Shown here: positions 1 to 64,000 of the stretch, one piece after another
How positions within the stretch are numbered: the first letter of the stretch is position 1
Layout of the letters: every line of letters begins with the position of its first letter
Source: a virus
Lineage: Duplodnaviria > Heunggongvirae > Uroviricota > Caudoviricetes
Virus record (IMG/VR): IMGVR_UViG_3300008114_000011
DNA length: 64,000 nt
Direction: 5' to 3' (one strand)
Translations under genes and position numbers: made by a program
The notes under the pieces: generated by a model
What the model was told of the DNA's origin: nothing
Database searches by the model: none
What the model saw: only the letters and a program-made list of their open reading frames with translations

Positions 1-2
1 CA

Positions 3-266
3 TTGAGTTTAATTCATAAACAACAAACATCATACATGAGTTGGATTGATGAATTTATAACTGTTCGTAGAAGTAATTATATAAAATTAATTCATAAGAA
101 ACTACACACAAAAGATCTTACTTATTATAATATAAAGGTTATTGAACACCCATTTGAAATTAATAAGTCCTATTATGATTTAGAATTATGTGGTAATATC
201 CAAATAATAACAAATATCATAAAAGAGAAAATAAGAGACATAAAATTAAATCAATTAGGAATATAA
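3..266 (+). CDS. ELGI-tail family small protein (start uncertain, may extend beyond window edge)
   Basis: ORF open from window edge; C-terminus IRDIKLNQLGI matches recurrent tail motif. Confidence 0.5.
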   Translation: MSLIHKQQTSYMSWIDEFITVRRSNYIKLIHKKLHTKDLTYYNIKVIEHPFEINKSYYDLELCGNIQIITNIIKEKIRDIKLNQLGI

Positions 267-277
267 TATATTGTCAC

Positions 278-991
278 ATGGAACATAATGAAAATATTCT
301 AAATAAAATTAGATCCAATATAAAAGACTTTTGGAGATTGATTTCTATCGAGAAAAGTAAAGTTAAAGATGATAAATATTATGATATTACTTACATAAGT
401 TTAGAGTATTATAATAACAAACCACAATTTACTATTGAGTGTGAAATGCTTGATATAAAAGCTGAAGTTCGTGATAGTCTTATAGACTTCATCTTAAAAA
501 CAGATAGAGAAGAACTACCATCATTTGATGTAGAAAGTATTATCTATACACAAGAACAACAAAAACGATTAGAAGAACTTAGAACTCCAACTAAACAATA
601 TAAGTTTGATTATCGTCAAGTTATTGAAGCAAAGAAAGAATATTCAAAGTCTTTTGAAATAGGAGACCCAGTACACTACAATGGACACTATGGTATTATA
701 ACATTCAAACACCAATATCTTGGTGGTAACCAACTATGGAGTGTTAAAGTAGGAGATACCGAACATAGATATGTAGATGGTGTTTGTTTACGTAAACGAA
801 AAAAAGAAGATCTTACTAATATTTCAATTGATAAAAAACTTGATAAACTCTCTACTGAAAGACTTTTAAAGATGTATAAAAGAAGTTTGTTTATAAATCA
901 AGGAAGAGGAAATCTAAAAATAAAAAGAATACTTAACGAACGCGAACACGTTCAAAAAGGAGAAACTAAAGTAATAAATCACAAACACTAA
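278..991 (+). CDS. hypothetical protein
   Basis: 237-aa ORF with ATG start close to upstream stop; no motif recognised. Confidence 0.6.
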   Translation: MEHNENILNKIRSNIKDFWRLISIEKSKVKDDKYYDITYISLEYYNNKPQFTIECEMLDIKAEVRDSLIDFILKTDREELPSFDVESIIYTQEQQKRLEELRTPTKQYKFDYRQVIEAKKEYSKSFEIGDPVHYNGHYGIITFKHQYLGGNQLWSVKVGDTEHRYVDGVCLRKRKKEDLTNISIDKKLDKLSTERLLKMYKRSLFINQGRGNLKIKRILNEREHVQKGETKVINHKH

Positions 992-1272
992 TGGAAAAAA
1001 TATTCTGTATAAAAACTTTTATATTATCAGGAACAGAAAACATTCTTGTAGAAGAAGGTAAATGGTATGTTGGTGAAGAGTTTATGAATAAAGTATATAG
1101 AATATTTGGTGAAGGTAAATCAACACCATCTGAATTAGTTATACCAGAACCAACAGGATTTAAAGTTGATGGTGTTGATATTTATGATAATTATATCGGT
1201 ATGTTTATGAAAGAACTATTCATAAACCATACCATGTTTAGAGATGAAAAACTTAATAAGATATTAGAATGA
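991..1272 (+). CDS. small protein with degenerate ELGI-type tail
   Basis: 93 aa; TAATG stop/start overlap; C-term FRDEKLNKILE. Confidence 0.6.
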   Translation: MEKIFCIKTFILSGTENILVEEGKWYVGEEFMNKVYRIFGEGKSTPSELVIPEPTGFKVDGVDIYDNYIGMFMKELFINHTMFRDEKLNKILE

Positions 1273-1499
1273 AAGTTATTTGTATAGATGATTATGACTT
1301 AGCTGGACGTAAAGTAAAACTAACACCAGGTAAAATATATAATGTTGATTCAAATAAAAACGGTTATTTATTTGATAAAGATAAAGGAGCATGGGTCGTA
1401 ACAAATGATGCTGGTATACAAAGATGGTATTACAAGGATGTTTTAATGCCACTAGAAAAATGGAGAGAAATTAGAATAAAAGAATTGGGAATATCCTAG
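1269..1499 (+). CDS. ELGI-tail family small protein (MKVICI subfamily)
   Basis: 76 aa; N-term MKVICIDDYD; C-term EKWREIRIKELGIS; ATGA overlap. Confidence 0.7.
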   Translation: MKVICIDDYDLAGRKVKLTPGKIYNVDSNKNGYLFDKDKGAWVVTNDAGIQRWYYKDVLMPLEKWREIRIKELGIS

Positions 1500-1507
1500 A
1501 AAATTAT

Positions 1508-1515
1508 TATATTTG
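1508..1515 (+). promoter_or_regulatory. Bacteroidota-type -7 box TATATTTG
   Basis: Matches TAnnTTTG; 19 nt upstream of ATG at 1534 in an intergenic gap. Confidence 0.45.
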
Positions 1516-1533
1516 TTATAAAATCTAAAGAAT

Positions 1534-1986
1534 ATGGAAAAAACACCAATGCAACAACTTATCGATAAGATAGAACTTTATGACCAAAGAGGTGGTATTA
1601 ATATGCCTACACTTAAAGCAGTATTACAATCCTATCTTAGATTAGAAACTGAGTATTTAGAAAAACTAAAAGAAAATCAAACATCTAATATCAGTGAAGA
1701 TGCTTCTTTACTTATTGATAAGATAGATAAAGCAATTCAAAAGTTCGGCACTTACAGTTATGATGATAAAGGACCACATGAAGTAATGAACATGAATGAT
1801 ATCATAAAATTTCTAAAAAACAAACCTTTAAAAGAAATTGGTAAGATCCTATCCGAAGTATTAGACAACTACTCCAATTACTCAAGAGCATCTTATTTTG
1901 TTAATACTGTTATAGGAGAGTTTGATTATCTTCCTGAAGAAGAGTTTGAGCAATTACTTGATTGTGATAAAAGATTTGAATACTAA
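1534..1986 (+). CDS. hypothetical protein; N-terminal paralog of 11292..11528
   Basis: MEKTPMQQLIDKIELYDQRGGINMPTLKAVLQSYL vs MADKTPMEQLIDKIDLYDKNGGINMFTLKDVLQSYL. Confidence 0.65.
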   Translation: MEKTPMQQLIDKIELYDQRGGINMPTLKAVLQSYLRLETEYLEKLKENQTSNISEDASLLIDKIDKAIQKFGTYSYDDKGPHEVMNMNDIIKFLKNKPLKEIGKILSEVLDNYSNYSRASYFVNTVIGEFDYLPEEEFEQLLDCDKRFEY

Positions 1987-1990
1987 GAAT

Positions 1991-2386
1991 ATGAAAGTAC
2001 TGACAGCAGAATTAGTGGCATCAAACAGAAGAGAAAAAATATCTGGTGGTGTTTATATTGAATTCGAAACCACAGAGAATGTTAAGAAAGGCGATTACTT
2101 TAAAGTAAGAGTTGGTAATGATAATTATGACTTCAAAGCAACTGGTATTAAAGTAATTGGTGAGAAACTAATGATAACAGCTAAAGAGGTTGGTTATTGG
2201 GCATGGAAACTCGAAGATAAACCAGAGATACAAAATATAATTCTATGGGATGATTCTATGGATGTGTATGGTGTTTGGGATAAAATGCCAAATTGGAAAG
2301 AACTATTAGTGGCTTATAGAAAAACCATTTGGTTTAGTAAGAGCTTAGAAGATAAGAGAGATCAATTATTAAGGACGATATTATGA
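1991..2386 (+). CDS. hypothetical protein
   Basis: ATG at 1991 right after upstream stop preferred over the TTG at 1922 in the ORF track. Confidence 0.55.
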   Translation: MKVLTAELVASNRREKISGGVYIEFETTENVKKGDYFKVRVGNDNYDFKATGIKVIGEKLMITAKEVGYWAWKLEDKPEIQNIILWDDSMDVYGVWDKMPNWKELLVAYRKTIWFSKSLEDKRDQLLRTIL

Positions 2387-2727
2387 GTTTAGAAGATTGT
2401 TTTAACACACCATTTTTTGATTGGGTAATTGATAGTAATTATCCAAAATCAATTAAGTATTGGGATAAAATAACACATTCATTTAATAAAATGCCTCAAA
2501 GCACTCAGAAAGAATTAGAAGATGATATAGTTAAAGGAGCATTAGAAGAAATATATGATGTTCTTAAAAGAGAACCTCTTGCTGATTACTTCTGGTATAC
2601 CCATGATGGTAAACTAACTTGGACTACACCAGATTCTAAACTCGCACCTGGAGATTCATTAAGAATTAATAAAGAAAAGATTAAAGCCTTTTTTAGAGAA
2701 GAAAAATTAAATCAATTATTATCATGA
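2383..2727 (+). CDS. small protein with ELGI-type tail variant
   Basis: 114 aa; ATGA overlap; C-term FFREEKLNQLLS. Confidence 0.6.
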   Translation: MSLEDCFNTPFFDWVIDSNYPKSIKYWDKITHSFNKMPQSTQKELEDDIVKGALEEIYDVLKREPLADYFWYTHDGKLTWTTPDSKLAPGDSLRINKEKIKAFFREEKLNQLLS

Positions 2728-3110
2728 ATGTCTTAAAAACCAAGAATCTAAAGTTAGAAATGATAGAAAGAATTCTAAGCTATTTAGATAGAAACAATAA
2801 ATTAAAAATAAGTGGAGATGATTTAATGGGTTATAAACCTAATCTTTACTTATTCAGTAATCCGGTTATGCCATTCATTATAACTAATATCTACTTTAAA
2901 GGAGATGTTTTAAATATAGATATTAAATCTAATGATGATTTCTATAATTATCATAATAAACCCATCTTAGAAACCATAGAAATATCACATAAAGAAGAAT
3001 GTTATAGATTGAAGTCTGACTTAAAATACTTATTAAGTATTAAAGCTCTTAGGAGTTTAGAAGGAATATTATATACAAATCATATTAGATATGAAAGTAC
3101 TTTGTATTAA
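2724..3110 (+). CDS. hypothetical protein
   Basis: 128 aa; ATGA overlap with upstream gene. Confidence 0.55.
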   Translation: MNVLKTKNLKLEMIERILSYLDRNNKLKISGDDLMGYKPNLYLFSNPVMPFIITNIYFKGDVLNIDIKSNDDFYNYHNKPILETIEISHKEECYRLKSDLKYLLSIKALRSLEGILYTNHIRYESTLY

Positions 3111-3306
3111 TAATGATGATGTTAGTTCTATAACAGTTGGTAAGTGGTATAGAATTGCCGACCCCAAAGTATTTACTGAACAATTTAAGAATGGTAAATA
3201 TATAATATGTGATGATAAACATCGTTGGATTACTATAAGTCAAGATTTTTTTAAAACCATACAACAAATTAGAGAAGAAAAACTAAATGAATTAGGAATA
3301 TGTTAA
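3091..3306 (+). CDS. ELGI-tail family small protein (MKVICI subfamily)
   Basis: 71 aa; MKVLCINNDD...IREEKLNELGIC. Confidence 0.7.
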   Translation: MKVLCINNDDVSSITVGKWYRIADPKVFTEQFKNGKYIICDDKHRWITISQDFFKTIQQIREEKLNELGIC

Positions 3307-3749
3307 TAGTTATTATATGTTTGTCTATAGCACTGGTAATCTCTGCTATAACCATATCAAACCTCCTTGATAAAAACACTACACTCAGAACAGAATTAGA
3401 TTCTGCTAAAAAGGTAGTTGTAAAAGAAAAAGAGATATTTGATATAATGCCTGGTGATACTGGGATAATAAAGGACTATGGGATTGTAAACACCAACCCG
3501 AAAAGAGATCCTGTTAAAATAGAATATAAAGTAACTTATGAGGTAACCATCTTAGAAGTATCAAAAGATAGTGTTAAGGTTACTGCTACTGATTTCTCTT
3601 CATTTGATCTTTATCCAAGAGATCCTAATAACAGACCTAGTATAATTAACTTTATGAAAGAGAAGTGGATAGATAAGAGAATAGTAGAGATAGTTGTTGA
3701 TCAGAAAAAGATCAGAGATAGAAAATTATCAGAATTAGGAATAGAATAA
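3300..3749 (+). CDS. membrane-anchored ELGI-tail protein
   Basis: Hydrophobic N-term LIVIICLSIALVISAITI; C-term IRDRKLSELGIE. Confidence 0.65.
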   Translation: MLIVIICLSIALVISAITISNLLDKNTTLRTELDSAKKVVVKEKEIFDIMPGDTGIIKDYGIVNTNPKRDPVKIEYKVTYEVTILEVSKDSVKVTATDFSSFDLYPRDPNNRPSIINFMKEKWIDKRIVEIVVDQKKIRDRKLSELGIE

Positions 3750-3759
3750 ATATAAAATA

Positions 3760-3978
3760 ATGGGAAGTGGACTAGATAAAATGTATGATGATTACGACGA
3801 CTATCAATACATTTGTAAAAATTTAGGTGAGAAATCAACTCGTGGTTACACCGAGTTCCGTTCACATGAAACTCAGGTTTTAAGAAAACACGGGTTTAAA
3901 AGTAAATATGATTATTTTGATTATTTACACAAACAAGAAGAACGAGATAAAAAGATAGAGAATATACTTAAAAGATGA
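3760..3978 (+). CDS. small protein, degenerate tail
   Basis: 72 aa; C-term EERDKKIENILKR. Confidence 0.5.
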   Translation: MGSGLDKMYDDYDDYQYICKNLGEKSTRGYTEFRSHETQVLRKHGFKSKYDYFDYLHKQEERDKKIENILKR

Positions 3979-4142
3979 AAATATTTAATAACCTATTATA
4001 CTTAATCGTCATATCTTTTTGGTTTTTTTGTATAATTTTTGTATCATTTATATATTTAATGACACCTAAAAAGTATAAAGATTCTCTTAGAAGAAAATTA
4101 AAGATTTTTATAAATGATTAAAAGAATTTTAATATATAACTA

Positions 4143-4403
4143 ATGAAGTATATTAAAAATTTTAAGATGCTAAAAGAGCAATCTCATAAAGAGTTGCTTT
4201 CATTAAGTGAATTAAGAAAAAAATATCCAGAAGCAGTATTGACAATGGATACTAAACCTGGAGGTTATTTCGTTAGAGTGGATATAAAGACACAAGGTGG
4301 TGAACTGAAGTATATTGGTTCTCTTAGAGGAACTGTCTCAAAAGAGAAAGCTTTAGAGTTTCTTAATTCAACAATTGATGATAATTACGATAAGTATTAC
4401 TAA
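4143..4403 (+). CDS. MKYLK-head family small protein
   Basis: 86 aa; N-term MKYIKNFKMLKE. Confidence 0.55.
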   Translation: MKYIKNFKMLKEQSHKELLSLSELRKKYPEAVLTMDTKPGGYFVRVDIKTQGGELKYIGSLRGTVSKEKALEFLNSTIDDNYDKYY

Positions 4404-4419
4404 AAAATAAATAATGATT

Positions 4420-4692
4420 ATGAAATATTTACACAGATATAACGAAAGTAATGAAAATTTAGAAGGAGTTGCTCTTAAATTATATCCACCAGATCTATAT
4501 GAAGGAGATTATGGTAGCACCGAAGATTATAATAAAGATGTTAGAAATGCTTTCAAAGCTGGTGCTAAATGGCAATCAGAAAAAATGTACACCGAAGAAG
4601 ATATGAAACAATTTGGTTTATACTTAGGTGACAACCTTAAAAATTTAAAAGGTAAAACTATTGACGAGATTTTTGAAGAATTTATAAAGTAA
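4420..4692 (+). CDS. MKYLK-head family small protein
   Basis: N-term MKYLHRYNESNENLEG from ATG 4420 (alternative ATG 4414). Confidence 0.55.
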   Translation: MKYLHRYNESNENLEGVALKLYPPDLYEGDYGSTEDYNKDVRNAFKAGAKWQSEKMYTEEDMKQFGLYLGDNLKNLKGKTIDEIFEEFIK

Positions 4693-4697
4693 ATCAT

Positions 4698-4922
4698 ATG
4701 AAAGCTATTTGTATAAACGAATACGTCGGTGATACTTATATGGAACTAACTTTAGGTAAGATCTATAATGTCGTTAAAAAAGCTAAAGAAATAAAATTCC
4801 CGGATGATAAAATGAGATTCTTTATTATTAACGATGCTGGATATGGATCATACTATACGAGAAGAGTTATAATTCCATTAGATGAATGGAGAGAGAAACA
4901 ATTAAATGAATTAGGAATATGA
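4698..4922 (+). CDS. ELGI-tail family small protein (MKVICI subfamily)
   Basis: MKAICINEYV...DEWREKQLNELGI. Confidence 0.7.
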   Translation: MKAICINEYVGDTYMELTLGKIYNVVKKAKEIKFPDDKMRFFIINDAGYGSYYTRRVIIPLDEWREKQLNELGI

Positions 4923-5140
4923 AAGCAATCTGCATAAGAAAATCCCACCCTGGATACTGCAAATGGGACCTCACCCCAGGAAAGGCCTACGACGTGCTGG
5001 AACAGGGGAAAGACAACAACACCGAAGAGCCGATCTACCTAATACAGGACGACGAGGGAAACACATACTGGTACAGCAAGATCACGGTGATGCCGATAGA
5101 TGAATGGAGAGAGAAAAGGCTAAAAGAGATAGGAATATGA
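4919..5140 (+). CDS. ELGI-tail family small protein, GC-rich allele
   Basis: MKAICIRKSH...DEWREKRLKEIGI; hand count of first 120 nt gives about 51% G+C vs about 30% in neighbours. Confidence 0.7.
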   Translation: MKAICIRKSHPGYCKWDLTPGKAYDVLEQGKDNNTEEPIYLIQDDEGNTYWYSKITVMPIDEWREKRLKEIGI

Positions 5141-5189
5141 AAAAGATATTCATCTATAAAGTGAGACATATTGATTCAAAAAAGGAAGA

Positions 5190-5432
5190 ATGAAAGTTAT
5201 TTGTATAAACAACCATATGGATCAGATTCCACTTACTATGGGAAAAGTCTATGATATCAAACAAAGATTTTATAGATATGATTTTTCAAATATGAAATCT
5301 TTGTTTGATATAGAAGGAAAAGAACATTTTTCTATAAAGAACAACAAAGGTAAGGAATCTTGGTATACTAGAGAAGAAGTAGTTCCACTAGAAGAGTGGA
5401 GAGAAATTAAACTTAATGATTTATTAAAGTAG
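5190..5432 (+). CDS. ELGI-tail family small protein (MKVICI subfamily)
   Basis: MKVICINNHMD...EEWREIKLNDLLK. Confidence 0.7.
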   Translation: MKVICINNHMDQIPLTMGKVYDIKQRFYRYDFSNMKSLFDIEGKEHFSIKNNKGKESWYTREEVVPLEEWREIKLNDLLK

Positions 5433-5434
5433 TT

Positions 5435-5626
5435 ATGGAAATAAAATTTATTGAAAGTCACTCCTTCTTAGGGGAAGAAATGACTATGATAGTTAATGGT
5501 AATCATCACCGTTTAGAAATGAATAGGATGACATATGCTCAACATGCTGTAAAGATATTGAAAGATATTTATGATATTGATTTCAAACTAGAAGATGTTA
5601 AGTTTGAATGGGATGGGTATTTATAA
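5435..5626 (+). CDS. hypothetical small protein
   Basis: 63 aa ORF starting 3 nt after upstream stop. Confidence 0.45.
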   Translation: MEIKFIESHSFLGEEMTMIVNGNHHRLEMNRMTYAQHAVKILKDIYDIDFKLEDVKFEWDGYL

Positions 5627-5642
5627 AAAATTTGTTAATCAC

Positions 5643-5663
5643 TAAAAAGAATTAGGAATATGA
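5643..5663 (+). repeat. non-coding copy of the ELGI junction
   Basis: TAA AAA GAA TTA GGA ATA TGA: tail codons K-E-L-G-I directly after a stop; its ATATGA supplies the ATG of 5660..5887. Confidence 0.6.
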
Positions 5664-5887
5664 GAACATATGAAGAGTTAGTACCAGAGTTTGCTAGTAA
5701 AGGTAGAGAAGAGAAACAGAAATGGATTGATGAACTACCCATAGAAGAAATTAAAGTTCTTATAAATGGATTGAAGGGTGTTGCTTACACTGGTATATGG
5801 GATTCTTGGATTGAGTATATGGAAATGATTATACTTATAAAGATTGAATTGGAAAGAGAAAGGAAACTAAATGAACTTGGTATATGA
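5660..5887 (+). CDS. ELGI-tail family small protein
   Basis: 75 aa; C-term ELERERKLNELGI. Confidence 0.65.
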   Translation: MRTYEELVPEFASKGREEKQKWIDELPIEEIKVLINGLKGVAYTGIWDSWIEYMEMIILIKIELERERKLNELGI

Positions 5888-6231
5888 TGTTAGAAGACTT
5901 TTTAAAATTTGTAAAAGATATTGGATTCACTCTCACTATTATAAGAGATGAGTTTATCTACCTTTCTTATGGAAGATACACGATAACCATATACAATCCG
6001 GAAGAACATAGTGGATTCGAAAAAAGATATAGTCTGGGGTTTAAAAAAAATGAACACAACGTTACATATATCACAAGTGGTTCCGAAACAACTTTGAGTA
6101 GGACTACCATTTGGCTTGGCGAAAAAGTCACGTCTAACAAGATAAACTTCAAATTAGATGACTTTGAAGTACTTGAAAATGAATTCAAAGATATTATTAG
6201 AGAAAGGAAACTAAATGAACTTGGTATATGA
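5884..6231 (+). CDS. ELGI-tail family small protein
   Basis: 115 aa; ATGA overlap; C-term IIRERKLNELGI. Confidence 0.65.
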   Translation: MMLEDFLKFVKDIGFTLTIIRDEFIYLSYGRYTITIYNPEEHSGFEKRYSLGFKKNEHNVTYITSGSETTLSRTTIWLGEKVTSNKINFKLDDFEVLENEFKDIIRERKLNELGI

Positions 6232-6470
6232 ATGAGTTTAGAATAGGAGATATCGTAGTATGTATAGAAGGTGGAACAAATATACCATTCTCAGAAGGGA
6301 GATATCTAACGGAAGGTAAACAATATGAGATACAATCACTTAAATATTTAAATGGTAGAACCTATATATTCATAATTAACGATAGAAGGGCCAGGGAGAT
6401 ATATGATGTGAAAAGGTTCCGAAATTTTCAGAGAGAAAGAGATAATAAACTAAATGAACTTGGTATATGA
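6228..6470 (+). CDS. ELGI-tail family small protein
   Basis: 80 aa; ATGA overlap; C-term QRERDNKLNELGI. Confidence 0.65.
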   Translation: MNEFRIGDIVVCIEGGTNIPFSEGRYLTEGKQYEIQSLKYLNGRTYIFIINDRRAREIYDVKRFRNFQRERDNKLNELGI

Positions 6471-6700
6471 AAGTAGGAGACTTAATAAAACCCATCAACG
6501 GATTTAAATTTGGTAAAGGTAAAATGGAAATAATACAGATAATACCAGATACTAATATATCATCCGGACGAATACTCGTGAAGTACCATAATAGATCTAC
6601 ATTAAATAGAGAACCTTTAATGTCCTGGGAAGCCGCAGATGAATTTGTAGTAGATGTGGAGAGAATGAGAGATGAGAAATTAAACGAATTAGGAATATGA
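6467..6700 (+). CDS. ELGI-tail family small protein
   Basis: 77 aa; MKVGDLIKP...ERMRDEKLNELGI. Confidence 0.65.
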   Translation: MKVGDLIKPINGFKFGKGKMEIIQIIPDTNISSGRILVKYHNRSTLNREPLMSWEAADEFVVDVERMRDEKLNELGI

Positions 6701-6948
6701 ACGTAGGAGATTGGGTTAAGATAAGAAACATGGTAATGAAACCACACATTAAAATGAGAATAATAGAAATGAGGAAATACGTCGATCCGAACACATCCAC
6801 CAACTTCGTTATCGATCAGGTTCGCGTGAGGTACTATGATAAATGGTGGGTCAACGGAAAGGATATGTCTGGCTGGGAAAATGCATACGAATACGAATTG
6901 GATGTGGAGACAATGAGAGAAGAGAAACTTAAAGAACTGGGTATATGA
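6697..6948 (+). CDS. ELGI-tail family small protein
   Basis: 83 aa; MNVGDWVKIRN...ETMREEKLKELGI. Confidence 0.65.
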   Translation: MNVGDWVKIRNMVMKPHIKMRIIEMRKYVDPNTSTNFVIDQVRVRYYDKWWVNGKDMSGWENAYEYELDVETMREEKLKELGI

Positions 6949-7235
6949 AAGATTTAAGAATAAACCAATCAACATTCCCACTTAAAAATGGTGGCACTGG
7001 TGTAATAGCAATATTCATGTATGCCGGTGATGAAGATCCAAAACCTATATTAGAAGATGCTATAAGAAAATATACCGAAGGAACTGATAACTACGATACC
7101 TTTATTGATGCTCAAATGAATTGTCCATGGGTAAGAGTAATCATAAGTGGTATAAGTGAAATGGAACAAATGAATTTTAATGACTTTATAGTTCAATGGA
7201 GAAGAGATCAAAAACTAAATGAACTTGGAATATGA
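6945..7235 (+). CDS. ELGI-tail family small protein
   Basis: 96 aa; C-term QWRRDQKLNELGI. Confidence 0.65.
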   Translation: MKDLRINQSTFPLKNGGTGVIAIFMYAGDEDPKPILEDAIRKYTEGTDNYDTFIDAQMNCPWVRVIISGISEMEQMNFNDFIVQWRRDQKLNELGI

Positions 7236-7591
7236 TAAAAGTTAGGGCTATATTAAAAAGAACCGGTGAAGAATTTAACATAGATATAATAAGAACTTCT
7301 AAGGCAATGCCTGGTTCCATTACAATAAACGTTAGAGATTTAGAAAATAAACTAAATATTGTAAGTGTAAGATATGAAGAAGAAGAAAGACCAAAAGTTT
7401 GGAATGCCGACGGAACCCCTAAATATATTAGAATAGAAACTTTCCATGAGTTTAATAAATATTGGGATGTTATTTGGGTTGATGTTGATAGTTATGATAG
7501 ATTAGGATCTAATAAAGAAAGATATGAGATGATATATGGGAGCTTTAAAAGAATCATAAGAGATCAAAAGTTAAATGAGCTTGGTGTATGA
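7232..7591 (+). CDS. ELGI-tail family small protein
   Basis: 119 aa; C-term IIRDQKLNELGV. Confidence 0.65.
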   Translation: MIKVRAILKRTGEEFNIDIIRTSKAMPGSITINVRDLENKLNIVSVRYEEEERPKVWNADGTPKYIRIETFHEFNKYWDVIWVDVDSYDRLGSNKERYEMIYGSFKRIIRDQKLNELGV

Positions 7592-7782
7592 ACGATTTAC
7601 CGAATGATTTCGAAGAACTTATGAAAATTCTCTCAAAAAAGAGAAGTTCCGAACGTGATAAGAATAGGATAAAAGAAATCGATGATTTGACGAAATCATT
7701 TAGAGAGATGAGGTCAAAGAACAATTCTTTAAAAAGAAAGGGGTTTATTGAGAAGATTTTCCTATATTTGTATAAACATTAA
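7588..7782 (+). CDS. hypothetical small basic protein
   Basis: 64 aa; ATGA overlap with upstream gene. Confidence 0.5.
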   Translation: MNDLPNDFEELMKILSKKRSSERDKNRIKEIDDLTKSFREMRSKNNSLKRKGFIEKIFLYLYKH

Positions 7783-7787
7783 AGGAT

Positions 7788-8084
7788 ATGAGTAATTCTA
7801 AGAAGAAATCTTTAGAAAAGATAAGATTAAAAAATAGATACTTATCTGATCTTCATAAAAAACAGAATGAAGATTTTATGAAAAGTATAGGTAAAAATAT
7901 AGGTGAGTTTGTAACTTGTAAAAAAAGTCTTAAAGCACCTGGATTACTTGGTGGTTTCACAAAAGGTATATCATATAAAATACTTGGCTTTTGTGGTGAA
8001 CATGTTTGTTTATTAGATGATGAGAATAAAGAATATGATTCCATGGATTTATCCTTAAATTATTATAAAGAGTATTTTTATTAA
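7788..8084 (+). CDS. hypothetical protein
   Basis: 98 aa ORF in the co-directional chain. Confidence 0.5.
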   Translation: MSNSKKKSLEKIRLKNRYLSDLHKKQNEDFMKSIGKNIGEFVTCKKSLKAPGLLGGFTKGISYKILGFCGEHVCLLDDENKEYDSMDLSLNYYKEYFY

Positions 8085-8096
8085 ACAAAGACTAAT

Positions 8097-8318
8097 ATGA
8101 TAACAGAATACTCAACAACCGAACCAATAGTTACTAAAAGAGATATTATTAGATTAACCGTAAATATCATTCCGGTTGACTTTTATGTAGATGAAATAAT
8201 AGATGGAATTCCACAAATAAGTATTCTATTACCTTATCTCAATAATGTTGAATATACAGAGTATAGATTAGGAGCTACTCAACCTTTAAGAACAGGACAA
8301 GAATATGAAAAACTATAA
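8097..8318 (+). CDS. hypothetical protein
   Basis: 73 aa ORF in the co-directional chain. Confidence 0.45.
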   Translation: MITEYSTTEPIVTKRDIIRLTVNIIPVDFYVDEIIDGIPQISILLPYLNNVEYTEYRLGATQPLRTGQEYEKL

Positions 8319-8344
8319 CACATAATTTACTTTTAATATGGTTT

Positions 8345-8569
8345 ATGAAAGAAGGTGATATTGTTTTTTGTATTGATTCATCTGATCATGGTAAGAAACA
8401 GAAATTAACTTATGGTAAAGGATATACAATTAAAAGAATTGATAATTATAAATTAAATTCAAGTATATCCATTAAAAATGATAGTGGTGTAATTGGTATT
8501 TATAATTTTAATAGATTTATAACTCTCAAAGAATGGAGAGATAAGAAACTAAAAGAACTTGGGTTATGA
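8345..8569 (+). CDS. ELGI-tail family small protein
   Basis: 74 aa; C-term KEWRDKKLKELGL. Confidence 0.65.
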   Translation: MKEGDIVFCIDSSDHGKKQKLTYGKGYTIKRIDNYKLNSSISIKNDSGVIGIYNFNRFITLKEWRDKKLKELGL

Positions 8570-8835
8570 AAATGGTTTGTATAACAAATAAAATAAAAGG
8601 AAAAAACTTATCCAACCAATTAGTTGTTGGTAAAGAGTATGATTTCAAAGTGCAAGACTATGGTAGACTAACAAGTAATAGATATTGCTCTGTTTATTAC
8701 TATTGTACAAATGTTAGAGATAAATCAAATGCTTGGATAAGATTTACCGGTTCTGGTGGAGTTGATTGTATTTGGAGATGGTTTTCAACTAAACAGAATA
8801 TTAGAGATCAAAAACTAAAAGAGATTGGGATATGA
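8566..8835 (+). CDS. ELGI-tail family small protein (MKVICI subfamily)
   Basis: MKMVCITNK...NIRDQKLKEIGI. Confidence 0.65.
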   Translation: MKMVCITNKIKGKNLSNQLVVGKEYDFKVQDYGRLTSNRYCSVYYYCTNVRDKSNAWIRFTGSGGVDCIWRWFSTKQNIRDQKLKEIGI

Positions 8836-9032
8836 ATGTAGATGAAGATTTACTAAGATATTTTATTATACATTCACAAGGAATTAAACACGACGGTCCT
8901 TTATTTGATATCAGATTACTTGGTAATTCAATTATGTTTAGACTGAATCCTAATAGTGGTGCTTATGGTGTTGATTATAACTACTATAAGAGTTTATTAA
9001 GAGATAAGAAACTAAAAAATCTTGGGATATGA
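8832..9032 (+). CDS. ELGI-tail family small protein
   Basis: 66 aa; C-term LLRDKKLKNLGI; contains the 70-nt segment repeated at 15464. Confidence 0.65.
   Translation: MNVDEDLLRYFIIHSQGIKHDGPLFDIRLLGNSIMFRLNPNSGAYGVDYNYYKSLLRDKKLKNLGI
8888..8957 (+). repeat. 70-nt near-identical repeat (copy 1; partner 15464..15533)
   Basis: acacgacggtcctttatttgata...cctaatagt vs acacgagggtcctttatttgata...cctaatagt; about 3 mismatches by eye. Confidence 0.8.
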
Positions 9033-9247
9033 AAGAGATAAAGATTGGTACCAGATACCTTTGGATTGAAGATGGATATATCATAAGAGGAATTATAAAG
9101 GATATAAAAGAGAAAAACATAATCATACACTGGTATGGTAAGACAAACTATTCATACAAAATAGATTATTTTATGAATGAAACCAGAATACAGATGGATA
9201 AAGAGTATTATAGAGATCAGAAACTAAAAGATCTTCTGGGTATATAA
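9029..9247 (+). CDS. ELGI-tail family small protein
   Basis: 72 aa; C-term YYRDQKLKDLLGI. Confidence 0.6.
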   Translation: MKEIKIGTRYLWIEDGYIIRGIIKDIKEKNIIIHWYGKTNYSYKIDYFMNETRIQMDKEYYRDQKLKDLLGI

Positions 9248-9262
9248 AAATAAAAACGAATT

Positions 9263-16003: not shown

Positions 16004-16216
16004 ATGAAAAAGTTAATTAAAGAATATGAGAAGCTCAATCCTGGGTGTAAGATTAAGTACATACCTGAAAATTTTGCTTCTATTGAAATTTATAATAGTG
16101 GTGGATTAATTGCTATATTAGAGCCATTTGAATTGAGAGTGGAAGTGGAAAGAATGGTGAAAAATAAAGCTGAAGTTCGTGATAAAAAACTTAGTGAGTT
16201 ACTTGGAGAAAATTAA
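16004..16216 (+). CDS. small protein with ELGI-type tail variant
   Basis: 70 aa; C-term EVRDKKLSELLGEN. Confidence 0.55.
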   Translation: MKKLIKEYEKLNPGCKIKYIPENFASIEIYNSGGLIAILEPFELRVEVERMVKNKAEVRDKKLSELLGEN

Positions 16217-16308
16217 AACTAACGGTTATGGAGATATAAAGATTAACAACATTATAGAAACTAATTGAAAAAATTATTATCTTTGATGTGTAAATTAAAA
16301 CCACCAGA

Positions 16309-16638
16309 ATGGCATCATCCAGAAAACGAAGACTTAAAATTAAAAAAGGTGAAACTCATAAGAGTATAGAAATTAAATATTGTAAGCCAGAAATATCTAT
16401 ACAACATACTCGTGAATATTCAAAGATATTTGTTGAATGGGAAGATAAAAACGAAAAATCAGAAGATCTACGTAGAGAAGGTAAATACCATATAGTGTCA
16501 TATACTTATAGAAATAAACAAGAGTTGGATGATAATATCCAAAAGATCTCCGACTTAAAGAATATATTCCCATATCTAAGTATAAAATCATCACTTATTA
16601 AGTATTTGAAAACTCTAAGACCATTATCATATGTTTAA
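16309..16638 (+). CDS. hypothetical basic protein
   Basis: N-term MASSRKRRLKIKKGE resembles 18100 (MSSKKRRQALRK) and 20609 (MASKKARKKLRPK). Confidence 0.5.
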   Translation: MASSRKRRLKIKKGETHKSIEIKYCKPEISIQHTREYSKIFVEWEDKNEKSEDLRREGKYHIVSYTYRNKQELDDNIQKISDLKNIFPYLSIKSSLIKYLKTLRPLSYV

Positions 16639-16870
16639 AAAGGGAGATATATTAATTGCTAAAACGAGCTCAATTTATAATAACCATAATAAATTGACTA
16701 TTGGTAAAGAATATGTAATAAAAAATACATATGGTGGTCTAAATATTTATGATGATACTTTAAAAGCTTGGTTCTTTTCTCCAGATGAATATGATATTCA
16801 TTACTATGGGAAATTCTTTTATACCAAAGAGGAGTTGAGAGATATGAGATTATCCACTTTACTTGAATAA
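16631..16870 (+). CDS. small protein with ELGI-type tail variant
   Basis: 79 aa; C-term EELRDMRLSTLLE. Confidence 0.55.
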   Translation: MFKKGDILIAKTSSIYNNHNKLTIGKEYVIKNTYGGLNIYDDTLKAWFFSPDEYDIHYYGKFFYTKEELRDMRLSTLLE

Positions 16871-16930
16871 AATTGATAATATTTTATTTATATATTTTTC
16901 TTTGAAAAGAATTTTGAAATGATAGATATT

Positions 16931-16968
16931 TCATTATTCTTCATCATTATTTTCTGGTATCATATTAC
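16931..16968. repeat. 38-nt exact repeat (partner 10911..10948), orphan gene-end fragment
   Basis: Identical to the 3' end of - strand gene 10914..11210, but here intergenic. Confidence 0.85.
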
Positions 16969-16987
16969 TATTAAACTCCAACCTGCT

Positions 16988-17560
16988 TTATACACATACT
17001 TGAAGAAGTGAACCTTTATTTAATAATACTACTAATTTACCATCAATATTTAACCAATTATTCATGATGGTTTCTTTACTCCATTCCCACGCCTCCTTCT
17101 TGTATATATTCAATAAAAAACCATATCTCTCAAAAAACGACCAGATTGAAGTGCTTACGTAAATTCGTCTATCTCTACTTTTATCATAAAAAATTATATT
17201 GTCACCTGGATTATACCTATAAAGAACACATCCAGGGTGATCCTTACTCTCAACTTTTTCCATATCAGAAAAGTTTTTATTTAACCAATCAATACATACA
17301 TTCTCTATTGGTTTATCAGTAACTATAATTCCTTTACTTGTTTTATGAGAGTAATATCCTTCCTCTTCTATCCATGATTTTAAATGGTTTATTTTATCTT
17401 CACTAGGTTCTTCACTAAATTCAAATAAACGAAACATAGATGTATCTCCGTACTTCTCATCAAAGGTAACCTCATCAACCTCTATTGGATCTAAAGCAGA
17501 TGTTACAATCCATTTAGGATCTTCTCCATCGAAGTTTTCAAATAATTTTAAGTATTTCAT
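16988..17560 (-). CDS. MKYLK-head family protein
   Basis: 190 aa; N-term MKYLKLFENFDGE. Confidence 0.6.
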   Translation of the reverse strand: MKYLKLFENFDGEDPKWIVTSALDPIEVDEVTFDEKYGDTSMFRLFEFSEEPSEDKINHLKSWIEEEGYYSHKTSKGIIVTDKPIENVCIDWLNKNFSDMEKVESKDHPGCVLYRYNPGDNIIFYDKSRDRRIYVSTSIWSFFERYGFLLNIYKKEAWEWSKETIMNNWLNIDGKLVVLLNKGSLLQVCV

Positions 17561-17690
17561 ATTTCTATATATTATTTATTAAATGATTCAGATGGATAGA
17601 TTCATTAAATTTTCTTATCTTCATAAAGTATATATTAACTTTGTTTATTCTAAAAAAATTCATATCTTTATATAAACTAAAAATAGAATT

Positions 17691-17798
17691 ATGAAATTGT
17701 CTCCATTTACCTCATTAGTAATTAGTATGATATTCACCATCATTTGTACAATGGTCGTATTATCACATATACACCAAAACTTCCCTAATTGTAAATAA
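17691..17798 (+). CDS. possible 35-aa membrane peptide (below ORF-track cutoff)
   Basis: MKLSPFTSLVISMIFTIICTMVVLSHIHQNFPNCK; hydrophobic core; fills a gap. Confidence 0.35.
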   Translation: MKLSPFTSLVISMIFTIICTMVVLSHIHQNFPNCK

Positions 17799-17800
17799 TC

Positions 17801-17914
17801 ATGAAAGAAGGAGTACAACCATGGCATATCATTTTATCAGTAGTTCCACTGGTTATTACCGTCATAATTCTAATATTCATAGTACTCAAAAGAATATCAA
17901 AAGACTTAGATTAA
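17801..17914 (+). CDS. possible 37-aa membrane peptide (below ORF-track cutoff)
   Basis: MKEGVQPWHIILSVVPLVITVIILIFIVLKRISKDLD; ends 1 nt before next ATG. Confidence 0.35.
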   Translation: MKEGVQPWHIILSVVPLVITVIILIFIVLKRISKDLD

Positions 17915-17915
17915 A

Positions 17916-18098
17916 ATGAAAGGAATAAACAATATTAAATCAACCTCATCAGTAGATAAATTTACCGATGATGTATGTGTTTTTAGAGAACATAATGAAC
18001 TAAGACTTGAGTTCGATTGTCAAGAAACAATCATTCTCACATTAACAAAAGAACAATCAGAACAAATGATTCTTATGTTAGAGAAAATGTATAAATAA
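17916..18098 (+). CDS. hypothetical small protein
   Basis: 60 aa ORF in chain. Confidence 0.45.
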   Translation: MKGINNIKSTSSVDKFTDDVCVFREHNELRLEFDCQETIILTLTKEQSEQMILMLEKMYK

Positions 18099-18099
18099 T

Positions 18100-18399
18100 A
18101 TGAGTTCTAAGAAACGGAGACAAGCATTAAGAAAATGCTCACACCCTATGAATATATTAGAGGGTAAAGGCGTAAAGTTTACATCCGGCCCATGGGAAGG
18201 TTGTGATGCAAATATAGGACGTAGAAGTAAAAAGGGTATTTGGGACATAACGGTTCGATACCCGAAAAATGGGTCTTATCAAACCAATATTTGGTGGGAT
18301 CTTCATAAAATAAAAGATAAACACCTATTTGAATATTCAGAAGATGTTAGAATACTTCTGAGAGATGTTAGATTAGCAAACTTATTAAAAACTTATTAA
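18100..18399 (+). CDS. basic protein with ELGI-type tail variant
   Basis: N-term MSSKKRRQALRK; C-term LLRDVRLANLLKTY. Confidence 0.55.
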   Translation: MSSKKRRQALRKCSHPMNILEGKGVKFTSGPWEGCDANIGRRSKKGIWDITVRYPKNGSYQTNIWWDLHKIKDKHLFEYSEDVRILLRDVRLANLLKTY

Positions 18400-18400
18400 A

Positions 18401-18637
18401 ATGAAAACACAAATAACAATAGATGTTAGTGCTCACCTACCTAATGGTAAGTTTATAGGTGATGAACAATTAAAAATGATTATATGGCAATTTGAGAATA
18501 TTGGTGGGAAATATATTAATTCTCAATATATCAGACCAGAAAATCTTTCTCAACAGCCTTATTATAGTTCAACATTTGAATTTGAGTGTAAGGAAGATCC
18601 TTCATTCTTCACCCCATTAAGTATGAAAGTTATTTAG
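18401..18637 (+). CDS. hypothetical small protein
   Basis: 78 aa ORF starting 2 nt after upstream stop. Confidence 0.5.
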   Translation: MKTQITIDVSAHLPNGKFIGDEQLKMIIWQFENIGGKYINSQYIRPENLSQQPYYSSTFEFECKEDPSFFTPLSMKVI

Positions 18638-18676
18638 ATTTTAATCATTTTTATTTGAAAAGAGTAACAAAGTTAC

Positions 18677-18684
18677 TATATTTG
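18677..18684 (+). promoter_or_regulatory. -7 box TATATTTG
   Basis: TAnnTTTG 16 nt upstream of ATG 18700. Confidence 0.45.
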
Positions 18685-18699
18685 TAAAAGAGTTAAACT

Positions 18700-19062
18700 A
18701 TGAATACCACCAATATTTTAAATAAGTTAAAAGATTTCTTAGAGAAACATGATTATGTAAAAGATGCATTCCCTGAAATCTTAGAGAAACATAATGTAAC
18801 CAATATTAAATCAGAGTTCGCTGATAAACTGGATACAATAACAGATCCATTCGAAAGACTTATAGTAGGAATGCATATGGTGGACCTCATCGATGAAGAC
18901 CAGGCAGATGATCAAGTCCTATCCGACCTAAATGAAAGACACCAATCTCTTATTAAGGTTTGGTTATATATGAATGATAACAAAATACAAAGAGCAGAAG
19001 AATCTTTAAGAGTATATCTGGCTCAGATAAGAGATTCGAGACTTACACATTTAGGTATATAA
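18700..19062 (+). CDS. ELGI-tail family protein
   Basis: 120 aa; C-term AQIRDSRLTHLGI. Confidence 0.6.
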   Translation: MNTTNILNKLKDFLEKHDYVKDAFPEILEKHNVTNIKSEFADKLDTITDPFERLIVGMHMVDLIDEDQADDQVLSDLNERHQSLIKVWLYMNDNKIQRAEESLRVYLAQIRDSRLTHLGI

Positions 19063-19074
19063 TCTATTAAAACT

Positions 19075-19332
19075 ATGAAATTCGAAATAGACTTCAACGA
19101 TACTCATTACCAAAATGATGATCTCCTAATAAAATTAGGAGCCAAATTAGTACCCACTGGAAGTACTAAATATCCACCATTTGAAGTATTCGAAATTGAA
19201 ATCGATAGTTTAGATAAACTAAAAGATATTACTGAGATCGTAGATGAAGAACTCTACGCAATATCAAGTTTAGTTATATCATTTGATCCAGCAACTATAT
19301 TTATAGATTTCATGGAGAAAAAGAGATACTAA
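19075..19332 (+). CDS. hypothetical acidic protein
   Basis: 85 aa ORF. Confidence 0.5.
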   Translation: MKFEIDFNDTHYQNDDLLIKLGAKLVPTGSTKYPPFEVFEIEIDSLDKLKDITEIVDEELYAISSLVISFDPATIFIDFMEKKRY

Positions 19333-19667
19333 TGGATTATAGTACAGATTTAAATACTTTTACTAGCCAAAAAGTATTCAACTATGGTACTGATTGCCAA
19401 TTTTACCATGAGTTAAAGTCGCATTATGAGTGGAATATAACTCTTGATGGGTTTTATGATGATGAATACTCTGGTTGGAGATGGTCTATTAATATTAGTT
19501 ATCCAGGTGGAACTATGATGTGTGGTGGTTATGGAGATAATAATGAGATTCTATTTAAAACATATAAGGATGCTTTAGAATACGCAATTGAAATTATCTG
19601 TGGAAACAGATCTGATGGTAAAGAATTAAGAAGAGATATGAGATTAAAATTAATATTAGAATTATGA
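19332..19667 (+). CDS. hypothetical protein with degenerate tail
   Basis: 111 aa; C-term ELRRDMRLKLILEL. Confidence 0.55.
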   Translation: MDYSTDLNTFTSQKVFNYGTDCQFYHELKSHYEWNITLDGFYDDEYSGWRWSINISYPGGTMMCGGYGDNNEILFKTYKDALEYAIEIICGNRSDGKELRRDMRLKLILEL

Positions 19668-19822
19668 ATATATTCCAAATAAGAGAAATAATTGCTGAGA
19701 GTGGTAGACTAAAAGTTAAAGAAGTATTAGAATACTTTGAAAGTCTTCACCCTCAAGCTGATCCTAAAATCGTGGAGGAACAAGCTAAAGAAATGATTAA
19801 AGAAGCTAAAAAATACATATAA
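19664..19822 (+). CDS. possible 52-aa protein (below cutoff)
   Basis: ATGA-coupled; MNIFQIREIIAESGRLKVKEVLEYFESLHPQADPKIVEEQAKEMIKEAKKYI. Confidence 0.4.
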   Translation: MNIFQIREIIAESGRLKVKEVLEYFESLHPQADPKIVEEQAKEMIKEAKKYI

Positions 19823-19823
19823 A

Positions 19824-20084
19824 ATGAAAAATGTAATCTTAGGTGGTCTTATCACCATCATAACACTCGCTCTATTTAGTTATACAACAACTGATAATAG
19901 TCGCACCAATTATAATCATAGAACGATTTACAACATCCCTCTTAAACAAAGGAGAGTAATTACAACGAATGATATCAAAGTAGTAAATAAACTCGTTAAA
20001 GGAGGTTATAGAGTCGAATTCGTTACAGAGAATTGGTATAATAGTAATGGATCAGAAACAACTTATACTCTAATCTTATACTAA
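19824..20084 (+). CDS. secreted or membrane-anchored small protein
   Basis: N-term MKNVILGGLITIITLALFSY. Confidence 0.5.
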   Translation: MKNVILGGLITIITLALFSYTTTDNSRTNYNHRTIYNIPLKQRRVITTNDIKVVNKLVKGGYRVEFVTENWYNSNGSETTYTLILY

Positions 20085-20086
20085 AG

Positions 20087-20251
20087 ATGAAAAAATTAAT
20101 TTATTCACCAGCCATTTCACTAATACTACATATTTTTATGTTTTATATGTTGTGGTTTTATTGGTCACTTCCAATGATTATAGTTTGGTCTATTTTTCTT
20201 GTAATTTACAATGAGAGAAGATACAATTGGAAAAAGTCCAGAAAATACTAA
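20087..20251 (+). CDS. possible 54-aa membrane protein (below cutoff)
   Basis: MKKLIYSPAISLILHIFMFYMLWFYWSLPMIIVWSIFLVIY...; stop codon lies inside the 26-bp palindrome. Confidence 0.4.
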   Translation: MKKLIYSPAISLILHIFMFYMLWFYWSLPMIIVWSIFLVIYNERRYNWKKSRKY

Positions 20252-20271
20252 AATCCGCACGTTTTTTAGTA
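20246..20271. repeat. 26-bp palindromic element, copy 1 (core TCCGCACGTT)
   Basis: TACTAAAATCCGCACGTTTTTTAGTA; 8-bp perfect outer arms. Confidence 0.9.
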
Positions 20272-20364
20272 TTTTACTACGTAAAAATCTAAACTAAGTT
20301 TAGTATACCTGAGCTTGTGAAATCCAGATAAAATGCTTATCTTTGTTAATAATAATTTTATTAT

Positions 20365-20598
20365 ATGACAAAGTCCGAAATATTCAAATCTCAATTTCCC
20401 GATTTTTGTGGAACTCTTGGTTTCTATACTGAAGATTGCCAAATGGTAAACTTCATCGATGTTGAATCTGATATAGTTGAATTTGCAACATTAGTACCTA
20501 TGAGTTGTTCTAAAACCAAAGCACATTCAATTACATTATCCGAACTACTTGATGAAATGCCGGATAATGATTTTGAAAAATTCCTTGAAATTTTTTAA
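20365..20598 (+). CDS. hypothetical acidic protein
   Basis: 77 aa ORF downstream of a promoter-like TATCTTTG. Confidence 0.5.
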   Translation: MTKSEIFKSQFPDFCGTLGFYTEDCQMVNFIDVESDIVEFATLVPMSCSKTKAHSITLSELLDEMPDNDFEKFLEIF

Positions 20599-20608
20599 AT
20601 TATAAGAT

Positions 20609-20965
20609 ATGGCATCTAAGAAAGCTAGAAAAAAGTTAAGACCCAAAGAAGATAAACAAAATTATCTAAAAGCTTATGTTTCATGGGACTTTGGGTTTAA
20701 ATCATTCAGAATATTAAATCGTGATAATTTTGATGTTATTTCAGAAAGAAAACTAATTAAAGATGGTAAACAATGCTGGTTTGATCTATCTAACGTTAAA
20801 GATGAAGTTGAAAGATATGCCACAGAAAGAGATTTATCTACATGGGGTTTAGGAGAATTATACCAATGTATCGATGATGAAGGGTTTAGTTATTCACATA
20901 AAGATCCTAACTTAGAAGGAGTTAAATCAAAGGCGAAACAAAAATCAATTATATTGATAGATTAA
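20609..20965 (+). CDS. hypothetical basic protein
   Basis: N-term MASKKARKKLRPKEDKQ. Confidence 0.5.
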   Translation: MASKKARKKLRPKEDKQNYLKAYVSWDFGFKSFRILNRDNFDVISERKLIKDGKQCWFDLSNVKDEVERYATERDLSTWGLGELYQCIDDEGFSYSHKDPNLEGVKSKAKQKSIILID

Positions 20966-20977
20966 AATATAATACAT

Positions 20978-21163
20978 ATGAAAGTAAGAAAAGGTGATAG
21001 TGTTAAGTTATTAAACGGCTTTAAAGAGACTATAAATGAAATTGATGTACATAAAGGTAAATTCAATATAAATGGTGAATATAATTATATGTCATTTATT
21101 ATTGCTGATATTATAGAATTAAATGGCGTAGATGTTAGATATAATACAAATTTGACTTTTTAA
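20978..21163 (+). CDS. hypothetical small protein
   Basis: 61 aa ORF. Confidence 0.45.
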   Translation: MKVRKGDSVKLLNGFKETINEIDVHKGKFNINGEYNYMSFIIADIIELNGVDVRYNTNLTF

Positions 21164-21174
21164 AAAAATAAACT

Positions 21175-21330
21175 ATGATAGCAATTATTCTTATACCAAT
21201 AATAATCACCAGTTTCCTTATCGGGAAATATACAGAGAGATTTCAATGGAATAAACTAATCAAATTAGGTAGAATTCCTAAACCAAATAACCCTAATCTA
21301 AATCATTCAGATTATTGGGCAAATAACTAG
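21175..21330 (+). CDS. possible 51-aa membrane protein (below cutoff)
   Basis: MIAIILIPIIITSFLIGKYTERF... Confidence 0.35.
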   Translation: MIAIILIPIIITSFLIGKYTERFQWNKLIKLGRIPKPNNPNLNHSDYWANN

Positions 21331-21432
21331 ACTAAACAAACTAAAACATAAATATATGGAATACTTAGCTTATACATTTTTTGGAATGGTTATATACATT
21401 CTTGCTTATTTACTATTAAAACCTGAGAAATA

Positions 21433-21657
21433 ATGAATTTAGCAGACCAAATGAAAGCTGATATTAACTTTAATAAGATAATATCACAACTACAAAGAGA
21501 ATTCTCTTCCGGTAAATCTCAAGTTCTTATTGATAGCAACCTTTTAGAGAATAACATACAACGCCTTAGAGACGAAGGCTTCCATGTTGATACTGATGGT
21601 TTCCAATATAATGGTGGTGCCTACGTTTCATTCAAGAAGAAAAATCAATGGATGTAA
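21433..21657 (+). CDS. hypothetical small protein
   Basis: 74 aa ORF. Confidence 0.5.
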   Translation: MNLADQMKADINFNKIISQLQREFSSGKSQVLIDSNLLENNIQRLRDEGFHVDTDGFQYNGGAYVSFKKKNQWM

Positions 21658-21664
21658 ATCAGAT

Positions 21665-21982
21665 ATGATTAAAAATCCAAAATTTACTCAGATTGGTGAA
21701 GAAGTTCATGATGATATAATTGAACTAATTCAGGATATTACTGTTTCTGGTATTCATTATTCTTCAAAGCCATATAGTAATTGTGAAATCAAAATAAAGA
21801 GTATTCTACTTACACTCGTATTTGGTAAATGGTCATATCTTATCAATTATGAAATAGGTGATAAAAATATGAATTTCTATACTTCTGAGAGACATAGTTC
21901 ATTAGATAATAAAATTGAAGAATATTTAGATAAACATATGACCCAAATAATAAGGGATGAGAAAATAAGAGAAATACTTTGA
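21665..21982 (+). CDS. protein with degenerate ELGI-type tail
   Basis: ATG 21665 preferred over overlapping upstream start; C-term QIIRDEKIREIL. Confidence 0.5.
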   Translation: MIKNPKFTQIGEEVHDDIIELIQDITVSGIHYSSKPYSNCEIKIKSILLTLVFGKWSYLINYEIGDKNMNFYTSERHSSLDNKIEEYLDKHMTQIIRDEKIREIL

Positions 21983-21984
21983 AA

Positions 21985-22410
21985 ATGGTCTTTACCATGT
22001 CAATGAAACAAAAAACAAACCAAATGATTAACACACGTATCTTCAATATAAAGTCATTTAAAGGGTTCACCTTAGGTAAAGAGTATCTTATATTAGATAA
22101 CTCACCAGGGACTAAGAAATCACACGAAATCATTGGCTCAAATGATCATGACTGGATAGCATTCCACTATCAATATGATGGATATGTAAGTCCATATGAG
22201 TATTTTGATTACCTATCTAAAAGGAACGCTATGCGTAAAAAGAAAATAGGCAAACAAAAGAATGAAAAGAAAGAAAGATTCTATATCATAGATGATTTTG
22301 GAAAAAGAAGATCATTCACAAGAAATGAATTAAATATGATATTCACTAATAATAGTGATGATATAACTTTAGAAATACGTAACGCTAAACTAAATACTTT
22401 AAATATATGA
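21985..22410 (+). CDS. protein with ELGI-type tail variant
   Basis: ATG 21985; C-term EIRNAKLNTLNI. Confidence 0.5.
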   Translation: MVFTMSMKQKTNQMINTRIFNIKSFKGFTLGKEYLILDNSPGTKKSHEIIGSNDHDWIAFHYQYDGYVSPYEYFDYLSKRNAMRKKKIGKQKNEKKERFYIIDDFGKRRSFTRNELNMIFTNNSDDITLEIRNAKLNTLNI

Positions 22411-22577
22411 TAGATTTATTAGAAATAATACTTATAGTAGGATTATTGGTATTCACATTTTTTCTTTTTACCACACTTTGGTTATTAATTAAATACCCAA
22501 AGTATGCAAATAAAATGATAAGTAAAATGATATGGGGTAAAGAGTGGGTTAAAAAGAATAAAAAACTAAATCCATAA
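22407..22577 (+). CDS. possible 56-aa membrane protein (below cutoff)
   Basis: ATGA-coupled; MIDLLEIILIVGLLVFTFFLFTTLWLLIKYPKY... Confidence 0.4.
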   Translation: MIDLLEIILIVGLLVFTFFLFTTLWLLIKYPKYANKMISKMIWGKEWVKKNKKLNP

Positions 22578-22736
22578 GAAGTTGTTTTTATGAAATAAAA
22601 ACCCTACTCACTTGTGAGAGTCATATAAAATGACTATCTTTATAATGTCAATGAGAACATCGAAGACGGGTCCGTATAACTCCAATACGTAGAGGGTAAA
22701 CTCCAACCTGCTTATATAAATAATAAAACAAATAAA

Positions 22737-22762
22737 TACTAAAAAACGTGCGGATTTTAGTA
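22737..22762. repeat. 26-bp palindromic element, copy 2 (inverted core)
   Basis: TACTAAAAAACGTGCGGATTTTAGTA, the exact reverse complement of copy 1. Confidence 0.9.
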
Positions 22763-22780
22763 TTTTGTCTCATTTTTATT

Positions 22781-22788
22781 TATATTTG
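22781..22788 (+). promoter_or_regulatory. -7 box TATATTTG coupled to palindrome copy 2
   Basis: ttatatttgtataaactaaa; same string follows copy 4 at 23981. Confidence 0.5.
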
Positions 22789-22834
22789 TATAAACTAAAT
22801 GTTATGGCTAAAACTAATACTAAATTAAATAGAA

Positions 22835-23041
22835 ATGGAAAAGTTTTTTAAAATACTAATAATAGTTTGTGCAATATTTATAGTTGTGAATAATTACCAA
22901 AATGGAATTGATAAAAATTACCCAATAATGCAATTAGGTGTAACATCTTTATGGATGTTGGTATCTTTTATTCTGTATAAAAGTATTAATAGTAAAGGTA
23001 AACTAAAAAGAAAACCTTTAAATTTTGAGGAAAAATACTAA
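22835..23041 (+). CDS. small membrane protein
   Basis: FFKILIIVCAIFIVV and LGVTSLWMLVSFILY hydrophobic segments; stop inside palindrome copy 3. Confidence 0.5.
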   Translation: MEKFFKILIIVCAIFIVVNNYQNGIDKNYPIMQLGVTSLWMLVSFILYKSINSKGKLKRKPLNFEEKY

Positions 23042-23061
23042 AAAACGTGCGGATTTTAGTA
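23036..23061. repeat. 26-bp palindromic element, copy 3 (inverted core)
   Basis: TACTAAAAAACGTGCGGATTTTAGTA. Confidence 0.9.
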
Positions 23062-23080
23062 TAATCTAAACAAAGTTTAG

Positions 23081-23088
23081 TATATTTG
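23081..23088 (+). promoter_or_regulatory. -7 box TATATTTG coupled to palindrome copy 3
   Basis: Preceded by CTAAAC-aaa-GTTTAG mini-palindrome, also seen at 20290 and 25445. Confidence 0.5.
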
Positions 23089-23107
23089 TTCTACAAAACA
23101 AGTTCCT

Positions 23108-23386
23108 ATGAAAACTACCGAAGAATATAAAATGGATACTTTCCGTATGTGGGAAGGAGACTGCCACCCAGCTATATACAAGAAAAATAAAAAAGGTGAA
23201 TGGGATTACCTATTCCTCGTCAGTAGCAAAGAAGAGGGACAGGCATACCTGGAAGACCACTCCACCATAAAGAGACGATACATTCAGGACCGCGTACTAA
23301 TCTACACCCTTTTCGTGATACCAGCGTCAGCTCTGTTGTTATGGTCAATAATAGTAGGTATATTGGCAGTAACCGGGAATATGTAA
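23108..23386 (+). CDS. small C-terminally membrane-anchored protein, GC-rich allele
   Basis: C-term LIYTLFVIPASALLLWSIIVGILAV; visibly GC-rich relative to flanks. Confidence 0.55.
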   Translation: MKTTEEYKMDTFRMWEGDCHPAIYKKNKKGEWDYLFLVSSKEEGQAYLEDHSTIKRRYIQDRVLIYTLFVIPASALLLWSIIVGILAVTGNM

Positions 23387-23421
23387 TCAAGATTTAATGT
23401 AGGTAAAATTATTTTATTAAA

Positions 23422-23715
23422 ATGAAAACACATTTGACTAACCCCAAGACAAATAAAACATTAGTCTTGGACCACAATATAGAACAGACTGTTTTTGATT
23501 CAATATTTAATGATTCAAAAGAATTGTTTTATAATAAACAAGAAGAAATTGAAGAAATATATGGTGTTTCTTTTGATTTATGTGATTTGAAAATTGATGG
23601 TGAATTATTATATGGTTATTTTATCAACGATTTAACTTCAGATGAAATTTTAGAAGAAATATTTAACGATTTAAATAAATTCATCATAGATAATATTGGA
23701 GAAGTAATAAACTAA
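23422..23715 (+). CDS. hypothetical acidic protein
   Basis: 97 aa; stops inside an out-of-frame ELGI junction remnant. Confidence 0.5.
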   Translation: MKTHLTNPKTNKTLVLDHNIEQTVFDSIFNDSKELFYNKQEEIEEIYGVSFDLCDLKIDGELLYGYFINDLTSDEILEEIFNDLNKFIIDNIGEVIN

Positions 23716-23731
23716 AAGAATTAGGAATATG
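23712..23731 (+). repeat. out-of-frame or non-coding copy of the ELGI junction
   Basis: ctaaaagaattaggaatATG encodes L-K-E-L-G-I in a frame closed upstream; supplies the ATG of 23729. Confidence 0.55.
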
Positions 23732-23932
23732 GACCAACAAATGAATATTATATGTATAGCTGAAGGTACTTACAAAATAACTAAAGGCAAGACCTACCAA
23801 GTAAACGCACATTCAACTCACCAATATTGGATCATAGATGATGAAGGTCATATGCAATTGATAGGTAAAGACTTTTTCAGAACACAACAAGAAATAAGAG
23901 AAGAGAAGTTAAATGAACTTGGAATAATCTAA
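23729..23932 (+). CDS. ELGI-tail family small protein
   Basis: 67 aa; NIICIAEG...QEIREEKLNELGII. Confidence 0.65.
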   Translation: MDQQMNIICIAEGTYKITKGKTYQVNAHSTHQYWIIDDEGHMQLIGKDFFRTQQEIREEKLNELGII

Positions 23933-23947
23933 ATTTTACTAATAAAA

Positions 23948-23973
23948 TACTAAAATCCGCACGTTTTTTAGTA
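23948..23973. repeat. 26-bp palindromic element, copy 4
   Basis: TACTAAAATCCGCACGTTTTTTAGTA. Confidence 0.9.
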
Positions 23974-23982
23974 TTTATTTCT

Positions 23983-23990
23983 TATATTTG
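23983..23990 (+). promoter_or_regulatory. -7 box TATATTTG coupled to palindrome copy 4
   Basis: cttatatttgtataaactaaa. Confidence 0.5.
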
Positions 23991-24012
23991 TATAAACTAA
24001 AAATAAACAACC

Positions 24013-24177
24013 ATGATAACCTTATTCAAAAAACTATTCAATAAAGATTGTAATCACAAGTGGGAACTTGTACAAAACGATAAAAAACTAAATATCAAAG
24101 TCCACCAATGTGACAATTGCAATAAAAGAAAATTAAATGTATCAACATCATTCGGTAATGAAGTAATTGAATTATAA
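24013..24177 (+). CDS. possible 54-aa Cys/His protein (below cutoff)
   Basis: MITLFKKLFNKDCNHKWELVQNDKKLNIKVHQCDNCNKRKL... Confidence 0.4.
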   Translation: MITLFKKLFNKDCNHKWELVQNDKKLNIKVHQCDNCNKRKLNVSTSFGNEVIEL

Positions 24178-24182
24178 TCTTA

Positions 24183-24250
24183 AAGGTTAGATACAAACCT
24201 AATCAGCGTCCATCTCCATAATCCAATAGGAGGCAAATATATCTAACCTT
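24183..24250. repeat. long hairpin, 11-bp perfect arms
   Basis: AAGGTTAGATA ... TATCTAACCTT. Confidence 0.8.
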
Positions 24251-24281
24251 CAATGAAACTAAGGCATTGAGCCAAGATGCT

Positions 24282-24420
24282 GTTAGTGTGCGTTATTTAT
24301 TAGTAGAATGGCTTGAGGGCAACCCTATTATCGAATGTTTAGAGTATTGGAGTAATCTACCTAAATACGAAGGTTTTAAAATAGAACACACTATTTGTCG
24401 TATTACTAATGCACACTAAC
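24282..24420. repeat. long hairpin, 10-bp perfect outer arms plus inner arms
   Basis: GTTAGTGTGC...ATTAGTA // TACTAAT GCACACTAAC. Confidence 0.75.
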
Positions 24421-24509
24421 GTATCGGGGCTTTGCGTAGTAGTCCTTAGTAGAAACTTAAAATTAACCACGACACTTGATAGGGCTATTACACAAAGCCC
24501 TTGTTATGT
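24417..24509 (+). repeat. attC-like junction element (TAAC ... GTTATGT)
   Basis: TAACgtatcg-GGGCTTTGCGTAGTAGTCC ... GGGCTATTACACAAAGCCC-tt-GTTATGT; 19-nt arms with 3 mismatches. Confidence 0.55.
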
Positions 24510-24527
24510 GCCGTTAAATTTCACAAA

Positions 24528-24731
24528 ATGAGATACGAAGAAAAAATTATCGAACACACAGAAGAAGAAACAGACTTCTTACCACTCAAAGAAGCAATAG
24601 TGAATATCGAATTTTCTCAAGGTGACTTGATTGAAATGAGAGATATTTTAAGACAATTTAAGCCTAATTTATGGGCAAAAGGATTGTTGTCAGATATAGA
24701 AGCCACACTCGAAAAGGTGTCGGTGTATTAA
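24528..24731 (+). CDS. hypothetical small acidic protein (cassette ORF)
   Basis: ATG 24528; flanked on both sides by TAAC/GTTA hairpin elements. Confidence 0.5.
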   Translation: MRYEEKIIEHTEEETDFLPLKEAIVNIEFSQGDLIEMRDILRQFKPNLWAKGLLSDIEATLEKVSVY

Positions 24732-24813
24732 TGGCCCGTTTTGCGGTTTTGTGTTAGGCTACGAAGCCTTGGCATTGAGCGGTCGAGCAGCTTGCACAAA
24801 ACCGCTGTTATAC
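24729..24813 (+). repeat. attC-like junction element (TAAT ... GTTATAC)
   Basis: Stop TAA is part of TAATGG; arms GCGGTTTTGTG / CACAAAACCGC (11 bp perfect); then t-GTTATAC. Confidence 0.55.
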
Positions 24814-24871
24814 GCTGGCACGGGTAATTTAGTAGGAACTTAATTTGAAACACAAATAAAAATCAAAAGCA

Positions 24872-25174
24872 ATGGCAACAGTAATTTATGAAATACCAAA
24901 CTCCGTAAAGGAAATGTTTGAACAAGGCGAAAATAGTTATCGCATTATTGACTATTCAATACAGGAAATGGATAACATCCAAAGTATGCAACATTTCCTT
25001 GACTGTATAGGTGCAACAACGGATAATATCGAAACAGATGATGGAACGCAAGTAGTAGTAATTCATCCCGATTTTGACCACAAACTTGTAATTGATAGTG
25101 GTGGGTTGGGTGATTTTTATTCTCACGGTTATGACGTAACTCTCTATTCGGAAACGGTCAGTAGTGCTTGTTAA
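24872..25174 (+). CDS. hypothetical acidic protein
   Basis: 100 aa ORF. Confidence 0.5.
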   Translation: MATVIYEIPNSVKEMFEQGENSYRIIDYSIQEMDNIQSMQHFLDCIGATTDNIETDDGTQVVVIHPDFDHKLVIDSGGLGDFYSHGYDVTLYSETVSSAC

Positions 25175-25188
25175 ATATAAAAAACATC

Positions 25189-25398
25189 ATGAAAGATTAC
25201 AAGAAAGGTGATGAATTCACATCTAAAAACTCAGGGACTATTTCAACAATAATAGAGATTGCATCGGAAGATGTCCTAAACTGGTACGGATTAGAAGGTC
25301 CAGCGTTCTGGATAAATGAGAATGGAAGCTCTCAATTAAGACTTTGTACCATAGAAGGCCTCAAAGAACTATTCATTATACCCGAAGAGAAAAAATAG
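25189..25398 (+). CDS. hypothetical small protein
   Basis: ATG 25189 (MKDYKKGDEF...) preferred over TTG 25168. Confidence 0.5.
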   Translation: MKDYKKGDEFTSKNSGTISTIIEIASEDVLNWYGLEGPAFWINENGSSQLRLCTIEGLKELFIIPEEKK

Positions 25399-25474
25399 GT
25401 TTCTGACTTCGTGGAAAAATAGTGAACCTTCGTTAACTCAGGTACTAAACTTCGTTTAGAGTTTCTAAAGAAAC

Positions 25475-25500
25475 TACTAAAATCCGTGCGGATTTTAGTA
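25475..25500. repeat. 26-bp palindromic element, copy 5 (fully symmetric)
   Basis: TACTAAAATCCG-TG-CGGATTTTAGTA, 12-bp perfect arms. Confidence 0.9.
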
Positions 25501-25584
25501 TCATTAGCTTGTGATATACAGATAAAATCATTATCTTTATACTCACAGAGTGAGAGTATAAAATACTAAAACAAAATAAGAGAT

Positions 25585-26004
25585 ATGAACCTTGACACTA
25601 TAATAAAATCACAAATAATCGGATTAGAAATCGGAATAATAAACGTTATCAAAACAACCGAGTTTAACGTACACGCAATCGCAAACGAATTATCCGATAT
25701 ATTAGGTAAAGAAAATATCCAAATATTCAAAGTTGGTACCCACACAGGTATATCAATACCAGAAATCGTTAAACAATTCGATAACTTCGACTACTCTAAA
25801 CCAATCATAATCGTTACAAACAAAGACGCAATCTATAAACATATCATACCAAGAAACGGTAAAGTAATTCAATCTAAATGCCCAAAAACAGGCTTCCTAA
25901 TCCTAAACGATGTTAAATGGAAATTCACACGTTTCCAATCTACTTTCGAAGGAACAATAACTCAACTAAGAAGAGATTACCAATTAGAAACACTAATAAA
26001 TTAA
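25585..26004 (+). CDS. hypothetical protein with degenerate tail
   Basis: 139 aa; C-term QLRRDYQLETLIN. Confidence 0.55.
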   Translation: MNLDTIIKSQIIGLEIGIINVIKTTEFNVHAIANELSDILGKENIQIFKVGTHTGISIPEIVKQFDNFDYSKPIIIVTNKDAIYKHIIPRNGKVIQSKCPKTGFLILNDVKWKFTRFQSTFEGTITQLRRDYQLETLIN

Positions 26005-26014
26005 AAAATAGGTT

Positions 26015-26084
26015 AGGTGGGTAGCTCAACTGGAAAGAGCCTCTCATTAAGAGAGAGATTAAGGTTCGAATCCTGTCCCTTCTG
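26015..26084 (+). tRNA. tRNA-like element (type I size, loop ATTAAGA, possible UAA anticodon) with weak T stem
   Basis: D arm GCTC-AACTGGAAA-GAGC. Anticodon arm CTCTC-ATTAAGA-GAGAG. GGTTCGAATCC T-loop with only 3 T-stem pairs. Acceptor AGGTGGG/CCCTTCT has 1 mismatch. The helix extends 7 more bp (26008..26014 with 26084..26090). Confidence 0.45.
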
Positions 26085-26108
26085 ACCTATACTAAACTTC
26101 AGAGAAGA

Positions 26109-26134
26109 TACTAAAATCCGCACGTTTTTTAGTA
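26109..26134. repeat. 26-bp palindromic element, copy 6 (arms extended to 14 bp)
   Basis: agaagaTACTAAAATCCGCACGTTTTTTAGTAtcttct. Confidence 0.9.
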
Positions 26135-26348
26135 TCTTCTTTAGTTCTGATTGATCCGAGCCGCCCGAAATCACCGATTAAAATTGTTAAAAACCAGGTA
26201 AAAACCCAGTGGATTTTTTACTGAAAAATGACCCTCTGGAAACGTAAGCAGGTCAAGGCTTTCCGAGAGGTGTGTATATACAAATTGGTGCTGAAAATAA
26301 GGCTACTGGTAGAGAAAATGAAATGGCGATAGAGTTTACACAAAAATA

Positions 26349-26374
26349 TACTAAAAAACGACCGGATTTTAGTA
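26349..26374. repeat. 26-bp palindromic element, copy 7 (variant, inverted core)
   Basis: TACTAAAAAACGACCGGATTTTAGTA. Confidence 0.8.
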
Positions 26375-26389
26375 TGTTGAAAAATAAGG

Positions 26390-26415
26390 TACTAAAAAGT
26401 GTGCGGAATTTAGTA
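26390..26415. repeat. 26-bp palindromic element, copy 8 (degenerate)
   Basis: TACTAAAAAGTGTGCGGAATTTAGTA. Confidence 0.7.
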
Positions 26416-26571
26416 TTAACTAAAAGTGAAGTATGACTTTGAAATCGTTCCATTCAAATTAAATCAAAACTAATTCAAATTCTATAAACGTAAAATTGTT
26501 CACATTACACTATAATTTATTTTTATTATTCGTATAGAGTTCTTATATTTATTAAATCAAAACGAAAATAT

Positions 26572-26913
26572 ATGAATGTATTTGATCTAAAAAACAAAAA
26601 GGGATATTTCTTTGACGGATTTACACTTCTTTCTGGTTATATCGGTGGTGGTGAATCAGTATATAGTAGATACTTATCAGGTAAAGTTATTTATGACAAA
26701 CCAGTTTGGTTTTCCAGAACTTGGAGACACGGTTATAAATACGATAATTGGGATTTTAGTAATTTTGAATTCATACCATACGATACATTCAAAAACTTAG
26801 AAACTTATCTTAAATTCATTGAGAAAGCAACCTACAATGAAATTAAAATGTACTTCAAATTGAAAGAGGTAATGAAGTCAGAAGACTTTATAGAATGTGG
26901 GATTAAATTATAA
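26572..26913 (+). CDS. hypothetical protein
   Basis: 113 aa ORF; aromatic-rich. Confidence 0.5.
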   Translation: MNVFDLKNKKGYFFDGFTLLSGYIGGGESVYSRYLSGKVIYDKPVWFSRTWRHGYKYDNWDFSNFEFIPYDTFKNLETYLKFIEKATYNEIKMYFKLKEVMKSEDFIECGIKL

Positions 26914-27144
26914 AATAATATGAAACAGATTAATTTATTACTGGATAAGATTTCTAACATTCTTCTGAGTTAGAGGTTATAGTTTATACCAAGGGTATAG
27001 ATTTATTAAATGAGATGTATTAAAATTTTTTTACCTAACGGTAAGAAGTAGTTATTTTTTATTTATATTTGTAGAAATATCTCACTATGAAAGGACACAA
27101 TAGTTATGTGGGAATTAGGTTTATTTAATGGTAATTTATAAGTT

Positions 27145-27609
27145 ATGGAAGGTAGATTATTTAAGGTTGATGATGTTTGGAGGTTAGTCAATTCAAAGAA
27201 TTCAATAATAGCAACGAGTGATTTAGAGTATCAGAGAGCTTTTAGGTGTTATAAACTATCTAATGATAATTGTGAGTTTATATATGATTATGAAAAAATA
27301 TACAATGATTTTAAATTAAATAATCAGTATTGGTTTGCTAAACTTAAAGATGGTAGTATTTTATCTTGTGGATATGGATTAGTTGAAAACGAATTTAATG
27401 GTGATACTTGGTTTGAAATTGGTAAAATAATACCAGATGAGTTGAAAAGTATAGATGGGTATTATACTTTTGATGAGACTCATGATTTAATTAATAATAA
27501 TGGTATAAAAATTGGTAAATTAAGTGATATTGGATATAATAGTCATCCAGATGAAAATAGTTTTGTTCTGATACCTAAATCTGATATTATTGAAACTTAT
27601 TTCAAATAG
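27145..27609 (+). CDS. hypothetical protein (cassette ORF)
   Basis: 154 aa ORF followed by a TAAC...GTTATGT hairpin. Confidence 0.5.
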   Translation: MEGRLFKVDDVWRLVNSKNSIIATSDLEYQRAFRCYKLSNDNCEFIYDYEKIYNDFKLNNQYWFAKLKDGSILSCGYGLVENEFNGDTWFEIGKIIPDELKSIDGYYTFDETHDLINNNGIKIGKLSDIGYNSHPDENSFVLIPKSDIIETYFK

Positions 27610-27636
27610 CGAAGCTTTCATCAATTTTATTACTTA

Positions 27637-27687
27637 TAACGTCTGATGATAAATTATCGTTTTAATGTTGTTTATCATTTGTTATGT
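27637..27687 (+). repeat. attC-like junction element, CGTTTTAATG loop
   Basis: TAACgtctga-TGATAAA-ttatCGTTTTAATGttg-TTTATCA-ttt-GTTATGT. Confidence 0.55.
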
Positions 27688-27719
27688 GTAGGTTTTTAGT
27701 TAATTAAAAAAATATAAAT

Positions 27720-27860
27720 ATGAAAAAGATAATAGAAGAAATAGATTTTTTGTGGAAAGGTGATAGAAGTATGTTAATTACTATGTGGTTATGTATATTG
27801 TTAGCACTTGTAGTTTTAACTGAACTTGGTTTTAACATATACTTCACTTTTTTTAATTAA
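27720..27860 (+). CDS. possible 46-aa membrane peptide (cassette ORF, below cutoff)
   Basis: MKKIIEEIDFLWKGDRSMLITMWLCILLALVVLTELGFNIYFTFFN. Confidence 0.35.
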   Translation: MKKIIEEIDFLWKGDRSMLITMWLCILLALVVLTELGFNIYFTFFN

Positions 27861-27879
27861 TGTTAAGAAAACTTACACA

Positions 27880-27999
27880 TAACGGTTGAGAATATAAGCA
27901 GTTATTAACGAAAACTTAAATTGAAACACAGAACTTAATTATTAACAGACAACTTTTATTTGAAAGTAATGAAATAATTGCTTATATTTTTTGTTAGTT
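27880..27999 (+). repeat. attC-like junction element (long form)
   Basis: TAACGGTT-GAGAATATAAGCAGTTATT ... AATAATTGCTTATATTTTT-t-GTTAGTT; 19-nt arms with 3 mismatches. Confidence 0.55.
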
Positions 28000-28019
28000 T
28001 TAGTATTTAATTTTAATTC

Positions 28020-28274
28020 ATGATTATGAAAAAAACAGATTTGATTTCTTATTTAAAAATATTAGGTGGTTTATCACTTACATTTCCATTATCTCATGCG
28101 TTTTTTGCACTTGACTTTGGGTTAGTAAAAGGTGGATTTATAGCACTTGGTTTATATTTTTTGATGATGTTAATTGCAATACCAATGTTTAACTACCTTG
28201 AATATGGTAAATTTTGGTATTGGGTAAGTGATAAACATAGAGATAGTTTTGATAAAATTAAATATTGGAACTAA
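28020..28274 (+). CDS. small membrane protein (cassette ORF)
   Basis: Two hydrophobic spans LGGLSLTFPLSHAFFALDF and FIALGLYFLMMLIAIPMF; stop TAA is the TAAC of the next element. Confidence 0.55.
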   Translation: MIMKKTDLISYLKILGGLSLTFPLSHAFFALDFGLVKGGFIALGLYFLMMLIAIPMFNYLEYGKFWYWVSDKHRDSFDKIKYWN

Positions 28275-28362
28275 CGGTTGGTTGTATATGTAGGTTTTTT
28301 AATTCTAACCTTTAATATATACTATGACTTAATAAAAAACTTGCATATACACCTTGTTATAT
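28272..28362 (+). repeat. attC-like junction element with one unpaired T
   Basis: TAACGGTT-GGT[T]GTATATG ... CATATACACC-tt-GTTATAT. Confidence 0.55.
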
Positions 28363-28371
28363 ACCGTAAAA

Positions 28372-28803
28372 ATGTGGGATGGTAAAAAATTAAAATTAGA
28401 TATGAAACATAAAATAAAAACAACTCTACGAGAGTTTATTAGGGAAGAACTTGAAAAATTAGATTATTTTTCAACTAATATAGATGGACATCGTTTTGAA
28501 TTGTTGAAAGATGGTGAAGTGGTAGGTTGGACAATGTTTAGTAATGTCATTAAAAATAATAAATTCAATAATCAACCACATATAAGTTTGTGGGATTTAA
28601 TGATAAAAGAACAATATAGAAAGAAAGGATATTCTAAAATATTAATGGAAAAAGTTTTAGAATATTTAAGATACAGTGTAGATATTGTGGATTTACAGGT
28701 TATGGAACATAATAAACCTGCAGTAAATTTATATAAGAGTTTTGGATTTGAAATTTATCATAATACTGGACAAGGTGTTCTTTATATGTCAAAAAAATTT
28801 TAA
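28372..28803 (+). CDS. GNAT-family N-acetyltransferase (cassette ORF)
   Basis: Motif A-like QYRKKGYSKILMEKVLEYL; C-terminal NKPAVNLYKSFGFE; ATG 28372 preferred over TTG 28354. Confidence 0.7.
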   Translation: MWDGKKLKLDMKHKIKTTLREFIREELEKLDYFSTNIDGHRFELLKDGEVVGWTMFSNVIKNNKFNNQPHISLWDLMIKEQYRKKGYSKILMEKVLEYLRYSVDIVDLQVMEHNKPAVNLYKSFGFEIYHNTGQGVLYMSKKF

Positions 28804-28838
28804 TTTTTTTAAGAAGGGTGTAAAATTTTTATTGTATA

Positions 28839-28888
28839 TAACGGTTGAGAATATGTTTCGTTTCAATGATAAATATTCTTTGTTAGAT
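28839..28888 (+). repeat. attC-like junction element, CGTTTCAATG loop
   Basis: TAACGGTT-GAGAATAT-gttt-CGTTTCAATG-ataa-ATATTCT-tt-GTTAGAT. Confidence 0.55.
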
Positions 28889-28909
28889 TGCGTTTCAATG
28901 TGATCTAAC
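28882..28909 (+). repeat. hairpin with CGTTTCAATG loop, overlapping previous element
   Basis: GTTAGAT-tg-CGTTTCAATG-tg-ATCTAAC. Confidence 0.6.
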
Positions 28910-28968
28910 GATACTCAGATATATTTAGGTTTTCTTTTTAATATATACTTAAAAATAATAAACGAGTT

Positions 28969-29217
28969 ATGAATAAATTAACACACCTTAAAAGATTTAA
29001 CGAGTCAGAAGAAAACTTGAATATATCTGATGTTAGTGAGAGTAGATGGAATATGATTCCAGATAGATGTGAATATAATGGTAAAATATACAGAATTCTC
29101 AATATAGAACTACAAGGTGGATATTTTACACTACAAGATTTAGAAGCAGAAAGAGGTGACATTCAAGTTTTAGATGATATAGATATGGATAAATGTATTC
29201 CAGTCTATTCTCACTAA
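28969..29217 (+). CDS. MKYLK-head-like small protein (cassette ORF)
   Basis: MNKLTHLKRFNESEENLNISDVSES; leader and N-term paralogous to 29276; stop inside TAACGG. Confidence 0.5.
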   Translation: MNKLTHLKRFNESEENLNISDVSESRWNMIPDRCEYNGKIYRILNIELQGGYFTLQDLEAERGDIQVLDDIDMDKCIPVYSH

Positions 29218-29275
29218 CGGTCACAGATATATTTAGGTTTTCTTTTTAATATATAAACTAAAATAATTTACAAAG

Positions 29276-29644
29276 ATGAAAGGTAAAAATAACATACAAA
29301 GTTTCGAAGAGTTTAAAGAAAACTTGAATATATCTGATGTTAGTGAGAGTAAAACTATTGGAGATATAATAGATGATAACACTAAAGATTCTAATGGATT
29401 TTTTTGGGGTGTATTTTCTGATACTATGAATTTTTTCATTGTTGATAAGGGGTTTAATGTTATATTTGAAACACCTGCGTTTTTTAATGGAAAATGGACA
29501 AATGATGTAAAAGAAGCAATGAAAAAATATGGAATAGACGACAACAAATCAAGAATGAGAACTGATAATAACATAGAAAAATTAAAAAAATCCATTAAAC
29601 TAGAATATGATTTATGGAAAATGTATAGTGATAGAACTAAATAG
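29276..29644 (+). CDS. small protein paralogous at N-terminus to 28969 (cassette ORF)
   Basis: Shared FEEFKENLNISDVSES; shared upstream string cagatatatttaggttttctttttaatatata. Confidence 0.5.
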   Translation: MKGKNNIQSFEEFKENLNISDVSESKTIGDIIDDNTKDSNGFFWGVFSDTMNFFIVDKGFNVIFETPAFFNGKWTNDVKEAMKKYGIDDNKSRMRTDNNIEKLKKSIKLEYDLWKMYSDRTK

Positions 29645-29693
29645 TTTTATTCTCACTAATGGTTTGTGTATATGTATAGTTAAATTTTTTAAT

Positions 29694-29873
29694 ATGAAAG
29701 TTAAATGTATAAAAAACAGTATTGATTCAATGACAATACAAATGCCTTGGATAAAGGTAGGAGAAATTTATGAAGTAGTTGGTGAGCATTGGTCAAGGGA
29801 AGATTATTTTGCAGTAAAAGGTGAAGGCGGTTGTATTGCGTTTTATAGGAAGAGTTGGTTTGAAAAAATTTAA
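29694..29873 (+). CDS. MKVICI-type small protein lacking the ELGI tail
   Basis: ATG 29694: MKVKCIKNSIDSM...GEIYEVVGEHW. Confidence 0.45.
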   Translation: MKVKCIKNSIDSMTIQMPWIKVGEIYEVVGEHWSREDYFAVKGEGGCIAFYRKSWFEKI

Positions 29874-29887
29874 TTATTCATATACGC

Positions 29888-29916
29888 TGTTAGCAAATCG
29901 TTTTAATGTTTGCTAA
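29888..29916 (+). repeat. hairpin with CGTTTTAATG loop immediately upstream of the recombinase gene
   Basis: GTTAGCAAA-t-CGTTTTAATG-t-TTGCTAAC, 9-bp perfect stem. Confidence 0.6.
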
Positions 29917-29969
29917 CTAGATTATATCTCTAAATCAACATTAATAATTAATTTACAAATACTTAACAT

Positions 29970-30770
29970 ATGAAAAAGACAAATTATTACGAAATTTGTA
30001 ATCAAAAATTGAAGTATTTAAACTATTCAGATAGGACTATCAAGTCCTATCTTTATTATATTAATCAATTTTTAGAAAATACTAAAATACCACCAACCAG
30101 ATTAACAGCAACAGATTTCCAACAATATCTCAATAATTACAATTTTACCTCCACCTCACAACAAAATCAAGTCATAAACTCAATAAGATTCCTATACAAA
30201 GAATCACTTAATAAAAAATATGATAAGGTTGATTTTAAAAGACCTAGATCTGAAAAGAAACTACCAAAAGTAATTGATGGCGATTATATCAAATCTAAAC
30301 TTTCTAAAATAGAAAACCTTAAGCATAAAACTATACTTACTTTAACCTATTCAGTTGGTTTAAGAGTTTCCGAAATAATAAATCTTAAAATAGAAGATAT
30401 TGACTCCAAAAGAATGATTATTCATATTAAAAATGCTAAAGGTAAAAAAGATAGAATTGTACCACTTTCAGAAAACGTACAAAATCTAATAAAAATATAT
30501 TCAGAAAAATATACACCAAAAGAATATCTTTTTAATGGTCAATCCACAAACAAATATTCAATACAATCCTGTCAAAATATCTATAAAAAATATATTGATG
30601 AAAATTCATCTATACATACCCTCAGACACTCAGCCTTTACCAACCTCTTAGAAAATGGAACAGATCTAAGAATAATACAGAAAATAGCAGGTCACTCATC
30701 CACCAAAACAACAGAGATATATACACACGTTTCTAATCAACTTTTAAATAAAGTTAATCTACCAATTTAA
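29970..30770 (+). CDS. tyrosine recombinase, IntI/XerC/XerD-like (short, 266 aa)
   Basis: N-terminal SAM-like pattern LKYLNYSDRTIKSYLYYINQF; GLRVSEIINLK; AKGKKDRIVPLS; HTLRHSAFTNLLENGTDLRIIQKIAGHSSTKTTEIYTHV (R..HxxR..Y catalytic pattern). Confidence 0.85.
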   Translation: MKKTNYYEICNQKLKYLNYSDRTIKSYLYYINQFLENTKIPPTRLTATDFQQYLNNYNFTSTSQQNQVINSIRFLYKESLNKKYDKVDFKRPRSEKKLPKVIDGDYIKSKLSKIENLKHKTILTLTYSVGLRVSEIINLKIEDIDSKRMIIHIKNAKGKKDRIVPLSENVQNLIKIYSEKYTPKEYLFNGQSTNKYSIQSCQNIYKKYIDENSSIHTLRHSAFTNLLENGTDLRIIQKIAGHSSTKTTEIYTHVSNQLLNKVNLPI

Positions 30771-30799
30771 CTTTTCTTTGAAAAGAATTATTAAATGAT

Positions 30800-30807
30800 T
30801 ATATTTG
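30800..30807 (+). promoter_or_regulatory. -7 box TATATTTG
   Basis: TAnnTTTG 21 nt upstream of ATG 30828. Confidence 0.4.
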
Positions 30808-30827
30808 TATATAATCACACACATAAT

Positions 30828-31256
30828 ATGATAAAGTTTGTTAAGAAGTCGAGTTCGGGGTCTACAAAAGAGGTGGATTTAATATTATCTGATGTTAGTA
30901 ATTGTAAATCATTAGCATCTTCTATCTTATTAAGAAAATATTTAATGGAGATGGATGTGGATTATATAGAGAAGATGGATTTGATTAATAAACGTATTGA
31001 GTTTAGTAGAAGTTATTTAGAGAGTGTTTTATCTCGTGATGGTGATATTAAGTGTACTTATTGTGGTAAGGGAGATTTGGTTATTGAGTATGATGGGATG
31101 CGTGTCAAAGAAAGTATAAAGGCTACGATTGATCATATCGTTCCTGTATCAAGAGGAGGAGGTAGGTTTGATGTTAGTAATATAACTCCATGTTGTGGTG
31201 AGTGTAATGGTAAGAAGGGTAATAAGTCATTAGATGATTTTCTAAAGTCGATTTAA
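30828..31256 (+). CDS. HNH endonuclease
   Basis: CTYCGKG...ATIDHIVPVSRGGGRFDVSNITPCCGECNGKKGNK. Confidence 0.8.
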   Translation: MIKFVKKSSSGSTKEVDLILSDVSNCKSLASSILLRKYLMEMDVDYIEKMDLINKRIEFSRSYLESVLSRDGDIKCTYCGKGDLVIEYDGMRVKESIKATIDHIVPVSRGGGRFDVSNITPCCGECNGKKGNKSLDDFLKSI

Positions 31257-31257
31257 T

Positions 31258-31650
31258 ATGAATAAGATCACATTTTGTTTATCGGATAAGGCTGAATCAT
31301 TTTCATTTGATTTTGATTACTTTACTTTATTGGATGATGGTTCCATAACTTATAGTGGTGTAAATAGACATACTGGTTTTAGCACTAACGAGTTTTATGA
31401 TATTGAGAATATTTTTAAACAAAATGAGAGGTTTGATTTAATTGTATTGAGATGTTTTAGAATTAGAATAAATACTGTAAATAGGGTTATACATGGAGAG
31501 ATTACAAGTTTTGAGAGTTCTGGTCTTAGTAAGGTAAATTTAACTATTAAACCTAAGTTTATTTGGGATCTCGATCTTGGTGATGAGTTTTACAAACATT
31601 TACCAGCAATCAGAAGAGAAATAAAATTAAATAATATTATAGGAATATGA
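31258..31650 (+). CDS. protein with ELGI-type tail variant
   Basis: 130 aa; C-term AIRREIKLNNIIGI. Confidence 0.55.
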   Translation: MNKITFCLSDKAESFSFDFDYFTLLDDGSITYSGVNRHTGFSTNEFYDIENIFKQNERFDLIVLRCFRIRINTVNRVIHGEITSFESSGLSKVNLTIKPKFIWDLDLGDEFYKHLPAIRREIKLNNIIGI

Positions 31651-31946
31651 CATTAGAAGAATTAAGAGATCGTCCTTTAGAAGAAAAGGTAGATTATATA
31701 TGTGACTACGTTATCTCTCATGGATTGGGACCAAAGTTTAGAAATATTTCTTTCCGTGGAGTAATTGTTGAATATAAGGATATATTTGATGCTATTAGAG
31801 AAGTTAATAGGAGTTTAAGACCAGCTGAATATCATACCGATTGGTATCGATTAGGTGCTAATGTATTTAAAAATGAATTAGTTAAGGGAGTTTTAAATCA
31901 TGAATTGATATTCCCACGTATAAAAGAAGAAATATCAAAGTTATGA
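31647..31946 (+). CDS. hypothetical protein, tandem paralog A
   Basis: MTLEELRDRPLEEKVDYI...VKGVLNHELIFPRIKEEISKL. Confidence 0.6.
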   Translation: MTLEELRDRPLEEKVDYICDYVISHGLGPKFRNISFRGVIVEYKDIFDAIREVNRSLRPAEYHTDWYRLGANVFKNELVKGVLNHELIFPRIKEEISKL

Positions 31947-32242
31947 CATTAGAAGAGTTAAGAGAAAAGTCTTTAGAAGAAAAGGTGAATTATATTTTTG
32001 ATTATGTTACGTCTTATGCTCGTGAAAGAGAAGATAGGTTTAAAGATATACCTTTACGTGTATTAATTGATGAGTATGATGATATAATTGATGTTTTCAG
32101 AGAAGTTAATTATGGTCTAAGAAGATTTTGGAGTCAACCCGGATATCGAGCAAGTATTGAATATAAGAGAGAAGTAGTTAAGGGAGTTTTAAATCATGAA
32201 TTGTTATTCCCACGTATAAAAGAAGAAATATCAAAGTTATGA
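31943..32242 (+). CDS. hypothetical protein, tandem paralog B
   Basis: MTLEELREKSLEEKVNYI...VKGVLNHELLFPRIKEEISKL; same length (99 aa). Confidence 0.6.
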   Translation: MTLEELREKSLEEKVNYIFDYVTSYAREREDRFKDIPLRVLIDEYDDIIDVFREVNYGLRRFWSQPGYRASIEYKREVVKGVLNHELLFPRIKEEISKL

Positions 32243-32565
32243 GAGTGGTAACTGAAAGCCCAGAGAACTGGGTTATATTAAAAATTGACGGTGTTGATGG
32301 TGTTTACTATCGAGTTTTCGGTGGTTGGCGTGGTGGTTATGCCGGCAGTGATCGTTGGAAGATGAACTCTGGTATTGTTAAGGTGGAATCTGATAGTGAT
32401 TACTATTACTTTATAGGAGCTAGTGGTAGTTGTTATAAATGTCACAAGGAGAGTTATGCTGGTTTCAGTGGTTGGGTTTATGGAGTTTTGTCTAAGATAA
32501 TGGATGGAAGTCCGGTTCCTATTGAGGTTTTAGATGAAATGAATTTTGAGGAGTTAGGTATTTAA
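32239..32565 (+). CDS. hypothetical protein with short ELGI end
   Basis: 108 aa; C-term DEMNFEELGI. Confidence 0.55.
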   Translation: MRVVTESPENWVILKIDGVDGVYYRVFGGWRGGYAGSDRWKMNSGIVKVESDSDYYYFIGASGSCYKCHKESYAGFSGWVYGVLSKIMDGSPVPIEVLDEMNFEELGI

Positions 32566-32604
32566 TTTATTATACGGAATTTGTAAATTAAAAAAGATAT
32601 TAGG

Positions 32605-32865
32605 ATGAAAGATGGGATGGTTCAGTGTGTATCAAATGGTTGTGGTTATTACAAGAGTTTGAAGGTTGGTAAGTGGTATAAATTTAGAGAGGTATCTGAT
32701 TTAGTGGTCCCACCTCGGCTCGAAGGTCAATATTTAATTTACTTTGATGATTATGTTTCTGGACCAAAGGGTTCTCAAATGCTCAGATGTTCTTATCCAA
32801 AGAAATTATTTAGAACGGTTTCTGATAGAAGAGATTTTAAACTTAAAAAGATCGGTGTAATATAA
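32605..32865 (+). CDS. ELGI-tail family small protein (variant)
   Basis: 86 aa; C-term SDRRDFKLKKIGVI. Confidence 0.55.
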   Translation: MKDGMVQCVSNGCGYYKSLKVGKWYKFREVSDLVVPPRLEGQYLIYFDDYVSGPKGSQMLRCSYPKKLFRTVSDRRDFKLKKIGVI

Positions 32866-32870
32866 AAAAT

Positions 32871-33170
32871 ATGAATGGAATTTTAATATCATTAGTAGTC
32901 GTATTAGGAATTATTGCGATTGCTGTATTATTTTTAATTTGGAAGATTGTTTCTTTCAAAAGTAAAATTGAGGATACTGTTGTCGATAGTATCAAAGAGG
33001 TTATTGTAACAAGAGGACCTGAGGCTGTTAAGTATGTTAATGGTAAGATTAGTAAACCAAAACCACCAAGAAGTCAGATAATAAAAGAAGGGCGTGATCC
33101 AGTTCCTGCACCACCAAAAGATAGGATTTTAAAAGAAGGTGAACAACCACCTAAACCAGATAATTTATAA
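32871..33170 (+). CDS. membrane-anchored Pro/Lys-rich protein
   Basis: N-term ILISLVVVLGIIAIAVLFLIW; repeat PPRSQIIKEGRDP / PPKDRILKEGEQP. Confidence 0.55.
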   Translation: MNGILISLVVVLGIIAIAVLFLIWKIVSFKSKIEDTVVDSIKEVIVTRGPEAVKYVNGKISKPKPPRSQIIKEGRDPVPAPPKDRILKEGEQPPKPDNL

Positions 33171-33172
33171 AT

Positions 33173-33889
33173 ATGAGAAATAATTTAGTAGAGATATTTC
33201 ACGATACTCAAATCAAGTCCGTGAAGTTTAATGATGGTGTTACAACACAACATTCAAATAATGAGATAGTTGGACCTTATTTATCAGTTTATAAAGGTAA
33301 TGTTAAGGTCGTTAATTTAGATACGGTATCTGCTCTTGTAGAGTTATCTAAGTCTGGTAAAACTTGTGGCTTGAATATGGCTTCGTATAAGAAACCGGGT
33401 GGTGGAGTTCGTAATGGAGCCAGAGCTCAAGAAGAATGTTTATTTAGATGTTCTAACTTAATCAATTCAATTGTAGAAGATTTTTATCCATTAGAAGATG
33501 GTACTTGTCTTTATACATCAGATGCTACATTCTTTAAAGATAAGGATTATAATGATATGGAACCGGTTGAGTGTGATATTATTACGATAGCTGCTATAAA
33601 CTTAAACAGTCGTAGTTATGATAAAGAGACTTATGAAGAGATTACACTCCAAAAGATAAGATTGATGCTTACTATCCCATCTAAACATGGTGTTGAGAAC
33701 TTGGTTTTGGGAGCTTTTGGTTGTGGTGTTTTTGGGAATGATCCCCATGTGATGTCAGAATTATTTAGAAAGGTTTTAGTTGAAGAAGGTTATTCATCTT
33801 TATATAAAGAGGTTGTTTTTGCTGTTATAAACGATCATAATTCTGTTGGTAATAATTATAGTGTGTTTTCTGATAAATTCTACTCTTAA
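33173..33889 (+). CDS. macrodomain protein, microbial PARG-like (TIGR02452/DUF2263-type)
   Basis: LNMASYKKPGGGVRNGARAQEECLFRCSNL and LVLGAFGCGVFGNDP signature blocks. Confidence 0.7.
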   Translation: MRNNLVEIFHDTQIKSVKFNDGVTTQHSNNEIVGPYLSVYKGNVKVVNLDTVSALVELSKSGKTCGLNMASYKKPGGGVRNGARAQEECLFRCSNLINSIVEDFYPLEDGTCLYTSDATFFKDKDYNDMEPVECDIITIAAINLNSRSYDKETYEEITLQKIRLMLTIPSKHGVENLVLGAFGCGVFGNDPHVMSELFRKVLVEEGYSSLYKEVVFAVINDHNSVGNNYSVFSDKFYS

Positions 33890-34317
33890 CCAAATTGAAT
33901 TAAAATACTCATTGAATTATTAAAATTACCGCGCCCACTTAGAATAGATTTTCCATCTATATAATCTAAGTGTTCTTTCAGAAGAACAATAAAATTATTA
34001 AGTATTTCATTATCAGAAGGTGAAAAATCAAGTCTAGTTTTTTTAGATGTCTCAATCGAATTTTTGTGAATAACTAAAGAAATTCCATTTATCTTTTTTC
34101 TAGCTCTACCAGCATCTCTTGATGTGTTATAATCATCAACATTTATAAATGATTGTTTCCAATCTTTACTGAATTGAAAGGTATATTGAATATCAAATCC
34201 CTCATCTTCTATGATATATGATATACTTTTAATATCTTCTAGTATTTCATTAGCCTTTTTATTATTTTCAATGAGTTCTTCAATAGTGAATTTTTCAAAT
34301 AGTTTTAGATATTTCAT
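33886..34317 (-). CDS. MKYLK-head family protein
   Basis: 143 aa; N-term MKYLKLFEKFTIE. Confidence 0.6.
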   Translation of the reverse strand: MKYLKLFEKFTIEELIENNKKANEILEDIKSISYIIEDEGFDIQYTFQFSKDWKQSFINVDDYNTSRDAGRARKKINGISLVIHKNSIETSKKTRLDFSPSDNEILNNFIVLLKEHLDYIDGKSILSGRGNFNNSMSILIQFG

Positions 34318-34341
34318 AGTGTATATATTAAAATAATTTAG

Positions 34342-34349
34342 TATATTTG
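34342..34349 (+). promoter_or_regulatory. -7 box TATATTTG
   Basis: TAnnTTTG in divergent gap; only 4 nt before ATG 34354, so assignment is uncertain. Confidence 0.35.
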
Positions 34350-34353
34350 TTAT

Positions 34354-34503
34354 ATGAAACTAAAGAGATTTTTATTGAAGGAATTGAGACCTATTTTAGG
34401 TAGTCTTTTATTCTTTATATTCATAACAGCACTACATGGGTTGTTATGGGGATTTATAATCACTGTAATATTTGTTTCTCTTTGTTTATTTTTATATAGA
34501 TAG
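34354..34503 (+). CDS. possible 49-aa membrane protein (below cutoff)
   Basis: MKLKRFLLKELRPILGSLLFFIFITALHGLLWGFIITVIFVSLCLFLYR. Confidence 0.4.
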   Translation: MKLKRFLLKELRPILGSLLFFIFITALHGLLWGFIITVIFVSLCLFLYR

Positions 34504-34504
34504 T

Positions 34505-34717
34505 ATGGAAAATTTTATTAGAAATTTTATTGGAAAGGGACCAGATAAAGGGTTTAGGGGTATTTTAGTTGTAATAATACTATGTCTTTTATTATGGACA
34601 TCAATTTTCACAATCGAGTTTGTAACTGGTTTATTTATGCCAAGAATGTTGACTGGTGCGATTGCTGCCATATCAGGGGTTTTAATTGGAACTTGGGTTG
34701 GTCGTTTAACTGATTAA
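34505..34717 (+). CDS. small membrane protein
   Basis: ATG 34505; GILVVIILCLLLWTSIFTIEFV and AIAAISGVLIGTWVG spans. Confidence 0.5.
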   Translation: MENFIRNFIGKGPDKGFRGILVVIILCLLLWTSIFTIEFVTGLFMPRMLTGAIAAISGVLIGTWVGRLTD

Positions 34718-34718
34718 G

Positions 34719-35027
34719 ATGGAACATTTATTAAAAGATAAGAATTTCATGAAGTTAGTTAACATTGCTGAGGTGTTATCTGAATTCATAGTTAAGGAAT
34801 CAGAAAGTGGTTCATTACTTAGACTTTATAAGCAATGTGATTACATCAGAGATGCTGTTAATAAGTTCAATCAGAAGTTTGATGGTGAGAAAGCACTATT
34901 CTACAATAGAATATTTGAAAGAAGTTTAGAGAAGTCTATGAAGATATTGGAGATTGATGGGTTTCATCAATCTGAGATTTATTTTGTACAAGATTTATTA
35001 AGTCATATAAGATCATTTAAAAAATAA
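34719..35027 (+). CDS. hypothetical protein
   Basis: 102 aa ORF. Confidence 0.5.
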   Translation: MEHLLKDKNFMKLVNIAEVLSEFIVKESESGSLLRLYKQCDYIRDAVNKFNQKFDGEKALFYNRIFERSLEKSMKILEIDGFHQSEIYFVQDLLSHIRSFKK

Positions 35028-35029
35028 AT

Positions 35030-35233
35030 ATGAGATACGCAATTAAACACAAACCCACTAATACCTTTTTATATGAAGATGAGGGTGGTGCCTTTTTAAT
35101 TCCTGAGGAAGAGGCTTTTATAACATTTGGTAGAAAATTAGATGCTGAAGAAATGCTAGATTGTTATGATGATGTTATTTACACAGAGAATGGAGATTTT
35201 CCAGTTAATGAATTTGAAGTAGTTGAAATATAA
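35030..35233 (+). CDS. hypothetical small acidic protein
   Basis: 67 aa ORF. Confidence 0.5.
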   Translation: MRYAIKHKPTNTFLYEDEGGAFLIPEEEAFITFGRKLDAEEMLDCYDDVIYTENGDFPVNEFEVVEI

Positions 35234-35236
35234 GTT

Positions 35237-35674
35237 ATGAGTTATACAAAAGAAGAATTTTACAAAGCGTTTATTGAAACGCAAAAGTTAACAGGTCAGG
35301 GAACATCTGGAATTGTTAAAGTTGCTGGTGGTCCAACAATCGCAAAGATACTTGATGATTTAATCGAAGAAGGTCTTTGCGTGGCTGAGAATACTGGTGG
35401 TTCATTAGGTCACCCAGAGTCTAATATCTTTTACATGCCATCAAAAGGTTATAATGTTTGGCGAGAAGAAAACAGTATGGCGGCGTTAGAGTGTGTTAGG
35501 TATTACATTGCTAAACAAAGAGGTGAGAAATATAGTGGAGATCGTTTCTTAAAGATTGACGAGAGTTCGTTTGAAGAAGGTGGTCCATTCCACGAGTTCT
35601 ATAATAATTGGTTAGAACGAAATAGAGAGGAGTTAGATGTGATGATGAATCTATCAGATGTTTATCCGAATTAA
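35237..35674 (+). CDS. hypothetical protein
   Basis: 145 aa ORF followed by a strong terminator. Confidence 0.55.
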   Translation: MSYTKEEFYKAFIETQKLTGQGTSGIVKVAGGPTIAKILDDLIEEGLCVAENTGGSLGHPESNIFYMPSKGYNVWREENSMAALECVRYYIAKQRGEKYSGDRFLKIDESSFEEGGPFHEFYNNWLERNREELDVMMNLSDVYPN

Positions 35675-35680
35675 ATAAAA

Positions 35681-35706
35681 GTCCTGATGAAAATCAGGAC
35701 TTTTTT
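35681..35706 (+). terminator. rho-independent terminator
   Basis: GTCCTGAT-gaaa-ATCAGGAC followed by TTTTTT. Confidence 0.8.
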
Positions 35707-35722
35707 ATTTAATATATAATGA

Positions 35723-35884
35723 ATGAGATACTTAAAGTTATACGAAGCTTACTTCAAGAAAGAAGATATTGATATACAAAAGGTTTGTGATATTTATGAA
35801 GATGTTAAGTCAATTGGATATATTCTTTTGATGAGAGTTTTATTAAGGTTGAAGGTTGGAGACCACCACAAAGAAAAGATATAA
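35723..35884 (+). CDS. possible truncated MKYLK-head ORF (53 aa, below cutoff)
   Basis: MRYLKLYEAYFKKEDIDIQK... Confidence 0.3.
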   Translation: MRYLKLYEAYFKKEDIDIQKVCDIYEDVKSIGYILLMRVLLRLKVGDHHKEKI

Positions 35885-35915
35885 TTATATCAAAAAATTA
35901 TTTTATGGAAAAGGT

Positions 35916-36203
35916 TTAGGTCCAAAGTGATTTTCTGATTTTCATAAGACGAAGTAACATTTCATCATCTTCATCATCAGAGTTTAACTTCCAATCTCTA
36001 TCTGAACGAATTTTCCACCATTGATAAAGAAATCTTACTTCATCTACAAAATCTTTGTGAGCTTCATAATTACAATGAGTGTCAACTCCTTCTTTTTCAA
36101 CACAATCTACAAGAATTTGAAAGCAAGAGTGTAACATAATGACATCTCGATCAATCCAAGCGTCTGATGCTTTTGGAAGTGTTGTTATTTTAACAAGTCT
36201 CAT
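35916..36203 (-). CDS. hypothetical protein
   Basis: 95 aa; overlaps upstream - strand gene end. Confidence 0.5.
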   Translation of the reverse strand: MRLVKITTLPKASDAWIDRDVIMLHSCFQILVDCVEKEGVDTHCNYEAHKDFVDEVRFLYQWWKIRSDRDWKLNSDDEDDEMLLRLMKIRKSLWT

Positions 36204-37002
36204 ATAAATCTGTTATTTCAATTTTAAATTTCTGATAAGTTTCATCACTTATACCTAATTTTTCTAACCAATTCTTAAAGTATTGATCTAATTCATTACT
36301 TCTCGGATGTGTTCCTAAATGATAAAGTTCAAAATCTTTTCTATTTTGAATTTTATCAGCGATCAACATATCATTTACATCTTTTAAAGGAGATAATCTA
36401 ATTTCTTCTAAAGAATTAATCTCTCTTTTAGATAAGTATTCATTTGCTACTGAACGATATTCTGTTAAAGCAATTATAGTCTTTGTATCAAATTCCTTTA
36501 ATTGGTCATAGTTTTGTTTTAATGCCTCATCACTTTGAATAATAGGGTGTAACATATAAGCCTTTTTAGCTGTTTCTGATGCTCCTATTTTTTCTAAAAT
36601 ATAAAGACCTTCATCTATGTGGTTCATTAAGTAAACACCACTACGAGTTGCCTTTTGATCACCATAAAATTGTGATATTGTTTTGTATTCTTTCGTATCT
36701 TCAAAATCTACTTCTACGAATGGTATATCATTCTTTTTTAAGTAATCTGAAATGTTACAATCAGTTGACGTTATAATTTTATTTGTTATCCACTCTTTGT
36801 AAATTCCTTTACCTCGGTACCCATCTAATATATAAATTGATTGGTATGGTAGTCCACCTTTAATAAAATAAGCAATAACAACACCTTCATCCGGAGTTAT
36901 TATTTCATTTAATGAAAAACCAAATCGTAACAATTGTTTAGCTCTCGCCATAAAATATTCAATTGCTTCATCAGTTGTTTTAGCGTCGTGGTTAAATCTC
37001 AT
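36190..37002 (-). CDS. hypothetical protein
   Basis: 270-aa ORF; no motif confidently recognised. Confidence 0.6.
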   Translation of the reverse strand: MRFNHDAKTTDEAIEYFMARAKQLLRFGFSLNEIITPDEGVVIAYFIKGGLPYQSIYILDGYRGKGIYKEWITNKIITSTDCNISDYLKKNDIPFVEVDFEDTKEYKTISQFYGDQKATRSGVYLMNHIDEGLYILEKIGASETAKKAYMLHPIIQSDEALKQNYDQLKEFDTKTIIALTEYRSVANEYLSKREINSLEEIRLSPLKDVNDMLIADKIQNRKDFELYHLGTHPRSNELDQYFKNWLEKLGISDETYQKFKIEITDLYETC

Positions 37003-37423
37003 TTATAATTTGTTTTAGTTTTAATTCTCTATTCCAAGAAACAGACTCTTCTATTATCCCCTCTGATATTAGTATATCAATTTTTTCAATAAAAGGTTTT
37101 TTATCAAAGAATGTTCCAATGGTTCTCACACCATCACCATCATATGACTTTATAGTAGGATTTATGATATTGATATTATCAACATCTTTGGTATGTTCTT
37201 TTGTTTTTATTTCACCTGATTCATCTTTATAAAGATTTTGTTCTGAATAGATAACTCTTCTTAATATAAAGACTTCCTCTGATTTAGAAGAATAATTACT
37301 ATTCCAGAATCCACTTTCAATGAAAAATGAATCTCCATTTTCTAAATGAATACCATAATCAACCTTTTCTTTATTATGAAAAGAAAGTTCTATACTTTTA
37401 ATAACTTTATATGCTTTTAACAT
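36992..37423 (-). CDS. hypothetical protein with ELGI-type tail variant (- strand)
   Basis: 143 aa; C-term WNRELKLKQIINEI. Confidence 0.55.
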   Translation of the reverse strand: MLKAYKVIKSIELSFHNKEKVDYGIHLENGDSFFIESGFWNSNYSSKSEEVFILRRVIYSEQNLYKDESGEIKTKEHTKDVDNINIINPTIKSYDGDGVRTIGTFFDKKPFIEKIDILISEGIIEESVSWNRELKLKQIINEI

Positions 37424-37567
37424 TAGTTATAATAAGTTAAATCATAGATAAGTGCGTCTAAAGCAATCGCTTTTGTCATAAGTTTTATTAGTTCTGTGTC
37501 AAAGTAGTCTTCGTACTGGTTCATGATTTTTATTTTTATATAAATATAGTTATTTTAAATTAAAAAA

Positions 37568-37590
37568 GAGGTCTGTGACCTCTTTTTTTT
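37568..37590. terminator. bidirectional hairpin terminator
   Basis: AAAAAA-GAGGTC-tgt-GACCTC-TTTTTTTT immediately downstream of the - strand ATPase gene. Confidence 0.7.
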
Positions 37591-38272
37591 ATGAGTTAAT
37601 CATATAACTTGCTAAGTTTTTCCAAGTATCTGGGTAACAACATCTGATTTTTGAAATCATAATTAATGTTCTCATATTCAACTCACACTTATCTTTGTTA
37701 AGATCTAAGAAGTTTAATGCTTCTTCTTTTACTTTAATGTCATAGTCTGGTAAGATATTTGGTAGGATAAATTTCATACGTTGTATCTTTTCAGATGGAG
37801 TCATTGACAAGTCAACAGTTAAAGATCTTGATAAAACTGCTTGATCAATACTAGACTTATTTTTATTTGAAATAAAGATGATATTACCTGTAAACTTAAA
37901 TTGTTGTGGGTATTCATCACTCTTATTCATTTTAGCCATCCAAGAAATTTCACGAGTATCATAAGAGTCAAGTGCTGACTTTAAGATATTAACAGCAACT
38001 CTATCATCTAGTACTGAGTCACAATCGTCAAAAATAATCAACTTACCATTGTTATCGTAAAGAGTATTATAAAGACCTCTTGCTGTTGAGTAACCTTTAA
38101 AGAAAACATAATCATCTGGTTGTAAACCACTCTCATTAATAGATTCTTTAACTGTATGAGTTTTACCTAAACCACCTTCACCAGTTACTAAGATAGAAGG
38201 AGTTATACCAGCTACTACCATTGAGGTTAAGTCTTGTAAGAAATTAAATTTTTGATTGATGTCGTATACCAT
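37589..38272 (-). CDS. P-loop AAA-type ATPase
   Basis: Walker A VTGEGGLGKTHTV; Walker B-like KLIIFDDCDSVLDD. Confidence 0.75.
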   Translation of the reverse strand: MVYDINQKFNFLQDLTSMVVAGITPSILVTGEGGLGKTHTVKESINESGLQPDDYVFFKGYSTARGLYNTLYDNNGKLIIFDDCDSVLDDRVAVNILKSALDSYDTREISWMAKMNKSDEYPQQFKFTGNIIFISNKNKSSIDQAVLSRSLTVDLSMTPSEKIQRMKFILPNILPDYDIKVKEEALNFLDLNKDKCELNMRTLIMISKIRCCYPDTWKNLASYMINS

Positions 38273-38315
38273 TTTTCTCAGATTTTGTTTAACAAATATA
38301 GTGAAAAATGTTTAT

Positions 38316-38507
38316 TTAATTCGTGTATTTTGGTTTTTTTCTAAATTTTTTTGTTCTTCTACCACTTGAACATTTTTTTCTTACCTTATGAACTTCGTGA
38401 AACATTTTGATAGAATCTTCTTTTCTATCATTCATTCTTTGTTGGTATATATTGTAATTATTACAAGAAGTTAAAATTAATACTATTATAATTAATACTA
38501 TTTTCAT
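38316..38507 (-). CDS. small lipoprotein-like basic protein
   Basis: MKIVLIIIVLILTSCNNY (lipobox-like LTSC). Confidence 0.5.
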   Translation of the reverse strand: MKIVLIIIVLILTSCNNYNIYQQRMNDRKEDSIKMFHEVHKVRKKCSSGRRTKKFRKKPKYTN

Positions 38508-38854
38508 ACTAAATCATCTAAATTTTTTCTTCTTCTATATTTCTTTTTTGATTCTTCTAATTGTTTATCAGCGTTTCTATAATCAGCACTCTTAAATATT
38601 AATAAAGTAGCATCATTAAGATTTTCTTTTATACAATCATCACATATAGCAATAATGAATTGGTCCATATCATGGACAGATCCGTATCCAGCATCAATTA
38701 TATGTATAATACCATTATTGATCATTTCATTATTGATGGTTAATCTTCTACCTTGTTTCTCAACAGATCTCCAAAGTAAATCTTCTTCGGTTTCATCAAG
38801 ATTTTTATCAATAAATGGTGATACATTATTTTTCTTACAACAGATACAATACAT
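38504..38854 (-). CDS. hypothetical Cys-containing protein
   Basis: 116 aa; MYCICCKKN...AICDDCIKEN. Confidence 0.5.
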   Translation of the reverse strand: MYCICCKKNNVSPFIDKNLDETEEDLLWRSVEKQGRRLTINNEMINNGIIHIIDAGYGSVHDMDQFIIAICDDCIKENLNDATLLIFKSADYRNADKQLEESKKKYRRRKNLDDLV

Positions 38855-39060
38855 TACTTTTTCTTTTTAAGTTTTTTTGTGAATTCAACCATTGAAATAC
38901 AAATATCATTCACACCTTTAATATAATCTGTTTCTTCACAATCGTTGTGATGACACCATTGATAGTTTCTATAAACATGATACCTTAATTTTTCAATTAC
39001 TTTATCAAGCTTATCATTTTTCTTTTTTAATTTATTCTTTTTTTTCTTGTCTTTTTTCAT
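38854..39060 (-). CDS. small lysine-rich protein
   Basis: MKKDKKKKNKLKKKNDKL... Confidence 0.5.
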   Translation of the reverse strand: MKKDKKKKNKLKKKNDKLDKVIEKLRYHVYRNYQWCHHNDCEETDYIKGVNDICISMVEFTKKLKKKK

Positions 39061-39128
39061 ACAACATATTTAGTGTAAAATTAAATAAAGTTTTTTAAAA
39101 TTCATATCGATTTAAAAAAAATATTTTT

Positions 39129-39136
39129 TATATTTG
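39129..39136 (+). promoter_or_regulatory. -7 box TATATTTG
   Basis: TAnnTTTG 17 nt upstream of ATG 39153 in divergent gap. Confidence 0.45.
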
Positions 39137-39152
39137 TCAAAAATTGTATTAA

Positions 39153-39794
39153 ATGAGTAAGATTTGGAAAATAACAAGTAAGAAGTATTATGGTCAGAAT
39201 AACCAATATACTTACAACAACATAACATATGTTTATAGCGAGAAAAAACTAAATCAAGAGTTAAAAAAGTCAACAGAGGGTACAGTTGAAGTTTTTGAAT
39301 TAACCAAAACTTTTGATATCGCAGCTCATTTATCTTCTTTAGTTAGAGATAATCAACTAGATAGTTTACTTTGTGTTGATGATGAAAAATCAATTCTTCA
39401 CTCTAAATTTATTGAGTTATTAGAAAGTGCTAACACACCTAATAGAGAATATGATAGACGTTATCTCAACTCTCTTAAAAAAGAATGGGACTTCTTAAAG
39501 AAAAGTGATGAACCAGCACTTAAAAAGTTTTTTGCGAAATATAGAACTTACTTATTACATTATGCTAATGATAGTGTTGAGTGGTATCAAACACTTTTAA
39601 GTATTTACAATTTTGCTGATATAAAACCAATTTATACTTCAAATTGGACTTATAATAGAGTAACTAACCGACATGAAAGTGTTAAAAAGTTAGTTCTTGA
39701 TTTAACAGAAGATCAAAAAACCAATTTTGCTGAAGCCAAGAAAGTAGTAAGTGCTGAGAAAAAGGCTAAAAAGAAACTTAAATTACAAAAGTAA
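39153..39794 (+). CDS. hypothetical protein
   Basis: 213 aa; Lys-rich C-terminus. Confidence 0.55.
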   Translation: MSKIWKITSKKYYGQNNQYTYNNITYVYSEKKLNQELKKSTEGTVEVFELTKTFDIAAHLSSLVRDNQLDSLLCVDDEKSILHSKFIELLESANTPNREYDRRYLNSLKKEWDFLKKSDEPALKKFFAKYRTYLLHYANDSVEWYQTLLSIYNFADIKPIYTSNWTYNRVTNRHESVKKLVLDLTEDQKTNFAEAKKVVSAEKKAKKKLKLQK

Positions 39795-40057
39795 TGAAAC
39801 TATTTCTACTTAGATGTTACCTAATAATTCTACATTTATTTGATTTAAACCTTTTTTATTTCTTCACAAAATATATATTAGGTGTAGATTTAATTTTTGG
39901 TAATATACCACTAGTTTTCAAATTATTAATGTTATACATAATGTATAATATGATTAAGTGGATTATTAAAAAAAGTGAATTAGATCAAACATTCGAATCA
40001 TTAATAGAAAAAGAACTATCTAAAAATGATATACAAGATAGAAATAGAGATAAATAA
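39794..40057 (+). CDS. small membrane protein
   Basis: Hydrophobic N-terminal half LFLLRCYLIILHLF / IPLVFKLLMLYIMY. Confidence 0.45.
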   Translation: MKLFLLRCYLIILHLFDLNLFYFFTKYILGVDLIFGNIPLVFKLLMLYIMYNMIKWIIKKSELDQTFESLIEKELSKNDIQDRNRDK

Positions 40058-40526
40058 AACCACTTTTTTGTCTGGTGATAGATGGGGTAATAACTTAACA
40101 AAAGTTATTGAATCTATTTATCACCAAACTAATAGTTTGATGTTACATTCATATTCAAGTCAAGAAACTTGGGGCAATAGTTATTGTTTAAAAAACATTA
40201 AAAAGTTTAATTTAGACAGATTGAAACACAAAAGAGTTTTCATTAGAGATTTAAGAATGTTTCACGAAGAAGATGGTGGTAGATTTCTAAAAGAAGAAAC
40301 AAGTGAGTTTTTAAAACATTTTACAGGTGATGTAGATATTTATCTACCTTTTTATCATAATCAACATTATCATGAGAATAAATGGATTACTAAGTTGGGA
40401 GATTTCTTTTCTTATGTAGAAGAAAACTTCGATGTGAAAGACTTTATCAAATTTTCTGATAATGATGCTTACTCCACCATTTCAAAAAACATAATTAGAG
40501 ATATTAAACTAAGTGATTTAATCTAA
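40026..40526 (+). CDS. protein with ELGI-type tail variant
   Basis: 166 aa; C-term NIIRDIKLSDLI. Confidence 0.5.
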   Translation: MIYKIEIEINKTTFLSGDRWGNNLTKVIESIYHQTNSLMLHSYSSQETWGNSYCLKNIKKFNLDRLKHKRVFIRDLRMFHEEDGGRFLKEETSEFLKHFTGDVDIYLPFYHNQHYHENKWITKLGDFFSYVEENFDVKDFIKFSDNDAYSTISKNIIRDIKLSDLI

Positions 40527-41150
40527 AGAGTTTCTTAACCAATCAACCTTTGATTCGTGTACTAACAAACAAGGACTTGATGTGAAAAACTCAACACCTC
40601 CACGTAAATTAGCTTTATCTAATTTAGATAAGTCTTCTAAAGGAACTTTAAAATCTGGAGTATAATTAACCATTATAAAATTATCTTTACTAATTTGTTT
40701 TCTACCAACTAATTCACTTCCACCAGGTCTATCATTAGATAAAGCCCATAAGTCAACAATTGGACAAAAAACAATTTCTGAATTATCATAAGGTATAACT
40801 AAGAACATATCACTATCAACTAAAAATTTCAGTGTATCAAGATTGGTACCACCAATCAACGAATTCTTTCTTTTAACTGGGAAATTAGGATCATCAGCTA
40901 TGTCATTAAAAAATTTAGGAAATGCAACTGGTCTAGCATTACGAGGACTTGGTTGAAATAATTGTAAATCAGACTTACTAACTTTATTTTTACCTCTCCA
41001 CAACAAATCATTACTAAATGAGAAGTTTTTACAATTTTGTCTTAATAAGTCTAAGAATTCCTGTTCGTTAAGATCTTTACATCTTTCTATTCTTTCTAAA
41101 TTTGTATCAACACCAGCAATACTCTCTTTAAATGATTTTAAATATTTCAT
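40518..41150 (-). CDS. MKYLK-head family protein
   Basis: 210 aa; N-term MKYLKSFKESI. Confidence 0.6.
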   Translation of the reverse strand: MKYLKSFKESIAGVDTNLERIERCKDLNEQEFLDLLRQNCKNFSFSNDLLWRGKNKVSKSDLQLFQPSPRNARPVAFPKFFNDIADDPNFPVKRKNSLIGGTNLDTLKFLVDSDMFLVIPYDNSEIVFCPIVDLWALSNDRPGGSELVGRKQISKDNFIMVNYTPDFKVPLEDLSKLDKANLRGGVEFFTSSPCLLVHESKVDWLRNSLD

Positions 41151-41331
41151 AGATTATATATTAAACTTTTAGCTTTATTTTATTATATTTGTAATGTACC
41201 TTCTGGTAGTTATATAATACTTGATATATAAAATGATTATAACTTTACAGAGACCAACCGAAGAGGAACCGAACAGCAACAAGAATATAGAAGTGGTGTT
41301 GTGGGTACATTTTTAATAAATAAATTTAAAT

Positions 41332-41820
41332 ATGAAGATTTTGATTCTTGGTAACATGAGGTCTGGAAAAGACACACTCGCTGAATTATTAAATGAGTAT
41401 TTCGGAATGACTTACAGATCTTCATCCGAAATGGCAAATGAGCTATTCATTTACGACACAATTAAAGATGAATATGGTTACCAATCAATCGAAGAGTGTT
41501 TTGAAGATAGAGTAAACCATAGAAGTTTATGGTATAAACTTATCTGTTTCTTCAACAAAGAAGATAAAGCCAAGTTAGCAAAAGCCATCTTGAAAGAAAA
41601 TGATTGTTATGTTGGAATGAGAGATTTAGAAGAGTTTGAAGCGTCTAAACATCTTTTTGATATAATCATATGGGTTGATGCTTCAAAGCGTCTTGGTAAC
41701 TCTGAAATCACAAATAAAATATCAATCGAAGATGCTCATATTGTTGTACATAATAATGGTACATTTGAAGAGTTTCAAGAAAAAGCAAAAGTAATCGGTA
41801 AATTATTGTTTAAAAAATGA
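41332..41820 (+). CDS. deoxynucleoside monophosphate kinase-like P-loop kinase
   Basis: MKILILGNMRSGKDTLAELL resembles the T4 gp1-type GxxRSGKDT P-loop. Confidence 0.65.
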   Translation: MKILILGNMRSGKDTLAELLNEYFGMTYRSSSEMANELFIYDTIKDEYGYQSIEECFEDRVNHRSLWYKLICFFNKEDKAKLAKAILKENDCYVGMRDLEEFEASKHLFDIIIWVDASKRLGNSEITNKISIEDAHIVVHNNGTFEEFQEKAKVIGKLLFKK

Positions 41821-42071
41821 AGATTGATATCGATGTAATGAGGAAGATACTAATTATCTTAAAAGAAGAAAACACAGCAAATGTAAATGATATTTGGTTT
41901 GATGATTGTGTTGAGGTTATTAGACTTAGAGAAATCCACGTAGAAATGTTATCAGTTGATTTATTCCACCCGGAACGCAGAATAATGGGTAATTTTTATT
42001 TCGGTAAATGTAGAGTTAATGAGGTTTTAAGAAAAGAAAGAGAAAATAAATTAAATGAGTTAGGTATTTAA
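41817..42071 (+). CDS. ELGI-tail family small protein
   Basis: 84 aa; C-term RKERENKLNELGI. Confidence 0.6.
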   Translation: MKIDIDVMRKILIILKEENTANVNDIWFDDCVEVIRLREIHVEMLSVDLFHPERRIMGNFYFGKCRVNEVLRKERENKLNELGI

Positions 42072-42103
42072 AATATTTTTATTATCTTTACAAAAAAAAC
42101 AAT

Positions 42104-42394
42104 ATGATATTTAGATTTTTAATCGCATTTGTTCCACTTATTATAGTCATGATTATGATCTATAAGGTATTGGAAAAACCAAAGAAAGTACGTGAACCCA
42201 GTAAGTTTATGACTTTAATCAACAAACCTTTTTTTAAAATACCGATTGGTATTATTATTTCACTAATCTCAATCTTATTAGCTCTGAGATTTGCGAAAGT
42301 CTTACCACTTGTTGGTAAAATCGCGGTGATTGGATTAGAATTCACAATCATCTATTTAGTAGTAAATTATTTAATAATCAATAAACAAAAATAA
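42104..42394 (+). CDS. small multi-span membrane protein (possible NfeD-like partner of the SPFH gene)
   Basis: Three hydrophobic segments; directly upstream of the prohibitin-like gene. Confidence 0.5.
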   Translation: MIFRFLIAFVPLIIVMIMIYKVLEKPKKVREPSKFMTLINKPFFKIPIGIIISLISILLALRFAKVLPLVGKIAVIGLEFTIIYLVVNYLIINKQK

Positions 42395-42396
42395 AA

Positions 42397-43242
42397 ATGG
42401 AAATGACACCAAAAAACATCATTAAATTAGTAGCGATTTCTTTAGTTTCGCTTATCAGTATTATCATCTTTATCACGTCTTGGGAAGATGTAGAACAAGG
42501 TTCAGAAGGGTTCCTTTATAAACCATATAGTGGAGGTATCCAAAAAGAAGTAATCTATGACGAGGGTACTTACTTTGTAGCTCCTTGGAACGAAATGGTT
42601 ACTTACAACATTCGTCAACAATCAAAACGTGATACAACAACCGTAATGGATATCAACGGTACAGATATCACAGTTGTTTTATCAACTAACTATTCAGCGG
42701 CTAAAGGTAAAACACCTAAACTACACTTAAAACACGGACCTGGTTATATCCAAGTTATTGATGATAAAGTGAAAGGTGCTATTAAAGACGTAATTGGTCG
42801 ATATACTTACCAAGAGGTTTACTCAACTAAACGTGAAGCACTTGAAGAAGAGATTGAGGAAATCCTAAGAGAAGACTTTTCTAAAAACTTTATAACATTG
42901 AACTATGTTGAGTTAGCAGACGTAAACTTACCAGGAGCAATTGCGAATGAGATTGTTAGTAAAGAAACTCAAAAACAGCGAAACTTAACTTCTGAGTTAA
43001 AGAAAACTGAAGAGAAAAACTTAGCAGACGCTAGAATTGAAAAAGCACGTGGTGACTCTTCTTTAATCATTACAGCAACCTTTAAAGCAGAAGCAATTAA
43101 GAAAGAGGCTCAACAATTAAATAAAAACCCTCAGTATATCGAATACATTAAGTGGAAAGGATACGCTGATGGTCAAGGTTCACCTTATGGTTCTGGCAAC
43201 GTCTTTGGTTCAGGGACTACTGTGATAAAAGGAATTAAGTAA
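42397..43242 (+). CDS. SPFH/band-7 (prohibitin/HflC-like) protein
   Basis: N-terminal TM then GSEGFLYKPYSGGIQKEVIYDEGTYFVAPWNEMVTYNIRQQ; coiled Glu/Lys-rich C-terminal region. Confidence 0.75.
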   Translation: MEMTPKNIIKLVAISLVSLISIIIFITSWEDVEQGSEGFLYKPYSGGIQKEVIYDEGTYFVAPWNEMVTYNIRQQSKRDTTTVMDINGTDITVVLSTNYSAAKGKTPKLHLKHGPGYIQVIDDKVKGAIKDVIGRYTYQEVYSTKREALEEEIEEILREDFSKNFITLNYVELADVNLPGAIANEIVSKETQKQRNLTSELKKTEEKNLADARIEKARGDSSLIITATFKAEAIKKEAQQLNKNPQYIEYIKWKGYADGQGSPYGSGNVFGSGTTVIKGIK

Positions 43243-43258
43243 TAAACAGTTTAACTAA

Positions 43259-43290
43259 ATGAGTCACCTAAATGGTGACTCATTTTTATT
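43259..43290 (+). terminator. rho-independent terminator
   Basis: ATGAGTCACC-taaat-GGTGACTCAT followed by TTTTATTT. Confidence 0.65.
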
Positions 43291-43300
43291 TATAATAAAT

Positions 43301-43897
43301 ATGAATATCTTTAAAAGACTTTACAATTACTTTTTAGAAAAAGTTGAGAAACAAAAAGAAATAATTGAGGAAAAAGAAATAGAACGCAAGGTAGAAAAAG
43401 CTCTTAACAATGTATGTAAAAGTTGTAATGGTATTGGAATAGTAGATCATGAAAATGCTGAGTTTCGAACTGTTAAACATTGGTGTAACTGTAAAGTGCA
43501 TGAAAATGGTAGACCACCAGGTGATGCTTGGTCATTTGATATTAGATGGAGAGAGTGTTATAAGATGATTATAATGTCTAATTCTGAATTTGATAAACCA
43601 AACATGACATCTATTTCCGAAATTAAAACATCTCTACCAAGACCGGAACTAGTATTTGAACCTTATATAAAACTTTATATACATGAAGATAATAAAGTAG
43701 TAAAGATTGTTACATTTGAGAAAAAATATGGGTATAATAGATTCTTAGGTTTAGGAAATTATAAACCAGAAGTATCAAATACAAAAAAAGTTTTTTATTG
43801 GGATCATATTGATGTTCAATCGTGGATCACAGATGAAGATAATAAAATTTTTCTTAGTGAATTAAGAGATATTAAATTAAAAGAACTCGGAATATAG
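43301..43897 (+). CDS. ELGI-tail family protein with CxxC pairs
   Basis: ATG 43301 (the track start lies inside the terminator); CKSCNG...CNCKVH; C-term ELRDIKLKELGI. Confidence 0.6.
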   Translation: MNIFKRLYNYFLEKVEKQKEIIEEKEIERKVEKALNNVCKSCNGIGIVDHENAEFRTVKHWCNCKVHENGRPPGDAWSFDIRWRECYKMIIMSNSEFDKPNMTSISEIKTSLPRPELVFEPYIKLYIHEDNKVVKIVTFEKKYGYNRFLGLGNYKPEVSNTKKVFYWDHIDVQSWITDEDNKIFLSELRDIKLKELGI

Positions 43898-43920
43898 TTT
43901 ATTTTCCATATCTTTGTTAT

Positions 43921-44130
43921 ATGGAAAAAATAAACAAAATATTGAACAACGGCTTTAGTGATATAAAAGTATTTTATGAAAAAGTTGATGATGAATATAT
44001 TGTTTATCAAAAGTATAATTTTTTCTGGGTGAAATTTAAAAGTAAAGTTATTTCTTGTAGAAATTTTGAAACTTTAAAAGAAGTAGATAATAGATGTAAT
44101 TTAGGACTATTTGAGAAATCCTCAAAATAG
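43921..44130 (+). CDS. hypothetical small protein
   Basis: 69 aa ORF. Confidence 0.45.
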   Translation: MEKINKILNNGFSDIKVFYEKVDDEYIVYQKYNFFWVKFKSKVISCRNFETLKEVDNRCNLGLFEKSSK

Positions 44131-44152
44131 ATAATTAATATCATGATGTTAC

Positions 44153-44410
44153 ATGAAAGTTAAATGTATTTCCAATCAAAAGAGATGGGGTGGGTCAGTT
44201 AGTACCTACCCTTTAGTAGTTGGTAAAGTATATAATGTTATATCAACTGGTCACGTACCATTTGTTTCGAGAAGATATGATGATTATAGTGGACCTTTCT
44301 ATAAAGTCACTAATGAAGATGGTGTAGAGGGTAATTATAGTGATGATATTATGAGACCATTAAATAAGTCTGAAATGAGAGACGAATTGTTAAAAGAGTT
44401 GGGTATATGA
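44153..44410 (+). CDS. ELGI-tail family small protein (MKVICI subfamily)
   Basis: MKVKCISNQ...SEMRDELLKELGI. Confidence 0.65.
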   Translation: MKVKCISNQKRWGGSVSTYPLVVGKVYNVISTGHVPFVSRRYDDYSGPFYKVTNEDGVEGNYSDDIMRPLNKSEMRDELLKELGI

Positions 44411-44625
44411 TTGGAATTATTTGGGTTTGTGTTGACAATACTGCTAATGAACATAGACTAACTGTTGGTAAAAAATATACCGAGATTTTAAATAAATTTG
44501 CTGATCTTGATTGTATTTTAATAAAAGATGATAATGGTATGATATCAGAGGTTTATCAACCTGGTTTCTTTATTAAAATTGATGAATGGAGAGATAGTCA
44601 GTTAAGAAAAATTGGAATAAAATGA
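44407..44625 (+). CDS. ELGI-tail family small protein
   Basis: 72 aa; C-term DEWRDSQLRKIGIK. Confidence 0.65.
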   Translation: MIGIIWVCVDNTANEHRLTVGKKYTEILNKFADLDCILIKDDNGMISEVYQPGFFIKIDEWRDSQLRKIGIK

Positions 44626-44858
44626 TAAAAGTAATTTGTATAAATGAACCAGATATTTCTTATACAAGAAATAAAAAGTTAGAATTGAATAAACAATACA
44701 ACGCTAAAACCAATGAGGTTTCTTTAGGTTTTTCATATGGTATTGTTTATATGTATAAGATATTTGATGGTAATAACTATCTTGGTGAGTATTATAGACG
44801 TGATTTTCTCACTGTTGAAGAATATCGTGATAAAAAATTAGAATCAATTTTAGACTAA
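44622..44858 (+). CDS. ELGI-tail family small protein (MKVICI subfamily)
   Basis: MIKVICINEPD...EEYRDKKLESILD. Confidence 0.65.
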   Translation: MIKVICINEPDISYTRNKKLELNKQYNAKTNEVSLGFSYGIVYMYKIFDGNNYLGEYYRRDFLTVEEYRDKKLESILD

Positions 44859-45163
44859 TGAAATTCTTCACTGATTATAAAAATTTAAAATGTAACTATG
44901 AACAATTTGAGTTCATAAAACCTTATCTTTATGCTGATGGTTGGGATTGGTATAATGGTGATATATTCTTGTATGACGAATCAAATGAAAATATTGATGA
45001 TTATCTTGATGATTTAGTTATGATACAACCACATTATAAATATGAAGAAGATAAAAATCATAAATTCTTTATTCCTTATTATGAAGATGAAATTGAATAC
45101 TTAAAATTTGAAAAAGATGTTAAAGAAATAATCAGAGAAATTAAATTAAATGAATTATTATGA
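44858..45163 (+). CDS. ELGI-tail family protein
   Basis: 101 aa; C-term IIREIKLNELL. Confidence 0.6.
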   Translation: MKFFTDYKNLKCNYEQFEFIKPYLYADGWDWYNGDIFLYDESNENIDDYLDDLVMIQPHYKYEEDKNHKFFIPYYEDEIEYLKFEKDVKEIIREIKLNELL

Positions 45164-45411
45164 GCCCGTATAAAATATCTGGTGTAGAAAGGCGAAAACT
45201 CAAAAAAGAACTTTCTGAATTAAAATACTTTGTTAAAATGTTTTGGCACTTCGAAGATATAGATAGAGTTTATGGTGGTGGTTTAACAGACAAAGAATGT
45301 GATGATTTAATAGAAGAAAAGAATAAAGAAATAGAAAAGTTAGAAAGTTTATTAAATGAACCTTCTGATCAAATAGTTAGAGATTTTAAATTAAATGAAT
45401 TAGGTATATGA
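45160..45411 (+). CDS. ELGI-tail family small protein
   Basis: 83 aa; C-term QIVRDFKLNELGI. Confidence 0.6.
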   Translation: MSPYKISGVERRKLKKELSELKYFVKMFWHFEDIDRVYGGGLTDKECDDLIEEKNKEIEKLESLLNEPSDQIVRDFKLNELGI

Positions 45412-46004
45412 TAGTTTTAGTATTGTTATTGATAGCATCACAAGTTTTTCTATTTGTGAAATATTCAGAGTTATTAAAAGTAAAGAAAGAAAGTGAAGAG
45501 GTTATTGAAAAGTATAAAGATGTTAAGATAGTTGCTAATATACCTGAAGAGCCTCAATATGAAGATATCGAACCTGATTATAAAACATTTTATAATTTTA
45601 TGGAGAACATAAAGTTAGAAAACTGGAAGGTAAAGATTGATGATGATTATTGTACGGATACTTATTCATATTGGACGGTTTTGATTGAGTCACATGATGG
45701 TGAATATTGTATGTATATTTCATTAAATTGTTACGATGGTAAACAAGTTGAATTTTCAACTTGTCGAATTGGTAGAACACAATTAGGTGTCGGTAATACA
45801 GAACATCATCTATACATAAAAAGTACAACAAAACACCAAATTAAGAAAGATGTTACTATATTTGCATGGGATTATATTATCAAATATTATGAAGATAAAA
45901 ATCAGAAAATATTTGATAAAATAAAAGATAATATTGATGTTATCAATAAGAGTATGAAAACATTAAATCGTAGTAATAGATTGGATGGTATTTTAAAATT
46001 TTAA
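45408..46004 (+). CDS. membrane-anchored protein with degenerate tail
   Basis: N-term MIVLVLLLIASQVFLFV; C-term LNRSNRLDGILKF. Confidence 0.55.
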   Translation: MIVLVLLLIASQVFLFVKYSELLKVKKESEEVIEKYKDVKIVANIPEEPQYEDIEPDYKTFYNFMENIKLENWKVKIDDDYCTDTYSYWTVLIESHDGEYCMYISLNCYDGKQVEFSTCRIGRTQLGVGNTEHHLYIKSTTKHQIKKDVTIFAWDYIIKYYEDKNQKIFDKIKDNIDVINKSMKTLNRSNRLDGILKF

Positions 46005-46006
46005 TT

Positions 46007-46366
46007 ATGAATATTAAAATAGGAGAACGAGAATACAAAACCATGGATATGCTTGGGAAAGCATCAGAATTAAAAAAAGCCGGAACTGTTGTACTTCATC
46101 TTTATGATTGTGTTGAAGATGATTTAAATTACTTAAAATCATTTCCGGAAATTGATAAAATGGTGTGTATGAAAAGACATTACACTTGGGTATTCTTGAA
46201 TTGTGAGATTCAGACTTTACATTTCGCTCCTGCGAGATGGAGTTATAATCATGAACACAAAGATTTAATTGTTACTTTTAAATTCAAAGATATAGTTGGC
46301 TCACATAGTGATGAATTGGTAAAAGGTAAAATCAGAGATAAAAAATTAAAAGAATTATTAAAATAA
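46007..46366 (+). CDS. ELGI-tail family protein
   Basis: 119 aa; C-term GKIRDKKLKELLK. Confidence 0.6.
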   Translation: MNIKIGEREYKTMDMLGKASELKKAGTVVLHLYDCVEDDLNYLKSFPEIDKMVCMKRHYTWVFLNCEIQTLHFAPARWSYNHEHKDLIVTFKFKDIVGSHSDELVKGKIRDKKLKELLK

Positions 46367-46404
46367 TTTCCCGTCTGAGGGAGTAAGTTTTTTATATATA
46401 GATA

Positions 46405-47193
46405 ATGGGAAAACATTATTTATATAAACATATAAGAAATGATAGTAATATCATTTTCTATATTGGTATAGGGACAAAAAATAAATCTGATATAACTTAT
46501 AATAAGTATAGTAGGGCTTTTAATAAAAAAAGGAGAAATAAACATTGGTTAAATACAGTTTCTTTATTGAATGATGATTATTCAATTGAGATAGTATGTG
46601 AGACCGATGATTATGAATATGTGAAAAGTCTAGAAAAAAATCTGATTTTATTTTATGGTAGAAAGGATCTAGGTTTAGGTAATTTAGTAAATATGACAGA
46701 TGGTGGTGATGGTCAAATAAAAAGAGTTTGGAGTGAAGAGTCTAGGAAGAAGGCATCTAAATCACACATTGGTAAAGTAATTGATGGTGAGTGGAAGAAA
46801 AATTTAATAAAAGCTAGATTTGGAAATAAATCACATTCTGGTCGAACTTTTTCAGATGAACATAGAAAAAAAATATCAGAAGCAGGTAAGGGAAAAATAC
46901 CTTGGAATAAGAATAGAGAATTATCCAATGATGAGATTGAAAAAATAAAAAAGGGTATAGAAGAAAATAAAAAAATTTGTTATATTTGTAATGTTGAGTG
47001 TGACTCTGCTAATTATAATAGATGGCATGGTGATAAATGTGAGATGGGATCTATTTTAGATAGGGTTGATGAGATAAAGGATTTATTGTATAATAAAGTT
47101 CCTTTACTTAGGATTAGTAGAGTTTTAGGAATAAAGTATAAATTATTGAGAAGATTAAAAGAGTCAGTTTTATTTAAAGAAGAATTATTATGA
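46405..47193 (+). CDS. GIY-YIG homing endonuclease with NUMOD3-like repeats
   Basis: HYLYKHIRNDSNIIFYIGIGT (GIY...YIG); repeats SEESRKKASKSHIGK and SDEHRKKISEAGKGK. Confidence 0.75.
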   Translation: MGKHYLYKHIRNDSNIIFYIGIGTKNKSDITYNKYSRAFNKKRRNKHWLNTVSLLNDDYSIEIVCETDDYEYVKSLEKNLILFYGRKDLGLGNLVNMTDGGDGQIKRVWSEESRKKASKSHIGKVIDGEWKKNLIKARFGNKSHSGRTFSDEHRKKISEAGKGKIPWNKNRELSNDEIEKIKKGIEENKKICYICNVECDSANYNRWHGDKCEMGSILDRVDEIKDLLYNKVPLLRISRVLGIKYKLLRRLKESVLFKEELL

Positions 47194-47963
47194 AATATTT
47201 AAAAAAGAAATATCCGGATGGTAGCTTTTATGTTGAAGTAGAGGATTTTAGTGAACCTATAATAACCGAAAGAATAAATTCATATGAGGACCTTTTTTTC
47301 ATAAAATCCATCAAAGAGGTTTGTGATTTTAATGGAATTAAAGATGTTGAGTTATTTATACCATGTATGTTTCAACAGCAACATGACCGTAGATTTTTTG
47401 ATAATCAATCATTTGAACTAAAGATAGTTTGTGACTTTATCAACTCATGTAATTTTAGTAAAGTTTATGTTTTCCATCCACATTCTGATTCCACTCAAAT
47501 GGGATTGAATAATATTAGAGTTGTTGATAATTCTAAATTTATATCAAGTGTTTTAAGTAGAATTGATTCTAATCCAATATTATTTTCAACAGATGCTGGT
47601 TCATTTAAATGGATAAATAAATTAGTTGATAAAATAGGATTTAATGGTGATGTTTATTGTGCTAGTAAGTCTAGAGATTTAAAAACACATGATTTGAAGC
47701 AAGTTATTGATTGTTCTGATTTTGGTGGTAGAGATATATTAGTATTGGATGATTTATGTGTAAAGGGTGGTACATTTATAGGTCTATTGAATATGTTAAA
47801 GGAGAGAAATGTTGGTAAGATATACTTAGCAGTTAGTCATATGACTATTCAAGATCCAAATACAAGTCTTGAGTGTTATGATAAGATATTTACTACTAAT
47901 AGTAAGTATGACTATTATGTTCTAAATAATTTAGAATTGATTGATTATAAAAGTATTATATAA
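47190..47963 (+). CDS. prs: ribose-phosphate pyrophosphokinase (PRPP synthetase)-like protein
   Basis: LFIPCMFQQQHDRRF resembles the Prs xPYxxYxRQDR block; PRPP-binding loop DILVLDDLCVKGGTF. Confidence 0.6.
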   Translation: MKYLKKKYPDGSFYVEVEDFSEPIITERINSYEDLFFIKSIKEVCDFNGIKDVELFIPCMFQQQHDRRFFDNQSFELKIVCDFINSCNFSKVYVFHPHSDSTQMGLNNIRVVDNSKFISSVLSRIDSNPILFSTDAGSFKWINKLVDKIGFNGDVYCASKSRDLKTHDLKQVIDCSDFGGRDILVLDDLCVKGGTFIGLLNMLKERNVGKIYLAVSHMTIQDPNTSLECYDKIFTTNSKYDYYVLNNLELIDYKSII

Positions 47964-47968
47964 AAGAT

Positions 47969-48826
47969 ATGAAAAACTTTAAAATAGGAGGTGTTCCCGA
48001 ACACTTCAACTTACCTTGGCGTTTAGCCATTGAAGAAGGAAGATTAAATGATTTAGATGTAAATCTACACTGGTCTGATATGACTGGTGGTACTGGTCAA
48101 ATGATTAAAGGTTTACAAGCAGGTTCAATTGACATCGCAGTTCTTCTTACTGAAGGAATTACAAAAGCAATTTTAGATGGTTTGGATGCCAAAATATTAA
48201 CAGTTTATGTTAAAAGTCCATTACGATGGGGTATTCACGTACCTTTTAATTCAGAAATGAAAACTTCTGATGATATCAAAGGTAAAACATTTGCTATCTC
48301 AAGAGAAGGTTCTGGTTCACACTTAATGGCTTATGTAAACTCATTTCAAAGAGGTTGGAATACCGATGATTTAAAGTTTGAAGTTGTTGGTGATGTTTAT
48401 GGTGGTTTATGGGCTTTAGAGAATGGGCAGTCTGATGTTTTCTTATGGGAAAAGTTTACAACTTATCCATTTGTTAAAGCAGAGAAATGTAAATGTATCG
48501 GTGAAGTTGTAACACCTTGGCCCTGTTTCGTAGTTGCTGTTAGAAACGAGATCTATGAACAACACAAAGATTTGTTAAGAGAAGTTATGAAAGTCGTTGG
48601 TGGTGTCGCAAATGAGATTAAAAACCCATCATTACATGATTTCTATTCAAATGAAATTTCTTGGAGATATAACTTAGAAAAAGATCAAGCTTCTACTTGG
48701 TTGAATGAAGTAGAATGGAACTACACTGGTGATAATGATGTTAATGATTATGAATTAGTAGTTGATTATCTACAAAAAATATCTCTTATTGAAGAAAATA
48801 AAGACTGGAAATCTAAATTATTTTAG
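47969..48826 (+). CDS. NMT1/THI5-like periplasmic-binding-fold protein (tentative)
   Basis: N-term KIGGVPEHFNLPW recalled as typical of the NMT1/THI5-like family; assignment from memory only. Confidence 0.4.
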   Translation: MKNFKIGGVPEHFNLPWRLAIEEGRLNDLDVNLHWSDMTGGTGQMIKGLQAGSIDIAVLLTEGITKAILDGLDAKILTVYVKSPLRWGIHVPFNSEMKTSDDIKGKTFAISREGSGSHLMAYVNSFQRGWNTDDLKFEVVGDVYGGLWALENGQSDVFLWEKFTTYPFVKAEKCKCIGEVVTPWPCFVVAVRNEIYEQHKDLLREVMKVVGGVANEIKNPSLHDFYSNEISWRYNLEKDQASTWLNEVEWNYTGDNDVNDYELVVDYLQKISLIEENKDWKSKLF

Positions 48827-48871
48827 AGGTAATAGGTTCTTATATATATAAGTATAAAAGAAGTGATACTT

Positions 48872-49846
48872 ATGTTAGAAGAATTTATAAAAAAATCGAT
48901 AGTTAAATTTGGTAATAAATTTGATTATAGTAAGTTTAATTATGTGAATGCTAAAACTAAATCTATAATCATATGCCCAGTACATAAAGATTTTTTTCAA
49001 ACACCTGATAAGCATTTACGTTCAAAATATGGATGTAAATTATGTTGGGAAATTGAAAAAAAGAAAATAAAAAGAGATTATGTAAAGGGTCCAAATATCA
49101 TTTCAAAAGATGAGTTCTTGGGTAGATGTTATGAGAAGTTTGGTGATAAATTCAAATACGATTTATCAAACTACAATGGGTTTGTTGGTGATTATATAAA
49201 AATAACTTGTTCAGAACATGGTGATTTTTATACAAAACCGAATATACATTTATTAAGTAATAACACCTATGGGTGTAAATTATGTGCTAATGATAATAGA
49301 GTACTCAATAAAACACAAACCTATGATGATGTTATAGAAAAATTATCAAATATTTATAATGATAAATATATTTATCCTGAATATAATAGAGATACTTATA
49401 TTAACAAGAGGTCGAAAATAGATATAATTTGTCCGGATCATGGGCTATTTGTTAAGAGTGTTCAAAAACACCAAAGCGGTCAATATTGTTTTGAGTGTAA
49501 AATTAAGAATATGGTTTTTAATAATATTTTAGTTGGTGGTTACACTGAGAAATTATTTGAAGATAAACCAGAATTAAAGGATAAAAAATCTAAATTATAT
49601 TATTTGAGAATAAATAATGGTGATTATTATAAAATAGGAATAACAACAGTTTCGGTTGAAAGTAGAATAAAGTCATTGAAGAGTAAATCTAAAGGTTTTA
49701 TAAAAGATGTTGAGATTTTATTTGAAAAGGAAATGTCTTTATATGAATCATATATCATGGAGAGTAAAATATTAAATGATAATATAGATAGTAGAGTTTA
49801 TAAAAAATGGAGTACTGAAATTTTCAACAAAAATGTTTTGGAATAA
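48872..49846 (+). CDS. homing-endonuclease-like protein (repeated Cys modules plus T5orf172/GIY-YIG-like C-terminal domain)
   Basis: Three repeats of FG.KF.Y....Y......I.C..HG.F......HL....GC..C; C-term LYYLRINNGDYYKIGITTVSVESRIKSLKS. Confidence 0.55.
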   Translation: MLEEFIKKSIVKFGNKFDYSKFNYVNAKTKSIIICPVHKDFFQTPDKHLRSKYGCKLCWEIEKKKIKRDYVKGPNIISKDEFLGRCYEKFGDKFKYDLSNYNGFVGDYIKITCSEHGDFYTKPNIHLLSNNTYGCKLCANDNRVLNKTQTYDDVIEKLSNIYNDKYIYPEYNRDTYINKRSKIDIICPDHGLFVKSVQKHQSGQYCFECKIKNMVFNNILVGGYTEKLFEDKPELKDKKSKLYYLRINNGDYYKIGITTVSVESRIKSLKSKSKGFIKDVEILFEKEMSLYESYIMESKILNDNIDSRVYKKWSTEIFNKNVLE

Positions 49847-49881
49847 TAGAATAATTATTATCTTTATAAAAAATAAAAACT

Positions 49882-51462
49882 ATGAACTTTTTAGAAATTT
49901 ATTATACCGATGTGTATAAAACAGGACACAAACCAATGCTACCAGTGGGTAGTGTTTTGATGCAATCAAATTTTACACCAAGGAGTGGTAAATATAGCAA
50001 TTGTCCAAATAATGGTAAAATTGTTTCGTTTGGTCAACAAATGATGGTGAGAAAAATGAAACAAGATTGGGATGTTAACTTTTTTCAAAGACCAATTGAA
50101 GAAATCGATCAATTTGGGAAGGATTTAACAGATATGTTAATGCTGAGTGATCCTTTTGATGTTACTCACTTCAAAGAACTACATAAATTGGGATATCTTC
50201 CGATTGAGTTTAGAGCAATCACTGAAGGTGAGAGAATTCCGTATAAAATACCATTATCGACTATCGTTAATACTAAACCTTTAAATGGTCAAGTTTTTGA
50301 CTGGATAGTTAATTACTTAGAAACTATTAATTCTGCTGAATCTTGGCAAGCACCAACTTCAGCGACGCTATCATTCGCATTAAGAGAGTTATCAACAAAG
50401 TGGATCACAAAAACAGATCCGGAGAGTTTGTGGTTTGTTGACTATCAAAATCATGATTTCTCAATGAGAGGTATGGGTGGTAAATCAGCTATTGTTAATA
50501 GTGGTTTAGGATTTGCTACTTGTTCGAGAGGTTCAGATACACTACCTGTTATACCAGCTGCTAGAATGTATTATGATGAAAAAGATGTTTGTATCAACTC
50601 TGTTATCGCATCTGAACATGCTATTATGTGTTCATTGACTGGATTTTTCATTAAGACTAAAGATGGTTCTTGGGATAAGGTTGGTAACTTTGAAGTTGAG
50701 ACATTTAGGTATTTATTAAGAACTTTTCCAACTGGAATATTGTCATTAGTATCTGATACTTGGGATTTATGGAGAGTTATTACGGAGTACTGTCAAATAT
50801 TAAAAGATGAAATTTTAGCAAGAGATGGCAAACTTGTTATCCGTCCTGACTCTGGTGATCCAGTAGATATTATTTGTGGTAGCATAACTCCAGATATGTC
50901 TTCTTATAATGAAAGATACAAACAACCTCAATATAAAGGTGTTATCGAGTTATTATGGGATATCTTTGGTGGTACTGAAACATCAACCGGATATAAAAAA
51001 TTAGACTCACACATTGGTGCTATCTATGGTGACTCTATTAACTATAAGAGAGCTGAGAGTATTTATGAAAGATTATCAGCTAAAGGATTTGCAACAACAA
51101 ACATCGTTCTCGGTGTGGGATCCTATTCACTTCAGATGGTAACACGCGATACACATGGTATGGCTCAAAAAGCAACCTACATCGAAATTGAAGTTGATGG
51201 TGATGTTGAAGGTATCAACATCTTTAAAGACCCTATCACTGATGATGGTACTAAAAAATCAGCAACTGGATTACTAAAAGTAGTTAAAGTTGATGGTGAG
51301 TTTACATTAATTGATAAATGTACTTGGGATGATGTTAACTCGGAAGATAATGAGCTGAAAGTTATCTTCAAAGATGGTAAGTTCTATAACGAAACGACTT
51401 TGACCATCATACGTGGGAAGTTAGAGGATCTTGTTTCTAAAGAACAACCTGAATTAGTTTAA
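49882..51462 (+). CDS. nadV: nicotinamide phosphoribosyltransferase (NAMPT/NadV)
   Basis: 526 aa; N-term YYTDVYKTGHKPM; length and blocks SDTWDLW, IRPDSGDP, GAIYGDSI fit NAMPT. Confidence 0.8.
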   Translation: MNFLEIYYTDVYKTGHKPMLPVGSVLMQSNFTPRSGKYSNCPNNGKIVSFGQQMMVRKMKQDWDVNFFQRPIEEIDQFGKDLTDMLMLSDPFDVTHFKELHKLGYLPIEFRAITEGERIPYKIPLSTIVNTKPLNGQVFDWIVNYLETINSAESWQAPTSATLSFALRELSTKWITKTDPESLWFVDYQNHDFSMRGMGGKSAIVNSGLGFATCSRGSDTLPVIPAARMYYDEKDVCINSVIASEHAIMCSLTGFFIKTKDGSWDKVGNFEVETFRYLLRTFPTGILSLVSDTWDLWRVITEYCQILKDEILARDGKLVIRPDSGDPVDIICGSITPDMSSYNERYKQPQYKGVIELLWDIFGGTETSTGYKKLDSHIGAIYGDSINYKRAESIYERLSAKGFATTNIVLGVGSYSLQMVTRDTHGMAQKATYIEIEVDGDVEGINIFKDPITDDGTKKSATGLLKVVKVDGEFTLIDKCTWDDVNSEDNELKVIFKDGKFYNETTLTIIRGKLEDLVSKEQPELV

Positions 51463-51514
51463 TTTAAACAAGGCACCAAACTTGTAAACTAATTTCTTTA
51501 TTCACTCGTTAAAA

Positions 51515-51536
51515 AACCCACTCAATTGAGTGGGTT
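51515..51536. terminator. bidirectional terminator between convergent genes
   Basis: AAAAAA-CCCACTCAA/TTGAGTGGG-TTTTTT perfect palindrome. Confidence 0.8.
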
Positions 51537-51548
51537 TTTTGTTTATAG

Positions 51549-51932
51549 TTATTCAAATATAGATACTTTTATTTGTGGATTTCTAATAAGTTCTCCATAT
51601 TCCATACCATCATCATATGTTATTACACATTCGTAATTTGGATATTCATCTTTTACTTTTTTAATACCACTATTTATATCATTCATTATATCTTTTGTAA
51701 TTTGGAGATCTTTTATATAATCTTCAATTTTCATAAGAGGTGATCCATCCCAATTATTTCGATAATCTACTTTTGGCTCTGGTAACTTTTCAAACTCTAT
51801 TAAAACAAAATCTTCATCATCAATATATTTGATTTTATCAGACTCTATTAAATCAATAAAGCATAATTTTACATAGTCGTAGTCAAAACTATCATCTTCA
51901 ATATTCTCATTAAACTTTTTTAAGTGTTTCAT
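51549..51932 (-). CDS. MKYLK-head family protein
   Basis: 127 aa; N-term MKHLKKFNENIED. Confidence 0.6.
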   Translation of the reverse strand: MKHLKKFNENIEDDSFDYDYVKLCFIDLIESDKIKYIDDEDFVLIEFEKLPEPKVDYRNNWDGSPLMKIEDYIKDLQITKDIMNDINSGIKKVKDEYPNYECVITYDDGMEYGELIRNPQIKVSIFE

Positions 51933-51947
51933 ATTTATCTTTATATT

Positions 51948-53663
51948 TTATGTACAATCTGGACAATCAATTCTACCATCACCATCACATCGATTACACC
52001 AAATTCTACCTTCACCATCACAATCACCACACTCTCTGGTACCATCACCACCACATCTATCACATTCGTTAGTACAGTCACCCTCACATTCAGAACAATC
52101 TTGTTTACCTGATCCACTACAATAAGAACACTCATTTCCCTCATCATCTTCTCCAGTTCCATCACAACTAGAACAGTCTTCTTTTCCAGTTCCTTCGCAG
52201 TTATCACAAGGTAGAGTACCGTGTCCATCACAATTAGAACATTCTACTTCACCAGAGGCACCACATTCTTCACAATCATATCTTCCATCACCCTCACATT
52301 CATAGCAATCAATTCTTTCATCACCACCACATCTTTCACATTCTTCTCCATTACCACCATCAGTTTCTCTTAGTTCGTAATAGTTACTATTTATTACTAA
52401 TTTTTGCTCATTTGTTAAGAATCCATAATCCCATTCATAATAACAAAGAGTATCTAAATAAGGGTATTTACTAAAGCCGTTCATTTCTAAATCAACTTTA
52501 ATTGTTCCGATGTTTGAATCAGAACCATTAAACATAAACTCTTCCTCTGAAATATTTTGATTTTTCTTATAAACATATCCCATTTTAATTGCGTATTTAA
52601 TAAACAATTCTTGGTCTGGTGAATTACTCACATAAATTCTATCCATAAATGGTTTTCCTTCTGATTCGGTATGTTTTACTAAATTATATTTCGTTATTAC
52701 TCCTTCATCATCACCACCATCCCATGGCATATATTCTGGTTTTTTCCAAAGAAGAGCTCTACCTATAATTTTAGTTGGATCTTCTTTAGATTTTAATATA
52801 ACTAATCCAACACTTTTAGGATTTTTAGAATATATGTTTAAGTAGTCTTGACATCTAGCATGTCTCATACAAGATGCTCCTAAAGTATGATTACCACCTC
52901 GATAATAATTACCTTCATAATAAAACTTTTTAATATCATCACCTTCAACCAATTCAAAATCAGAGAATATATTTTCTTTTTTAGCTTTAGTGGCAATTGA
53001 AAACTTAGTTACAAAATCTTCAACTTCAGTTCCTTTAACTTCTTTACCAGCTTTCTTCAATAGTGATTGAACGAATGATCCAACTCTAACTTCTTGTGAG
53101 GAAACCGCTCCCTCACCAATTTTAAGACCATAATCTTCAATGATAAGATCAATATTCTCACCACTTCTATTAAATCTTATATGATAAATTTTACGTCCTT
53201 GATCAAGATACCATTTTAATCTATTTTTTACATCCTCATCATTAAAATCATCAATACTTGTTATCTGTTTAGTAATAGTAGCTTTTTGGTTTCTTTGAAG
53301 TAATTCATACCAATTCAAAAAACCTTTTTCGACTCTTGGATCTTCAAATAATTTAGCAAATGATGTAAATATTTCTTTTGATAAGATAGACAATGATGCG
53401 CCAAAATCAATTATAACACAAGAGTTTTTAGACTTTTTATCGGATTTAAATTGTATAAAGTTGTCTTTATCATCAGAAATATCAATAAAGTTTGTATCAA
53501 CATCAACGTCAACACCCTCTAAATCTAAAATCTCTTTTGAAAGTGGACTATTAACCGACTTCAAAATTTCTTTGAAATCATCTTTATAAACCATATTACC
53601 TTCAAGTAGTAAATTGAGTTTACTCTCGTTTAGGAAACTATCATATCTTAAAATATTACTCAT
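51948..53663 (-). CDS. large protein with about 12 tandem CxxCxGxG (DnaJ-type zinc-finger-like) repeats at the C-terminus
   Basis: C-term CERCGGD..CYECEGDG..CEECGASG..CSNCDGHG..CDNCEGTG..CSSCDGTG..CSYCSGSG..CDRCGGDG..CGDCDGEG..CNRCDGDG..CPDC. N-terminal domain paralogous to 61155..62276. Confidence 0.75.
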   Translation of the reverse strand: MSNILRYDSFLNESKLNLLLEGNMVYKDDFKEILKSVNSPLSKEILDLEGVDVDVDTNFIDISDDKDNFIQFKSDKKSKNSCVIIDFGASLSILSKEIFTSFAKLFEDPRVEKGFLNWYELLQRNQKATITKQITSIDDFNDEDVKNRLKWYLDQGRKIYHIRFNRSGENIDLIIEDYGLKIGEGAVSSQEVRVGSFVQSLLKKAGKEVKGTEVEDFVTKFSIATKAKKENIFSDFELVEGDDIKKFYYEGNYYRGGNHTLGASCMRHARCQDYLNIYSKNPKSVGLVILKSKEDPTKIIGRALLWKKPEYMPWDGGDDEGVITKYNLVKHTESEGKPFMDRIYVSNSPDQELFIKYAIKMGYVYKKNQNISEEEFMFNGSDSNIGTIKVDLEMNGFSKYPYLDTLCYYEWDYGFLTNEQKLVINSNYYELRETDGGNGEECERCGGDERIDCYECEGDGRYDCEECGASGEVECSNCDGHGTLPCDNCEGTGKEDCSSCDGTGEDDEGNECSYCSGSGKQDCSECEGDCTNECDRCGGDGTRECGDCDGEGRIWCNRCDGDGRIDCPDCT

Positions 53664-53753
53664 AACTTATATATAAAAATGTTTAACTTAAAAAAATTTT
53701 TTCACATTTTATGAAAAGAAACTTTTCGATTTTGATAATAAATATATACTATT

Positions 53754-54587
53754 ATGGAAAAGGGATATATTTATAAAATAATTTCACCAACTAACAGGAT
53801 TTATATTGGTAAAACTTTTAATTTGGAAAAGAGAGTAAGATCTTATAAAGGTTTATGGTGTAAAAAACAAAGAGTTTTGTATAAATCATTAGTTAAATAT
53901 GGTTGGGATAAACATAGTTTTGAGATACTATTTGAAGATTTTTGTAGTGAGGAATATTTATCTGAGTTGGAGACAAAGTATATAATTGAATATAATAGTT
54001 TTCGAAGATACAACTATAAATTTGGAATGAATTTAACTCTTGGTGGTGAAGGATCTTGTGGATTAAAACATACGGATAAAACTAAAAAAATGATATCCGA
54101 AACTAAGAAAAAGGCTAAAAGAACGGAGAAAGAGATTTTAGCAAGTGAAAAAAGAAGAGGGACTAAGGTTTATAAAAGTGAAGAGTGGATTAAAAATAAC
54201 GCAGAGAGTATAAAAAAACCAATATTGCAATATGATTTGGATGGTAATTTTATCAAAGAATGGAAAAGTGCTAAAGATATTGAATTGGAATTGGGATTTT
54301 CTAGGAAAAACATTTCCTGTAATGTTAGATATAAAAGTAATAGTGCATTTAACTTTATATGGATTTTTAAAAATGCCGATCTTAAAATAGATGATATTCT
54401 AATAAGGAGAAAAAGAGAAAGAAAAAAACCAACTAATAGTATTAAGGTTTTAGATATTGAATGTAATATTGTCTATGATAGTATAATGGATGTAGTTAAA
54501 AATACTAACATGACATATGCTAAAGTTTATCGAGTTATATACAGTAATGATGAGAATAAAAAGTATATTATATATGAAGAGAAATAA
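53754..54587 (+). CDS. GIY-YIG homing endonuclease
   Basis: GYIYKIISPTNRIYIGKTFNLEKRVRSY; NUMOD-like HTDKTKKMISETKKKA. Confidence 0.8.
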   Translation: MEKGYIYKIISPTNRIYIGKTFNLEKRVRSYKGLWCKKQRVLYKSLVKYGWDKHSFEILFEDFCSEEYLSELETKYIIEYNSFRRYNYKFGMNLTLGGEGSCGLKHTDKTKKMISETKKKAKRTEKEILASEKRRGTKVYKSEEWIKNNAESIKKPILQYDLDGNFIKEWKSAKDIELELGFSRKNISCNVRYKSNSAFNFIWIFKNADLKIDDILIRRKRERKKPTNSIKVLDIECNIVYDSIMDVVKNTNMTYAKVYRVIYSNDENKKYIIYEEK

Positions 54588-54594
54588 AATATCT

Positions 54595-54978
54595 ATGGAT
54601 TTTGATAGCACTATGTCACGTAAAGATGTACAAGAATACGCAACCAAACTAGTAAATGAAGGTTATGAAGTTTGGATTGTAACAAGTCGATGTGCTACTG
54701 AACCAGCTTTAGCCAAGGGTTGGTGGTGGGTTGAAAAACAAAATCAAGAGTTATATGATGTTGCTGAATTGGTTGGTATTCCAAGAGAAAGAATACAATT
54801 TACAGAACACGTTGATAAGATTGAGTTTTTAGAAGGTAAAAACTTTATTTTTCATTTAGATGATGATCCGGATGAATTATGGGCTATTATTAGAAGTGGT
54901 GATCCTTGTAAACCGGTAAATGTTGAACATTTTGAATGGTTAGAAACTTGTAAAGAAATTTTAAAAAAATGTAAATAA
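54595..54978 (+). CDS. HAD-like phosphatase (tentative)
   Basis: MDFDSTMS (DxDxT motif I) at N-terminus, VTSR, HLDDDPDE; alternative ATG at 54574. Confidence 0.45.
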   Translation: MDFDSTMSRKDVQEYATKLVNEGYEVWIVTSRCATEPALAKGWWWVEKQNQELYDVAELVGIPRERIQFTEHVDKIEFLEGKNFIFHLDDDPDELWAIIRSGDPCKPVNVEHFEWLETCKEILKKCK

Positions 54979-55133
54979 TATTAAACTTTTTTTTATTTTT
55001 GTAAAAAAAGTAATTATGAATAAGTGTAGAAGTAGAGAAATTAAACCGTTGAAAAGAAGATATAGAAAACAAGTTAAATTTCATAATTATTTGAAAGAAT
55101 TTTTGTTCGATTTAAGAATTTTATTACAGTAAT

Positions 55134-55571
55134 ATGATTAATATAGGTGATAAACAAATAGAATGTTCTGTTCATGTTGTTCAGACATCAAAATTATCAA
55201 ATATAAGACGATTTGATGATACTTATGATATTTTAGGTAAGAATATACCAGGTGGTGAAAATTGTTTATTAGAGTTTCGTATTTTTGATAAAGTAGTTGC
55301 TACTTCTGACTTAGAAGATGAATACCCAAATATCGGATATGATTTTATTTGGACTTGGATTAAAAGTCCAAGTATTAGATCAGTTAAGGTTTCCTATGAT
55401 AGTGATAACAAAGTTAAAATACACAATGGTGTTGTAGTTGTTTCACCAGTTAAAAAGTTATATTCTGAAACAGATGTTATTGATATGTTATCATATGCTT
55501 TAACTAGTGATAGTAGTGAAAATATTAAAGAAAAAATAATTGAAGTGTTGGGTTGGTTTAAAACTAAATAG
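55134..55571 (+). CDS. hypothetical protein
   Basis: 145 aa ORF. Confidence 0.5.
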   Translation: MINIGDKQIECSVHVVQTSKLSNIRRFDDTYDILGKNIPGGENCLLEFRIFDKVVATSDLEDEYPNIGYDFIWTWIKSPSIRSVKVSYDSDNKVKIHNGVVVVSPVKKLYSETDVIDMLSYALTSDSSENIKEKIIEVLGWFKTK

Positions 55572-55576
55572 TTTTT

Positions 55577-56014
55577 ATGAGGAGTTGGATTTTGTTTTTG
55601 ATTTTTTTACCATTTGTTACTTTCTCTCAATGGAATTTACATGAGGAAGTAACAAGTGGTTTAGATGCTTATAGAGTTGCTGATATTAAATCAGGTAATA
55701 GTGAATTGTTATTACAAGAGTATTATGAAGATGTTATGTTTTGTTTACATGACTCTACTTTTATTTCTGATACACAGACCGTAGTTTTAGAAATAACATA
55801 TGGTTTAGAAACAAAAACTTTTATCCTAAAAGACTTAATTGTTAATGACTATACTATTATACTATCTCCTGATGTAAAAAAAGAAGAATATTTTAATTAT
55901 TTGGAATTATCAAGGTCTATTAAAATTTCTTTAGTAGGAACTTCACCAACAAAGTGTTATCAGTTTAGTACAATAGGTACTATTAATGCTTATAACTACA
56001 TTATAGATTTATAA
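55577..56014 (+). CDS. secreted hypothetical protein
   Basis: Signal-like N-term MRSWILFLIFLPFVTFSQ. Confidence 0.55.
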   Translation: MRSWILFLIFLPFVTFSQWNLHEEVTSGLDAYRVADIKSGNSELLLQEYYEDVMFCLHDSTFISDTQTVVLEITYGLETKTFILKDLIVNDYTIILSPDVKKEEYFNYLELSRSIKISLVGTSPTKCYQFSTIGTINAYNYIIDL

Positions 56015-56024
56015 ATTAAGAAAC

Positions 56025-57749
56025 ATGAAAAGAATATTATTTTTACTAACACTATTATTATCATTTAGTTCATTAGCAACTAATTATTATATTAGTTCAA
56101 CCGGAAACAATACAAACAATGGAACATCATCTATTACACCAAAATTAACATTAGCAAACGTTTTCAGCACCTATAATTTAGGTTCTAATGATACTATTTT
56201 CGTTGAAGCAGGAACTTATTCTGAGACAGGTATTACTGTTGGTACTGATGATGAAGGTTTTGTAATTTCTGGTGCGGCTTTATCATCTGGTGTACCTACA
56301 TCTATTTTTGATGCAGGTAGTACCGCAAGATGGTTATTGTTAAATAACACAAATAATGATAATATCACAATCACTAAATTAATTATAAAGGATCATAAAA
56401 ATTCTGATGGAGGTGATCCAGGAGGTGGTGGAGCAATTAAAATAATTGCTGGATGTACAGGATTTAAAGCAACTTATTGTCAGTTTGATAATTGTGATAC
56501 AAGAACTGCCTCTTTACATCACCGAGGTGGTGTTATTTATTCTGCTGAGGGAATAACCATCGATTATTGTACTTTCAAAAATTGTAATGCTGAATATTAT
56601 GGTGGTGCTATTTCAATAGAATTATCACCAACATCATCATCATCAATAAAACATTCAATTTTTTATTCAAATACCGCTACTAATTACGGAGGTGCTATAT
56701 TCTTTGGTGTTGGATCTACCTCTACTCTAACATTAGAAAACTGTTTATTTTATGAAAATAATACATCATCAGGAGAGGCTGTTATTGTTGCTATGAATAC
56801 ATATAGTACATTAAATATTATGAACTGTACTATAACTGCTAATGGTAATGCTTCTGTTGGAACTGGAGGTGTTTTGGCTTTATCATCAGCTAAAATAAAT
56901 TTAATAAATACAATTATTTATAATAATTTAGGTAATACTTTCAATGATGTTTATAATAATGCCGCTACCGTTAACATGACAAATTGTTGTTATGGAAATT
57001 CAGCTGAGATAAAATCAGCTACATCAAATACATCACCGTTAATATCAAATCCACTATTCACAAATAGTGCTAGTGATGATTATACACTTTCTGGTACATC
57101 ACCTTGTATAGATTGGGGAACAACAACCGGAGCACCAACTGATGATTTGAGACATTATAGTCGTATTGGTAATCCAGATGTTGGATGTTATGAATCAAAT
57201 GGTATTGCTTTACCAATTGAGTTGATTTACTTTAAAGTTAAATTTGAAGATGGTGTTGTTAAATTAAGATGGTCAACAGCATCAGAACACAATAATGATT
57301 ATTTCACAATTGAAAAGTCAAAAGATGGTTTAGATTATGATATAGTTACAACTCTACCAGGTGCTGGTAATTCAACTCAAAGAATAAACTATCAAGCAAT
57401 TGATCGAAATATTGAAACTGGAATAACTTACTATCGATTAAAACAAACTGATTATAATGGTGATTATAAAAGAACAGATTGGGAGTCTATATTAATTCAA
57501 TTAAATATTGAGAACTTAACGGTTTATCCAAATCCAATTACAAATGAAATAAATGTTTCTTTACATTCATCTTTTAGTAAGGTTGAAGACTTATTGATAT
57601 ATGATTTAACCGGTAAACAATTTTATAAAAAATCATTAGATTTACAATTAGGTGATAATTATTTTGATGTAGAGTTACCACAACTTTCTAAAGGTCTTTA
57701 CATACTACAAATAGGTGATAAGAAACTTAAACTTGAATATAATGATTAA
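56025..57749 (+). CDS. secreted beta-helix-like protein with T9SS C-terminal sorting domain
   Basis: Signal peptide MKRILFLLTLLLSFSSLA. Repetitive G/N/T-rich segments (GGAI.I, YGGAIS, YGGAIFF). C-term LTVYPNPITNEINVSL...DLTGKQFYKKSL...LSKGLYILQIGDKKLKLEY is typical of the Por/T9SS CTD. Confidence 0.75.
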   Translation: MKRILFLLTLLLSFSSLATNYYISSTGNNTNNGTSSITPKLTLANVFSTYNLGSNDTIFVEAGTYSETGITVGTDDEGFVISGAALSSGVPTSIFDAGSTARWLLLNNTNNDNITITKLIIKDHKNSDGGDPGGGGAIKIIAGCTGFKATYCQFDNCDTRTASLHHRGGVIYSAEGITIDYCTFKNCNAEYYGGAISIELSPTSSSSIKHSIFYSNTATNYGGAIFFGVGSTSTLTLENCLFYENNTSSGEAVIVAMNTYSTLNIMNCTITANGNASVGTGGVLALSSAKINLINTIIYNNLGNTFNDVYNNAATVNMTNCCYGNSAEIKSATSNTSPLISNPLFTNSASDDYTLSGTSPCIDWGTTTGAPTDDLRHYSRIGNPDVGCYESNGIALPIELIYFKVKFEDGVVKLRWSTASEHNNDYFTIEKSKDGLDYDIVTTLPGAGNSTQRINYQAIDRNIETGITYYRLKQTDYNGDYKRTDWESILIQLNIENLTVYPNPITNEINVSLHSSFSKVEDLLIYDLTGKQFYKKSLDLQLGDNYFDVELPQLSKGLYILQIGDKKLKLEYND

Positions 57750-58476
57750 ACAAAAATTAGACGAATACTTAGAGTTTGATTCATCTTTGTTATTTGGTGA
57801 TGATACTTTCATCACTAATGAATTAAAAGATCGTGGAATAATTTATAATAAGTTAGTTAGAGTTTTTGGTGGAGCTTTAAGAGATATTATAGCCGGTCAA
57901 AAAATCAATGATGTGGATATATTAATTGGTACTAAATCAATGAATTTTGTTGATAAAGTATTAGTTGAGAATGGATATATTTATCATGAAAATTTAGCAC
58001 CTAAAGATCTATCATCTGTTTATGATATGAATATGGTTATATCTGAACCCTATTCTTATGTTAAAGGAACTAAAGTGGTTCAACTTATAAGACCAAGAGT
58101 TATGTCTGTTGAAAGACCATCCGATGTTACTCAAGATTTATACACGCAAACGTTTATTGATTTGATTGCTAATGTTGATATTAGTTGTTGTGGTATATCT
58201 TATGATGGTAAAAACTTATATCAAAACTATCCAGGTGCTATTTCACATGCTAAACATAGAAAGTTTCTTGTAAATAACTTAGCTAAAATGTATAATCAAA
58301 AAAGAATTAGTTCTAGAAGATGGAAGCTGATAAATAGAGGTTGGGAAGAGTTGAATGGAGTTGCTGATTATAGAGATTTTAAAATAGATGCTATTTTTGA
58401 TATCGAAAATTTTGAATATATAGATGAATCAAAAACCATAAATAAAAAGAAGAATAAAGAGTTCGATTTGTGGTAA
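57742..58476 (+). CDS. nucleotidyltransferase of the CCA-adding/poly(A) polymerase family (head domain)
   Basis: VRVFGGALRDIIAGQKINDVDILIG matches the GGxVRDxLLG..x.DxD motif; ATG 57742 overlaps upstream stop. Confidence 0.65.
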   Translation: MIKQKLDEYLEFDSSLLFGDDTFITNELKDRGIIYNKLVRVFGGALRDIIAGQKINDVDILIGTKSMNFVDKVLVENGYIYHENLAPKDLSSVYDMNMVISEPYSYVKGTKVVQLIRPRVMSVERPSDVTQDLYTQTFIDLIANVDISCCGISYDGKNLYQNYPGAISHAKHRKFLVNNLAKMYNQKRISSRRWKLINRGWEELNGVADYRDFKIDAIFDIENFEYIDESKTINKKKNKEFDLW

Positions 58477-58499
58477 TAAAAATAAAAAATAAAAAATAA

Positions 58500-59033
58500 A
58501 TGAGAAAACCCTTTAAGAGAGTAGAACCAAAAAGAAAACACAAAATTAATTTAGAAATAACATCAAGTGATGTTAGATTGATTGGTAATGGAGAACCAAT
58601 CGTTATTTCTAGAAATGAAGCTATTAGAATGGCTGAAGCAGAGGAAAAAGATTTGATTATGATTAATGAAAATCAAACTCCACCTATTGTTAGAATTGAG
58701 GACTACAACAAATTTCTTTATAATCAAGAAAAGATTGAGAAAGAGAAAAAGAAAAATGCTGTTAAATCCTCTTTAAAAGAAATACAATTATCGGTTAATA
58801 TATCAGATCATGATTTAGAAACTAAATCTAAAAAAGGTAGAGAGTTTTTAAGTGACGGTGATAAAGTAAAAGTTGTTATCTCTTTAAAAGGTAGAGAGAA
58901 AGCATCTCCAGAAAGAGGTGAGTTAGTTATGTTAAAATTTGCTCAATCCGTTGAAGAGTTTGGTACACCAGAGGCACTTCCTAAATTAGAATCCGGAAAG
59001 TGGTTAATGATTTTGAAATGTAAAAAGAAATAA
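58500..59033 (+). CDS. infC: translation initiation factor IF-3
   Basis: INLEITSSDVRLIGNGEPIVISRNEAIRMAEAEEKDLIMINENQTPPIVRIEDYNKFLY...KEIQLSVNISDHDLETKSKKGREFLSDGDKVKVVISLKGRE follows the two-domain IF-3 pattern. Confidence 0.85.
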   Translation: MRKPFKRVEPKRKHKINLEITSSDVRLIGNGEPIVISRNEAIRMAEAEEKDLIMINENQTPPIVRIEDYNKFLYNQEKIEKEKKKNAVKSSLKEIQLSVNISDHDLETKSKKGREFLSDGDKVKVVISLKGREKASPERGELVMLKFAQSVEEFGTPEALPKLESGKWLMILKCKKK

Positions 59034-59136
59034 CTATCTTCACTTTATGAAGAAAACCATTCTAATATTAGGATTTTTTTTAGGAGCTATTGCCGGTATG
59101 ATAGCTTATAAATTAGAAAAACTATTCAAATGAGTA

Positions 59137-61158
59137 TTAAACCCATTTATCATTTTTTCTTTTAAGAAGTTTATCTCCTTCTAATTTATAAAACTTATAT
59201 TTTTTATCAATAGAAGTTATAACATAATATTTATCTGGTCCTAATTCCTTATATCTTTTCATATTACCAGTTACCTTAACACCATCCACTTCACCACCCA
59301 TTTGTTTGGCATAAGCCCATTTAATATAGTGTGGATCAACGTGTCTCGATCTTAATTTATCTTGTTCAATTGATGTTTCTAATGTAGATAATAAGTGAAT
59401 AAAAACTATTTCATATCCATTCTCTCTTGCTAAATCAAATATATCCTTAATGTGTTCATAACCAGTATCAGTATATTCTTTACCAGCACCGGTTGTATCA
59501 TAGATAAAGTTTTGACCAGTTTTCATAAAACCTTTCATCTTCATTAAGTTTAATTCAGACGCATTTTTTGTTCTACCACCTTCTTCTTTTTCTTTTCCTT
59601 TATAATAAACATTTGGATCTTTTGTGTAAAGAAGTGAAATATCATCAGTTGAGAAGTCTTTAATGTTTGTATTTTTTGTATGTAAATAATTATTCACAAA
59701 GTGTGAATTATGTAGTATTGTTGGTAAGTTACCACCTATGAAGTTATGATGTTTATCTAAGACTATATCATAAACATAATCATTATGTTCTATTGTTGAT
59801 ATATTAGTTATTTTATCAAAAAATAAGTTATTGTGATGATTAATATATGTTTCTGGTATATAAACATTATTCTCATTTAAAAAATTACATATTTTATTAA
59901 AACGTTTTTTCGTTATTACTCTTCTATATTTATAACTTCTAGTAAATCTATATCCAGTTTCATCTTCTGGTATAAATTCGGTAATAAAAAATAAAAAAAC
60001 AAATTTAAATAATAAGGATTTTTTATCATATATAGTCAGGGTAACAAGTGATGATTTTAATTTATTTGGAGAAATATTAAATAAATATATTAGATGTAGT
60101 AGAAAAAAAATTAAACCAATTGAAAAAACTAATACAAATATTGGTGGATTTATACCAAATGATGACATGGTGGAATTAATTTATAATAATAAATTAAACA
60201 TTAAAAGTGCATAAGATAAATCAGTAGCCATTTCATATGACGATGTGTAATATTCAACTCTATTTTCAAATACAGAACCATCACAAGATAAATAACTACC
60301 TAAGAAATGTTTTAATGATTCACTGTTTGATATTATATCATCCGGAATTCTAACTTTATGTGATTTGTTGCCAAAAATATAATCACCACATATTTCAGAA
60401 ATATTTGAAATAAAATCATATTTATCTTTTTTAAATCTTCGATTTCCTAATTTAATATCATCTGAATATTGAACACTATGTCTTATTTTTTTAGATTTTA
60501 CTGTTAATATTTTATTTTCTTTTTCGACACATTTTCTAAAATCATCTATTATATCAATATCTATATTTGTTAGTGTTAGAAATTTACTATTTTTATTTTT
60601 TATAAAATTACCATCACTTAACGAATAACCAATAATCCTTGATAATTCATTACTTATTTTTGATTTATTATTAAAAGTGTTATTTATTATTCTAGGTCTG
60701 GCTAACTTATCATCTATTGTTATTTCTGATGATTTTTTCCAAATAATATCACCGTTTTTTTCTAAAACTAATAATGGGTGTATAGGTGTAACTTTTATAT
60801 CAACACCCGTTTGTGTTTTTATATTTATTAACTTTTCTGAATAGCCTCTATATAAACTCGAAATCTCATTTTCCACAAACTCACCACTATCATTTAATGA
60901 TTTAACATATAAGTTTTTAACAGGAATATTTATTTCACCAATTTTTGATTCGGTGTTATAGTTATCTATCAATTTACCAATTTTAGTCATTTTATTATTC
61001 ACTAAAATGGGTGTATTATATTCTAAGCACTTTCCAATACCGGGAGCACCGATTAGGAAAACAGCTAATCCTTTTTCTTTATCTAATATTTCTGGAATTG
61101 GTTCATTCTTTGACCATTCTTCTTTTATGTAATTGAAAAATTCTTTTATATATCTCAT
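59137..61158 (-). pseudogene. intein-containing P-loop kinase, reading frame broken by one in-frame TAA (60181..60183)
   Basis: ORFs 60181..61158 and 59137..60168 are in the same frame. N-extein ends GAPGIGK. C-extein starts SHFVNNYL...IYDTTGAGKE (zeta/AAA_33-like kinase pattern). Confidence 0.6.
59707..61029 (-). mobile_element. class 1 intein with LAGLIDADG homing-endonuclease domain
   Basis: Block A CLEYNTPILV directly after the P-loop Lys. Block B VTPIHPLLV. LAGLIDADG motifs IIGYSLSDGNF and FLGSYLSCDGSV. Blocks F/G YVYDIVLDKHHNFIGGNLPTILHN|S. Confidence 0.8.
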
Positions 61159-62276
61159 ACTAATCTATTTATTTTAGTTTCAATTCCTTTTCTTTTCAAA
61201 AAGATGTGACCATCTCCACAAACATCACAGATTCCATTGTAACTTGAGAAACATTCACCATCACATTCATAACATTGATCATCACCACCATCCGTTTCAT
61301 GTAACCAATTACAATTCTTAGATGGTAAGTTTGATAACTTTTTACCTTTTAAGAAACAAAGTGTATCAATGAATGGATATTTATTGAAGTTTGATTTTTC
61401 TAATTTGACAGATATTTCGCCAAAAAATTCCTTATTATCATATAAAAAACAAACATTTGTTTCCGTATGACTATTCATTTTCTGTTTATATAAAAATTTA
61501 TTCTCATTAGCAAAATTTTTAAACTTTATAACATCAGAATCATTATTTACATAAACTCTATCCATAAAATATTTAGCATCACAAGGTGACTTTTTTAGTT
61601 TCCAAACTAAAGCTCGACCACAAATTTGATCAGTTTCTTTATTGTGTAGAATTAAAAGACCAACTTTATTATCATTCTCCACATATAGTTTTAATTTACC
61701 CCTAGCATCACCCATACAAGATCCTCCTAAAGTCCCATTAGTGTTTAAGTAATTAGATGTGTTATAATATTTGATAATATCATCACCTTTAACAATTTTA
61801 AACTGCCATTTATCATTTATTTCTAATGATTTATATGCGTTCACAAAGTCTTCAACATCTTTATCGGTTAAATTAAAATTAATAGATTTTGAACTTTGTA
61901 TCATAGACACAATAGATCTCAAAACTCTACCAATTTTCATTTCAGATCTCCCTAATGTGTATGGCAAATCTGGATCTTCATCATTATCCCAATCTTTAGG
62001 AACTTTATCATTCATAGTGAAACTAACCATATCAACTCGATTGGTAGTATCAAAAAAGTTTTGAGTTATTGAATCATCTTTTAATTGATGAAATGGATCT
62101 GCTTTTCTATTTAAGAATTCATCAATGATTTTAGAAATATCACCCACTCTACCAGATTGTCTAGATAATTCGGAAATCTTTCTATGAAATTCGGATGTCG
62201 AATATAAATACCCCTCTAATAAGATGACTAAATCATTATTTAATTTTTCTAAAATAAATTGGTTATACTTTCTCAT
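61155..62276 (-). CDS. paralog of 51948..53663 with a single short Cys cluster
   Basis: Shared blocks GDDIIKYY, LGGSCMGDA, VGLLILH, ICGRALVWKL, FMDRVYVNN, YPFIDTLCF, ETDGGDDQCYECDGEC. Confidence 0.7.
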   Translation of the reverse strand: MRKYNQFILEKLNNDLVILLEGYLYSTSEFHRKISELSRQSGRVGDISKIIDEFLNRKADPFHQLKDDSITQNFFDTTNRVDMVSFTMNDKVPKDWDNDEDPDLPYTLGRSEMKIGRVLRSIVSMIQSSKSINFNLTDKDVEDFVNAYKSLEINDKWQFKIVKGDDIIKYYNTSNYLNTNGTLGGSCMGDARGKLKLYVENDNKVGLLILHNKETDQICGRALVWKLKKSPCDAKYFMDRVYVNNDSDVIKFKNFANENKFLYKQKMNSHTETNVCFLYDNKEFFGEISVKLEKSNFNKYPFIDTLCFLKGKKLSNLPSKNCNWLHETDGGDDQCYECDGECFSSYNGICDVCGDGHIFLKRKGIETKINRLV

Positions 62277-62294
62277 TTCTTATATATTTAATCT

Positions 62295-62906
62295 TTATCT
62301 TTTAATTCTTTTAATAGCACCTTTTATAACAGATTTATGATCAAATGCCATATCAACAATAGTTTCACCACTATAACTAACATCAATCCAATCACATTCA
62401 TCAGCATCATCAGCCGCGGATGTTTCAGGTATATCACTTAAAATAACTGAGAAAGCATAAGAAATACAATTCTTATTTCTTGGATCTCTCCACGGTTCAT
62501 TGAATACATCAATAAATCTCAAATATCTTTTAGGTACTTTTAAACTTGTTTCTTCTTCCAACTCACGAATAGCAGCATCTATTGGTTCTTCACCTTCGTC
62601 AATGTTCCCACCAGGACAAGCCCACTTGCCTTTAAATGGATCTTTATTTCTTAGAATTGCCAACATCTTATAATTTGAGCCAGTATCAACTAAAATAACT
62701 AAATCGACACAAGACATACCCGTATCAACTATCATATCACCATTCAATCTAAAAACATATGTATAACCTTTCTTTATTTGATTTATAGAATTATTTACAA
62801 AATTTCCAGAAGTTGTATAAACTTTACGATCTTTTATATCTAGAACCTTAACAGGTCCAAACCAATCACTCGAATTAAATTGGTTATAAGTTTTAATTTT
62901 TAACAT
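62295..62906 (-). CDS. Nudix hydrolase with MKYLK-like head
   Basis: Nudix box GGNIDEGEEPIDAAIRELEEETSL; N-term MLKIKTYNQFNSS. Confidence 0.8.
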   Translation of the reverse strand: MLKIKTYNQFNSSDWFGPVKVLDIKDRKVYTTSGNFVNNSINQIKKGYTYVFRLNGDMIVDTGMSCVDLVILVDTGSNYKMLAILRNKDPFKGKWACPGGNIDEGEEPIDAAIRELEEETSLKVPKRYLRFIDVFNEPWRDPRNKNCISYAFSVILSDIPETSAADDADECDWIDVSYSGETIVDMAFDHKSVIKGAIKRIKR

Positions 62907-62937
62907 AATGTATATATAAAATATTAAAAAAATTTTT

Positions 62938-62945
62938 TAATTTTG
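62938..62945 (+). promoter_or_regulatory. -7 box TAATTTTG
   Basis: TAnnTTTG 5 nt before ATG 62950 in divergent gap; spacing is short. Confidence 0.35.
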
Positions 62946-62949
62946 TAGA

Positions 62950-63375
62950 ATGAATTTAGATAGTTTAAGAGATTGGCTTGACTCAGAAGAAGGTCAACAA
63001 AGTATTATTGAGTTTGGTGAAAAACTCAAAAGAAAAAGAGAAAGACAAGAAAGATATACTCAATATATCCATGATAACTTCAGAGATAATCTCGATGAAC
63101 TTATTCAAAAGATTTATGATAAGTATAGTTCTGATAAGTATCGTGATCGTGAATATAGTTTAGGTAGAGAACCTATGGAAGTTCTTTACTGGACACTACT
63201 TGAGTATTCTAAAGAATATGGTGTAGAGTTTACTGAACAAGAGTATGAAGATTATTCTTGTATGTTTACCGGTGAAATGTATTACTTAGGTGATTGGGTA
63301 TTTGAGGTTCTTCACGGACAAGGATCTTGTGTAGAAGTTTATAAAAAAGACCAATTAAAAAGAAACTCTCAATAA
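62950..63375 (+). CDS. hypothetical acidic protein
   Basis: 141 aa ORF. Confidence 0.55.
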   Translation: MNLDSLRDWLDSEEGQQSIIEFGEKLKRKRERQERYTQYIHDNFRDNLDELIQKIYDKYSSDKYRDREYSLGREPMEVLYWTLLEYSKEYGVEFTEQEYEDYSCMFTGEMYYLGDWVFEVLHGQGSCVEVYKKDQLKRNSQ

Positions 63376-63954
63376 TTATTGAGAGTTTTTCTTTGTTAGG
63401 TTTTCAATATCTTTTAAAATTGATTGTTGCCAAGGAATATCACCACCTATATAAGGTATAACAACGTCCAGGTCTTCGTTTATAGGTAATTCAGTAATAT
63501 CATCATTATCTAAGTTGAATATATTTAATATATTTTCTTTATATTTCTCCTTAAACTCGTTTATATTATCACCTGTATATTCATAAATAGGATAAGCATC
63601 AATTCTTGAGTATCCAAGAGATTTTAAATCTTTATGAATAAATATCTTATCCAACTTAAATGCTGATCTTTTAACATTATACTTTTGTTTAATCTCTTCC
63701 GCGAGTTTCTTAGTTCTTGTATCATAATCATCATCTAACTTAATAACACAACTATCATTTTCTATTTCTCTTAATAAAACTTGAGAAGCCCACTCACCAA
63801 TATTTAAATTTAATTCACTACAATACTTTTTAATAGTAGAATGAGTTTTACCAGGTATTGTAATCGTTTTTGGTTTATTTTTTTCTCTCAATTCTTTTTC
63901 CATTTGCTTAACCTTCTTCTTCATTTCGATTAAGTCTTCTTCTGTAAAGTCCAT
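63376..63954 (-). CDS. hypothetical protein, possible ribbon-helix-helix DNA-binding N-terminal region
   Basis: TITIPGKTHSTIKKYCSELNLNIGEWASQVLLREI has a strand-helix-helix look; tentative. Confidence 0.45.
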   Translation of the reverse strand: MDFTEEDLIEMKKKVKQMEKELREKNKPKTITIPGKTHSTIKKYCSELNLNIGEWASQVLLREIENDSCVIKLDDDYDTRTKKLAEEIKQKYNVKRSAFKLDKIFIHKDLKSLGYSRIDAYPIYEYTGDNINEFKEKYKENILNIFNLDNDDITELPINEDLDVVIPYIGGDIPWQQSILKDIENLTKKNSQ

Positions 63955-64000
63955 ATAATTATTTTTATTTTTAATTATATATATAATAATTATCTCTCCC

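Follow-up and report, generated by a model that had tools for sequence, protein, structure and literature searches.

The cyanobacterial DnaE split intein is presumed to go back to a genome rearrangement by which an intein, until then contiguous, was broken where the endonuclease sits, and its two halves, which lie far apart, are compact, charge-complementary and conserved across the cyanobacteria. The archaeal V-ATPase A-subunit (VMA) inteins and the Pho RadA intein sit in P-loop ATPase motifs, as does the intein described in this work. The VMA LAGLIDADG inteins (7qss, 7qsu and 7qst) and that of Pho RadA (2lqm) are its nearest relatives by sequence among solved structures, and they also resemble it in being of class 1, with Cys1 as first residue and His-Asn at the end.

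The known natural split inteins are, with one exception, broken in the endonuclease region (PMC2677866). In the fractured genes described from phage-like metagenomic sequences (Dassa et al. 2009, PMC2677866), neighbouring ORFs each carry one extein half and one intein half, and a free-standing GIY-YIG or Vsr-like endonuclease gene is located between compact intein halves. According to the available text of a survey (bioRxiv 10.1101/2025.01.02.630785), a stop in the endonuclease is an accepted route to split inteins, in which a point or indel mutation divides a phage gene into two ORFs; the same text lists an actinophage Zeenon split intein without stating its origin, and contains no report of experimental splicing of such decay-derived split inteins. 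It also refers to inteins (Gorbalenya 1998) in which a whole, possibly active LAGLIDADG endonuclease ORF lies antisense and the intein frame is open. In Bacteroides, finally, intragenic inversions that produce premature stops and two ORFs are known (PMC10028968).

The locus considered here is found in a 64,000-nt stretch of DNA from a tailed phage (Caudoviricetes), and "the window" refers to the whole of this stretch, which was analysed. Its intein matches the 7qss, 7qsu and 7qst chains in the endonuclease region as well, but while the VMA and RadA inteins are contiguous and reside in other host proteins, the host is here a predicted phage AAA_33/zeta-toxin-like kinase and 76 endonuclease codons are inverted. 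The fractured genes are similar in that neighbouring ORFs each hold an extein half and an intein half, in being broken at the endonuclease insertion region, and in coming from a phage-like metagenomic sequence; here, however, the break is an inversion within an in-frame LAGLIDADG domain, the halves carry bulky remnants and junk, and the ORFs are 12 nt apart. As in the split inteins ascribed to endonuclease decay, a stop divides a phage gene in two, but its cause is a 227-bp inversion. As in the inteins with an antisense endonuclease, endonuclease coding runs opposite to the intein and extein strand, but only a 76-codon internal fragment without start codon is antisense, and the intein frame is stopped. 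The Bacteroides invertons share with the present case a short inversion within a gene, a premature stop, two ORFs and the likely host phylum; they differ from it in that significant inverted repeats are here absent from the flanks and one orientation occurs in all assemblies; the inversion looks like a one-off, illegitimate event. A presumed origin by rearrangement is also common to the DnaE split intein, but the distant, compact, charge-complementary and conserved halves of the latter are not matched.

The intein and its predicted host kinase

Judged from the comparison with orthologues, from Pfam matches and from alignment, the locus is a class-1 LAGLIDADG intein exactly between the Walker A lysine and serine of a predicted P-loop kinase, and this bears out the first-pass annotation, which had placed a LAGLIDADG intein directly after the lysine. 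It had further described the two ORFs as one frame separated solely by the TAA, reading GAPGIGK/CLEYNTPILV ... TILHN/SHFVNNYL when joined (a slash marks a junction), and both descriptions are confirmed. The features are collected in Table 1.

Table 1. Features of the interrupted kinase locus, in coordinates of the window
Feature	Position	Strand	Description
N-terminal ORF	60181..61158	-	325 aa
C-terminal ORF	59137..60168	-	343 aa
N-extein	61030..61158	-	43 codons, MRYIK...GAPGIGK; last residue is the Walker A lysine; colinear with intein-free P0010 and P0011
Intein	59707..61029	-	441 codons, Cys1 to His-Asn; internal LAGLIDADG endonuclease domain with the inversion inside; from Pfam and alignment to homologues
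Splicing block A	61000..61029	-	CLEYNTPILV; Cys1 nucleophile
Splicing block B	60763..60807	-	GVDIKVTPIHPLLVL; T-x-x-H motif, TPIH
LAGLIDADG motif 1	60604..60645	-	LSRIIGYSLSDGNF; LSDGNF; from homologue alignment
LAGLIDADG motif 2	60271..60315	-	LKHFLGSYLSCDGSV; SCDGSV; Pfam LAGLIDADG_3 match begins here
TAA ending N-terminal ORF	60181..60183	-	antisense reading of ancestral codons ...TAT AAT AAT...
Candidate ATG of C-terminal half	60166..60168	-	12 nt after the TAA
Inverted segment	59969..60195	+	227 bp; 59968-60196 equivalent (1-nt ambiguity)
Imperfect inverted repeat I1	59960..59986, partner 60139-60165	.	27 nt, 78% complementary; from GIN and FIP codons; off both breakpoints
Splicing blocks F/G	59707..59832	-	NNLFFDK...YVYDIVLDKHHNFIGGNLPTILHN; end in His-Asn
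C-extein	59137..59706	-	189 codons and stop; first residue Ser+1 is the Walker A serine
Present inversion junctions			ATGTTT/AATTTATTATTATAAATT and CGAATTTATACC/AGAAGATG
Ancestral (un-inverted) junctions			ATGTTT/GGTATAAATTCGG and AATAATAAATT/AGAAGATG (second also written AATAATAAATT/AGAAGATGAAAC)

Across the insertion point, intein-free orthologues read GAPGIGKSFFVNNYL (P0010) and GAPGIGKSFFVNNY (P0010 and P0011, 232 aa) without interruption, and from this follows that the insertion is precise between the two Walker A residues. The homology of the C-extein, for which a comparison of orthologues had been proposed, is present: the spliced extein is 91% identical to P0010 and 88% identical to P0011 over 100% of its length. 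The Walker A motif GxxGxGK[ST] is complete (GAPGIGK/S) only once the intein has been removed.

The host gene is predicted to encode a phage P-loop kinase of AAA_33/zeta-toxin-like type. The Pfam scores of the extein itself are below the gathering cut-offs (24.2 versus 27 for AAA_33, 21.7 versus 22.3 for Zeta_toxin); many extein homologues have precomputed PF13671 or PF06414 hits, and a PDB sequence search with the extein found no relative. More than 150 homologues show that kinases of this family are common among related phages. When the extein is compared with P0010, dN/dS equals 0.076 and there is no excess of lineage-specific replacements (9 versus 11).

In an alignment (A1) with eight intact homologues, C44 (Cys1), T124 and H127 are invariant, and so are H483, N484 and S485 (...TILHN/S). 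The presence of all splicing blocks and of both LAGLIDADG motifs, noted in the first pass, holds, with A, B and F/G located and the two motifs found with their acidic residues. When the inverted segment is flipped, the profile search that had been recommended gives matches to both Intein_splicing (5.5e-22 to 6.2e-22) and LAGLIDADG_3 (6.5e-16 to 6.7e-16), and the closest PDB structure by sequence is 7qss, the V-ATPase A intein (2.3e-20), in an alignment that spans both repaired junctions. The contiguous extein-intein-extein frame that cis-splicing needs is interrupted, with the TAA lying within the inversion.

Extent and spread of the inversion

Comparison with the intact homologues shows that the stop is part of a 227-bp inversion in the endonuclease domain, and that it is neither a point mutation nor a sequencing error. 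To see this, consider the + strand of 59969-60196, which encodes the missing 76 endonuclease residues, GINSVIKNKK...GGFIPNDDMVELIYNNKL, and the translation of which aligns gaplessly with residues 320-395 of the intact homologue P0002 at 63% identity (BLASTP, E=6e-23). For the - strand reading of the segment, the same comparison with homologues found no similarity, and the 76 codons around the stop (NLLL-stop-INSTMSSFGINPP...ITEFIP, 59968-60195) are the antisense of the inverted segment and not endonuclease. When the segment is flipped back, a 673-aa precursor is obtained, which is colinear from end to end with the eight intact homologues (589-692 aa) and retains all invariant splicing residues. 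At the same time, the LAGLIDADG_3 match, which as it stands scores 41 bits, covers model positions 5 to 47-48 of 82 and ends at the breakpoint, increases to 58.8 bits and positions 5-80 of 82. The second half-domain, which binds DNA and follows motif 2, is incomplete in the present frame and is restored only by flipping 59969-60195.

Many length-compatible flips reopen the frame, but this one (with its equivalent 59968-60196) is alone in giving LLMF/GINS without an indel relative to the homologues. Of all 76-codon antisense stretches in the window, just 1.1% are free of stops. A flip with the two 27-nt arms of I1 as its ends leaves the TAA in place, and one with the 8-nt TATAAATT arms as its ends creates a new stop; hand translation gives the GINSVIK reading in neither case. 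A + strand gene nested in the intein was also rejected, for no ATG, GTG or TTG start yields an ORF of 30 aa or more.

The first-pass annotation was thus right about the region in which the stop lies but not about the lesion, since the TAA is one of 76 antisense codons and not a single in-frame change. A sense codon at 60181-60183, which it had named as a refutation, would still leave the endonuclease unrestored, the 76 codons being antisense. What underlies the stop is a small inversion, and a single-codon check in read pile-ups is the wrong test; that the two ORFs are in one frame follows trivially, because the inversion preserves length.

At least 16 contigs encode exact copies of both ORF proteins. 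The loci that were read, eight in number, come from NCBI, JGI and Logan assemblies of several independent samples, and their DNA is 100% identical over the gene; no contig ends at the breakpoints among the compared loci, and against the window all compared flanks together show 3 SNPs and one indel. The sequencing or assembly error that had been put forward as one option is effectively ruled out by these exact matches and by the identity of the DNA at eight loci from three pipelines. With 3 SNPs, the sampled population is near-clonal, and it therefore lacks the power for a test of selection after the event. An un-inverted allele of more than 59% identity was not found among 5.8 billion protein clusters, and megablast of 58400-62400 against GenBank phages gave no match. 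An exact-pattern scan, the junction pattern of which was validated by matches in the window and in 8/8 loci, found neither ancestral nor present junctions in IMG/VR or, in two scans, in JGI metagenome contigs; the scanned collections are without this phage, and for this reason they are uninformative on the un-inverted form.

Fate of the kinase after the break

Among the options listed in the first pass, pseudogenisation and a split product stay live, while sequencing error and read-through or recoding do not. The locus is probably a recently inactivated kinase gene with a dead and immobile intein. In this lineage, one illegitimate inversion of 227 bp has turned round the latter half of the endonuclease core, swapped 76 endonuclease codons for antisense junk and brought in the TAA. 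Translation therefore stops once the N-extein, the splicing lobe on the N-terminal side and roughly two thirds of the endonuclease have been made, a contiguous precursor for cis-splicing can no longer be made, and the kinase is most likely no longer produced. An endonuclease without its second DNA-binding half should be dead and, hence, the intein unable to home. This would make of the locus a pseudogene of recent date, in which further damage has yet to accumulate and which has become fixed in a phage population that is near-clonal and has been sampled widely.

Conservation of the inverted segment equals that of the remaining intein (63% versus 60% identity to P0002), the exteins and the splicing blocks are without decay, and both LAGLIDADG motifs are intact. 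From the lack of decay in exteins and splicing blocks follows that the inversion either happened very recently or continues to be tolerated, and the conservation of the inverted segment together with the dN/dS of the extein suggests that it is recent. However, the absence of damage other than the inversion in 2 kb of 27% G+C DNA fits continued selection equally well, and the loss of a kinase from so widespread and strongly constrained a family (dN/dS about 0.08) might be costly. Furthermore, the C-terminal half could be translated from the ATG that follows the stop, in a genome that makes no use of Shine-Dalgarno sequences, and the break is at the canonical position of split inteins. A strain (JGI 3300059473, identical to GCA_041442895.1) with 184/186 identical C-extein residues appears to be intein-free, with its allele split into ORFs of 46 aa and 186 aa, and this hints, if only weakly, that the phage can do without the kinase; a protein search with the 46-aa ORF matched only contig-end fragments of other intein alleles.

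It is possible, but rather doubtful, that translation yields both ORF products, with coupling or re-initiation at the ATG giving rise to the second, and that the halves associate and trans-splice so as to rebuild the kinase, in which case the gene would stay functional in spite of its destroyed endonuclease. The N-half would then consist of N-extein, blocks A and B and an endonuclease remnant, and the C-half of a junk leader, an endonuclease tail, blocks F and G and the C-extein. That we see here a split intein at its birth, where the inversion has just turned a cis-splicing intein into adjacent translated halves that still trans-splice the kinase, is a tentative suggestion that we hold to be unlikely. 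It gains from the arrangement itself, with two ORFs that each have an extein part and an intein part and a break inside the endonuclease region at its insertion point. The Intein_splicing model is fully covered by the N-ORF (positions 2-115) and the C-ORF (100-155), and the catalytic residues are all intact. The ATG is the sole in-frame ATG, GTG or TTG between the stop and the C-extein, from which follows that it is the only possible start of the C-terminal half; it comes only 12 nt after the stop, and no Shine-Dalgarno motif is found at the genes of the window. In addition, the constraint on the extein is not relaxed (dN/dS 0.076; 9 versus 11 replacements), and the phage in which the arrangement has become fixed is successful and has been sampled widely.

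Other properties of the halves speak against trans-splicing. A C-half starting at 60166 would lead with 67 junk residues that include the membrane-like stretch IFVLVFSIGLIFFLLHLIY (Kyte-Doolittle 2.68). There is no sign of adaptation to a split life: instead of being compact, both halves keep large endonuclease remnants, and the charge complementarity of natural split inteins is absent (+1 for IntN, -3 for IntC). The arrangement was seen in one near-clonal lineage only, and the eight diverged intein-bearing homologues are all contiguous. Large LAGLIDADG inteins that have been split artificially (Sce VMA, Psp Pol, PI-PfuI), moreover, usually need refolding or forced proximity in order to trans-splice.

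Reversibility, artefact and implications

A reversible intragenic inverton, where a recombinase flips the 227-bp segment between a contiguous form with kinase and intein on and a form with a premature stop and both off, is very improbable. In its favour, such inversions with premature stops are known in Bacteroides (PMC10028968), a T9SS sorting domain and promoters of the TAnnTTTG type make a Bacteroidota member the likely host, and a tyrosine recombinase gene is present in the window (29970-30770). When the breakpoints are fixed by homologue alignment, however, there is just 1 nt of complementarity between them. An 801-bp scan found no significant inverted repeats flanking the breakpoints: the best straddling repeat, 16/22 nt with an 8-nt perfect core, is to be seen against 126 inverted-repeat pairs in that scan, which had no shuffle control, and I1, although a better repeat, is not placed at the two ends of the segment. 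At the level of assemblies, 8/8 loci have the inverted orientation, the protein search is without an un-inverted product, and the contigs are unbroken at the segment.

That the intein is contiguous in the true genome and that the stop or the inversion stems from an assembler or from amplification chimeras is hardly credible: multiple-displacement amplification is known to make inversion chimeras, but three pipelines and several unrelated samples gave identical DNA at the eight loci, and breakpoint repeats with perfect runs of at most 8-9 nt would seem too short to mislead an assembler of the de Bruijn type. Recoding of the stop, which the first pass had deemed unlikely, is rejected along with read-through, as TAA ends 44 of the 57 ORFs of at least 120 aa in the window, and read-through would still yield 76 junk residues.

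For the kinase family, the locus documents a Walker A intein allele in a widespread group of phage proteins. With alleles that are full, decaying (P0009), broken (as here) or empty, this group offers a compact natural series through the homing cycle. If the halves do not splice, the locus is an ordinary young pseudogene, and the two ORFs should be annotated as one disrupted gene. If they do, it would be a rare snapshot of the origin of a split intein and a candidate for a new trans-splicing pair. The locus would then be a natural intermediate on the long-proposed path from contiguous to split inteins via rearrangement at the endonuclease site, and an example of spontaneous trans-splicing by a large LAGLIDADG intein still burdened with remnants of its endonuclease.

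The interrupted intein and its homologues

The predicted P-loop kinase gene is divided into two ORFs, and the first-pass annotation's description of them as lying in the same minus-strand frame and parted by a single TAA is borne out by their coordinates and translation. When they are joined, the minus-strand translation reads ...VFLIGAPGIGK|CLEYNTPILV...NLPTILHN|SHFVNNYL..., the intein part of which matches the Pfam intein splicing domain (5.5e-22) and the LAGLIDADG_3 domain. The spliced extein resembles the P-loop kinase families AAA_33 and Zeta_toxin only weakly, with scores slightly below the curated Pfam cut-offs. Two intein-free orthologues of 232 aa (P0010 and P0011, 91% and 88% identical to the spliced extein) read GAPGIGKSFFVNNY across the insertion site, and from this it follows that the intein separates precisely the Lys from the Ser of the Walker A motif. 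The insertion after the Walker A lysine, which had been read from the DNA alone, thus holds, and the splicing blocks and both LAGLIDADG motifs claimed with it can be located. Among inteins of solved structure, those nearest in sequence are archaeal (VMA, RadA and CDC21), and several of these occupy P-loop motifs.

Features of the intein-containing kinase locus and of the endonuclease-rich region
Feature	Coordinates	Strand	Remarks
N-terminal ORF	60181..61158	minus	325 aa
C-terminal ORF	59137..60168	minus	343 aa, same frame as N-terminal ORF
Stop between both ORFs	60181-60183	minus	TAA
N-extein	61030-61158	minus	
Intein	59707-61029	minus	441 codons
Splicing block A	61000-61029	minus	
Splicing block B (TPIH)	60763-60807	minus	
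LAGLIDADG motifs, two	60604-60645 and 60271-60315	minus	
Splicing blocks F/G	59707-59832	minus	
C-extein	59137-59706	minus	
Homing endonuclease/NAD-salvage-like genes	46405-47193, 48863-49846, 53754-54587; 47190-47963, 49882-51462, 62295-62906		

Past ...SYALLMF the translation of the minus strand becomes a hydrophobic junk sequence, NLLL*INSTMSSFGINPPIFVLVFSIGLIFF...ITEFIP, and the plus strand over this stretch is open and reads GINSVIKNKKTNLNNKDFLSYIVRVTSDDFNLFGEILNKYIRCSRKKIKPIEKTNTNIGGFIPNDDMVELIYNNKL. When segment 59969-60195 is flipped back in silico, a search with the resulting intein finds eight homologues that are intact and full-length (P0002-P0009; 589-692 aa, 35-59% identical to the intein query), each covering 100% of the query, and the flipped precursor is colinear with all of them, with every invariant splicing residue kept (alignment A1). 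The plus-strand translation of 59969-60196 matches residues 320-395 of P0002 without gaps (63% identity, E=6e-23), and the minus-strand reading of the segment as it stands gave no match in the similarity comparison. Independently of the homologue alignment, the Pfam LAGLIDADG_3 match, which as-is ends at model position 47-48 of 82 (41 bits), reaches 80/82 (58.8 bits) after flipping; the alignment with the archaeal V-ATPase A intein 7qss runs across both repaired junctions. Within the window's long ORFs, only 1.1% of 76-codon antisense windows are stop-free. That the Walker A intein was broken by a 227-bp inversion is therefore very well supported, and the TAA stop belongs to this inversion.

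Among the intein-bearing homologues, the closest extein is that of P0005 at locus L012 (74% extein, 47% intein identity) and the closest intein that of P0002/P0003, with P0002 at locus L016 (60% intein, 51% extein). Since the two similarities disagree, they suggest that the intein may have been transferred between kinase alleles. Homologue P0009 (589 aa, frame intact) lacks about 60 endonuclease-domain residues (A1 columns about 195-275 and 353-359), and looks like a decaying endonuclease within the same intein family.

Breakpoints and origin of the inversion

The upstream junction LLMF|GINS agrees with the homologues in A1 without indel, which, if a pure inversion is assumed, puts one breakpoint at 59969 and the other at 60195; since the flanking bases are complementary, 59968/60196 is an equivalent pair. 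An inversion preserves length, which is why both ORFs are in one frame. In a scan of alternatives, many flips of compatible length reopened the reading frame, but only this one fits the homologues indel-free at the upstream junction. At the downstream junction, NNKL|EDETGY, four residues present in 7/8 homologues are absent from the query; this gap may reflect a small deletion that accompanied the inversion, or an indel that has nothing to do with it.

Complementarity at the breakpoints is 1 nt, the best repeat straddling them matches at 16/22 nt, and perfect repeats near them are at most 8-9 nt. The inverted segment is not flanked by the imperfect inverted repeat I1 (27 nt, 78%, arms 59960-59986 and 60139-60165, derived from GIN and FIP codons), although I1 is the better repeat. 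Hand translation shows that a flip between the I1 arms leaves the TAA in place and that one between the 8-nt TATAAATT arms introduces another stop; neither flip produces the reading required by the homologues. From the 1-nt complementarity, the lack of a flanking repeat and the failure of these alternative flips, we infer a one-off illegitimate inversion, not site-specific recombination; it could have arisen when a double break was rejoined, or through template switching, in DNA rich in A+T. The window encodes a tyrosine recombinase/integrase (266 aa, 29970-30770, plus strand, PHROG 1, 2.4e-40), which was considered as invertase of the segment, and nothing connects the two.

Age, alleles and surroundings

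In its ancestral sense the inverted segment is no less conserved than the rest of the intein, at 63% identity to P0002 versus 60%. The extein, compared with intein-free P0010, has dN=0.053, dS=0.70 and dN/dS=0.076, and with P0011 as outgroup there is no excess of replacements on the window lineage (9 vs 11). This conservation means either that the inversion happened very recently compared with the P0010 divergence or that the gene is still under selection, two cases that are inseparable in a sampled population so close to clonal.

The 90% cluster of the C-terminal ORF includes a 186-aa product (P0133/P0138), identical to the window's C-extein at 184/186 residues, from a 2524-nt contig (JGI 3300059473 / GCA_041442895.1) with the same neighbours as the window locus. 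Gene coordinates there give a 46-aa and a 186-aa ORF, together 698 nt, so that, from coordinates alone, the locus appears to be an intein-free allele 1 nt short of the intact 699-nt gene. The apparent -1 frameshift ahead of codon 47, near the intein homing site, may be an error. The differing residues (in the window, T57 and K80) are found 13 and 36 codons past the insertion site and might reflect co-conversion. Even with a possible error in the frame, this locus shows a presence/absence polymorphism of the intein between nearly identical strains, which agrees with both the intein and the inversion being recent acquisitions and hints that the kinase may be dispensable.

Convergent with the kinase, in a phage-like context, lies a full-length IF-3 homologue (IF3_N + IF3_C, 58500-59033, plus strand), and a 28-aa hydrophobic ORF called on the plus strand of the related locus L002 (4814-4900) maps between the two, to about 59047-59133 in the window. 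Locus L002 (JGI 3300021575) lacks about 195 bp at window 56364-56558, inside ORF 56025-57749 (plus strand), and the compared loci show no other structural difference; the T9SS-sorting-domain protein of 574 aa in the window is there called as 398-aa and 121-aa ORFs. The motif ...TTATTATATTTGTTATAAAA..., which includes TAnnTTTG, the Bacteroidota -7 promoter box, recurs before ORF starts 1534, 13063, 18700, 39153 (plus) and 38272 (minus). Together with the lack of Shine-Dalgarno motifs and the Por_Secre_tail domain, such boxes suggest a Bacteroidota host. The 30 nt ahead of ORF starts 2724, 3300 and 45408 (plus) are almost the same (tagagaagaaaaaytaaatsaatta...), which suggests that gene ends, or an intergenic element, are repeated. 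Genes for free-standing homing endonucleases (PHROG homing endonuclease, HNH, GIY-YIG) are interspersed with an NAD-salvage-like set (ribose-phosphate pyrophosphokinase, NAPRTase, Nudix), making this a region rich in mobile endonucleases.

Fate of the locus

Without the second half of its core the endonuclease should be inactive, which would make the intein immobile, and a contiguous cis-splicing precursor can no longer be made. The locus is probably a young pseudogene. A functional nascent split intein is a less likely reading. From the stop to the C-extein there is a single in-frame start, an ATG at 60166-60168, 12 nt past the TAA; no Shine-Dalgarno motifs were found upstream of the window's long ORFs, and several window genes have Bacteroidota-type TAnnTTTG boxes. 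The putative product would begin with 67 junk residues, including a membrane-like stretch (Kyte-Doolittle 2.68), and IntN (+1) and IntC (-3) do not have the complementary charges that are typical of natural split inteins. Fractured genes (Dassa et al., PMC2677866) likewise have two adjoining ORFs, each with an intein half, but there the halves are compact and a free-standing endonuclease gene lies between them. That split inteins can arise through a stop in a decaying endonuclease is accepted, and a recent actinophage survey (bioRxiv 10.1101/2025.01.02.630785) states this route and separately lists a split intein in phage Zeenon. The survey also describes inteins with the whole LAGLIDADG endonuclease ORF antisense, whereas in the present locus the antisense part is just an internal fragment of 76 codons, which has no start codon.

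A reversible switch is very improbable: intragenic invertons that create premature stops have been described in Bacteroides (PMC10028968), but flanking inverted repeats and the occurrence of both orientations are two of the features that define them, whereas the segment here lacks such repeats and the protein search found no un-inverted allele closer than 59% identity. An artefact is hardly credible, since both ORF products occur on at least 16 contigs by exact look-ups, from sources that include NCBI metagenome assemblies (GCA_031545005.1, GCA_031544975.1, GCA_031546785.1), JGI metagenomes (3300021575, 3300008264) and Logan assemblies (SRR7182497, SRR9659502, SRR28428242), the gene in each of the eight loci read has 100% identity to that of the window, with nearly identical flanks (3 SNPs plus an indel of about 195 bp), no contig among those compared ends at the breakpoints, and the short perfect repeats nearby should not mislead an assembler. 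The inversion is real and fixed in the sampled population.

The locus belongs to known kinds, the P-loop LAGLIDADG intein and the decaying or split intein; the cause of its breakage, an inversion, is uncommon.
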